From Hydrolagus colliei (taxonomy: Eukaryota), in NCBI GenBank assembly GCA_035084275.1, contig CM068754.1, positions 8,370,001 to 8,434,000 on the forward strand: a stretch of DNA of 64,000 nucleotides, in the 5' to 3' direction. Under the pieces are notes generated by a model. The model was not told the origin of the DNA, made no database searches, and worked only from the letters and a program-made list of their open reading frames with translations. The translations under genes were made by a program, and so were the position numbers. Shown here piece after piece: positions 1-64,000 of this stretch. Position 1 is the first letter of the stretch. The number at the start of each line of letters is the position of its first letter.

Positions 1-905
1 TACTGAAATACATAGTGAACTGCACTGTATCTATAGTATTTTCATTCATTTGCGCTGTCATTGAAAAACAGTGAGTCAGACTGAAAATGATTGAAAGAAT
101 TAACCTGTGTGAAATGATGGAAGTTCAAATATACCCACTGCATTTAAAACATTGCCATTTGCTACACATATATCAATGCAACAGTTGCTGATCTGATGGA
201 ATAAAATTTCATTGGGGAAACTCCACATAGAGCGTCTACATCAAGCTTTCGTACAATCAGAATCATTGCAGAAATCCTGTAAATAACAACAAAATTACAT
301 TTGTATAATGCCTTTCACATTGTAAAGTTCAGATATGCTGAAATAAAAGTACACCCAGCAGGGCAAAATGTCTAAAAATGGCAAAAATAATAATATAACC
401 ACTTAATAACAACAAAACCTGTATAGGATGACTCTAGTACAGAAATACAATAGGTTGTCGCTTTGAATTCATTGCAGGACTACATTAGGAACAGATGCTG
501 AAATCACCAACACGCAGCTCCAATTCTAATTTTGAGACATATATTGTGCAAGGGTACATTACATCAAAGATTTCTAAGCAAATAACTGTGATTGCCAGTC
601 AGCCTTAATTTAAGGAAACGTTCTTTCTCTAACTAAATGCAAACTAGGGTCTCTTCAAGAATTTGGCAAACTGAGTGCTGTTCCTGAGAGCTTCCATCAC
701 ACACATCACTGCATCACTCTCCAGCAAAACTAAAAGTGGAATAAGAATTACTTATGAATATACATTGTGTTTAATACCCTATGTAATAAGTAATTAAAAT
801 GTACTGTGACTGGACACTTAAGGAACATCCAAGGAAAATTTACAGTTATTAAAATGTAAAGAGCAGTGAAAGAAGTTGCATTTCAGTAACCGGGACTGGA
901 TGAAG

Positions 906-1236
906 GATAATAATAATAATAATACTTGCAATTGATACAGCGCTTTTTACATCTTATCAACATCTCAAAGCGCTTCACAGAATATACTGTAAAGTGAATT
1001 GACTGTATATTTGTGGGCGAAACGCGGCAGCCAATTGTGCACGGCAATGTCCCACAAACAGCTGTGGATTGAAATGACCAATTTTTATTATTGTGTTTAT
1101 TTTTGGATGGATTATTATTAGGCATGTGTGTGGAGAAATGAAACTTGCCCAAGGTTTCACCCTGATCTGCCTGGATTCGAACACAGGTCTCACGCTTGTA
1201 AGGCGAGTGCTCTAACCATTGAGCTACAGGAGCTCC
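906..1236 (-). mobile_element. Full-length tRNA-derived SINE with L2-type 3' tail
   Basis: Minus strand reads GGAGCTCCTGTAGCTCAATGGTTAGAGCACTCGCCTTACAAGCGTGAGACCTGTGTTCGAATCC (Pol III A and B boxes), a body shared with copies at 1816, 4529, 16966, 26049 and 47659, and ends in (ATT)n. Confidence 0.9.
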
Positions 1237-1815
1237 AACAGGATATCTCTTTAAAAATATGGACCTAAAGAAAGATTTTGAAATGATAATAGTAACAATA
1301 CACTGACTTGATATTGCACCTTTTCCACTGTGAGGAAGTTTTAAACCGCTTGACGAGATTTACTGCAATTAAAATGACTATTTTATAGGCAAATGAAAAT
1401 TTTGCTAATTACTGAGCAATCACTGGAAGTATGCAATCAATGTGGAGTTCTTCATGATAAGGCCAATCATGCACCAGGAATGGCTTTAAGAGACATTTGG
1501 CCATTAAATCAAAAGAATAATACTATATTGCAATCTGATATAACTCACTGAAGGTTGTGATTGGGGTATTTTTCCACAGCCGCAGCTATTTGTTAAAACA
1601 AGGGAGGGTTTAGCGAGGAATATCAACTGGTGCCTGCAGGAGCTAAGCATGTCTTGAGAAACCACCACAGGCAGCAAGCTAAGCAACATTCTCAGCCACT
1701 GCAACGGTGATAGATTAACTGAAAAAAGCAGCCAGGAGCTCCAGTATTTAATCTTTTACTGAATTTCATCAGGAATTATTCAGTGAAATAAATAGCTGAA
1801 CTATTTGTTCAATTT

Positions 1816-2128
1816 AATAATAATCCTTGCATTTTGATATAGCGCTCTTCACATCTTCTAGACGTCTCAAAGTGCTTCACAGAATATACAGTAAAGTGAA
1901 TTGACTATATTTGTGGGTGAAACGCAGTAGCCAATTGCGCACAGCAATGTCCCACAAACAGTCGTGGATTGAAATGACCAATTTTTATTATTGCGTTTTT
2001 TTAAAGGGATTATTATTAGGCATGTGGAGTAAGGAAACTTTCCTAAGGTTTTACCCTGACCTGCCTGGATTCGAACACAGGTCTCACGCTTGTAAGGCGA
2101 ATGCTCTAGCCACTGAGCTACAGGACTC
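1816..2128 (-). mobile_element. Full-length tRNA-derived SINE (same family)
   Basis: Colinear with 906-1236; A box TAGCTCAGTGG, B box GTTCGAATCC, (ATT)n tail. Confidence 0.9.
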
Positions 2129-2379
2129 AGTTTGGTCAATAATATAAGCAGCCCCACCCCACGTCAATAGATTTCTTTAATTCAATCCGTAAATTTTAGT
2201 CAATTGGGGTACTGTATTTAAAAGATGTCTATTTTCCATTATTCATTCAATTTAATTTAGTAACTTGATAAATAAATCAGGTAAGCATTGGAATCGTTTC
2301 AAAAATTGCTGCTACTGGATGCTGATTTAATGTGGATTCCACACATCCCAAAACTGGGGCCAGGTTTCACACATGCCAA

Positions 2380-2640
2380 ACACCTTCCAGTTTTTTGCCC
2401 AAGTCACGATTACTCATGTGGGAGTCAATGACAGCAACTGTTGACAGACAGGCAGTTTGACTGCGGAGAGGAGCAGTGCCAAGTCCCTTCCTATCTTCAT
2501 CTGACCTTGACATAAGTATGAAATGTCCAGCAGGGATGGCTTGGTGGTGATCTGATGGGTGAATCCTAGCCAATTGTTAACTTGTTAACCCAAGAGATCA
2601 GAGATCATTTATCACACTCCAACTGCAGACTGGCTGAGTC
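2380..2640 (-). mobile_element. Ancient degraded SINE-like repeat (family also at 6250, 28460, 52545, 53005)
   Basis: Diverged motifs colinear with the reverse complement of 52670-52920; by-eye alignment only. Confidence 0.45.
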
Positions 2641-3737
2641 TCTAAAATATTTGATTGGCACTCACTTTGCCACCATAAAATGACACAAGTGCAATTGAAA
2701 ATATTCACACTATTGGCTGGTCTATCAATTTAAATGAGCAATGACTTTTCTTAGTACATACCACAGTGCACCTACAGACAAACTGATGAACTCTATACTG
2801 CTATCAGGTCAGAGGGGTCAATTTGAAGTAAAGAACAACAACTTGTGTTCATATAGTACTCTTCATGTGGGCGTAGTGTCTCGAAGCATGTAGCCAAGGC
2901 GTAGTTTGATGCTGAGCCAGAGAATAAAGAGATTTGACTGGAGTCACAGTGGAAGAGGAAAATCTTCAGTTGTGATCGGAAAATAGGCCAAGGGGGGACA
3001 AGGTGGAGGGATCGAGACAGGAAGATCCAGGGACAATGGAAATAAAGCTAAGGGTATTTGTTCCTGCTTCCTTTTCATTTACAAAAAAATTACAAAATCT
3101 AAAAAATTGTTAGTTGTTTCCGATTGAAAAAGTACAAAATAGGCAGTCTATGTTTATAAGTAACAAATATTGCATCCAATACTGGACACAAGACCCAATA
3201 TTATTATCATTAATCTTTGAATTTATGTAATGAAATGCCTTGCGTACAATTCAAAACAAAATTTACGCATTGGAGAGGGGATAATAGGAAAACAGCATTT
3301 TAATACTGAGAGTTAAGGTTCTATGAATACGGAGATACTCGGAGCTGAAGCAGTTATCGTTAAAGAGTAAAAAAGAGACACTATTCAAGTTTCTAAACTA
3401 CTATCTTAGAATAGGATGGTTTCAAACCTACTGGGATCATAGAAATAATCTTGAATTTATGATAGAGTGGATTATACATGATCTGTGGGATGAGTGGGAC
3501 AAGATCAAATGGCTTTCTCTAATTTGATGCTTCTTCCATTCTTGTACCATATTCTTTTGTACCTTCTTAAATTATACTGTCAACACGAGACTTTAACGGT
3601 TTCAATATTTTATCTGAGACTTCAAAGGATTTCTTTGCCATTCAACAATAATCATCCTTGCATTTGATATAGCACTTTCTCGAAGCACTTCAAAGGATAC
3701 ACCGTAAAGTATCAATCAATCAAAATCAATCAAAACT

Positions 3738-4088
3738 TACACGCCCACCCGGACCCTCCGTTCAACAGGACTTGGCCTGCTCCAAGCCCCCCGCCCGAAC
3801 CGCCCCACCATCGGAGGCCAGGCCTTCAGTTTCTCCGCTCCCACCCTATGGAATGCCATCCCTCAATCCCTCCGTCTCGTTTCTTCCCTTTCCTCTTTCA
3901 AGGCCGGTTTGAAGACTTTCCTCTTCGATCGTGCCTTTTGTTCCACCCCGAATTTTTCTACCTCCCCTTCGTGTTTTACCCCTTCCCAAACACTCCCCTC
4001 TCAGCTCGGGTCACACGCCTCCTGTGCAGCGCCTTGGGACGTCCTCCCGACGTGAAAGGCGCTCTATAAATGTAATTTGTTGTTGTTG
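3738..4088 (+). mobile_element. L2-clade LINE, 5'-truncated 3' end
   Basis: Encodes TLRSTGLGLLQAPRPNRPTIGGQAFSFSAPTLWNAIP...FKGRLKTFLF (L2 ORF2 C-terminus); near-identical to 24289-24655; ends in (TTG)n. Confidence 0.9.
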
Positions 4089-4365
4089 TTTATATAGTGC
4101 CTTTCACATTGAGAGGACGTCCCAAGTCGCCGTACAGTCAGGTATGGACAAGAGTAGGGGGCAAGGGGTCAGGGGAGGGTGAAGGAGAGTAGGAGAATTG
4201 ACTGTATATTTGTGGGCGAGACGTGGCAGCCAAATTGTGCACAGCAGTGTCCCACAAACAGTCATGGAAGTGGGATTAGGGGAGAAAGGGTGGAAAGATG
4301 GCAAGGGGAGGGGTCAGGGTAGGGGGAAGGAGAGCAGGAAAACCGACTGTGTATTTGTGGGCGAA
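4089..4365 (-). mobile_element. Chimeric L2-tail/SINE-body repeat
   Basis: Inverted L2 tail (4089-4137), purine-rich spacers, SINE body segment (4197-4268) and a second partial copy of it (4345-4365). Confidence 0.65.
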
Positions 4366-4528
4366 TGTATAGTGACTTTATGTTCTTACTTGTATTCCAG
4401 TGGATTATTTTAATAGCTGCTTTTAATAGCTGCTTTAATTGTATTCACTTTAACTGGATTTGTTAGAATCAAGAAGCTATATCTGTGTATTTTTCGAAAC
4501 AAATCCTCCTAACGTTTCATAATATTTA

Positions 4529-4837
4529 AATAATAATAATTCTTGCATTTGTTACAGTGCTTTTGACGTCTTCCAGATGTCTCAAGCACATAATATAATG
4601 TAAAGTGAATTGATTATGTATGTGGTCGAAATGCAGCAGCCAATTGCACACATCAGTGTCCCACAAACACTTGTAGATTGAAATGACCTCTTTAGTATTG
4701 TTTTTTTTTGAGGGATTATTATCAGGTATGTGGAGTAAGTAAACTTGCTCAAGGTTTCTTCCCGACTTGCTGGGAATTGAACCCAGGTCTCTCGATTGGG
4801 AGGCAAGCTCTCTAACCACCGAGCTACAGGACTCCAC
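4529..4837 (-). mobile_element. Full-length tRNA-derived SINE
   Basis: Head GTGGAGTCCTGTAGCTCGGTGGTTAGAG on the minus strand, shared body and tail. Confidence 0.88.
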
Positions 4838-6249
4838 TTCAAGGGTTGAAATAAGCAACCAGACAATTGAAACGGAATAACCTGAATGTGAAAATTAAAG
4901 TACAGAAATAAGTGGTGGTAAGTTCTCACAGAATTTAGAATAATCATTGGTGCAACTGGGACTGTTAATGACAATTCAGAAATAGCTTGACAAGATACCT
5001 GATGCATAAAATGTCCACCTCCTGCAGAAAGTAGTTAATTTGGGATGTTCAAATGTACTTATACTCCATTAAAGTGTAACATTGTTATTGCTCTTTGTAC
5101 ACCACTAAAAAAAAACTCTTAGAAATTACAACCAATGTGGATTTTAAACTATCTATAATACTAATAATAATCCTTAAGTTTATATTGCGCTTTCCACATC
5201 TTATCGACATCGACATCTCAAAGCGCTTCACAGTGATCTGAACTGTAATATGTATTATAATAGCAAGGGTAGAATAAGAGTCTCCCAGTTTTTTTATCTG
5301 GTTTTGGTCTAATTATTGGTCCAGCCAAGAAGTGAGAAAACTTTCTCACAAAGGTAGCAGGTAGGTTTGAGTGACAGGCTACCTTGCAATTCAAACTGTG
5401 ACCATCTGGTTGGGAGTCAGGCGTTCCACTGCTTGTGCTTGTGGGCTGCGCTTTCATAACTTTGAGTTGAAATCTATAAATAACCCACTGGAAGTATACT
5501 GCAAATTTAGCTTGTCAGTGGTTAATATTTCTGTTTTATATTCTGTCAAATAATGGTTTATTTTATAGCCATTATAAATATCTTAGAGTAACAGTTTCTA
5601 TAGACTCTTTCGTATAAAAATATATATCATTTGAAATTGATTGCCTACTTACCCTACCAATCAATTTTTTTCCCCCAAAGTTGCTCTTGGAATGCACGTT
5701 TCAGCAGTTGCTTCCAATTTTCTTCTAGCAATCCTTCCATAATTTGTTAAGAAAGCAACATGAAATATTGCAGTTAATCTTGTGTTTTTCCATCAATCTC
5801 TTCAACTATCACTCTGCAGCCCACTATGTCCACATCTGTCAAAGTATAGGTCCTCTCATTTTTATAACAGACCTTCCAAACCATGTGCTGTTTAAACTTC
5901 ACCAAACATTCCTTCGGGCAGCACTATTATGCATTATGTTGTGTCTCATTTGCAGTTTAACTCGCAATTTGAAACTCAGAACAAACATTGAGTCTCATTT
6001 GTTTGCTTTGGGAAGCAACGTTCCCAGTTGCTGGCCCATAAAGACTGAATTGGAATATTTTCCAAATTTAGCTTTTGTCCACCAGGAAAACCTTTTGAAA
6101 GCTGAATATAACTCTAAACGTTATCCAAGATGCAACAAAAGATGTATTTATGCCAGGCTCTGTGTTGCTGCTGGAGCTGGGCAATACATGCCAAAAGCAG
6201 TAGTCTCTAAAGATCAGCCTTTGTTACATTGCCACCTTCATGAAATGTC

Positions 6250-6512
6250 TTGATGCTGAGCTCCCCCTGTGGTTGAGGGTGTGAATGCACTGCCTGCTCT
6301 GTCACTGAGCCATTCCAACTTGGAACATCCAGGGCGCAATCCCAGGTCTGGGTTGTGTTAGCCGATCCCTGCCAAGGAAAAGCATAATTGATCTCAGCCT
6401 TCCAGCAGAGGTTCCTGGACAGCAATCAGAAAACAAATGGTAAATGTGTTTTTTCTCTCCCTAACCCAATGCCCCTCCTGCTCTCTGGCTGAGATGAACG
6501 AACAGCATTGAC
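6250..6512. mobile_element. Two opposite-orientation fragments of an ancient SINE-like repeat
   Basis: 6250-6380 resembles the family 5' part on +; reverse complement of 6401-6430 (TCTGATTGCTGTCCAGGAACCTCTGCTGGAA) matches CCTGATTGCTATCCAGCGACTACCCTGCTG at ~52720. Confidence 0.5.
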
Positions 6513-7906
6513 AGATGTCAATGGCATTGTCCTTCTTATTTTATTCACTTATTCGCAAGAGTTGCCTTCACTGTGCTTGGTGGTCCCCTTGCTTTGATCT
6601 GGAGTGTTATATTGATATTCTGTGGTGTTTCTGTCATGGATATGACCTCTATATGTTGAGTAAATTTTAAAAAGTAACTTATTCAAGTTGCATGCATGCT
6701 TGATTCACAGGGATTCAACACACACCAGTATCTTATATTTGACAGTTTAATGAGTTTCTTCAGTTCTTGGCTAAGTCATTATGTGAAACATATTGTGATT
6801 CCCGATCAGGGAAGAAGTACTGACAAACTGACCTTCCCCCATGTGAAGTGCAGCGCAATATTTGGCAATGAAGTCATCCAACATACCAGAGTTCAGTTGC
6901 CTATCTTTTCGCTCAAAACTCAGGGAGCTGAGAAGGTAATGATGTCTACTCCAGACTTCTTTATGACTTCAGTGCCTAGTGTTGCTCTGTGCTTAGCATG
7001 GGGCAAGTTAGCCTGGCAGTTCTTCTCTGATTAGTGAGACTTTCCAATCACAACACGTCTCTTGTAATAACTTAGCAAAGAAGGCAATAAGATGGCAAAG
7101 TTCTGGTATTAAAATCTAGTGTTAAAATATGTTCAAAGGCAAGGATTATTAAAATATGTACATTTAAATACGAGGAACATCCTGTAGCTCATTTTAATCT
7201 TCCTAAGGAAATGAACAACAACAACACTATGACATGAGGACATGGTGAGATCTTAAAAACTAACCACGCTCAAAAAGCCTGTAGAGTGCCCACTCTCACT
7301 TTAATGTGCATCTGCTCATATGACTCATAAAAGATCAGTGAAGGTAACCAGGATGAGGCTTCACAAAATCACAACCTTTTTTCCTTTGATTAAAATGACA
7401 CGATGCGCTATAAATAGTTATTATTTAAATGATCGTTAATTAAGAGCCACTTTTTAAAGTACTGATGATTATGAAATACTAATTGGACAAAAAATAGAAC
7501 ACAAATGAATGGTAGGACACCAGAAGAGGGAGAAGGTCAATAGGGTCCTAATGCCAGTCCATAGGTAGCTGGACAGGAAATATTCCAATCAGTTTGTGCA
7601 TTGTGCTCTGTGACTTAGATGTTTGCTTCCTGTTTCCACAAGCAGTTTATTGAATAAAATAACCGGACGGCACAGCAGCAAAGATGTCAAGGACGACATA
7701 CAGAAAATAAGAGCCGTCATAAGGCAGATTAAGACCAGTATACCTCTCAATGTTTAATTTACTTCTCCCACCACTCTCAATTAGTTATGCTCTAGCGCCA
7801 CTGGAGAATCAATGCTTTCCTGAAATCCCATTTTCCAATCTTCACTATTGTAAATCTATAGAATCTCAATACCTCTCAGTGCCTTTGCTTCAGAATATAC
7901 AACACA

Positions 7907-8076
7907 AAAAAAATTACACTTGTATAGTGCCTCTCACATTGGGAGGATGTCCCAAGGTGGGCAGATTTGAACCCGAGCAGGGTGGGTGTGTGAGTGTGGG
8001 GTAAGGAATGGTAGGAGGGTAGTCGTAGACATGGTCGAAGAGGGTCTTGAGACAAGCCTTGAAGGAGGCAAGGGAG
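7907..8076 (-). mobile_element. L2 3'-end fragment
   Basis: Minus strand encodes SFKACLKTLFDH followed by a diverged L2 tail. Confidence 0.75.
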
Positions 8077-10149
8077 CATAAATAAAAAGGGAGCATGAGC
8101 ATAAATCCTAACTTGAACAAAATATATATTTTCTTATGAAATGGTTTCCTTGTTCTTTCTTTTGAACAGAAGAACTGTCTCTATTTGTATTAGAAATGCT
8201 CTGATTCTTAATCTCTGGATTTATTAATAACCAACATGTTAATGTTAACAGAATGTTAATTTGCAACTCTGGACACTTGCAGGAACTGCGTCAAATAACT
8301 AGCAATCATGTGCGATGAATCACAAGAGGCGTTTTAGATACGCTGAAACATGCATTTACAATTTCTCATTTCAGAGCATAGACAATTACTTACCTGTACA
8401 AAAAAGTACCAATTTATTTTCAGTTACAACAATTCATGACACAGGTCACACTATTAATCTTAAAGAAATAACTGCAGAGTGGATCACTTTTGAATTTCAA
8501 ACCGAAATGCCAAAAGGGAAAAAGTTGCCAGGTTTTCTTTCTGGAAGATGTGGAACTTAAACCTCGTTCACTTCAGCTGGATTACCACCAAGTAACTCCC
8601 GCATTCCCAAGCCACTGAGCTTCCTCTTACTCTGTTACTTACAAAATTACTGTTTCTGCATATTCTTTTTGTGAAGTTACGACAACTTAACCGAGAACAT
8701 TGTGAATTAATGCATCTCTTGTTTAAATGCAGCAGAAATCCCGGCAGCATGATTCCAATCACTGGAATGTGTTGATATTGTCTTTGGTGAGCTTGACCAA
8801 AGATTGATTGGAATGCAATGCATTGCACAAGAGAATAAAAAGAAGACAGGGCTATTCCACCATGAATATATTAAGGTACTCAAATTTCTCAATGAATTAT
8901 TCCCGGAGAAAGCTCCCGCACTAGACTGTTTGTTACAGGCAAGGAATGATACCTTGCATCTTCTGAGCTTATTTTTGGAATCGATCAAACCTTTTTCATG
9001 AAATGGACTTGTATCATGGGGAAAATATAGAATAAACTAAGGTAAACATTCACTCACAAAATACACAGTATATATCCTGCGAAGCTTTGGGATGTCTCGA
9101 CAATGTGGCAGGCATTAAATCAAATGCAAAGATTATCACTCATACAGTATAAATAAACTTAAAAGCAGAAGAAAAACAAAGCAATTGTATGATTTTAGGA
9201 TAGAAAAACATTGATTCACTGGCACTGGTTTTTCTGGCTTCGTCTCAAGGCCAATGACTGATTTGAGTTTATGGACTTGTTGCTCTCTTTGGTTGCACAA
9301 TTGGTAACTCGTTTATAAGTTACATATTCAAATGGTTATTTTACTATCGAATATCTTTTGCAGAACAGAAGAAAATCGGGGAATAAAAATACATTGCTTG
9401 TAGTTTACGTACGACAGTTTCAATATAATATTCTATAAATCAAAATGATAGATGTTGCAAAAAAGATGAAAAATAAAGTACAGGACACATAGAACATTAT
9501 ACTATCCAATTATATTTTAGACTTCAGGCAATGCTGGAACACTGAGATGGTGCTAACAATTTTATATTCTTTTAATGGCTCCTTTGACTTTAAATTCTAG
9601 ATTAAATGAGGAACTCATTGAAGGTGCAATGGAACATTGCACCTTCAGAAAGTCACATTATATTGGATATCTGTTGTCCCTGTACTAATGGTGATGGAAA
9701 AGAAACACATTTCACTTCTGAGCTCAATCCCTATAATTTTAATAAAGAAATATTGTAAATTATTTAAAGATTTAGTAATATTATATATTTCTAAGAAGGT
9801 GTAGTTTCTTTCAAATCCTTAGAACAAAATGTTTCATTGGTACAATGGGGAATCATACAGTTTTAATGTGAAAATTAGTCAGTTCTCAATGGAATAATTA
9901 GTGATTTGCCAGCCAACATTTTGATTTGGCTGATTTTTTGATGTACAAATGTAATCTTTATTGTGAATAAATAATGTAAATTTTTCTGGGCATCATATGT
10001 ATTGTTACTTACATTGTGAAACACACATTGCATAACAATGTATTAGAATCTGGAATTCAGTATGTGTATAAACACAAGTTCCAGTGAAATACAAATATTT
10101 ATTCTTTTCACTATGTGATTTCAAAAAACAAAGAAGTTGAAAAACACAA

Positions 10150-10900
10150 AAAGTCTACCAATTGTTGTGAAGAAACCTTTGATTTGTTCTGTTATAATGA
10201 CTGACAATGCCGTGGATCATTTTTGTGTTACACACAATCCAAACGAATGAAAAGTTGAATCATTAACATTGAAGAATGTTAAAGTATTCACTTCTGGAAA
10301 CTGGGTTTGGACTCATCTGTAGTTCAGTGTGCTATGTTGGTAAAATGGGCCAGGGAGACAATTGAAAGACAAAGTACAACTGAGTGTTAAAATAAGCTCA
10401 AGGTCTCCCATTTTCCCTGCAGTATTCTGAAACACGTTTTATTGCTGCAAAAGATCAGTTCAGAAATATAAGTTTGTAACAAGCTGGTAGCATCCATCAA
10501 TATCAACTGCCCCAACCAATCTGTTTACCTGCATTGATTGAGTCTATCTCTTCATTATTATTGAAGGTCATAATTTATGTTATTTGGATTATGCTTAGTC
10601 TATGAATAAGGGCACTCAAAACCACCCACTGAAGCTAATTTGAGAATGAGAAAAGCTCTTGCCACTTGAGTAACTAGAGCAGGGCTCCCTGATCTCTGGA
10701 ACCATTCTGCACCATGAATCAAGGCAGTTGTGACATGTGAGAAATGATGTACAATCAATACACAATTTTGGTTCATTGCCTGATATAACCAGAGTTCCAG
10801 CTTCCAATGTGTGTCCAGTAACATTTGTTGGAAATTACAGGTCTGTAGATGTTACATGAGGACAGAGTCAAACTCAGATAGCATGTGCCTTCTCCTTGAA
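10150..10900 (-). pseudogene. Heavily decayed non-LTR retrotransposon reverse transcriptase relic
   Basis: Ordered, frameshifted remnants of RT motifs on the minus strand: YRPV, TALIH...ARAF...KLASVG, LQG (PQG-like), TDESK (ADDTK-like). Confidence 0.4.
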
Positions 10901-11221
10901 TAGTTCAATGATACCACCTAAGCTGGTCGATCCTCAAAGGTCATGTGGATAAGATAGAGCATGATAGACAAAATCTGAGGTGCCTCTCTTGAGCATCAGC
11001 TAGGATCTTCAGCGCAAGAGGAAAATTGAAGGTTTTTTTGTAACCATTGGTGAACATCTCTGTGAATTTATGAATAATGTGGTTTGCAAATCACAGTTTC
11101 ATTTTGTCTGTCTACCAAATGTAGAGAGATTATCCGAGATCCACAATACTTTTTTTTAAAGAAAACAGCCATGCTCAACTCTGCAATGGAAAGGCATTTT
11201 CAGGACAATGCATAACCCTTT

Positions 11222-11647
11222 NNNNNNNNNNNNNNNNNNNNNNNNNNNNNNNNNNNNNNNNNNNNNNNNNNNNNNNNNNNNNNNNNNNNNNNNNNNNNNN
11301 NNNNNNNNNNNNNNNNNNNNNNNNNNNNNNNNNNNNNNNNNNNNNNNNNNNNNNNNNNNNNNNNNNNNNNNNNNNNNNNNNNNNNNNNNNNNNNNNNNNN
11401 NNNNNNNNNNNNNNNNNNNNNNNNNNNNNNNNNNNNNNNNNNNNNNNNNNNNNNNNNNNNNNNNNNNNNNNNNNNNNNNNNNNNNNNNNNNNNNNNNNNN
11501 NNNNNNNNNNNNNNNNNNNNNNNNNNNNNNNNNNNNNNNNNNNNNNNNNNNNNNNNNNNNNNNNNNNNNNNNNNNNNNNNNNNNNNNNNNNNNNNNNNNN
11601 NNNNNNNNNNNNNNNNNNNNNNNNNNNNNNNNNNNNNNNNNNNNNNN
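11222..11647. other. Assembly gap (426 N)
   Basis: Run of N. Confidence 1.
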
Positions 11648-14356
11648 AAGATTGGTGATTCTCAAACATTTGCCTTACAAATTCGATACACCCCAAGTTA
11701 GGGTAATATAAAAGATACTGAGCCTCTTCATGTCTGGTCCTGAAGAAACCAATGCAAGGGTGATTGATATCATTGTGGATGCAAAGCAGAAGGTTATTCC
11801 ATTCACCATACGCATAAGAATAAATTAGTATTAATCTGTAAGAAGCGATTGAAGATATGCAGAAATGATCAGCATGGGTAAGAAATATTTCATTTTATGC
11901 TGTTGAGCAACTAGCTGTGACGACTAATAATTGTTAACACAAGTAAATAATCTTTTTCACACCCCAGTGTATTGTACATTGAATAATTTAAAAGTCCAGA
12001 TTATGATTAAACATTTCTACAGAAGTACACCACCTAAACATTTTAATTTGGGAACAAAAGGAAATTCAACGTCATCCAATTTTCTTTATATAATTAAAAT
12101 CAGATCATCCATTACACAATTATGCTTCTTTAACCATGATAATTTGTGCCACCTTCCAAAGGAAACTTGTCATTCAACTGGTCTGGGCAGCCTCAAAGCA
12201 CACATTAACAATCAACAAAATAAATTAAAGTGGAACCCTGGTTGTAAAAGTTAGTGGATTAAACTTGGAAGGATACACAATATTATCCAAATATATGAGA
12301 ATGGAATAAATTAAAAGCCCGCTATCCAGAGACATTTAGCTCAGAACCATCTACGATATAATTTGGTGGTACATCAATTGTGATCATTACCAGGTCCATC
12401 ACTCAGTGCCAATCTCTTGGGTATCCATTTACAATGGTTTAATAGAGAAGACACGTTTTCGTAATCAACATGCAAAAGATCCTCAAAATTTTTATTTATC
12501 TGTTTTATTGGTCTAATTTCCGCTGTTTCGTTACAGGATTTTTTTTGTTTTAAAAAACAAGTCAGCATGAGATATCACCAGCTATGGAAAATTTTCTATT
12601 TGCACAATTTATTACGAAATGCTGCAAATTATGAATCCCATTCAGAAAATTAGACATAGAATCACAGAAAACTACAGCCAGAAGGAGGCCATTTGACCGA
12701 TTGAGGTTGCACTCACTCACAACTCTCAGCTATTGTAGAACTGTATTTAGCTCCTTGCTTGTGTATGAACATATCACTAGTGCATTGTACCACATATGTG
12801 GAACTCTCAATCTGCTTTGAATACTGGGGTTTTTGCATGTATCAGACACCTGACTGACCCAACTAAAGAGGGGTTGGTATGGGGTGGGTGGGGGGACATG
12901 ATGAGAGAATGACACAAGCCAAGATCTGTTTTCTGAGTCTGAAATTTGGCATACGATTTTTGGATAAATGCTTCAAATTTGCCCTGAGATAGTTGCATTC
13001 CGAAACAAACAAGAGGCAACATTTATTTACTTCACCATTTTATAACAGTATTTAATTAACATGACGTTCTAATACAACGGTATAACAAGCAAGACAGGAA
13101 CGAACATCAAATATGTAAACGTAAAAATATTTATCCTGAATCAATATAAAATGTATAGCAGTATGTAAATTACCGGAGGCAATTCACTTAATTCACCAGA
13201 TAAGGAAACATCACAAGCTGCGTTTATTTACTTGCTTTTTTTTAGTACATCTTCAAACATAGCTGCATCTCAATTGGAAAATGGACTCGGTGAAGCAGCA
13301 CGTTAGCCGGTGACAGTCTTACCGCACTGTTAATTTTGTTCAAGTTTTAAGCTGTTTATAGATCTCGTGGCCTGAGGTTGTAGAAAGTGTAAAAAGGTTA
13401 CTGCCTTCAGCAAACTGTGAGCAGACAGACTAAGATGCGTCCTGTTGATGCTTGCAGATCCAGTATCACTTGTGACCTCTATTACCAAACAAAAAAAAAT
13501 CTAATCTTACAATTCTAAAAGGCTGAAAGAGGTTCACAGGCTCAGACTGAGGATATAAGTTCGAAATAACACATAGCCCTCTCAAAGGACCAAACATCAA
13601 GATATTTTATTGGCAGTGGGCTCACTGTTTTCTCTGGAGCAAGACTTTAACTTTTGTACTTGGAGCACTAGATAGACAGGTGTAAAGGATGAGTATAATC
13701 AAAACTCCTATTATTGACCGGATCAAACTAATTTGTCAGACTTCGTTACTTTACTTGAATCCTTCTGAAGTGCTGAGTTGGCTTTGTACTTTACAGAGAG
13801 CATCAACACCCAATGCATCGCTCAACCCTACATATAACTGGGTTAAATACTTGATGGTATCTCATATGGATTACAGAGACAATTGCTTTTCATTATAACA
13901 ATAATAATGATCATCATTGCATTTGATAAAACACCTTATCACGTCACCTAGACATCTCAAACATAGTGAACAAAAATCCAGAGAAAATCAATCAAGTATC
14001 TGAAAGCAATAATTAAAAAGGAAAGTAACAAACCGTAATGTTGAATGTCATCCAAAGCAGCAATAAATGATCAACACACAGTACATGCTGTTCCATCCTA
14101 TCAAACACAAAATGTCATTGAATCTCAAAGGCAGCATTAACGTTTATGCTGCTGAGTTTAGGTCTCCAAAATCCTTTAAGCCTAGAATCAGAAGTATATG
14201 GAGAATGGGGGTGGGGTTTAATAATTGGACTCAGCACACCAGGAAAGGAGAGGAGAGGGGGGGAAATCGACCAGAATTCGTACTTTGGAGCCAAGCAATA
14301 TTAAGTATCTCAGGGCATCCTCTGACGAGAGAGGGGCTATATAAATGTAAATTTTT

Positions 14357-14535
14357 AATAAGCCGTGCGTTTGATATAGAGCCTTATCATGTCTCGGGAG
14401 ACGTCTCAAAGCGCTTCACAGAATATACTGTAAAGTGTGTTGACTGTACATTTGTGTGGCTGAAACGCAGCAGCCAATCATACACAGCAGTGTCCCACAA
14501 ACAGTTGTAGATTCAGTGACCAATTTATTATATTC
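14357..14535 (-). mobile_element. SINE 3' half, tail-to-tail with an L2 tail fragment at ~14310-14352
   Basis: Matches SINE body and tail (GCGCTTCACAGAATATACTGTAAAGTG...GTCCCACAAACAG). Confidence 0.8.
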
Positions 14536-16305
14536 TTGTATTGGTACTGTATTGTTTGCCATCCAGGAGGAATATTCAGGTGTGCAAACACTGGAAAAAG
14601 GCAGGACCAGGTTCGTCTGCGATTTCTTCCTTGCCTTGCATATGAAGAACAGTCACTTGGGCAAGAGAGAGAGAATGTTCCATAGAAGAATGGCTGGACA
14701 TAAAAGTCAATGCCTTTGGAAGCAGAAGGAAGAAAATTGAAAGAGACAAAAAGGAGAGGTACGGTACTAAGCTGAAAAGTTAGCATTTGACCCACTATTA
14801 TTTTCTAAAATTAGGTTTCATAAAATCTATTAAGAATTATTTTGGAAGTCTCACAAAATAAGTCAACAGACCTAATTTGCTATCAAATTAATTTTAGTCA
14901 TTCAATCCAAAATTAATATGAGGCAGCTTTTATTTTAACAGACAATAGTTCAATCTTCTGCTTCACCTTCGTAAGAATTTTCTTAGTTAAAATTAATTTC
15001 CAAGGAAATCAAAAATACTAAAAAATATTGAAGACCTTTGTCCCTTTAACTCACTTATAGATTTGGTCAGTAGATCAGGAGGGGCTATTCATCAATGCCG
15101 AATGTAATTAATGCAAGGTAATGACTTAATTAATTGCTGCAAGCTGTCAATGTGCAAAACTAAACATTCTTGTGTTTCACTTTAATTATTCTTAACTTCA
15201 TGTGCAACTTTAAAAGACATCCATCACCTTACAAAGGCCCCATTACTTTTAAAATAAAATGAACCTGTGTACCTTTGTTAGCAAAAGTGACACACCAAAA
15301 CTAGATAAATGTGTCACTATTTGTGCTTTACCCAGAAATTGACAGTCCGCATTGCTCAGGAATTCAATTACTCAAGACATTTACCACAAAATTCAGTCAA
15401 TCACATTATTCATTGGTTCTTTAACTATATTGTGATTTCAACTGAGACCCGATGTAGAGGATACTTGAGACTTAACCTGCTTATCCTTCTTTTATGGAAC
15501 ATTTTAACTGTGTTTTTGTGATATTAGCTGAACCATAAATGTAAAGCATTGTGGAATCATCTACCCAGTGAAGTAATAGAGGCAAGTACAATGGAATTAC
15601 TGGAAGTATAAATAGATGCCACAAGGGCAGATTTAACGTGTTATGGCAGTCAGCTTCAATGGCCTGTATGTTTCATTCTTAAAAGCGTTGCATAAATTAT
15701 TTCTAAAAACAGAAACAAAGACAGGTTTAAAAGGCTCTATCTAAATAGCATTTTACCTTCTCTGCAACATGACATGCCATGCGACTACCAGGATGATGGA
15801 AAGTTGAACTGGATGGAACTTGGTTTTCTTTCGCTGAACAAATTCCTATTTTCTTATGTTCACTCCACCCTCCACCGTGAAGTATTTGTACAACTCGTTT
15901 CAATCTGCTTCCAACCCCACATGCTCCAAATACTACATTGAACCACTGGTGCAACTGATGAATACTTTGACGGAGTAATTCATCACAACATCAGCTACTT
16001 TTAGGAATCCATTCTGCATATAATTTCTTGCAAACAACTCAAAGGGTCATCTGTGCATTAGGGAGTACTTGATTTTGGTTCAACGTCTGCTAAGAACAAC
16101 TTAAAATATCCAATGCAGTCACGTTTTCACTGCCATAGATGAAAATGATTTTCAAAAAACAACATTTGACTGTGGATGTTTACGTAAGAAGCTATACAAA
16201 TGTAATTTTGTTGTTGTTGTTGTTGTTGTAAGAATAAAAGACCGTAAAACAGATCAAGGCTTCACATGTAATGCGAAGGACACTGGGCTGTCTGACAACA
16301 GAGTC

Positions 16306-16563
16306 AATCCCCAAATCCTCCACTCCACAATCAGCAGCCGTGACTTGAGCCACTACGCCCCAAGGATCTGGAAATCCCTTCCTGCCTCCCTTCGCCTCTT
16401 CCCCCCCTCTCTTCCCAGTTTCAGGTCTCAGCTAAAGACCTTTCTCTTCGACCGCGCCTTTGGTCACCTTTCTCTCCCTGTTCCCGGGATCCGTTATTCT
16501 GAAGCGCTCTTAGATGCCCTCCGGCGTGGAGGGTGCTATATAAATCAAAGTTGTTGTTGTGTT
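16306..16563 (+). mobile_element. L2 3' end (second subfamily)
   Basis: SHYAPRIWKSLPASLR...SFRSQLKTFLFDRAFG, then tail and (TTG)n; related to the 32445-33107 copy. Confidence 0.85.
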
Positions 16564-16965
16564 GAATGTGCTGCCTGCACAATAAAGAATCTGGACACCA
16601 TTAAGTACGTTTGCCATGCTCTGTAATTTACTGTAGTTTGGGATTGCAATTGCTTCGACTTAATATTGATCTTGCATTTTAAATGATATATTTTGTCAAT
16701 TTTGCATCCTGAATGTTTTTGAAAACCCAATCTAATTTGTGGAAGGTTTACCCTCCATGGAAACTACTTTTTAAAGTTTGACGATGATTTCCATTCTCAA
16801 GCTATCTTATTCCCACCAGTGTTATAAATGATGAACTTGAAAGACGAGCTGGGTGCTAACATCTCTTTTGTCAGATTAAACCATCATAAGACGGAAGTCG
16901 AATTATCAGCTACAGGATGTGCCAGCACAGTTAGGGCTTTTATTTTGATACTCCACTTTGAGATA

Positions 16966-17277
16966 TAATAGTAATAATCCTTGCATTTGATATAGCACTT
17001 TTCACATCTTCTAGACATCTCAAAGTGCTTCACAAAATCTACTGTAAAGTGAATTGACTGTATACTGTACATGTGGGCAAAACGCGGCAATCAAATGCGC
17101 ACAGCAGTGTCCCAAAAACAGTCGTGGATTGAATTGATCAATGTATTATTGTTTCTTTGAGGGATTATTATCAGACATGTGGAGTAAGGAAACTTGCCCA
17201 AGGTTTCACCCTGCCTGGAATTGAACCCAGGTGTCCCGCTTGTAAGGCAAGTGCTATATCTACTGAGCAACAGGATA
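16966..17277 (-). mobile_element. Full-length tRNA-derived SINE
   Basis: Colinear with other family members. Confidence 0.88.
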
Positions 17278-18859
17278 CAGTATTTGGTTTCTGTCAATAC
17301 TTTTATTTCAATTTAATTGCCACTGTTGTTTTATGTTTGTTTCAGATCACCCAACTTTACACAAGCTTCTGATGTGGCACTAAATATTGCATTAAAGTCA
17401 CGTTATTAAAAACTAACAGAGTGGGATGAAAATACAGTCTGCATTTCAATCAGATTTATCTGAGAATTTAAAGCAATGTTCTTGCTGGCTAGCGATAATT
17501 TGTTCAATATATATTGAACAATATATATTATTATATATTATTTACATCAATTGTTGATTTCTCTATTTTTTCATTTACCCTTGCTATTTTTTCTGGCTTT
17601 TCCTTTGTAAGATGTAAGCTTTAAATTTATTTCTCCTTCAGTACCCTTGCTGCTGCTTATTTAATTCTGCATTGATTACCTTCTCCCCTCTGTATTACTC
17701 CTTGAAGTTGGTTTATCAGCCTCCATGGGTTCAATCCTGTTTTGTAAATCTCAGAAAAGCAATAGTGTAGCTGCAATTGGTGCACCTAGCACAAGCCCAG
17801 TGTTGTTAAAACAACTTGAATACTAAAGTCTCAATGATTTTCATGATAACCAGAGACCATCACCATTTTATAAATATTGCTGTAAATAGTGTTGCTATAG
17901 TAGCATTCAAAGCTACAATTTACAAAATAGAGATGGTCTTAAGGACGGCACATCTTGTCTTGGTCAGCAAATGATTGAGGTGATATGGTAACAGGTTTAC
18001 GTGGATCCTATTTGTACATATAAGTAACAATACAACTGGGGTCATAAACACAGTCCAAGCTTGCTAATTGTACATCACTCAAACTTTGTGATTCATTGTT
18101 AATTCTTGTTTGAGCATTTGCTACTCTCACTAATCCCTGCAGTGTGCTGCTGAAATCGATACGACATTGCTTCCAGGTTAGAGAAGTCAGAAAGCTGAAT
18201 TTATTGGTGCAGTTTGGCTCAGATGGAGGAACTCTAAACATTTAAAGTTGAATTGAACCAGGACACTGGGAATTGGCACTGCAATGGCCCGATCCACAGA
18301 GGATCAGTAATGTCTGTGAATTGCTTTCAGACCCAATCACTGAAACAAAATAGGGGTGGGGGGAGGGGGGGTGAAAGGGGGGAAGGGGTAACAAGCGACA
18401 TCCTTGAGACAGATCTATCACAAGTCACATTTTTCACCTCCCTGCCCCCCACCACTCCCATGTGTCAAATCAAGATACTGTAAAAGATAATATTTCCAAA
18501 AGACTACCAGCACTTATGTTTATGGGGCACAAGACCTGCTCCCAAGCCATCTTGGGTGGGGTTGACTAGCAGAAAGAAAGTTGAATTGCTAAATTGTATT
18601 TGTACAGCAAAAGCATTTTAAAAATGTTGGAAACCTTAAAAAATGCTACATTGAAGTTTCACAGGCATTCCTTTGGCCAGCCATCGACCTCTATTACATC
18701 GTACCAAAGTACCAAAGCATTCTGCACTCAGGGTTGGTAAATATCATGAAAAGCAACCTATCATTTGGGTTCTTGCGCCTCTGCTCCAGTTACAAAGTGC
18801 TCTCCAGCCCCTGGATAAAGGTGAATTTTGATCAAAAAATACTAACCCATTTCCCACTC

Positions 18860-19297
18860 AGGCTAGGGAGGCTAGGATTACTCTCGTTGAAGCAGAGAAG
18901 GTTACAAGGAGACCTAATAGAGGTTTTCAAAATCATGAGGGGATTCGATAGGGTAAACAGGGAAAAACTATTTCCACTGGTGGGGTGTCAGTGACTCGAG
19001 GTGACAGATTTAAAATAGTTTCTAAAGGAAGCAGAGGGGAGGTGAGGAGAATATTTTTCATGCAGCGAGTTGTTTGAATCTGGAATGCATTGCCTCAAAG
19101 GGTGGTGGAGGCCAGTTCGATAACAACTTTTAAAAGAGAGGTGGACGGTTATTTAGGGAGGACGGGTTTGCGGGATTATGGGGAGAGAGTCAGGAACTGA
19201 GATTGACTTTGAATAGCTCTTTTCAAAGAGCCGGCACAGACACAATGGGCTGAATAGCCTCCTTTTGTGCTGTAAAATTCTATGATTCTATGATGAT
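18860..19297 (+). mobile_element. CR1-clade LINE 3' end
   Basis: RLGLLSLKQRRLQGDLIEVFKIMRGFDRVNREKLF is the typical CR1 ORF2 C-terminus; ends in the CR1 octamer repeat ATTCTATG x2. Confidence 0.92.
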
Positions 19298-20966
19298 GAT
19301 TCTTAAACGAAGCACATTGTGGTTCGTCCAGCAGGATATGAAGAAGTTCATCTGTGCAGCTTTGACAATGTTAAAAAAAACATGTCTTCATCTCCCAATA
19401 AAACCTGGAGTGCCCTTTACTTTGCATCATTTCCCAAGTATTTGCATTATTAGCTGAGATTCTTCTTAATTGTTAATTGCACTTATTATAACTACATGCC
19501 TGTAGATTATTAATCAAATTTGCTAGTACCGCAGGTCATCTCTCTTGGTTCATTGAATAATTAAATAATTGTTGCTCGCTTTTCAGTATCTTCTTTTTTT
19601 CTTTTTTTATAACCAGTTTTCTCATTTTAAGTAAATTTCAGTTCACATCTGGTAATTGATCTTGACCCGAGCTCAGGTCGGAAGTATTGACTGTCCAGCA
19701 CCTTGGGACTCCCATAGTGAAGAGCGCTATACAAATGTAATATTGTTGTTGGTGTTGTTGTTGTTTTTGCTGAATAATCTCTTGGATCCAAGCATTCTAT
19801 ATTGAACATTTCCCGCATAAATGCATATTCAATGCAATTGTGCTTCTGTGAGTTGGACACTCATGCGCACAAACATGTGATTATTATAGTAAGGACAGGC
19901 AGTCCAGGGAAATGTGGGGAGGGGACACACACTTTGTATAAAGTGACAGCATCAACCACTTTCAGCCTATAAATAGCATAGAGCAGCTGCAATATACAGC
20001 TCCCAACGCACCACAACAGACGAGAAACGTGCTTCAACGCCAACCTCAGTGGAACATCTTGTGTGTGTCAGATTTCTATATTCTTTTTGTTCTCCGAGCC
20101 TCTCTAAGTTTGCCAAGTGGTGCAATATATTATACGGTGAACTGACTGACTGACTGACTGGTACAGAATAAACCCTGATGCCCAGTCCTGTCTCCTTCAA
20201 TACTTCTTGTTATCAATGCTTCTTAAAGTTATACCTCATTCCAGAACAAGGGGACATGGGATCATCCTCAGAAGAAGGAAGTAAATTAATTTACATGGAG
20301 AGCAGTAGATATGTGGAATAAATACACAGATTAAATTTGTGTTAGTCTTTTTAAAAAGAAACACCGTTTGTACTTAATATTTAGTATTTTATGCTCAAAT
20401 TAATAAATGAAAGACACAATTTACGGATGCATCATCTGCAAACAATGTTTGCGAGATTTTTCAGTATTCTCTTCTCTCTTTAAAAAATGTTTCTCTGGAT
20501 TAAACTTTACACTATATTTCCTCTCTCAGTGAGCAAGGTTTCCTGAAAACAGTAACCTACATTACTGTTGGCACAGCACACTCCTACCTTTTGAAATAGG
20601 TAATTGGCAGAATTGAAAGGATGGAAAGGAGTAGAAGAAGCTACAAGAATAATATTGGTCATTTTGTTGTTGAATCATGAAAAATCAATAACAAGTGCAA
20701 TGTGACATGGCAAATTCAACATCATTATTGATAAGCAGTCAATAAGGCCAATGTTGCCAACAGAGTTTCATTCAGGCTACTTGTGATTAAATGTCTAAAC
20801 ATCGACAACATAAACATAATAAAAATATCCATTTAACAAACCAAAACATTGTGAGTTCAGTATTAGTGACCAAGATAAAATCTTCCGCGATTAACCAACA
20901 GCCGATAAGTCACAGCTGACTCACTCTAAAGCTATGATCAACTTTGGATTGAGGATCCTGTGAGAT

Positions 20967-21080
20967 TCATAGAATCATAGAATTTTACGGCATAAAAGGA
21001 GACCATTCGGCCCATCTAGTCTGTGCCGGCTCTTTGAAACGAGCAACTCAATCCACTGCCCTGCTCTCTCCCCATAACCT
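20967..21080 (-). mobile_element. CR1 3' UTR fragment
   Basis: CATAGAATCATAGAATTTTAC... is the reverse complement of the 19180-19293 tail. Confidence 0.85.
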
Positions 21081-21221
21081 AATAGATTGTGAAATAAAGA
21101 TAATAATCCATTGGTGTTCATTCACATCATCACCATCTTTCAAAGTGTTTAGCAGCATTACTGTAAAGTGACAGCAAGACTTTACAGCAGGTTTCTGAGT
21201 GAAGCCTATTTCTATTTGCCG

Positions 21222-21764
21222 TCTGTAATGTATAAATTTTCCATGTTATTTTCCACATGATAGTGAATATGCAGAACAATTTCCAACAGAAGCAACCGAT
21301 GCTTTGCTGATCAATACCATCAAAATCAATTGGATATGTATGTGCTTGAGAACTGTTTTGGAAGATACAGTATGGAGATAGGTGGTAACTAAAATGAATA
21401 AATACTGGTGTGACAAAATGATTTATAGGCTGGGGGCCAGAGGTATTGTTTAGGGCAATGCCATCTGGGAATGGAAGCAAGCCAGATGTGAAAGGTGGAG
21501 ATGAAAGACTCTGGGAGTTATGCTTCATTACCTTTGAAGTTAATTTAGCAGCTATGCAATACCTTCCTTAGAACGTAGAGTAGCTGAAACGAAGTTCCTG
21601 ATCGGGTATGTTTCGCATGGATATGAAAGTCAGTGTCTTTCCTATTGTCATGCTTTATTTGCCTGCAAAGTGTAGTCATTGGTTGCTTCTGTTGGGAATC
21701 TGTTCTGCGTATTCACTATCATGTGGAAAATAACATGGAAAATTTATTAATTATACATTACAGA
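21222..21764. mobile_element. Foldback/MITE-like element with ~80-bp terminal inverted repeats
   Basis: TAAATTTTCCATGTTATTTTCCACATGATAGTGAATATGCAGAACA (left arm) is the near-perfect reverse complement of 21701-21746; pairing extends over ~21222-21302 vs 21677-21764; no clear TSD. Confidence 0.65.
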
Positions 21765-22169
21765 ATATCCGGTGAAGCTCTTTGAGATATCCTTCTGATG
21801 GGAAAGGTGCTACACCAAACATAAGGATTATTAGATTAATAAGATTATTTATATTCTTCTGTTCTTATTTCTCCAAAATTACTACCTGAATTGGAAGGTA
21901 ATTTTGCTACTGCTTGTTTTGTTATTCACATAATTTGTACTCGTGAAAAAATGGATACAATCCATTGGTACTTGTTCATAATGGGAATTTCCAGTATTTT
22001 AGGGAATCAGATTGTAATAGCTCCCAATGAAGAGGCATAGTCCTGCAAACAAACTATAAACTCAATTAAACAAAACACAAAATACTACGGATGCTGGAAA
22101 TCTGAAACAAAAACAGAAGTTGGTGGGAAAACTCAGCAGGTCAGGCAGCATCCATGGAGAAAGGAAAGT

Positions 22170-22208
22170 GAATCAATGTTTTGAGTCCACAACCCTTCGT
22201 CAGAACTG
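22170..22208 (-). ncRNA. Second, more decayed hammerhead motif in the inverted arm
   Basis: Minus strand CAGTTCTGACGAAGGGTTGTGGACTCAAAACATTGA; the G of GAAA is mutated. Confidence 0.5.
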
Positions 22209-22463
22209 GGACATGTTGGGAGGGAGAGGTTTTTAATGACAAGTTAGACTATTAACACCTCTTCACTATTAACACCAGTTCTCCCTAGTTTTGTTTAAAC
22301 CCACCCCCTTTTTTATTTCACCCCGCTATCACTTATTTAAACCATCAATCACCACATTTTTTCCTTTGTCTTCTTTTTCTGTCTTCTTTGTCTCCTTTGT
22401 TTTCCTTGTCCTGCCTTCCCCTCTCGAACTTGTCCTTACAAACCTCTCCCTCCCAACATGCCC

Positions 22464-22502
22464 CAGTTCTGACGAAGGATCGTGGACTCGAAACATTGAC
22501 TC
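22464..22502 (+). ncRNA. Minimal type I hammerhead ribozyme motif (probably decayed)
   Basis: AGTT-CUGACGA-A-GGAUC-GUG-GACUC-GAAA-CAUU-GACU: conserved cores CUGANGA and GAAA, stem II, stem I AGUU/GACU; the expected GAAACGUU reads GAAACAUU. Confidence 0.6.
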
Positions 22503-24042
22503 ACTTTCCTTTCTCTATAGATGCTGCCTGACCTGCTGAGTTTTCCCAGCAACTTCTGTTTCTGGTTTATAACTTCAATCAAGTTGGTTTAGGTTACTGT
22601 TGTTTTGAAAGTCTTACTTGATTGTGTTTGGTTAAATCCTTTGTTTCTTAATATCTACAACAAAACTTAAGAGTACATGAATGATTCTTTGAAAAATTGA
22701 TCCACTTGCAATATGTAATCTGCTCCACAATTTTACACTTTTCTTTTACTTTGCTCACAAAGCATCCTCAGGATTGACCTTGCGATGCAATGTTCTCTGT
22801 GTTGAACAATAACAAATCTGAGATTCAGGAGCTTTCCTTGTAGACGGAGAAAGTTATAAGGTGACAAACAAAGGAAAATAAGTAATGGGTCAGCTGATAG
22901 AATTAGTCACAAAGGTCCTATAAATTTTAAAAGCGGACGATAACAGCTGTCAGGAAAGCACCATTATACTTTGATAGCTGTAACCAAAGCCATAAACAAT
23001 TGGAAGTTTCATGCAAATTGGACATCCCATTTATTTTTAATAGCAAAGAGTGTAACAATTTACTGGAAAATCAATGCAAATTGTTGCAGAATAAATCACG
23101 AGTAGATACAGATGTTGAATAAAAGGGAAAACTATTGAACATTTTCGGTGCCAAAAAAGGTGGTGAAGAACAAATGGCAGTTGCAAATTACGCTCTATGA
23201 GGAGTTAGACTCTTGAAGTATTCTCTGCTGTATCAACTGAAGCTTAAATTAACAAGAGGTTGGCTTCATTCTTGCATTTGCACCTGTGTGATGTAATTGA
23301 CCTGCAAAAGATCTGAATTCAGAATGCAAATGTGTAGGTGTATTTTTCTAAGAAGGACTGACATCCTGTGGAAGAAAAATGTGTCTATCGAGTGTGCAAA
23401 AGATGGATTAACATGACAAATTGATGACTGTATTGATATAATTGTGTGTTAATCTGTTAACAGTACCTAGCCCTTCTGCAATGACACAACTATTGATTTT
23501 TGTACGGCTGCATTCACCTTCGCTGTTCCAGTTTCTTTGAAAACTTAAACATTCCACTGCATAGATACACAAGTGCTATTTTGAGGCAGGACGCACACAC
23601 GTGCCTGTGCAGGTGGAATTTGTGCCCGCGGCATACGTAGCATGCCTGTTTATTCTGTGTGTGCCTGTGTATGGTGGAGTGTGCATGTCTGTGTGCTGTA
23701 TATATGTCTGTGCATATGCAGTGTGCAGGGCAAGAATACGAAATGAAGCTCATCATCGACTGTGGCAAATATTGTCTTGTGGATTACACACTATGTTCTT
23801 AAATCGAGCAAGGCCGTAACTATGTTGGGGCATAGATACATAGATATGTTTTGGCTAAGTCAGTCATTGTTGAGACCAGAGAGTGCATCAAACAACGAAC
23901 TGCACTATCCTATTTGATTCTGTGACCAAGACTGCAGAAGTGCAGATGGATAGTTTCACCTTTCAAAAATAATAATGGCTGTACAACGTCTGAAAAGAAG
24001 CAAAGAGGTTCACAAGTATCTGCTTAGTGTGGATGTTGTATA

Positions 24043-24655
24043 CGGCTGGACTACGGAAATTCTCTCCTAGTCGGCCTCCCCAGTTCCTCCATTCATAGGC
24101 TGCAGGCCATCCAAAACTCTGCAGCCCGTGTACTATCCCGCACCCGCACCCGCGACCACATAACTCCCACCCTCGCCCGTCTCCACTGGCTCCCCATCCT
24201 CCAGAGGATCGAGTTTAAGATCCTCGTCCTCACCTACAAGGCCTTACACGGCCTTGCCCCATCCTACTTAACCGATCTACTCTCCCCCTACACGCCCACC
24301 CAGACCCTCCGTTCAACAGGACTTGGCCTGCTCCAAGCCCCCCGCCCGAACCGCCCCACCATCGGAGGCCGGGCCTTCAGTTTCTCCGCTCCCACCTTAT
24401 GGAATGCCATCCCTCAATCCCTCCGTTTCGCCTCTTCCCTTTCCTCTTTCAAGGCCGGTTTGAAGACTTTCCTCTTCGATCGTGCCTTTTGTTCCACCCC
24501 AAACTCTTTTACCTCCCCTTCGTGTTTCACCCCTTCCCAAACACTCCCCTCTCAGCTCGGGTCACACGCCTCCTGTTCAGCGCCTTGGGACGTCCTCCCG
24601 ACGTGAAAGGCGCTCTATAAATGTAAATTGTTCTTGTTGTTGTTGTTGTTGTTGC
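24043..24655 (+). mobile_element. L2 LINE 3' end with open ORF2 C-terminus
   Basis: RLDYGNSLLVGLPSSSIHRLQAIQNSAARVLSRTRTRDHITPTLARLHWLPILQRIEFKILVLTYKALHGLAPSYL...; (TTG)n tail. Confidence 0.95.
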
Positions 24656-26048
24656 GGATGTCAAATAGATATCAATTCAAGTGGATTCAAGTTGCTGAAA
24701 TCCAACAGCCATTTACTCTGTTAAACCAAGCAAATGCAGAAATTCCTGAATGCTCCCTAAAGTGAATATTCAGTTCAGGTCAGAATCCATAGAACACAAT
24801 TCCCCATCGACATAACCAGAGTGGGAAGTCTCCCGAAATGCATGGTTTTAATTGCTGCTCTAATTGCTGCTCATCCCTCTCCCAAATTTGCTCACTGTTA
24901 ATAGGCCTGAAGGAACTGCAGAGCAGTGGGAAGAGGACCAACAACAAAACAGCAAAATCATACTTGTATACATGCCTTTCACATCAGGAGTCCCAAGGCC
25001 TGAACAGTTACTGCTTCACACCCGAGCTGAGGACAGGTGGGTGGGGGAGCAAGGGGGACATTTCAGGTTTCTGTCTCTTCTTAATCACCCCAGTGGCAAA
25101 CTCCCTTGAACAAAAGTGAAAAGATTGCACAAAATGATAATCCTTTGAACTATTCTCAGATTCAGACAACTATGAATTTCATTTAACAAAACCAATGAAA
25201 ACTCAGTTCAATTATCGTCAAGCTTTCCTGTTTTGATCCACACCCCTATCCGTCAAGAGTAGAAAAGAAAATTACACGTTGTTCCAGCAGTGTAAAAAAC
25301 TGTCACTGCCGGCATTCTTTGTATTTATTTGATTCTCATGCTCTTTGGATAAACAGGCAGGCCATTGCTGATAATTTCTGTCTGTGAGATTTGCACAAAT
25401 TTTGGGAATATAATAATGCAATCAAGCTTACAAAGTACTGTAAACCTAAAATAATTCATGGTCAAAAAATGTTTGTGCTATTCATGAATTGCCTGCCTAC
25501 CACAAGAAATTAATGAATAAATTTGAATTTATTAATAATAATGTTTTGATCTTTAAATCTCACACTATAACTTGCATGAGATTACAAACACATTTAGACG
25601 CGAGTTTCTTGAATATGAAGAAATAATTGTGCTCTAGCATTTGAGGTTTAACACGTGCCAGCCTTATATTGTAAGCGTGGTAGGAAACGATAAGATCGTA
25701 ATTTCATATCACAAAATTCCAAAGTTATAAATGATTACTGTTTAAAACCAATTCAAATTGGTTTGCCATCTGAATATTGACCAAATTACTGTACAATAAA
25801 TTGTCAAATTGATAAGTCAACATGAATTAATGCTTTTATGTAGGAAAACAGGAATGTGGATGATAAAAGACTGATTCTACTATGTATCTGACTGAATATT
25901 TAAAAAGTCATCTCCTCTCACACTTAATTCTCAAACCTGATGTCATAGAACGTTCATCTAAATCTATATTAAAATGGCCCAAACTATCCAACTATATAGA
26001 GAAACAATTCCCCACATTAATCCTTTCTTCTCTGTATAGTTATGTCTA

Positions 26049-26371
26049 AATAATAATAAATAATAATCCTTGCATTTTGATATAGCGCTTTTCACATCTT
26101 CTGACGTCTCAAAATGCTTCACAGAATGCAATGTAATGTGAATTGGCTGCATATCTGTGGGTGAAACGGGCAGCTAATTGCGCGCAGCAGTATCCCACGA
26201 AAAGTCATGGACTGAAATGACCAATTTTATTATTGTGTTTTGTTTGGAAAGATTATTATTAGGTGTTTGGAATAAGGAAACTTGTCCAAGGTTTCGCTCT
26301 GACCTGCCTGGATTCTAACACAGGGCTCACGCTTGTAAGGCGAATGCTCAAACCACTGAGCCACAGGACTC
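26049..26371 (-). mobile_element. Full-length tRNA-derived SINE
   Basis: Colinear with other family members. Confidence 0.88.
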
Positions 26372-26510
26372 TCTGTTCACTCTACTTTATGGTAATTTTT
26401 GTGAGCCCTGTGACTATAATGAGTAAAGTATCTGAAGGTAAATTTGCTAACTGCTTGAATGTTTTATCCAATTCAAAAAACAATAGAGCAGTATAGTACA
26501 GTATGATCCA

Positions 26511-26540
26511 ATAGTATAGTATAGTATAGTATAGTATAGT
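26511..26540. repeat. (ATAGT)6 microsatellite
   Basis: Six perfect pentamer units. Confidence 0.95.
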
Positions 26541-26584
26541 AATGATCCAATGTTTCTTCCATTTGAATTTTTCTCTCCTCCTTT

Positions 26585-26715
26585 AAGAACATAAGAATAT
26601 AAGAAATAGGAGCAGGAGTAGGCCATTCGGCCCATTGAGCCTGCCCCGCCATTCAATCATGGCTGATATTCTACTCTAACTCCAGCTACCTGCCTTACCC
26701 CCATACTCCTTAATC
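26585..26715 (-). mobile_element. CR1-type 3' tail (second subfamily, TTCTTATG terminal repeat)
   Basis: AAGAACATAAGAATATAAGAAATAGGAGCAGGAGTAGGCCATTCGG; same tail on + at ~51265-51312. Confidence 0.8.
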
Positions 26716-28459
26716 CTTTTATAATCCCTTTATAAATGAGAAATCTTTGAGTGAAGCAGTACATTTGGCAAATTAATGCTAATAGCCTCTTCAACCTGCT
26801 GGTAAATGTAAGTGAGTAGATGGAACCTCAACTTATTGGAATGGTTTTCCTGTGGATCAGTAGCATGCACTTCAGTTAATGGCAGTATTTTCTATTTGCA
26901 ATTTGGAGTCGCTGAAATGCAAATCCTGTTACCGATATCATGTTTTCAATCCCAACAACAGATTAAAAAAAACAAGCATCAGTTGAACGGCAATCCACAC
27001 ATAAATAACCACACGTAAATAACACCCACAAATGTAACCATTTGAAATTTAGTCAGAATCGTATTTTTCAGTTCTTTCACAAGGTTTCTTTCCTTTGATT
27101 GCTTTTGGGTGAGCAACAACGTTCTTTTTTTTAATTTCCTTTCATAAGACAACTGCATGACTTAGATGAAGAGAGGCCATAAGTGAACATATATCTGCTC
27201 TCCACTCCAAGCCCATCACCAAGCTTACAAGTGTTTCACAGATGTATGCCACATACGCATGGAAATTTCTGTCTGTCTGGAAAATAATGTACAGTTTCCC
27301 TGGAAGGGGCACACGCTGCTGTAACTAGCATTAGGTGCAGGTTCAATCTCTTTCGTCATTTAGTTTCACAAGCAAAAAGCATCCATGGCTCGAAACATGG
27401 AACAGTAGATATGACACGGGTGATAATTACTATACACCATGAGAAAGGATGCTATTTGCCGTAGAACAGTACATGATGCCCATCAATGTAGCTTTACTGA
27501 GAGGTAATGTCATTAAACATATAACATCAAAACATCTCAAAGCATTTCACAAGTGATAGCTGCCAAGTCTAGTGTGTGTATTTACAGCCACACGTGGCAC
27601 CCATTACCCCACAAGCAGCACTTACAAAGAGAGCTTTCAGTTGATGGATGATTTGGTCATCTCTCTTAAAACCGAGTATCATTTAGTACCCTTGTGCGAT
27701 GTCTTTAAAGACCGAGCATGTTTTTACCAATTTGCCGAACAGTTCCAGTTATTTTCTGCCTAATGAGTACTTTTGTTTTTAAGTGAATGAGTCAGGACTC
27801 ACAGGGCCAATTAATATTAAGTATAAGCATAAAGGTAATTATCAAGCATGGTATTTCATGTAATTACAGCTGTTTTGGTGAACCCCACAATCTAAAAAAA
27901 AGCAATTTGTCTATACTTGCTGACACCACTTCTACTGTAGACAGTGACAATTAATTCATCACACGAGTCATACAGTTTGATTTGGGTGTTGCTTTAGCCC
28001 GGCTTTTAGTTCAATACTTTTTTAATTAGTAACCACACAAAAATAGATGAAACTAAAATGTACAAATGAGGGATATATCCGCTTCTGAATCGGTCAGGAA
28101 AGTAAACTGTTTCAAACTGGCATTATTAGACCTCCCATTGAGTTTAGTTACTATGATAAAAGCTGAAATAGCAAATACCATATTTTGCTACCTTACCGAG
28201 AAAGAATTATTGATATTAAGCAGCCATTCATAAGGACGTTTTTGTACATCTTAAGCCACAGCAGATGAATTGGCCCCCATGATGTTTAAATGATTTGAAT
28301 GCTTGGCTGGTTGTACCTGACACCCATTGCTAACAGTTCTGCTTGGTAGTGATAGTTGTTGAACAGCAAAGCTAATTTTGGTTTAGCATTCCAAATCTTT
28401 CTTCTCTAAGTGTTCAGCCACTTTGACGTTATCAACCTAAACTTTGCACCTTAGTACCT

Positions 28460-28612
28460 TCCAACAGGAGGTCATTGGATCGCATTGAGGAGTGGAAACC
28501 ACGCCTGGTGTTCATTTCCATACCTTAGGGACAATAAAGCCACTGCATATTCCCAATAGCCACTCCAACTGAGATCAACCAACTTAGCACAGAGCAGGAT
28601 TTAAACTTGCAA
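28460..28612 (-). mobile_element. Ancient SINE-like repeat fragment (52545 family)
   Basis: Reverse complement contains CTGTGCTAAGTTGGTTGATCTCAG and CTCCTCAATGCGATCCAATGACCTCCTGTTGGAA, colinear with the other copies. Confidence 0.5.
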
Positions 28613-28714
28613 TGTGTAGGTTTGTGTGTTCTACTTATTAGGTCGTTGGGAGTGCAGAATCAATCAGGTTATTCAAGAACATTTTGATGATACTGTACAG
28701 AATTTGTGTCACAG

Positions 28715-29045
28715 TGGACATGGAGGTCGAGTGAGTTAATGCATGCTCCAGTTGTTTCTTGGACTTGGGCTTGAAACTCTAATGTTAGACTGATCCAATA
28801 AACAATATCACTGATGCTGTGGGAAGTGGATCTCCGCAAGTTCAACATTGATCCCGGTGAGTATAGGTAAAGAGCGCAAAGTTACCTATAGTAAAGCACA
28901 AACTGACTGTGATCTCTTGGCCCTTCAGAGAGATGAGGAAGGTGTTAGAAACAGAAATGTTTCACGCTAATATTGCTGCTTTCCATAGGCTCAAGTTAAT
29001 GCAAGTTTTTTTAGTGCAGAGTGGAGGGAATGTTTCACTTGGTTA
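28715..29045 (+). mobile_element. LF-SINE-like ancient SINE relic
   Basis: Degenerate tRNA-like head and downstream blocks (CACAAACTGAC, CAGAGAG, GTGGAGGGAATGTTTCACT) in the order recalled for the LF-SINE consensus; highly diverged. Confidence 0.4.
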
Positions 29046-32000
29046 CAATACAGGGAGCCAAGGAGAGTGCCATTAAAAAATACAGACTCACATTAAACTA
29101 TCGGTGATAATGAGGTGCAAAAGGTGGTGAGGATATTCACTGAATTTTGCGCAGCACGAAGTTATACCTACAATCCCTCTGAGCATATAGATATGACAGA
29201 CATTTGAGTTTAGCTAAAGACAAGGGGTTCTTTCTTTTGTGGGTGACAAAGATATTGAGGGGCTGAAGGCGGGTGGAGGTGGGCGGGGGTGGGGTGGAGG
29301 AGTGTAAAACAAGATTTCAAAAAGCGGCTGGCTGGTATTACACTAATCTGAAATGTGAGGCAGTCTGCCAACGGGTGGTAGGGAAGACGTCTCCGCAAAC
29401 ACCCTGGTTACAGGGTTTGGGAATCATAGGTGACAGTTTATAAACCTAAAATAAATCTGTGGTTGCCAAAGGGGCAAGTTCAGTGCAGTCTTCACTGCAG
29501 GTGGCTGCACATTTCAGAATCTGAAAACAGATGCACAAGTGGAACCTCATAGCTTGCAATTTGTACACCAAGGAATAACAAAATAGTACTGCCCTGGGAG
29601 GATAATTTTAACTGAGGTTTTGTGAGGCTTATACAAATGTTGTAGACCGTTTCAAACTATGATGGAATTAATAGAAAACTTTCAAAGCCGGGACAATTCC
29701 ACCTCTTATCATCACAGCTCTGGCCCAGCTGAAATTTAACTTCAGAAAATGTGAGCAGATATTTTTGTGAGTCTTTTTTCAGAATATCTGCCAATGTAGT
29801 GCCAAAGGTTATCGCTGAAAGCTTTCACACAGCAGTAAGCAGACAGACAGCCCGTTTATCTGATGTTTTGTGTTAACCACTGCACCACCACTAAAATAGC
29901 AATGCTTCAATGTTTTGATCGATTGGCCACTTATTAATTGTCAGATTTAAACACAGCATATTTTGACCACAAAAAATGTCAATTCACTTCATAGTATATT
30001 CTGTGAAGCACTTTGAGACATGCTAAGGCATGTTAACAACAACAGCATTACATTTTGTATAGCGCCTTTCACATCGGGAGAACATCCCATCAAATACACA
30101 TGAGAATATTATTATCATTATAACATCATGGATGTAGGATAAAATCAAGAATTGTATTTTGATTGGTCAATTTATTTTAAGGTTCCAGGTAAAAAGGTTC
30201 ACACCCACCACAAATGATATCTCCTCTCCTGCCCTTGGTTTGGACTTGTTAAGATGGCCTGCAGTTCACGCCCTGCTTGAAGGCACTACCGTCGAAATGG
30301 CTCACTGACTCGCCTCTGCTGGGGAAATGGTGACCACGTAGCTCCTGCAGAAATGACATCAGCGCTCATAAAATCAATATTTAAAAGAGGTAAATAATTC
30401 AGTCATCACAATGATGTGCACATATACTTATTAAAAAGGAAGTGAATTGAGTAAACATATATGGTAAAACTATGACATGCATAGGATCGGAGCGTTGAAT
30501 TCAGCTCAGGTGTTCAATTTCACCTTCAGGTTTCAATCCAGGTTGCTTTCTGGGTGGACATTGCTTATTCGTCTGGCCCAGGCAAGGCTGGAGGAGAAGA
30601 AATGAAAAGAAAATCCAGGATAAGTGGGCCTTATTGCATCAGAAGAGTTTTCTACCTATTGCTATAATCGTGTCTACATGTTGTAAAGCTACATAAGTAT
30701 ACAGGAATTGTAAGTTTGCATTCCTTGCCTTGAATAACATTCATTTCCACCAGGTAAATCAGCTACTCCAAAGTAAAGGAATCGAACCGCAAGTCAAACT
30801 TGCCATGTTAACTTTCTACGTTAAACTCCTGTGCAGAGCTGCTTAATTAATGTCTGGACAGGTTGGCAGAGAATTGTCATTTAATTACATAACAGCCTGC
30901 AAAGCAGCAGGCCACCACATAAGTGCTTTATTCTTATATTGTGAAAGCATCATCACCACGAGACAGTGATGCTGTACGAGAAAGTTCGCACATTTTTTAT
31001 GTCTCCAGGATAGTGAATTTTTTAATTAAAATATTGCAAAAAAAATCTGAGTTAATAAAACAAAGTTTGAAAATTCCTAATTTCTTACCAGGGGCATTTT
31101 ATTTGTTACAACTGTGATGTCCCAACCCCAAATTGACAAATGGTGCAGCCATTAAGAGACAGATGTTGGCTCACTCTACAATGAAAGTACAGTATAGATA
31201 AAATAATACAGAACATTGTATATCTTATATACTGGTTTGCACATTTTTAATGCAATATATTTGCTCCTTTAACACTGTAAATTAGGCGCAGTAAGGTTCT
31301 CTGCACCTCGACAAATTTTCAGCCACAAAAAGCAACTTCAATCAACCAACTGAAAAGGTAAACAACATGAGAAAAGCATCGGCCTGACAGAACTGTGATA
31401 CTACCGACTGATTGCCTGCAGGAGGAACCAACCGTGATGTCTCGTAGGTGTATCCAGGCAATCAGCAACAAGCATTCACCAAGCAAAATATATGTTGTTG
31501 CTGTGATGAGCGATTGATATATGACAATAAATCTACATTATAGCATGCACAGAAAACATGCGCCCAAAAAGCAAGTGATTTTGCGCTCTATATTCTATTA
31601 CTTATGTGAAATGCAAGTTCATTCATCGATGTGAAAGGGCTAGACTGCAAAAGCAAAATGGTCACATGTGTCCAGTGGGCAGTGGGGTTGGATTGTGCTG
31701 AGTTACAAGCAGCAGCATTGTTTAATATTTCAGTTCAATTGCAGTACAATGCCTTGTAAATGAGTTTCCTCAACTGTATTCTGTATCATGCATGTGGTTC
31801 AGTAGAGATTTACTGGAGGATAAATTCTCTCACAAGTCAATGCTGAAATACCATTGTCGCGCACACACTACTATCTAAATTGCACAAATGACCCGTGAAG
31901 AGTAGCTTATTGAAATGTACATGGCTCATGCAGCGACACGGATCTGTCTTGTCACTATACTGAGAGATTTATTGAGTGTTACCTTGTTGGTTTTAAGATC

Positions 32001-32444
32001 TTCAATCAGCAAACGGTGTGCCTGCATGTTACTGCAATTTATTGATCAAGTATACTGTTTCTCCTAATGTGTCAACAAAGGTTCAAGAGTTTTATTTTTT
32101 ACTTTACCTCTAATCTATTATCTATTGACAAACTCCAGTTAACTTAATCACCGCCACATTACACCTACTAGTAGCTCTGTCTCCTTCCCCCCTCCACCTT
32201 ACACCCACACGCAGAGCCAGTTGCATCATTTAAGCAGACAATATAACTTGCCATTGACTCAGCGGGTGGAAATCTCACTCACGCTACCAATTATGACAAA
32301 ATACACTGCGCAGAGTGATTCTCTGTAATTATAAAACTGTCACTGCAATCCATAACAGTAAAATAGTCTGAAGACTTCATACAGGACCGCAGAACCCTTT
32401 GATGTATTAGAACTTTGTTGTAAAGTACTAATGGTTAATGGCAT

Positions 32445-33107
32445 AACAACAAAAACTTGCATTCATATAGCACACTCAACGCCAGGCGGCATCTCAGAGC
32501 GCTTCACAATGGCGGTGCCCAAGGCCGGGCCAGGGGGAGAGGGGAGGTGACCATCAGTACGGTCGAAGAGAAAGGCCTTCAGGTCAAACCTCAAAGGTGG
32601 GAAAGGAGGGTTTGAGATGAGTGAGTTGAGGGAGGGAGTTCCAAAGTTTTGGGGAGTTGTGGCTGAAAGCATGACATTGATTCTGGAGTGGAGGATTTGG
32701 AGGACAAGGGGGAGGCCAGATTCAGTAAAGCTGAGGCATCGGGTACTGCTGTGAGGAGAGAGTAGATTAGAAAGGTAAGGTGTACAGAAGAGTGGAGAGA
32801 TTTAAATACAACAGTGAGGATCTTGAAGTTCATCCATTCTGTGACAGGGAGCCAATGCGGTTTGGCAAGGAGTGGTGGTGGAGTTTTGTATGAGTTGAAT
32901 TTTGTGGATGGTGGAGGAGTGGAGACTGGCGAGCAGAGCTTCATAATAGTCCAGCCAAGTGATGACAAAGGCATGGACCTGGTTTTCGGCAGCAAGTTGA
33001 GATTGAGGTATTGGAGGACGGGCAATGTGGCAGAGATGGAAGAAAGGAGTGCAGTGGAACCCAATATGGGGGAGGGAGTATAACTGGGGATCAAATCTGA
33101 TGCCTAA
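32445..33107 (-). mobile_element. L2 LINE 3' portion, degraded
   Basis: Minus frames give VHAFVITWLDYYEALLASL...KIQLIQNS, HWLPVTEWMNFKILTVVFKSLH and LKAFLFDR; tail at 32445. Confidence 0.9.
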
Positions 33108-33332
33108 GGTATGCATGCAACTGCATAAACAGTTAGATTACAGGAAAATTGACTAAGTGACAAATTGGCTGTTAATGGTAAACAGTAACTCCGGCATATA
33201 CGTGTTAACGTAAAACATTTCATCCACTGATCACTTAGATCTTCAATTTTTAAAAAAATGATTTTTTCTTCCCCTTCAGCCAGTTCCAATGGCACAAATC
33301 CCTAATATGGCACCTTGACTTCCCAATACACC

Positions 33333-33565
33333 ACAATTACATTTATATAGCGCCTTTCACATCACAAATGCCTTGCGGTGAAGTGTTTTCACATTGGGCA
33401 AAAGTCTCAAAGTGCTTTACAATGCTAGCTAAGCACTTAGCTGGAGCGTGCAAGTTGATAAGGGTGAGGAGGGCAAAGGTGATGGAAAGTGCGGACAAAG
33501 AGGAAAACCTTGAGGTGGGCTTGGAATGTAGGGAGGGAAGGAGCAAGTCAAAGAGATTCCAATCC
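33333..33565 (-). mobile_element. Degraded L2 tail and 3' fragment
   Basis: ATTTATATAGCGCCTTTCACAT tail motif followed by purine-rich L2-like sequence. Confidence 0.55.
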
Positions 33566-34868
33566 TGTGAATACAGTATGAACCCACTAAAATATCAAGT
33601 CTCTCCCTATGACATATGCAAACATTTCTTACCATAATGTTGAAAAATGATTATGTTATACCTGTTGGAATCTGCCATCCCTAGTTTCAAGACATATGCA
33701 AAAAGCTGTCTTCCTGTGTCACAGCTAGCATTGGGCTGATATATGTGTTGGAAAAAGTTTGTTTCACCTTGAATGATTAATTGATTAAAAGTTACTGACG
33801 TTAGAGATGAAACATTATTCATCTGGTTTATTTTTGGTTCAAATCTGCCTCAGTTGAAGGCAAAACTCAAAGTACTCTGACCCGATATAACAGGTGCATT
33901 ATGCAGATATGAATTCCACTATCTGAATAATGCGCTTTGCCAAATAAAGTGGAACTGTCTATTTAATACAGAGCAGTTTTGATGAAAAGCTCCACTTGGA
34001 CTGCAAATGGTAAAAAAAAATTACATCTGAGCTCCGTATCGCTGTCAATTCTGAATTGTTTGCCAATCAGATCACTGCACAGCAAGTATTCATTTGGGAA
34101 ATTTGCTTACTTCCGGATCTGTTATTTTAATGGAACAGTAAAAATGACAGCAGCTGATTCTTGTAATATTACCGCAGATTTCCCTGACAAGAAACGTTTG
34201 ATCCATTTGATCTCTGTGGGAAGGTAAATGTGCATTTCAGCGAAGGTTCTGAAGAACTTGATTTTTGATACTATTCCTAAATGACGTCTGTCTGCACTTC
34301 TGACACAGTATATAGTATTGTCTCCTTGAATTAAACTATTTAAATTATGCAATGCATCAAATTACGAATATAGCAGTGTTGATCAATAAACTGCCTTTGA
34401 TTGAGGAGCATATGCAGTGTTACCATAGGCTTGGTTTTATTTAGAATTAAGAAAACAAAAGGCTCAGGAATATCAACGTCATTGAAAAGAAACAGAAATT
34501 TAGTTGGTTTTATATTTTCTTTTTAAAGGCAAAGTTACTGAAAATGTATAAATTATAGGCTAACCAAGTCAGGCAGAAATTAAACACAAATCTGGGTTCA
34601 CATATTGAATACAATTACACAATGTACAAACAGTTTGTGAATCAACGCAAAGGGAGACAGGAGACAGTAATGATAATAACAACAACAGCATGCAATTTTA
34701 TAGCACCCTTCAAACCAGTGTCTTGGACCGCTTAAATTTCTGTATGAATCGGGCTCACTGTCTTCTGTAGGATTAAGATATTTCCATAAATATATTCTTT
34801 AAGATATTTGGAAACTACTCGAGGTAAACAGTGTTTGTTCTGAACTATGTTTGAAGATTCCTCTTGCT

Positions 34869-34907
34869 GCATTCCTAGTGGTTTTGGTTAAGATCAAGTG
34901 ATGTATC
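34869..34907 (+). pseudogene. U2 snRNA 5'-end fragment
   Basis: TTTTGGTTAAGATCAAGTGATGTATC vs U2 TTTTGGCTAAGATCAAGTGTAGTATC (23/26). Confidence 0.55.
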
Positions 34908-37900
34908 CTTAGTGGTCACGAAATGAGATCTGCAGTTCATAACCTTGCTTTAAACATTTGATTCTCAAGAGTATCCATCTTCAATCTTAGTTTTTCAATT
35001 TAACTAAAACGAGATCTGGGATTAAACATTGATATTCTTAGGTATTTCTCCACTAGCTAAAGTTAACTAGTATTCAGTTGGTCGAAAAAGGGAAAAAGAG
35101 TCATTTTATATTTCCGCTTTAAATTGTTGTACTATACTAAGAAATGCATTTTTTTAAACTTGTTTCTTATTGCAAGAATAACTGTCTTAGTTCTAGAAAG
35201 GACATTCTGGGTTTATAAAGTACAATGATTTCATATATTTAATTTCATATTCTAGTAATAATTTCACAGTTTTACAAATTTATATTTTTTATTTCATGTT
35301 CTTGCCTCTTTGGGGAATTTTCTGAGGAAGATAATATTCAGTCATTTTAGGATCCAGAGCAGTTTTAAAGAATGAGGAATATTTTCTGAATTAAAGGTTA
35401 CGTGACAGACTTTAGATTAGTTTTTATTGAGAATGTTATTGAATAAGTAATGTCTGAAATATGTAAGCAAATTATTTTGCTTCTCATTGACTATCATGCC
35501 ATAGATTTTCTGTGCAACTTCGTCAAATCTTTGAGATGTACTCCCGACATGAAAGGCGATATATTTAAGTAAATTATATTGTTTGTGACTGCTATAGTAC
35601 ATTCAACAACAACAATAATTGCACTTATATGGTGTCCTCCACACCGAGTGGCATCTCAGAGCACTTAACGGTGACGGAGCCTGACTTTGGCAGGTATTCC
35701 TATTTTGCCTTCTTTCTCTGCATTCTACTGATAACACTCATTGGTTGTGATTTTTCCTGACAGTATATAGTTTCTAAATAGTGTGCCATTAAAATACCTT
35801 CACCATCAACATATGCTAAAATGCAACCTTCTTGAAACAAACTTCTTACCACACTAAATATACCTCCAGAGTCTTGTGAAGCCTATCGAGGCCAGTGTCT
35901 TATGTGCACTCTTCACTGGCAAAGTCCCTGTTCTCTTCAGTTTGTGACTTGCTCCCTGACCTCGAACTTCTAAGTACTGTACAAAGACTCTCTCCAGGCC
36001 TGGTAGTTGCACAACATGAACCATACAGCTCAGACTAACTCTATTTAACCAGTACAATCTAACCTTGTCACCAGATATCCCTAAAGTAATGCATTCACTA
36101 TGTGTCCTTCTTTATATACTTTTTAAGTTGAATTGTTATACAGTATTATCAATTTGCCAAGAAGCTAGACATAAACAGAAATCCTGGCAGGTTATCACAG
36201 AGTGTTGGACCTAATGTAATAATACATTACTAATTCATTACTTGAATTTTATTCAGTCTGGTCCATTTAAATACTGTTTTCTACAATACCTGTCAAGTAC
36301 ATTATCTCAGTGCAGAATTCTCTGTAATTAGGATTTATAATGGATGTTCTGCATTTTTTAACCTTGGTATGTGTGTAAGCTCTGAATTCATTTAAAGATA
36401 TATATTGCCGTCTAAAAGGTAGCTATTTCAATGAGGTAGCACATCACACCAACTCACAGGAATCCTGCCAAAGCAATCTACTTTCAGGGTGGATTTCCCA
36501 TTAGTCGATTTGATGCGTGCGACACACTTCTGATGAAAGGAAAACACCCCTGCTTGAATTATTTATTTAAAAGTCTAGGTTAAAATCTCTGCATTTTAGA
36601 CTACATTGATACAAAGACTGTAGCGATTGGTGTCTCCATTTACATTCATCCTCTTAAAATAAGGTTGGTAACTTCCCAAAAGAGGAACCTAAGTAAAATA
36701 AATAATTCAAAATGGTTGTGAGATGTTCTGGGTTTCAAATATCACCTCTGCTTGGATCTATGTTTCTAAGCCTCCAATCTTGCTTGCTGGGTATTGCCAG
36801 AAGATGTATGTGTACAGGATGAACATGGGAAAATTGACACAAACATAATTACAATAATGTTTGGGCAGAATAGACCTTAATATAAGGCAAATGGTAAATG
36901 TGATCTGGGGCATTGATCTTCAGCCAGTCAGATCAATGCTGGTGTTCGTGAGACATTCATCTCTAAACACATGAATTAGATTAAAATTGGCACAAACCTA
37001 TCAAGTGATTTTCCCTTCTTAACCAGCAGTTAATGCAGGCAATAATTCAATTTCATAACATTCGTGGCTTATTAAATGTTTCTGCTCCTTATGACTGCAC
37101 CCTGGTTGGTTTGCATGCCAGCTGATATCACAGTGGTGTTCAGAAACTACAAACAGTATCACTCAATTAATGTACAAGCAGTGTGCAATGCCCAGGGCAT
37201 GACTATTAATATGGTTGTGAAGAATACAGAGAGATGGCAGGATGAATAAATATATTTGCCAATTCTGCTCTGAGGGTGACACTTTGCTTGTGGGGCACAT
37301 ATTAGTCTAAAACAGGTGATTCATTAATGAAAGGGATTAAATTGTAGATTATGTGGACTACTCTGGCATACAACAAGCCAGTTCTATGCTTATGTTTCAC
37401 CTTGACTGACAGCATAACCTTTGCTGACAATTTCTGCAAACAATTCAAGGGAGCCAAGGGCATGCCACATTGAACGTCACTGTTCATCTTCAAATCTCGG
37501 AGAAGCTTGGATGCCACAGAGAAGGCTGTCCAATACAATACCTAAATGGTCCACGGAGTTCTCCTGGCAGTCTGCTTCCCTTACAATATTGAACCCTCTG
37601 ACATGGAATTGATTTGTAAAGGAGGAAGATAATCACACATAAGTGACATAACTCTAAGCAGATACGTTTGCAACATGGGTTAGTGCAAGGCACATTCATC
37701 CTTAACCATATTTTCCAAGTCTGAGCATATCAGAAACCTCTGTTTTATACATGAAACACCACTACAGTATCGTGAAAATTAAAAAGCAGGCATTTAACTG
37801 TCCTTTTCAATCTCTTCTTTATTCATGCTTACCTCGAGTCCACAGAAGAATCTAGCCAGACACATGGGAGAGTATTCCCCAGTGCACAACTCAAAACACC

Positions 37901-38794
37901 CAAAGAAAAGTCACAAGGGGATGTCCACACTGCATCATAGAGAAGCACAAAATCCACTTCCCAAATTACACCCTACGCACACACAAAACAATAGTCCCTG
38001 GACACTTAGTCTCATTCTATCAGTCATTTTAATAAATTAGCAATAGACTAAAGACAAAGAAGGGATACGTATACTTATTCTTTTTTTATAGGCAGTTCAT
38101 TGACTGTGTTTTGAAGATTTGGTAGATGGTTTTCCCTTCCATGAGGAAGTAGTGTTGAATTCATCATGGAAAGCTAGCTTTGATTGCAAATGGGGAAGTA
38201 GGAGAGCCATGGAGCACTGAGGGTGCTACACTGTGTTGTACAGGAGATAGATCCTATGGTAATTATGGTACATTAGCTGGAGTATGTGATTCTAGTTCTA
38301 ACTTTAGGGATGGGAGATTATCACCTGACATACTGCATTTTACACATTGAGGGGCTCAGGCAGGTTCCTCATACTGTAATACCACAGTATTTAGTTTTCA
38401 CCACTTTTTACAGTTCATTAAAATCTCCAAATACAAAGCATCTTGGACTCGGAGGAAGATTAACATTTGCTCAAAACGCCCCAAATGCTTTTGCAGAACC
38501 AGATCAGTCAACAGGCCATTCTGTGGAGTGGCAAAGCTTTCCTTGGGGTACTTTCGAGGTGGTTCAGTTCATGTTTGCTTAACAATGAACACACAACATT
38601 TGCTGAGGAACACAAAATTATGTGGGAGGCTAAATATGGAAACCATAGCATGCAGAAACTCATGGATTGAACATCTTATTATATTGGGTAAAGTTGGTTT
38701 GTACCTGCACTAAAAACTCTGAAGGGAAGTTGTGATGTATTTATGATCATATCCAAGGTATGTTTCAAATGAAAAAAATTTCATCCAGCTATTC

Positions 38795-39125
38795 TGACCA
38801 CATCACTTCCACTGCGATAACATCTCTCCCACCCTTGGCTGGCTCCATTGGCTCCCCCGTCCACCAGAAGATCAAATTCAAGATTCTTGTCCTCACATTC
38901 TAGGCCATTCCCCCTCCTATCTCTCGCATGCACTGTCCCCCTAGGCACCTGGCTACCCACTCTATTCGGCAGGCTCCAGTGTGCTCCATGTCCCTCGCCC
39001 GACCCACCTACCATCGGTGGACGGAATTTCAACCTCTCTGCCCCCACAGTCTGGAACTCCATCCCACAGTCCCTTTCTCCCATTGTCAAGCCCATCCTCT
39101 TCGATCGTGCCTTCTGCTGCCCTCC
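38795..39125 (+). mobile_element. L2 LINE 3' fragment, degraded
   Basis: LHWLPRPPEDQIQ (frameshifted HWLPV..RIKFKILVL), PTIGGRNFNLSAPTVWNSIPQSL, LFDRAFC. Confidence 0.85.
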
Positions 39126-42100
39126 CAACTCTCTCTGTCATAAAATGTTACTTTTGTCATCCCTAAAATCTGGTTATAAGTATGATTTTCTCCTTGCCTC
39201 AAAACTCCCCCCAAATTCCCTCCCCCTCTCTATCTCTGCACCACCCCATTCCCCACCCCCACCCCACCTACTCCCTCAACATTCAGAACATTGCCCAGCT
39301 CCAAAGATTTCAGTGTTCTTTCTGATGACCTTTAGTGAGGTTTCATGGAGAGTAAAGTGGGCAAAAGTATTGCATCAAATTTGTTATGAAACATTGAATT
39401 TTCCATACCATCTTAACTTAACCCTAACACATCAGTGGAATGGATCAAGGGGCTCCAGAGGCTGGGAACAATTCCATACATCTACAGGGAATGATAATTA
39501 TCACATCCCACAATGTCTTTTCACTGCACGTTACATGAGGAACAGCAGGAAACTATCAGCGTGAAATACAGCAACAGCAATTTATATTTTAAAAATCAGC
39601 ATGTTGTTTATTTTAACTTTGTTTCAGGCCCTTCATAATTTAAATATAATCTTGGAATTCAGCCCTTGTAATGCAGAGTTATAGATTGTTTGTGAGGTTT
39701 AATGTCTTAATGATGACCCATCAAAGTGAGTACAAGACTGAATAATTACTATGTACTGTACCTCTATCTCTCACTGCGCTCACCTGCTTCTCTGACATGG
39801 CTCAAATTACAAGCTGCACACCATCCAAGAATGATTCCAATAGAATTCAGTAATCAGATAAAAGTTTCTGTATTCTAATCATTAAAGTGATTTACCAATA
39901 CTGTGCTCTTTCTGCTTTGGTAGAAAATTCATCATCTCTCAAGGTCACATGCATGTCAATTAACTGTTCTTGATCTTGTCCCGCGAAGCATGACGATTCT
40001 CACAAATTATTTTTTCAAACAATTAAATAAAAAATTGCCCATTTCATTAGCACTTTTGATGTTTACGTTGACGCTTTTTCTATAGCATATGAACAGATTC
40101 ATGGCAGAGATTCGAGCTTAACTTTACAGGGGATGAAAGTGGATTTCCTTCGTTTCGGTGAACGGTGGTGAAAGAAGCAAGACTTGTGATTTCAAACAAC
40201 ACATTATTAAGTTCTGCACAACATCTGATTAAAGCTCTGAACAACGACTCATGATTGGTGGAAACACCGTGTTGGAATCCTCAGGAGGCACTTTCACTTT
40301 GTATCAGAAGCACTGGTGTGAAATCAAGATTTGAAAATGCATATTTTAATGAAAAACAATTTGCAGTTATATAAATCTCCAAGGTGCAGTAAAATCACAT
40401 TTGAGTTACAATCACAATAATCCTTGCATTTGATATACTAGTGCCTTAAGACTTTATCAAAATGTCTTTGAGGAGCTTTGCAGGGTTTTACTGTAAGTGT
40501 AGTAAAATATATATTTTATTATTTCAATCTTATTTGAAAGCAATTGTTCCTCCTTTCACAATAGTAAAAGCAGTGAAATAGCCACAGGTTATTTTATATA
40601 TTGACTAATCTTCCTGGGAGTGGAAGGATGGTAAGTCAAGTCTCATTGGAACTGAGCTGGATCCAAGTTGACATTCTGCACACTAAAGCCTAATGGTTAG
40701 GGTGAGACTAGCTGGAAAAGAAGTGAAAAGCTTGCCAGAGCAGTGCTGTCAAATTGTTCAGTTTTAGTTGGATAAACTCCAGCAGCACCTCAATGCACAC
40801 TCTGAGGTTGCCAAGTCTTAGCCTTTCCTAACCTATGCTTAACACTCCTTGGTATTCAGGTGTGCTTCATCAGGGAGAGTGTGCATTCCATTCCTGACAA
40901 TATTAAAACAACCGTCTTGTAAATGGTTCAGAAAGACTGTCTTTCTCTCGTCTTTCGATAGATTTACTCAGATGTATGAAGAATTCCAGGTAGGTTTCCT
41001 TTCCAACCCACATTTGACAATTGTTCCTTCTTCAAACCACATAAGAGATATGATATCATCAGCTCCTTGTTGGCCCAAATGATGATGGCATTGGCTGGTG
41101 ACAACTTTACCAGACAGATCTAGATGATTCAGGTTCCATTCTCGGTCTTTGCTACATTAGTTGTTCTTAGTAGGGGCAGCAACAGAAGAGTGTCTGGAGA
41201 GCTGACAATTCTGCTCAAGCTTCTTCTCCTGACGCACAGCGCTGCTGAACACACACAGAGCTCAACAAACACAGCACTGCCTAAATAAAGTACTACTCAA
41301 CGCATTGAATTTAGGTGGAAATTCATTGAATTGGTTTAGCAGTGACAATCAACCAGAATGGGAAGTCACCAGTAAAGTAACAATACCAGCCTCCAATTCC
41401 AGTTTAGAAGTTAAATTGTTACCTTTTGGCCATTTGCATCGCATTTCCTTCACATTTTCCACAACGCAATAAAGAGATGCAATAATCCAGTTATTTTGCT
41501 GAGTTACACTTTTGCTGTTGCACAGATGAACCGCAAAGTGCTTGTAACCTGCGGATAATGATATATTTACAATACATTACCAACAGAAATAGGACTTCAG
41601 ACCAAAATAATCACTGCTGCAAATGTATACTTTAAAGAAAACTGCATTGACCATTTTCTCTCAGTCCCTCACTCCCTCAAGTGTGTTTAAGAGGACCATT
41701 GATGGCAGAATTGGAAGCAAACACCATTATATTAAGAGGGGCAACTTCCCATTGTGGTTTTACTGTCACTGTGTGAAAGGCATCAAAGATGAAACATAAT
41801 ACCACTGGCGAATGAATTTAAATCCCATCGAGAAGATTTGGTTCACAAAATATAAGGCTGGAATGGAAAGTTATTACAACAACAACAAAATTACATTTAT
41901 AGAACGCCTTTCACATGGGGAAGACGTTTCATTTAGAATAAAAATGTCTGGATCTGTACATCCTGACAGTTTATCAATACTAAATGCACTCTATATTGGG
42001 TCATTTTGGTGGGTCAATAGTGAAACAGGTTTGAGTTACATCAATGGCTGACACTCAAAGCTTTCAGCTGCAACCGTGATAAATTTAGTGGGTTTTCAGT

Positions 42101-43611
42101 CAGGCAGATTGTTCGCAACTTGCACCTCAGTTATACAGGAATATTCAGGTTTAATTCAAGATAAGCCAAATAGAATATGATCCTCCACAACTTAGACTGA
42201 GCGCTGTCCTGGTCATCTTGTACTTTGGGAGTTATTAAATTACTGAACCAATTACTGACCCAGTGGTTAGAAACTAGACTTGGCATGGCATAATATTGCT
42301 CATATTGGCTTGATGAATATTTATCTCTTTGTTGCCCCAATCTAAATAGGGGCCAGAAGTTGTCCAATTTTACTTTCATGTGCAATCATGGTAAATAGTT
42401 CAAAGTTCCTATTTATCCTTGAAAGAACATTAGCTGCACATAATAATAAAGAAATAAAATATATGCAAATTTGTTACTGTACTATAGCAAATAGGCTTAT
42501 TGAGGTAGATGCGGAGGAGAGAATGATTCCCATAAAGCTTTTGCGTGATCCATTTTGCCCTACAATGTATTCTATCGCTGATTGTTGAATAACATTAGCA
42601 CGAAAAGCAGAGCCCATGGAGGAGTTTGCAAACCCTATGTATATCTCTAGCCTCCCAGCTGAATGAGGATGCATGAAGGTGAATGACTGTGGAGAAGAAG
42701 GAATTAAAGGAGACACTGGGGAAAAAATATAAATGTGTTGCAGGCAGCTACTTTATTTAACAGCAAGTCAGATCACAGCAAGTTCTGCTTGACGGCGAGT
42801 TTGATATTTCTTCACATTCATTTCTGTGACAGTAAACTTCTGTTAAGAATTATGAAGCCTATTTCCTGCTGAGTGGATGCAAAGCCACACTGTTAGCAGA
42901 TAAAATGAGTGTGCATCTCAACCCAACCAATTTTTTACTGGGCGGTGAATTAAAGCAGTAAACAGGTGATCTGAACTTTAAACTGTGGTTCTTGCCAACC
43001 ATGTGGATATGCACGTACATTGACCTCACAACGTTAAATATTCACTTCATGATTTGAAAAAAAATACAGGAAAGTTACTTCAAACTTGCTTTATCTTTGG
43101 TCATCCACGTATCTGACACATGCAGAAACCCACCACTGCGCTTAAGATTATTCAAACAAATAGATTTATATATGTATGTGTGCCAGCTACACATGGAAAT
43201 TCCTGGAATGCAATGCACACTCTCACCTTAGAGGGACACAGCCTGCTTACCTAATTTCACAACAATGTGATAAAGCGCTATATGAAATGCAGGGATTATT
43301 AGCATTATTATTGTCCATGTCCACAATGGAAAGAAGATGTAGTCCTGCAAATGCCACTCTCTAATTAGAGCTGACTAAAAAGGTACGACTTTGTTGACCC
43401 CGATGATTTTATTCATTGTTTGAGGAACAGAAAACACAGCAATTTCACAACAGCAACTGATTTTTTTCCTCCCCTTAGGAAATGCTCAAAGGTTTGGATA
43501 TCTCATGAATAATGCATTCCAACATTTTGACAAAAATGCCATCCCATCTGTATACATCAGAGCAAATGTCTCAGGTAACAACATTATCTGTTTATTTAAT
43601 ATTATATTACC

Positions 43612-43990
43612 TAGGGTCCGTCGATATCGAAATTTTCCGATATTGATATATCGTTTTGCCCATATCGATATTTACCGATATATCGATATCATGGTTTTTT
43701 TTGTCCCGTGCATGCGTGCGCATTCGGAGGTACCCGCGTATTCGGGGGTGCGCACGCATTTCGGTGTGCGCACGCGTTCGGATATCGACAAGGTAAGTTG
43801 AAAAAGTCCGCATTATACCGATATATACCGATATATCGATATATCACCGGACACGATATACCGATATATCAATATTTTTTGTTCATATCGAATTTTTCGA
43901 TATATCGATATATTTTAAATTCCGATATCGACATATTGATATGAAAATTATATCGATATAACCGATATATCGATATATCGCCGGACCCTA
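43612..43990. mobile_element. Non-autonomous hAT-type DNA transposon (MITE), 379 bp
   Basis: TIR TAGGGTCCG(T/G)CGATAT at both ends; exact 8-bp TSD ATATTACC (43604-43611, 43991-43998); many subterminal CGATAT/ATATCG motifs. Confidence 0.93.
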
Positions 43991-46900
43991 ATATTACCAC
44001 AGAAATCCTAAAGGGTCACACTGGCTCTGTATTTACGGAGCATTTCAAAAATTTACTGACAAAAATGAGTCACCACACTTCACAGTGAATCCCGTAAAGC
44101 ACTTTGATATTGTGAACCCGTATACTCTGCAACCCAGGCCCATCAGTCAATTTTCTAAAGTTCTGATCCAATGGGAAGTCATTCACTTTCTGGTGGGACT
44201 GCTGGCATTTGGTGAAAGGTTTTAATTATGCCTCTCAACTGTTTCTCAATGCAAACGAATCATAAAGGTCCATTTATACAATTGCAACAGGTCATTTAGC
44301 TAACCAAAGTTAAAACTCACATAAGATTTTGAAAATGCCTTTTTAGCAAGTAAGATAGAAGTGCAAATAAAAGCATTGCAATTGCTAAACACTATCAATA
44401 CCTAACAAATTATTCACATTCAATACACTGCATTACAACAGAACCAGTTCCTTGAGGCCATATTGGTTTATCTTACAAACAGCTGCTGGGAAGATTTGCT
44501 CAGTGTCTCTTTTTTTCCTGAAACAGTAATAGTTATAATTAAGGGAAGAAGGTTAGCTTCTTTTTGGTGTAATCAAAGCTTCAGTTTTATGCTTGGATTC
44601 AAGTACACTTATAAAACATATCCAGTAATATTGCTGTATTTACTGGTATTGAGTGTATCGATATTTCCTGCAGTCAATAACACTGCGAAAATGTAGGTCC
44701 TAAAAATAACATTGAATGTGCTCTGTTTCACAAGTTTTATTGAAATAGGGGGGAAGTGCAGCGGCTGTCAATACACGTTAAAGATGAGCAAAAGTGTATT
44801 GACCCAAATATTAGTCTCCTGATTAATGTGACTGTCACTTGTTTGAATAATAATTGTGTTTGGAAAATAAGCTTCCAGTTGTCCTTGCAAAGTTTGGGTT
44901 CCATAAAACTGTAAACCACAACACAACACAATATTTGCTAGTTAGCACAAAGCATAAGTAGACTCCAATGAATTAAAATAATTGGGTTTGAATGAGTTAA
45001 ATCCAAAGTGTCTAGCTTCTGTCATACATTGATCCATTCATCCTATTTTCTGTTCAATAGCATTCTATTTAGATGATTTTTAAAATCTTAGTGTCTGGGT
45101 TCTATGGTTATTCTATTTCTAATAACCCTTATCTTTCAAGTCAGGAGGCTGTGTCAAAGAACATCCAGAGGATACACTGTAAAGTACAGTGTCTGTGTAT
45201 TTGGGGGCGAATGCTGCAGACAATTTGCACCCAGTAAAATCCTGCAAATAGCCAAGAACTGAGTGACCGATTTTATCCGGAGGGAGTTGAGCTGTAAATA
45301 GATGATTGCTTCCCCCCACCCTCCTCGCTGTGCAGATCGCCCATGTATCTTAAAGGGACGAAAGAGGAATGACCAGTCGGCACCATGCAAAAATTCCTAA
45401 TAAACATACAATTTTCATTAAACAAATAAACTACTTGGAGTGTCAGCCTAGACTATATGAGTTCCAAGCCAGCAAGTAGAATTTTATCACATTTAATAAA
45501 TTCTTAACAAATAAAGTCTTAACTTTGAAGCCTGTTTCCTGTAGGTTATTTTCAGAACCTCAGAAAACTGACCTCAGAGTGAAGACTGAATTCAACAATT
45601 TGCCAAACTCAGGATTTTCTAAAATTGCTACACAGAGCATGTAAAACTTGACCCGAGTGCAATTTTTCCCATAAATTGTCTTTTTGGGGAAAAAAAACTG
45701 TCCTGCCCTTAATGCATAAAAGTATCCAGGTTATTAAATGAATTGCTTTCATTTTGTTTGATTTGAAAATGAATATAGATTTACCAAGCCCAAACACTTC
45801 CAGGTCTGATATTATTAAGAGTACAACACAGCTTTATAAACCAGCCTTCCGTTAAGGGAAATTGTGCTCAAACTATTAATTTTTCAATATGTCTCCTAAG
45901 TGCAGCTGTAAAATCTTTTTGGGAGAATATTTTGCTTCAGGCAAAATTGCAAGACAATTTCATGGAAAATGTCACATTTTTTGTCGTGCTTCCATCAAAT
46001 CTTCAATAGTTTGTGCTGTGCAGTTTGCAATTCAGAGTATGCTTTACGGAAAGCAAGAGAGAAAGTGAATTAAAGTTCTAAATTTGTTGCATCTATATTA
46101 TATGTAGATTAACAATTCACACTGACAGTTGTGATAATTCCAGTGGTTTATACTCTATTCCTTCATGCCCCACCGTGAGCCTGGAGCAGGGCAACTAATG
46201 AACATGTTGCAAGACCACTGAAGCGAATGCTAATCGCTCAGGAACTATAACAATTGCAAATGTTAATGCATATAGCATATGTTCCCTCTCTGACATCCAG
46301 ACTCAAACTGAGAATGTAGCGAACCGGACAGTCATGCAATACCACTTTGCAGAGCACTGCAATCTCTGCAATCATAATCACTGTAAATAATTAATCACTG
46401 TAATCACAATCTGCAATCATTGCAAATGTTATAGAAAAACATACTTGGCTAGACCTGCAGGGCTGAAACTGTGCTTACTTTCAATCAATGGTTATACAGT
46501 ATCTAGTAATAAATGGTCTTCATTTTTACACTGTTGCTTCAATGTTGTCACAATCCTTTTTTAAGAAAATAGTATGAGGTTTAAGTGCAGAAGGTAACGC
46601 TGTAGAATGAATGTCCTATATAAAACACTCATTCAGAAAATGAGTTACCTTAACTCTTGCAATGAAACGCACTTGCCATAATCTTGAAAGTTGTTAGTAA
46701 GAAGTAACATTGTTTGGTATACTCCAAAAGAACCCACAGACTGAAAGACAACATCAACATACCTAGAAAGACAACAACAACAGACCTATCGATAGTAATA
46801 CAGAGGTTCATTATAAAATATTTGTCTTGGCAATCTGTATTGTAATCTGAAGGCTTCCTCTCCCTGATGCGGATCATGTTTATCAGACAGATCACAAGCA

Positions 46901-47270
46901 TGGAAAACTCCATTGCAAATGGAGACTAGGTTTGCGAAACAAGTCGCGAGCAGTGTTACTGTTGGGATTCTGAACACTGCAATTACGGACTATTTGATAG
47001 CATCCCCATGACATGTCATACTCTCTAATCTATCGGTGGCAGTCGCCTTGTATTGTTGCAGCAATGTACAAGTTATCTTACCATGAAGACTTTAGCCGTG
47101 ACCTATTGATGTTCCTTTTGAATGTTTTAGATGGTTGTTATACCTGAGCCTGTTATGGTAAATCCCGCATGAAGCCGTCTCTTTCGTAAGGGTGGGGGTT
47201 GGGGGGAAAAGCCATCAATTTTTAGAGGTTATGTAAACGAATGCAGCAAACTGATAACTCAAGCCCGACT

Positions 47271-47546
47271 TGTCAGGGTTGAGCGGGAACAGCCTCTCTG
47301 CTCCCAACTGTGGAACTCCATCCCGCAGCCTTGCTTTCCTCCTTCAAGGCCGGTCTCAAGAACCTTCCTCTTCGACTGCGCCTTCGACAGCCCCACTAAC
47401 TCTTGCCACTCTCCCACTCTCCTTCCCCCTACCCCGACCCTCCCCGCCACGCTCGGGTCCCGACCTGACTATTCAGCGCTTTGGGACGTCCTACTGACGT
47501 GAAAGGCGCTATATAAGTGCAATTTTGTTACTGTTGTTGTTGTTGT
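47271..47546 (+). mobile_element. L2 3' end
   Basis: LSAPNCGTP / FKAGLKNLPL remnants, tail CAGCGCTTTGGGACGTCCTACTGACGTGAAAGGCGCTATATAA plus (TTG)n. Confidence 0.85.
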
Positions 47547-47658
47547 CACCACTACTTAAGGCAAGTCATTATGCTGTCAGTATCCTGTATACACATTTCC
47601 TATCTGACTAGTCTTATTTTATTAATAAATCCAATAATTTGCCAACAGTGTACTATTT

Positions 47659-47972
47659 GTGGAGTCCTGTAGCTCAGTGGTTAGAGCACTAGCCTTACAA
47701 GCGAGAGACTTGGATTCAATTCCAGGCAGTGCAAAACCTTGGCAAGTTCCCCTACTCTACATGCCTAATAATAATTCCTATATATTAAAAAAATTGGCTA
47801 TTTCAATCCACAACTGTTTGTGGACACTGCTGTGTACAATTGGCTGCTGCGTTTCGCCAACATATATAGTCAATTCACTTTACAGTATGTTTTGTGAAGC
47901 GCTTTGAGACATCTAGAAGAGGTGAAAAGCACTATATCAAATGTAAGGATTATTATTAGTATTAGTAGTAGT
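47659..47972 (+). mobile_element. Full-length tRNA-derived SINE
   Basis: GTGGAGTCCTGTAGCTCAGTGGTTAGAGCACTAGCCTTACAAGCGAGAG head, shared body, (ATT/AGT)n tail. Confidence 0.9.
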
Positions 47973-49158
47973 ATCTGCAGCAACTCAGTACATTTACACT
48001 GTGAAGTCTTTTGCTTATTGCAACCGCAAACCACACAGGAACTGAGGACTTCATGGGAAAAAGTAATTTCTAAAAGTAATTTGCTTTTGCTTGCACATCA
48101 GTGAATCAGGTATAGGACCCAGCAGCAGAAATGAAGGTGAAAGTGTGTGTTTATTAGGAGTTTTACAGTGTCTATGATTGTTTCAGCATTTGATTTCACT
48201 TTGTGCTGAAAGATTTACTGATGTGTAACTCTTGAAATGTTCATGCTTTGAGTTCATTATTGCCTAAATAAAGTATTTGTCAGCTAGCGTGTCAAAATAC
48301 TGACAGGCTAACAAATACCACGTGAGAGAGGCAACAGATAATCCAAAATGCAAAATCAGGTGAAACAGATCCTATAAGACTAAGACAGGGATTTGCCATT
48401 GCTCATTGTGTGGTATGCTGAAATCTCTACAACAGAAGGTGGCTGAATAACTCATTCACCAACACAGTAAATTACCAAAACTAGCAACCTCTTCATTCCC
48501 TGTTTGTAACAGTATTATAAACACATAACAATAGAAATCAACAATGTAATAGGCCTCTCGATCAGTGAGCAGATTAACAGGTGGAGATTTATCTTTAACA
48601 CATCCCACTCTTGGGCCGTCACATATTCATGGTATGGATGTTTCAAACAATCAGGATATCATGAGTCTCATTTGGAGGATTCCTTAACGGCATTTGCTTA
48701 ACAAACAAACCATTAGAATTCCCATCAACTGGTAGGAACTTGGCTGAGGAAGTTCACTGGTAATGGAGCAGATCTCCATGTTGTTGGTGTGATATTTTTC
48801 CAGTTACTGGAAGGAGCTTCCACTTTTCATGTTTCAGTTTTAATTTTTTAAATCCTCAAAGGCACTAAGATCACATACATTTATGCAACTTGTATTTAGG
48901 TTATATTTAGGTTGTATTTGATGCAAGGTATCGTCATGGCCTGTTATTATTCAATTAAATCCATCAAGTGAAAGTATCCAAACAATGCATTTGCCATAAA
49001 GATTCCTTATAACATTAACAAATTAAAGTTGCAGTATTTGTTTTCATGACTTTACATGTTTACAACGTTATAAGTACACAGATAGGGCAATAATATGTTT
49101 ATTTCACAGTCCAGATGTACAGCAGGAGGCACATATGAATGCACGCTTGTATTCATTT

Positions 49159-49541
49159 GTGGAGTCCTTGCAAGCGAAAGTATCTAGGTTTGATTCCCAA
49201 GTAAGGCGAAATGCTGGGCAAGTTTCCTTAGTCCACACACCTCTGTTTAACTAGCAGTAAGTAGGAACTTGGTTATTAGTCGATTGGTGGATCACATTTC
49301 CGGGGTTAATGCTCCATTCAAAAATAAACAAATGATTAAGTGAGTAAATTTATAAATGAATAATAATAATTGGGTCATTCAATTCATGATTGTTTGTGGG
49401 AAACTGCTGTGCACAATTTGCTGCTGCGTTTTGCCTGCAAAATATACTGTACAGTGAATTCACTTTTCAGTACATTCTGACAAGCGTTTTGAGACATCTC
49501 AAAGGCATAATAAGGCACTATCAAATGCAAGGATTATTATT
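49159..49541 (+). mobile_element. Longer SINE variant with extra central domain and deleted A box
   Basis: Same head start, body and tail as the short family plus ~90-100 bp of extra sequence from 49241. Confidence 0.75.
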
Positions 49542-50518
49542 AATATCATTATGCGATGAAAACATGCCTCAAAACATGACATAACAATATTACTTATATA
49601 AATCTGAGACCGTTTGTCTGGATGTACGAGTTAAATGTGTATTTGCCCAGTAATATCAGATTTTTACTTACTCTTTCATGCTCCACATCAAAAGGCAGCC
49701 TTTCTAAAATGGTACCCAGAGGATTAAAAACAAAAATTATTGATAAAAGAAAATCCTGCTGTTGCTTATTATAATTTGACTTAAATGTTAAACTTACACA
49801 CTTGGTGGGAATGTGGGCAATAATGCTTAAAACGTTTGTTGATGCCTCAAATCCATTTCAAAAAATGGTAAATTGCGGCACTCGCTCGGGTTAATAGAAA
49901 GTATAAGTTGCAGTAATGAGGCTATTCTGCAAAAATATTGATGTCATATAGAATTTTCTTTTCTCCGCAGCGAATGCTGTCACAGCATGAGCTGAATGGC
50001 ACAACATATGGCAGCAGAATTACCTTTATACCACCCAGGAGCAGGGTATATTTCATCCAACACCAGGGACTGCGCTGACAGGCAGTAGATTCCACGCTGC
50101 ACATGTTCAGCATCCCAAATTTCTGTTCTTTTGCTGCTCTTTCCCAAAGTAGAGGGTGGTGTGCACCAATAGATTCTTAAACCCCCGTCAACAATTTAAT
50201 AAGGAACACAAATCGCCCTGCCTGGGTAGATTACGATTGTGCATATGGCAAGCCATTCAGGAAAATTTGAAAGTGTGTTGTGTGTTAGCTTTTCTTTCTA
50301 ACTAACTACATGATTATAACAAAGATGTTAGACAATTCCAATAAAAAAAATCCAGAATTAGCCCTTTATGCCCATCTGAACTTTTGAACAAAATCAGTTC
50401 ATTTTAGGCAGAGATTAATCTGACCTCAGAATTCCCTTCTTTGAGAGTGATACGAATTACGTGCGCCTAACTCAGACTCCGGCTTCCAATTGAATGTTCT
50501 CCACCTATACATTGAGCG

Positions 50519-50690
50519 CTTAATAATAATCCACGCATTGGTATAGCGTTTTATCACCACACTGAGACATCTCAAAGCGCTTCACAATATTTATTGTAAA
50601 GAACAGTGACTGTGTATTTTGTCGGTGAACAGGCCAGTCAATTTGCACCCAGCAAAGTTCCATGAACAGCCATGAAGTGAATGATTAGTC
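50519..50690 (-). mobile_element. SINE 3' fragment
   Basis: Tail and body motifs (GAGACATCTCAAAGCGCTTCACA, TTTGCACCCAGCAA). Confidence 0.7.
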
Positions 50691-51171
50691 AAGTAGAGGG
50701 GTATTAGACATACATTGTTGGCATTTGAAACAAAGAGTGGGATTGGATTTAAAATTGTGATACTATATGCCCACATTTATCAACCACCTTGGAACAATGG
50801 CTGAGTGCTACATTTTGGCCACACATGGTGTGATCAAAATACTTGTAGAAGGTAATTTCTGGTGTAAGTTATTATTTAAGGAATATTCATGTCGGAAACT
50901 TTCAAGTCATTCACCACCAAAAGCAAATGTCATAAGAAAATTTACACGGAGTAATTGACTTTGATAGATTTGCACGAACCTAAAATTGCCCTAAACAACC
51001 AACAATTAAATGGCACAGATAGTTTCACTGACTCCCCGGACACATAGTTTAATTTCATGTAATTCTTCATGCCCCTCTACAATATTCCTAAAACCTCTGA
51101 AATTATTTTTGAACCGTTTATCTGCGGATATTGATACAGTAGTTAGTTCCTCAGCCTCACTGTAATTGTAT

Positions 51172-51312
51172 GATCAGGGGTCACAGTCTTAAAATTAAGG
51201 GTCAGCCTTTTAGAACAGAGTTGAGGAAACATTTCTTCACTCAGAGGGCTGTAGATGCTCAGTCCGAATGGCCTACTCCTGCTCCTAATTCTTATGTTCT
51301 CATGTTCTTATG
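51172..51312 (+). mobile_element. CR1 3' fragment with internal deletion
   Basis: RGHSLKIKGQPFRTELRKHFFTQRAVD fused directly to the terminal GAATGGCCTACTCCTGCTCC...TTCTTATG. Confidence 0.8.
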
Positions 51313-52544
51313 ATCTTCCCCTGAAAGGTGATCTATAGCAGAGGGTGAGTTTGAAGAGTATTTTAAACAGTTATTGCCCACATTGTGGCAATTGCAAATG
51401 GAGTATTAGTTGAAGTAACTACAGTACAGTATAAGGAATCAATCTTGAGTTGGTTTTCACAGCCCTGAGGAGGTCATTGAGCAATTTCACCACATTGGGA
51501 ATGGATAAACCATAGTGCAATACCCAAGGGCTCAGGAAGGGCAGGATATCTGTCAATAAGAGGAGACGGAGAAGTTAGAACAGAAATAACACAAGGAATC
51601 GGAATCAAACTTCTGATGTTTCACAAGGCCACACATTTTACTACATTGGCTTTGAGAACCGCAATTCACTTTGTGCCACAAATAGCAATAAATGAGTGGA
51701 ACAGAATTAAACAAATTAGCACATATTAAAGCCCACAAATTAATAATAATCCTTGCATTTGATATAGTACCTTATCACGACTTTGAGACATCTCATCGCG
51801 ATTCACAGAATATACTATAAAGTGAATGGGCTGTTTATTTTGAGGGCAAACCGTACTCTATTTTTAACTTGTGTTGTTCAAAGAACTGAGGTATTCAATG
51901 GGCATTTAACAGCAACACCTCTTTTTCAGTGGCTTATGTTTTTTGGTGAGATGGATGGAGAGACCGTGAATGTGGGCTTTAAAGAGAAGTAGAAAATGTC
52001 TGAACTCCTCGATGCAGTTTGCAGTCTTCAAAGCTGGCTGTCGATAGCCAGAGGTGATCTCATTGGATGCATATATTTCTTGTGCGATGGGAGTTAAAGC
52101 CCCACATAAGTGATCAGGCGTCAGCCCACCTTCTGAATTCATCAGTGATGCGGCCATAATTTAAAAGTTGATCTAATGCTTTTAGAGCTTCTGAAACAGT
52201 CTGCAGTGATACAGTGTGTTAATCCAGTTAGTGGCATTCACAATGCTTCCATTGCGAATCAGGAACTCTTCAAAAGTGTGATCCATAACAGCGAGCAAAG
52301 CTTGTTTTCATGGTTTATTCTGCAATAATTGTGCAATTACAATAATACTGGTATTATCAACAACTCACTTTGGACAATTAAGTTATTCTTTAACGCGCTG
52401 AATAAGCAGAAATTTCATGAAATTATTAAAACAAATGCTAGATAGATAACCCTGTGCATACATGCCTGCATTCCTCGTAGATCCGGTGGAGTAAAGACAT
52501 CACTTGGCTAGCACTCGTTTATAAGATCAGATGGCTGCAAGTTG

Positions 52545-53160
52545 TAACTCACTCAGTCTGTGTTGCGTTAGCTAACCACAAACAGGGTGGACCATGGGGT
52601 GCAATAACAAATTGCAATGATAAGAATGCTTTTCATGTCAGGAGGATGTCTCAAGGCAACAGAAGGCCTCAGCACCTCTGGGTTACGGAGAGGAGTAAAT
52701 ATAAACTAGGATTTCATCCCTGATTGCTATCCAGCGACTACCCTGCTGTGACTACCCTGAAGGTGCTGTGGGTGTGTGCGTTTGTGTGTGTTGCACTGTG
52801 CAGGTCAGGTGAGCTGCAATGCCCTTGTGGTGGAATAACCCACCAGAACATAAGAGTCTTGCACACCAATAACTACTCAAGCAAGGAAGTTAAGGGCAAC
52901 GGACGCCAGCATCATACAACAGCTTTTTATTTCTTGCTTAGTCCAGGGTCAGTGTGGCCAAATGTAGAAACTCATACTATCACCTATTTTCAGCTGAAGA
53001 GCATATAGCCTGGGTTTCTGCTCTTTGATTGCTATTTACTGACCTCAGTCAGAACGTGCGATGCAGCTAGACATTGGATGAGAAATGGGAATAGGTTTGG
53101 CCAAAACACCTTCTGCAACCGAGGAACCTGCTGGTACTCACTTTTTAGGCTAACACATGA
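52545..53160 (+). mobile_element. Two tandem copies of an ancient SINE-like repeat (52545-52920, interrupted by an L2-type tail at ~52605-52660; 53005-53160)
   Basis: Shared motifs (C/T)TGATTGCTAT and downstream blocks between the two copies and with 2380, 6400 and 28460. Confidence 0.55.
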
Positions 53161-54106
53161 TAGCATTTCATTGCATTACATTATTTGGTGCTTGTTTTAC
53201 CACCGCGCCAAATACTGTATTTCTTTTTCCCCTTGAAAGCACTGTCGTGTAACAATTTTCAATAGTAATATTCTTAGAAAGGTAAAATACCAACCAGAGG
53301 AAGACCTGCTGAGTTTTGCCATTCAGAGAGCCATACAGTAAAGAGTAGACGAGGGAGGGCAATGTCTGTACACCAGGGTCTGGTTTATGTTGATGGCTCA
53401 GAAAGCTTGTTTCTACATGTGCTTCTCTCTTCTTGTTGTTATGATGCACTGGAAAGAGATGTCTGAGTTGTCTTCTCCGGAGATGAAATGGGGGGCATTG
53501 TGTGGGGTGAAGAGAGTTCAGGAGGAACGTTTTACAAAACCGTTGTACCCTACAACACAAAAAAACATTGCTTGGCACCAAACTGGGCAAAGGACGGAGC
53601 TGGGAATGTGGGATTCTTTCCCAGAAGCTGTGCTTTAAGCAGAAATCATCAACCATTAAAGTGGAAACTTGATTCATACGTGAGCAAGAAGGGAAGACAT
53701 GGGGACAGGTGGAGACTCATTTGGAATACAAACAGCAGCATAGACTCGTTAGGCTGAATGATCTGTTTTGTTGCTTGATTTGTGCAACTAATAGCAATAA
53801 TAATCTTTGCATTATCACATCTTCTAGATGGCTCAAAGCACTTCACTGAATATACGGTAAACTGAATTGACTGCATATTGTCTGTAGCTTTGTTCACGTA
53901 ATCAAAACGGATTTAAGTGAAATGATGTGGAGAATCTCTTAGCAAAACCTTGCCAGCTTGGAGCAAATGGAACCTAACAGCTCGTGCACTCTCCAGCTCA
54001 TTGGAGCAAATGGTGGATGTATGTTTCAACATGCGGCTATGTTATTAGCCAGCATTTATCTGATGTATTATTTCATGGCAAAATTGAAGAAATGGGTGGC
54101 TATAAG

Positions 54107-54588
54107 CGTTAGAGAAAAAGGGAATTAAGATTATAATATTTAGGAAATGTACAGAACAAAAGGGGTTCAAACAGAAAGCTTCATGGTGCACGTGCAGAAA
54201 AGCATGTGAGACTAACAAAACTCGGAAAACAAGATAAAATCACACCCACAATTAACACCTGCTTAGACATCTGTGTCAGCAGTCTCCAACCCAGAGCATT
54301 GACTAACAAAGGGGGTCAATGTACAGATAAGAGATGTGTGAAGTGAATGTGATTGAAAGGAGGTAAATCCTCCCACATGGAATGTAAAGGATAAATACAG
54401 ATGTTACCTAAGTGACGGGGTCGTTAGCTTGGTGAAGCTTCGACCCTATCCCTGTACCAGACTGAGCGACTGGTTCAGAGGTAGATAATAAATGTACTTG
54501 GAGTAACTAAACGTTTTGAGGTATATTTATTGTATATGTGTATGAATGAGTTTTAGGAGAAGGACCTATAAACAAAATATACCTAACA
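54107..54588 (+). repeat. 5' LTR (482 bp)
   Basis: CGTTAG...CTAACA (terminal TG mutated to CG); TATA-like ATAAATA at 54391, AATAAA at 54487; ~7 substitutions and 1 indel vs the 3' LTR by eye. Confidence 0.96.
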
Positions 54589-54589
54589 T

Positions 54590-54607
54590 TGGGGGCTCGT
54601 CCGGGAT
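54590..54607 (+). promoter_or_regulatory. Primer binding site, tRNA-Pro
   Basis: TGGGGGCTCGTCCGGGAT, identical to the MLV tRNA-Pro PBS, 1 nt after the LTR end. Confidence 0.95.
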
Positions 54608-54754
54608 CTCAACATCTTACGCCTTAGGGTGAGTATAGTCAGGTCAGAGGGAATCGGACACCGAGGATCGAGAAGGATCTAGAAGTCGGTACGTAGAGGT
54701 CGAGACTGATTCACCGAGGAAAGGGTAAGTGACGAGATCATTTGAATCTTAAAG

Positions 54755-56173
54755 ATGGGATGTGTAGGTAGTAAAGGGGGCTGGTGTTGTAGTTGTTGTA
54801 AGAAAGAACCCCGTGAACCAATTAGTCGAAATGGAAAGGCTATGAACAAGGTAGTTCAGGGAAGCGGGGATTGGGAAAGTATGTGGAAATGTAAATTTGG
54901 ATTTGATGGGCGACTAAAGCCAGAAAGCACAAAATAATTATTGGACAGAATAAAAGAGAAGAGTGGAGATAATATTAAAAAGCAAAAAAAATACCATTAC
55001 GGTGAGGCACAGGTATGGCATTTAAGAGCTACAGGAAACCGACGATTGGGCGAACTAACGGAGGACAAAACAAAGATATTAGCCTATACAGAAAAAGAGG
55101 ATTTGGAAACCCCAGCCACTCGGCGCCAAGAAATCCCCGTTGCCCCACCGCCGTATCGGTCAGCACAACCCACGGCACCTTTAAATCACGCTTATGGTCC
55201 TAGGACACCTAAGAATGCTGACCAATACACCAGGTGGCTCCATAGTAATTATCAAAACAAACCCACACCCCCTAGTTCTCCTTTAAGTCAACTTAAGGAA
55301 GCAGATGAGAGAAAAGAAGGAAATTTTCCAATGATAGAAGTAGCAAATGGACAGGGGAATACACAGTATGTATATAGGGCTTGGGGAATGGAGGATGTAA
55401 AACGGGCAATGGTCGCTTGTCCTCACCCTAATCAAGGGGGAAACGAGTTTCAGGATTTTATGTATCAGACACTGGCAAGTTATAGGTTAAACAGCCTAGA
55501 AACAGAACAATGTATAAGAGAGGTTGTGCGCCAAGAATGGTGTCAAGTGGGAGGAAATTGGACAGCACTAAATAACGAGGGAGCGCCGAGACTGTATGTC
55601 CAGCCACCGGCAGCGGAAAACCGTCCTCAACATGAGTATTGGGGACCACTGGATCGATTGATGGGTAGAATAGCCGTATTTTATAGGGCGCGGTGCAATT
55701 ATTCCGCAATAATAGATTGTGTTCAAGCTAAGGATGAAACGAGTATGCAATACTATACACGACTACGGAGGGTATTTAATTCCAATAGTGGAATTGAACC
55801 ACCACAGCCGCATGATGATAACGGAGTGTGGGCACAGCAGATTAAGAATGCGTTCTTAGCTGGAATGGTACCTCACATTTCAAAATTGGTAAAACAGCAT
55901 TTAATAATGTGGAGTACGGGGCCACTCCAGCCAGTATTGGACTATGCCATCCACTTTGAGCGGATAACTAGGGAGGAGAAGAGAAATAACAAACACAGTG
56001 AGGGGTTTGTAGCGCAAGAAATGAACAAGAAACCATGGCAGGGTAATAAGGGGGAAAGGAAAGGGAAGCCCAGAAATGACAATGGGTGGGAGTGTTATAC
56101 CTGTGGGGAAATGGGACACTGGGCGAGAGACTGTCCAAACCGATATAGGTCCCAGAAACCAAAAGAGGAATGA
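54755..56173 (+). pseudogene. gag: Retroviral Gag (one in-frame TAA at 54935-54937)
   Basis: ORFs 54755 and 54941 share a frame; MGxxxS myristoylation motif, PPPY and PTAP late domains, MHR-like CVQAKDETSMQYYTRL, zinc knuckle CYTCGEMGHWARDC. Confidence 0.93.
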
Positions 56174-59100
56174 GAGGAGGAGGCATTGGATGCCCTGCCC
56201 ACTGCTCTATGGTCCCAGGGATCAGCCGATGTAGGGCTCATAAAAGGAGTCGAACCTATTAAAATTATACCAAAAGGGACACACCGCCCATACCAACGGC
56301 AGTATTCCATAAAACCAGAGGCCATTGAAGGAATTAAACCAATAATCAAAGAACTTAAGGAAAAAGGTATTATAATAAACTGTCCTGATTCCCCATGCAA
56401 CACCCCTCTACTTCCGGTAAAAAAGATTGCACCATCACAAGGGTGGCGATTAGTACAGGATTTACAAGCAGTAAATAAAGCAGTGATCCCCCGAACCCCA
56501 GTAGTACCAGATCCTAATACCTTGTTGAATGAATTACGAACAGATGCAGCTTGGTTCACTGTGATTGATTTAGCGAATGCTTTCTTCTCCATCCCCGTGG
56601 ATAAGGCCTCCCAATTTTGGTTCGCTTTCACGTTTTTGGGAAGAAAATATACGTACACCAGATGCCCACAGGGATTCATTGAATCCCCAGCCATATTCTC
56701 ACAATATATGGAAAGTAATCTGGCAAAGTTTGAACCTCCGGGAGGAAGTCAAATCCTGTTATACGTAGACGACATACTAATATGCTCTCCATCAAAGGAA
56801 ATTTGTCACCAGGATTCACTAGCTTGCCTATAATTTTTAGGAGAATGGGGCCATAAAGTAAGCCGAAATAAATTACAATACTGTTCACCTGTGGTCAAGT
56901 ATCTAGGCCATACAATCTCTAGAGAAGGAAAATCCTTACTAAAAGATAGAAAAATAGTAATAATGCAGGCCCCTCGGCCTGAAACTAAACAGCAGATGAT
57001 GTCGTTTTTAGGAATGACCAACTTCTGCCGAGCATGGATTTCCTCTTATGCGGAACTAACTCAGCCCTTGTTAGGGCTGATCTATGATACCCCTATGAAG
57101 GCACAAGATAAAATTAATTGGAATCCGGAGACCATAAAGGCATTCGAAATCATAAAAACCATCTTATCCGGAGCAGAGACGTTGGCGCATCCTGACCCCA
57201 CTAAACCATATACTCAAACAGTTTGCGTTAAAAATGGGTTTATGGCATCTGTCCTATTACAACCGTTTGGATCACGAATGCGGCCGGTTGCTTATTACTC
57301 GCACCGGTTGGATCCAGTCGCTCGGGGACTTCCCTGTTGTTTGCAGGCGGTCGAAGCAGTAGCACTGGCTGTTCGTGCCTCATTGCCCTTGGTATTATAC
57401 CAACCATTAATATTAGTCCCACACGCGGTTTCGAGCTTGCTGCTCCAAACTAAACATGCTTTCCTATCACCAGCGCGCCAACTATCATGTATAGCCACCT
57501 TGCTGACCTGTCCAAACTTAATTATTGAACGATGTACAGTCCTGAATCCAGCAACTTTGCTACCAGTGCCCTCTGAAGGTAGCCCGCATGACTGCCTAAC
57601 AAAAACCTCACAGTCAGTTGCGGCCCGAGTGGATTTGGCTGACACAAGCTTTGAAAACGCAGAAGTAACATATTTTGTGGATGGCTCGTGTAAAAAAGAT
57701 GCGCTGGGCCATTCCCAAAGCAGTTATGCTGTATGCACCCAGAGTACGGTGATTGAAGCGGCCAGGCTCCCAGCAGGATACTCGGCACAAATGGCTGAAC
57801 TTGTGGCGCTCACTCGAGCCTGCGCATTAGGACAAGGAAAAATTGTTAATATATATACAGATTTGCAATACGCCCACTCTACATGCCACGTATTTGCAGG
57901 ACAATGGCGAAACCGAGGCATGGTTACCTCCACAGGAAAGCCAATCTCCCATGCAGATTTAATTTTAAACCTAATTGATGCATTACAACTTCCGAAACAA
58001 TTGGCAACACTTAAATGTACTGCCCATACCTCTGCAAAGGACCCTGTGTCAAAAGGAAATGCCTTTGCAGATAAAACTGCCCAGGCAGTGCCATTCGCAG
58101 AAATACTCGTGTTGGAAACGCCGCCTTCTATTAATATAACAATGATTAAAACTATGCAGGATGAGGCAAGCACGCTTGAAAAACGTGCATGGCATAACAT
58201 GGGATGCACTAAAAAACCCTCGGAAATCTGGGTAGGGGCTACAGGATTACCTGTGTTGCCCCGATCATTGTTTCCTATTGCGGCAAAGTTGAGCCATGGC
58301 AAATGCCATGTCTCAAAAGGAGGGATGAGGACAATGATAGAGCAACAGTATACAACGTTCGGACTAACAATTTATCTACAAAAATTTTGTAGACAATGTA
58401 TCACTTGTCTCCGTAATAATCCACAAGGGCAAGCAAAATGCAAACAAGGGCAATTCCCGTCGGCAAATGAACCTTTTTCACATTGGATGATGGATTTTAT
58501 CCACCTAAACGTTTGTGAAGGAAAAAAATATTGCCTGGTTATGGTATGTCCTTTTTCTGGATGGGTGGAAGCATTTCCTACAGCCCATATAGACGCCTTG
58601 ACAGTCGCAAAAATATTGTGTAGATAAATAATACCACGATGGGGTATTCCGCGAGTCCTATATAGCGATAATGGACCCGAGTTTAAAAATGAGGTATTAA
58701 AACAGGTGGGCACACAATTGGGAATTATGTTAAAGAAGCATTGTGCATACCACCCCAAATCAGCGGGAACAGTTGAGTGACATAACGGTACTCTTAAAAA
58801 TAAGATAAAGAAAGCTATGGAAACAACTGGGAAAGGGTGGGTAGCTTGCCTGCCCCTGGCCCTGACTAGCATGAGAATCATGCCTGGGAGTAAGAAGCTA
58901 TCCCCATATGAGATAGTGATGGGGAGGGCTTATTATATGCCCCAATTGGGAGAGCGCACAATGTTAAAGGAAGCAGGACTGGCAGATTATATGTGAAAAT
59001 TGTTCGAAAATAAAACTGCCATGCGAAACGTATTACCTCCGCAGATTACGGGTGAGAGTACCGAGCCATGCCCACTACAACCGGGAGATTGGACTCTAGT

Positions 59101-59245
59101 GAAGGACATTAAGCGAAAACACTGGCATCAACCTAAGTGGATTGGACAGTACCAAGTGTTATTGACCACACCAACAGCGATAACAATTGCAGAACGAAAC
59201 ACCTGGGTACACGTTAACCACTGTAAGAAGACACCTTCGCCGTAA
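56174..59245 (+). pseudogene. pol: Retroviral Pol: RT, RNase H, integrase (no protease); in-frame stops at 56831, 58625, 58778, 58994
   Basis: RLVQDLQAVN, DLANAFFSIP, PQGF, YVDD; RNase H FVDGS/SAQMAELVAL/IYTD/GNAFAD; IN HHCC, MDFI, SDNG, TVE and a GPY/F-like WIGQYQVLLTT; one frame, continuous with gag. Confidence 0.95.
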
Positions 59246-59263
59246 GACGGACAACTATCAAGC

Positions 59264-59481
59264 ATGGCATGGCTATGGTTCCTCATCTTTGGACTATACA
59301 ATGGACTGATAAGTGGAACAGGGGAAAATACGTTTCTAATGGCTGTCCATAAATTGGCGCAGCGGGCTGATGACAGTAGGTGTTGGGTGTGTATCCAAAC
59401 ACCCCACAGCTATTAGCAATGACCGAAAACGATGGACTGGAGGATGATGAGGACACAGATGACTACTATTCTGACCCATAA
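59264..59481 (+). pseudogene. env: env remnant (signal peptide and CWVC motif joined to an acidic C-terminal stub)
   Basis: MAWLWFLIFGLYNGLISGTGENTFLMAVHKLAQRADDSRCWVCIQTPHSY* (59264-59416); in another frame QLLAMTENDGLEDDEDTDDYYSDP* (to 59481). Confidence 0.75.
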
Positions 59482-59591
59482 GATTGCAGGGTCATTTTGC
59501 CGTCTATGAGGGCGTTCTTTTTCAACTGTTAAAACAACAGCAAAAGGGGCCTGAGAACAGGGCAGCTGACGAAAGGATTTATAAATATTAT

Positions 59592-59603
59592 AAAAGGAGG
59601 GAA
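59592..59603 (+). promoter_or_regulatory. Polypurine tract
   Basis: AAAAGGAGGGAA immediately before the 3' LTR TG. Confidence 0.9.
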
Positions 59604-60086
59604 TGTTAGAGAAAAAGGGAATTAAGATTATAATATTTAGGAAATGTACAGAACAAAAGGGGTTCAAACAGAAAGCTTAATGGTGCACGTGCAGAAAAGC
59701 ATGTGAGACTAACAAAACTCGGAAAACAAGATAAAATCACACCCACAATTAACACCTGCTTAGTCCATCTGTGTCAGCAGTCTCAAACCCAGAGCATTGA
59801 CTAACAAAGGGGGTCAATGTACAGATAAGAGATGTGTGAAGTGAATGTGATTGAAAGGAGGTAAATCCTCCCACATGAAATGTAAAGGATAAATACAGAT
59901 GTTACCTAAGTGACGGAGTCGTTAGCTTGGTGAAGCTTCGACCCTATCCCTGTACCAGACTGAGCGACTGGTTCAGAGATAGATAATAAATGTACTTGGA
60001 GTAACTAAACGTTTTGAGGTATATTTATTGTATATGTGTATGAATGAGTTTTAGGAGAAGGACCTATAAACAAAATATACCTAACA
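59604..60086 (+). repeat. 3' LTR (483 bp)
   Basis: TGTTAG...CTAACA inverted termini; AATAAA at 59985. Confidence 0.96.
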
Positions 60087-61027
60087 ATAAGGTATGTGCT
60101 TGTCAATCTGTTTCGCTGAAGGAGGATTGCAAACCCATTGATTCAAAGGATGTTAATAGGCACTGTAGAGATGATTAACGTGGTCTGTGTTTTACAAACG
60201 AAGAACATGCCCTGACATTGACATTGATATTCCACCAATGTGGGAAATGAATGCACATACGGGAAGAATTGCAATTTTTTTTAATATGCCCTGAATATCT
60301 CACATTAGTTCCCTGTGGCAGTATTCTTCCGTAGAACTCCCCTATGGAATGTAGTGTCATGTCCGTGCTATGCTGTGGCTGGCACTGCACCTAATGAGAA
60401 CACTTTGTGCTAAAATGATTTCAGAGTCTCTGGAGATTCCAGTAGGCATAGTATCTGGGACCATCTGACGGTGTTTTAATGGGTTACAGAGACAGTTCAT
60501 CAGAAATGCGTTACATGGATCTCTCTCAAACACTGTGTGACCAATTCAAAAAAGACAATTCATTTCCGCTAAACTGGGTAAAGGGCAACACCGCATAATA
60601 TATATATTTTTAAAAACTACTGTAATCCCACCAAAAATACTCCATATGAAGAAATTGACATTTTTCACAGAAACGGGCATTTATTAGGTGCTTGGATTAT
60701 TCTTGATATGATCTGCAGTTTTTATGAGATTCCCTTGAGGTCACAGCAGAATGATTGGTTGAGTATTGCTGATCTATTACACTCATTTCGTTTTCAGAGT
60801 TTAAAATTCTGGAGCTGTGAAGCGTAAGATTTTGTATCAAGGCTGCAGTTAAACAGGTGACTTCATTTCCAAATGATTTGAACCAGAAACCAAGACTCAT
60901 TGCATTGTGGCCAGGATATAATTTGTGGTACACAAACTGATTTGGAGAATCTCTCTGTGGAAACCTGAAGAAGGTAGGTCACTTTCAGTTCAGATTTATC
61001 TTCAACCTGTTCAGGATTATCTTCATC

Positions 61028-61178
61028 ACTGCTGTGCGCAATTGGCTGCTGCGTTTTGCTCACCCAATACACAGTCAATTCACTTTACAATATATTCTGT
61101 GAAGCACTTGGAGACGTTTTGAAGATGTGATATGGTGCTGTATCAAACGCAAGGATTATTATGATTATTATTATTATT
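61028..61178 (+). mobile_element. SINE 3' half
   Basis: CTGCTGTGCGCAATTGGCTGCTGCG...GAAGCACTTGGAGACG...(ATT)n. Confidence 0.82.
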
Positions 61179-62614
61179 AACTGGAACCGACATGATTGTA
61201 CGATCTTAATAGAGATCATATCCTCATAACACTGCTCACATTAGACAACAGGTCCGTGATCAGTGTTCCAATACTCCCAGGATTGGAGACTAGATTTGTG
61301 TTCCTCTCTCATTTTCTCATCTAGCAGCATGACTGCTTCATTCCACCATTCTTGGCAATGCTAAAAACAGAAACTATTACCAGTTTCACTGCTGTGACAA
61401 AAAGACTCGTTTCCACTGATAACTGCTGTTGCATTTGGATTTGAGCAACATTGAAAGAAATAGCCATGAAGGCTCATCGATGTAATCACAGACATAGAAG
61501 AATTACTGGACACCGGCGGCAGGTGAGATGAAGACGATAGGCATTGCATTTACAAAGGACAATACACAATGTGTTCAGTCCAATTCCACAAGTAATTTGG
61601 AGCTTCACTTGTGGCAAGCACACAATGATTTAACTTGGAAAACTGAATGGTAGGAGGGCAGCCAGTAAGCACTGCCAAGACACTCCCTGATGGCAAACCA
61701 AATTGAAAGCAATTCAACCTAGGCCACTCATATGGAACCCACCAGCGGTGGTTCCTGGGCAGCTTAGGCAGACAGAGAGAGAGGGGGAGGGCGTAGCAGC
61801 CCTGGGACATGCTGCTTATTTGTCTTTGGTGTGCAATGAAAAAGAAACACATTTTACAACTATAGTAAATAGTTGAAGTATAACTTAATTCAAAGAGTTA
61901 CTGCTTCAGTGTTACCACTGATAATCAGTACTTTATAGCTCTTTTGATGACACTTAAAGTCTATTATAAGAACAGAATTAATATAAAATAATATAAGGAT
62001 GTGTACTTCCAGTAAATGACAACACAGATTAACCTCGACAAGAATGTCCCCTTACATAGTACCTTTCATGTCAAGGGGAAGCTCAACAAGTTATAATATA
62101 TATATAATCCTCGCATTTGATATAACACCTTATCACATCTTCGTTATGTCTCAAAACCCTTCACAGTGTCAAGTGTAAAGGGCATTCATTGTATATTTTG
62201 TCAAGCTTCAAACAATTGGCTGAGTGCCAAGTAAAAGAGAGGGTAGTGGAGATGCGGAAGCAATGCCTGGGTAAGACGGGAAGAACCAACATTTCAGTCA
62301 AAAGGATAGATGGAAATGTGCTCATGCATTAATTTTCAGGCAACATTGACTGGCTCAGAGAATGTTTCACGGCTGTAACCTGCTGAATAGGTTGATGAAC
62401 TTACTAACTAAAGAGCATAAGAGAGGACTGGAACCTAATAATATTCTCAGGCAGCTTCATATATATTCTTGTTACCACTTCCAAAAGTCCATTTGAGTTT
62501 TGCCAACGCCCTTAATCTCCGTTACCATCTGTAAAGATGGTAAGCCTTTCCTGATTGTAATTCTTTTAAGTTTCCTGAAAGTGTCCAGAATTGTCAGCAT
62601 GGTATATAATAAAA

Positions 62615-63065
62615 ATTCTTGCTTTTCATATAACACATTTAGAGTGCTCCACAGAGTTTTCTATAAAGTGTAGCAATTTGTATTTAGACTATGTATTTAA
62701 TAAAACACAACAGCTAATTTGCACACAGTAGTGTTCCATAAATAGCAGTGAAATGAATGACAAGTTTTATTCAAGGGATTGTTAACCAGAACACAAATAG
62801 TTTTTGGTCCTGAACCCCTCTCATTCTGCTCTCTTCGTGTAGGCTTTCAGTTAGCTGTGTGAAGAAATTTAAGATTCCCCTTGATGTGAATCACATTAAA
62901 GCGTAAAAATGTGTAAAAAAAAAAACTCCCTTATTTTTCAAATAATATAACATCCACCTGAACAGGCAAAAAGGACATCAGTTTTGCATCTCATCCGAAG
63001 GCAGCAACTCCAAAGGATGCAGCACACACCCAGCATTGCATTGGAATATCAGCATTGACAATGGA
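62615..63065 (-). mobile_element. Old Deu-domain SINE (SacSINE1/AmnSINE1-like), interrupted
   Basis: ACATCCACCTGAACAGGC...CATCTCATCCGAAGGCAGCAACTCC...GCAGCAC...GCATTGCATTGGAATATCAGC resembles the reverse complement of the recalled Deu domain; 3' part resembles the young SINE body. Confidence 0.55.
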
Positions 63066-64000
63066 TCTGTTGGTTGACTGCAGACACTAATGAGAGGTTG
63101 AAGCTTGCCTCGCTGGAATGAACAACTGTCACTGCTCTATCGCTGTCTAACTCGTAACAGTCAAAATGAATGTTCCAGCATGTTTCAATCAGTTCCCTGC
63201 CCCCCCTGTCGGAATAACATCTTCTGATTTATATAGGTATTAAAACTCCAGTCCATATAGTAAAATAGTAAATTGATAGGATGATTTGGTTTACAATGAG
63301 CTCAGTGCTTACCAGCTCTGAATGTGGTAAAATTCAATAGGAATTACTATTCTCTGGCTCTTCACTTTACTTTTACCTCTAAGTAGGTGGATTGAAGTGT
63401 CGATCTCTTTCTTGCTGAATTTTGAGTGGGCTGCAGCCTTGAAATTACACCCAAGCAAACCTCAATAATTGCAATAAAGCGCAATTCTTCGGTCTGTCTG
63501 TCTGTCTGAGGATTTTGTTCTGTTTTGGGATTCACTTTTTGTGCCAGGAGCAGCTGTCCGTGCACTTCATGTCCCTGTTGTCGGGTGACATTCAGACTAA
63601 AGAAGTTGTGTTTTGCTGAGAAATATGGGCAATGCCCACAGAGGATAACATCACCCAGGCTGCTGAAACATGAGAGGAGAAACAAGAAGGAAGTCAATCA
63701 CATACGGTTTGGTTTGAACAAAAAAATACTACAAATTGTGGGAGGAAGGAAAGTTTGGGGGACATAGGGAAATCAACAGCTTTGAGGTCCTGGGAAAACG
63801 TGGGTTTGAGTAGGAGAGACGGTGTGTTGTGATGAGCTTTGATTTCAACATCGTGAGATGTGGAGTGGAGGAACATGCATTTTTGGCACTTGGGTGGAGC
63901 AAGATAAGAAAGTTCAAGGAACAATAATCTTTGAAGCAAGAATGCGACAAAGTGAACCAAGCTGACACACGTTGAGCACAATTATGATGTGCTGTATAAG

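Follow-up and report, generated by a model that had tools for sequence, protein, structure and literature searches.

The provirus contained in a 64,000-nucleotide stretch of the Hydrolagus colliei genome (hereafter the window) is, at a probability that we put at about 0.9, a dead class I provirus whose protease module was lost in a one-off deletion. By itself the copy is unremarkable, being one of many broken ones, and the layout of its relatives matters more. The module missing from the window is bounded in many of them by two in-frame UGA codons, the second of which is probably read through, giving a gag-UGA-pro-UGA-pol arrangement with double readthrough.

Architecture of the provirus

The element has paired LTRs with target-site duplications, a primer-binding site (presumably tRNA-Pro-like) and the order gag-pol-env, env being present as a remnant only (Table 1). 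Pol shares the frame of gag, from which it is separated by a stop after a single CCHC knuckle (56093-56134; zf-CCHC E 9.5e-9), and includes an MLV-type integrase C-terminal domain (MLVIN_C E 6.8e-12). From its domain order and from fold hits, the element is classed as a class I (gamma/epsilon-like) ERV. Five sister copies are flanked by 5-base target-site duplications that differ from the ATAAG of the window provirus. An abundant short interspersed repeat is also dispersed through the window, with copies on either strand (47822-47977, 49399-49561, 50525-50621, 51741-51853, 53812-53890, 61024-61183 and 62104-62208).

Table 1. Features of the provirus, in window coordinates.
Feature	Position	Strand	Remarks
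Provirus, whole	54107-60086	+	5.98 kb, Hydrolagus colliei window
5′ target-site duplication ATAAG	54102-54106	+	Repeated downstream of the 3′ LTR
5′ LTR, 482 bp	54107-54588	+	Against the 3′ LTR: 7 mismatches and 1 indel
Primer-binding site	54590-54607	+	Directly 3′ of the 5′ LTR
gag	54755-56173	+	Met-Gly start, CCHC knuckle, terminal TGA 56171-56173
Deletion junction, 7-base microhomology AGGAGGA	56175-56181	+	963 bp (321 codons) absent relative to sisters
pol remainder: RT, tether, RNase H, integrase	56174-59245	+	Pfam RVT_1, RNase_H, rve, MLVIN_C
env remnant	59266-59590	+	~1.04 kb absent at 59411 relative to sister L011
3′ LTR, 483 bp	59604-60086	+	Purine-rich tract just upstream
3′ target-site duplication ATAAG	60087-60091	+	Matches the 5′ copy

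An in-frame deletion between gag and reverse transcriptase

The initial annotation had described a gag stop running in frame directly into reverse transcriptase (RT), with no protease between nucleocapsid and RT, and both observations hold. Translation together with an RVT_1 match places the RT in the same frame directly after the terminal KPKEE-TGA of gag; past the TGA this frame reads EEEALDALPTALWSQG and then enters the RT (RVT_1 E 4e-22). No match to the protease of a sister copy was returned by tblastn across window positions 54001-60200, and of the four D[TS]G triplets that six-frame translation yields, all are off-frame or antisense.

Searching the same genome with positions 56050-56350 returned five candidates, all of which were scored, comprising the window itself and two sisters split around the junction. 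Two sister copies of 98-99% identity to the window (L006 and L007) carry 963 extra bases, or 321 codons, at this point, and ten loci in all retain the intervening segment. It codes for an aspartyl protease (RVP E 7e-14) followed by a CNPase-like 2H domain, and a second stop has its site there too. What the sisters hold in excess thus bears out the proposal that the protease region was lost in frame, leaving the RT behind a genuine gag stop. The GA-rich junction that had been taken as the mark of a template switch proves to be a 7-base microhomology, AGGAGGA, present at both ends of the sisters' 963-base segment and surviving once in the window. Both 7-mers lie in Glu codons and in the same phase, and the in-frame outcome of the deletion therefore needs no selection.

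The TGA that closes gag in the window is read as the natural gag stop because, of the 26 relatives in which the site is retained, 22 from three subfamilies have TGA there; the codons of the remaining four are GGA, TGG, TGT and TGT. The first two of these belong to L006 and L007, respectively, both of which are without most of the RT, and TGT is found in L032 and L034 of subfamily C. The TGG of L007 had raised the idea that the window TGA is a decayed Trp codon, which was rejected on the same count of relatives.

One template switch, or one slip during repair, likely removed the 963 bases between the two copies of the 7-base repeat. This may have been a reverse-transcriptase template switch before integration or a microhomology-mediated deletion after it, two routes that are not separable here; microhomology template-switch deletions are part of general ERV decay. 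The deletion begins within 8 bases of the gag stop, and any 3′ stimulator of readthrough would therefore have been lost with the segment.

One deleted copy rather than a protease-less lineage

Beyond the junction itself, the initial annotation had proposed, should many copies share it, a lineage in which RT, RNase H and integrase are retained while the protease is borrowed from a helper. The preserved frame and the genuine gag stop would fit such a lineage; the same-phase microhomology, however, already accounts for the in-frame result, and the junction is confined to the window locus within the assembly, a 40-base pattern spanning it (≤2 mismatches) having a single match in 1.0 Gb; a junction unique to this locus is the outcome that the initial annotation had named as refuting its proposal. 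When the RT start was used as a protein query and the best 150 of 152 candidates were scored, 29 loci reached E 1e-20 or better, and within that scope the protease is fully covered in 28 of the 28 loci other than the window (middle domain coverage 85-100%); in another genome search the best 40 of 151 candidates were scored.

The reading frames of the window copy likewise argue against a maintained lineage. Gag has one premature stop (54935-54937), and pol has four (at 56831, 58625, 58778 and 58994), each private to the window in that its closest sister, L016 (G000:C1:69898653-69902293), has sense codons at all four positions. Over 925 codons the window and L016 differ by 5 synonymous and 21 non-synonymous changes (dN/dS 1.25), from which we take the window pol to have decayed neutrally. 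The close sisters have internal deletions peculiar to each; L016 has its env deletion in common with the window. L016 is also the one possible second carrier of the junction, since it has lost the sequence 5′ of window-equivalent position 56438: it is cut there by another repeat, and no 5′ half was found.

Non-autonomous deleted derivatives do spread in this genome, and this too could be said for a helper-dependent lineage. A joint of window-equivalent 57730-58543 to 59044 is common to seven of the fetched loci (L008, L009, L010, L011, L029, L030 and L031), and because these seven non-autonomous loci share one deletion joint, trans-complementation occurs in the genome. They form a sub-lineage without most of gag and without all of the RT, retaining an RNase H/integrase fragment; in L030 and L031 this fragment sits between more divergent LTRs, which suggests recombination between subfamilies. 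Set against the single occurrence of the window junction, the protease kept by every relative in the RT-start set and the private stops of pol, a protease-less lineage is nonetheless highly improbable, and we retain the reading of a single dead provirus.

An assembly artefact, in which 963 bases collapsed at a short repeat, would dispose of the junction altogether, and it could draw on the lack of any junction-spanning record among the longest contigs listed. Contigs of runs X1 and X4 (two samples from two studies, one of which may be the source animal) nevertheless pass from the unique 5′ flank into the LTR; further on, they break off at 56170 or 56169 and resume exactly at 56175 with no extra letters; those of runs X6 and X10 continue past 56181 into other sequence. 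A contig break at 56169/56170 and 56175 is the pattern expected if joined and unjoined forms are both present in the reads. On this indirect evidence the junction is probably real sequence, and a collapse during assembly has very little to recommend it. The separate 58543/59044 joint is also found in contigs of all four runs examined.

A second in-frame stop in related copies

The segment absent from the window holds, in many relatives, a further stop. An in-frame TGA-C stands at the border between the 2H domain and the RT in 20 of 20 subfamily C loci (L026, L027 and L032-L049; for example at L039:2974), a count that may include haplotype duplicates, some of the loci being on short contigs; its contexts are TGA-CTA in 15, TGA-CTG in three and TGA-CGA in two. 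L006, a sister in the window's own subfamily, also has a TGA-C here (L006:5126). The codon is otherwise TGC in L007 and GGA in six of eight subfamily B loci, one of the remaining two being without the codon and the other without the region. Four subfamily C loci (L036, L037, L048 and L049) have the end of gag and the knuckle replaced by unrelated open-looking sequence, joined just before the protease.

Young subfamily C copies, with LTRs 99.5-99.9% alike, present three successive open reading frames in the same frame, of ~507, 329 and 1036 codons. Between two stop-carrying subgroups of subfamily C, RT-integrase has a dN/dS of 0.10-0.13 at dS 0.20-0.25 (three pairs), indicating that pol has been selected behind the second stop. 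The first 110 codons behind this stop differ by 18-19 synonymous and 2-3 non-synonymous codon changes. In 15 of 17 loci no Met occurs past the stop until codon 53, which lies beyond the conserved RT start. The site accordingly combines the features of type II (UGA-C) readthrough, namely a C after the UGA, conservation, a downstream frame identical to the upstream one, and a pol under purifying selection.

RNA structure was assessed 3′ of both stops. Behind the second stop no significant structure was found in L006 (z -1.08) or L039 (z -0.94); folding 3′ of the first stop gave z scores of -2.64, -1.48 and -0.88. A weakly supported hairpin candidate behind the first stop, considered as a possible stimulator of readthrough and sited in the segment deleted from the window copy, has 79% of cells paired and one compensatory pair in a pair count that 21 of 500 shuffles equalled or exceeded.

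The second-stop site can also be traced among distant homologues. A profile search of 1.84 billion representatives gave 115 proteins; 4 of the 115 were dropped as multi-stretch matches and 33 of the remaining 111 as not reaching profile position 150, leaving 78. Of these homologues that reach the end of the domain, 55 terminate within 12 residues of the second-stop site, 15 extend more than 30 residues past it and eight fall in between, the end-points being those of predicted proteins from different 50%-identity clusters, for which a stop, a frameshift and a contig end are not told apart. Contig ends are argued against by the tight clustering of the end-points. Two of ten clusters examined are named: one is a blenny protein terminating at the site, the other pufferfish proteins extending into the RT. 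Neither a word-indexed search nor a metagenome scan returned longer homologues.

The deleted middle domain

The domain lying between protease and RT in the sisters spans ~170 residues and has two H-x-T/S motifs. Across 74 aligned rows the first motif has its His in 65 and its Thr in 65, the second its His in 70 and its Ser in 65. Sequence comparison returned no Pfam match for the domain and nothing significant in a PDB sequence search (best E 0.31). A structure model built from 74 natural sequences reached a pLDDT of 93.8, against 38 for a model from four sequences only, and matched mouse CNPase at E 5.2e-8 with a TM score of 0.71. An Atlas feature search pointed to a 2H family at 0.96, with a recognition value of 2185 that lies under its 2300 guide. 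Structural modelling and motifs together lead us to describe the deleted domain as a predicted CNPase-like 2H phosphoesterase.

The top fold match of the 2H model is Q2VF30, which we take to be the SSSV polyprotein. Walleye epidermal hyperplasia virus 1 (E 2.8e-8) and walleye dermal sarcoma virus (E 2.3e-6) also match the fold, in each case through the predicted Env polyprotein.

Readthrough of the second stop and its alternatives

We consider it probable that the second UGA of the relatives is read through. The products of the family would then be Gag, Gag-PR-2H and Gag-PR-2H-RT-IN, each less abundant than the one before, through two successive UGA-C readthroughs; protease and CNPase-like phosphoesterase would form a pro unit of their own, more abundant than the RT, and the window copy would be a fossil that had dropped exactly the stop-bounded PR-2H unit. 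The second stop does not appear to be universal in the family, to judge from the GGA of subfamily B, the TGC of L007 and the 15 distant homologues that seem to run on. Gag-PR-2H fusions without an RT may reflect either chance decay or selection.

The sense codons of subfamily B and L007 could instead mean that the second TGA is no recoding site but a disabling mutation of a master copy, spread in trans as other defective derivatives in this genome have been. Such a mutation would sit uneasily with two subfamily C subgroups that both carry the stop while their RT-integrase has diverged under purifying selection, and with its recurrence in L006, a member of a far more distant subfamily. The codon is moreover followed by C in every context, and the homologues ending at the site (55 of 78) come from different 50%-identity clusters; we hold a disabling mutation to be decidedly unlikely.

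A stronger contender, if still an unlikely one, is that the second stop does terminate translation and that pol is made separately, through a spliced RNA of its own or by starting internally, on the pattern of Pol in foamy viruses. An arrangement of that kind would explain a conserved stop followed by a selected pol equally well; the lack of strong RNA structure behind the second stop is compatible with it. Against this, pol and pro occupy the same frame, which in subfamily B is joined by a sense codon, and 52 codons without a Met follow the second stop. The UGA-C context is shared with the first stop of subfamily C, and it recurs in the alphavirus readthrough sites described in the accessible part of PMC13517186. 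Readthrough of the second UGA therefore remains our preferred account. That double UGA readthrough in widespread fish-type class I retroviruses is both real and undescribed is a narrower claim, to which we give slightly better than even odds.

Implications and comparison with known systems

If the conserved second UGA is what it appears to be, it adds a recoding layout to the retroviruses and accounts for the truncation of the family's pol genes behind the 2H domain by automatic gene callers. A greater need of the virus for its CNPase-like enzyme than for RT would also be suggested, a lead on the role of the captured enzyme. The young, low-divergence copies are natural short cassettes for reporter work.

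The window copy itself resembles internally deleted defective proviruses in its single occurrence, the short direct repeat at its junction, the stops in gag and pol and the env deletion; it differs from them in nothing of substance, the deletion merely happening to be in frame. The family to which it belongs looks most like the CNPase-carrying, UGA-readthrough fish retroviruses, a resemblance by analogy that leaves membership at genus level tentative. CNPase-like cargo has already been reported in epsilon-like fish ERVs (PMC4977317, citing Basta et al. 2009), which are likewise fish-type class I elements with a 2′,3′-cyclic nucleotide phosphodiesterase-like domain; the accessible part of that paper mentions no stop between this domain and the RT, whereas in many copies of the family described here two TGA stops bound the module.

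A UGA at the gag-pro junction is also known, from SSSV, ZFERV and a frog ERV (PMC13517186). According to the part of that source available, these viruses share with the present family a UGA rather than a UAG after the knuckle and a pro-pol in the gag frame, but one readthrough site is listed for each and none before the RT, whereas the present family probably has two. We found no description in the literature of two readthrough stops in one retrovirus, although Basta 2009, Paul 2006 and Shen 2004 may mention one; the double-stop layout is likely a new variant of retroviral recoding.

The nearest functional parallel may be offered by the beta- and deltaretroviruses, in which pro has a separate frame and two frameshifts are used to make three nested products. 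By analogy with their gag-pro-pol arrangement, a single RNA of the family would yield three such products, and pro would be a unit of its own. The means differ: beta- and deltaretroviruses reach gag-pro-pol by frameshifting (as described in the accessible part of PMC13517186), whereas the family described here has three open reading frames in a single frame, with UGA codons between them.
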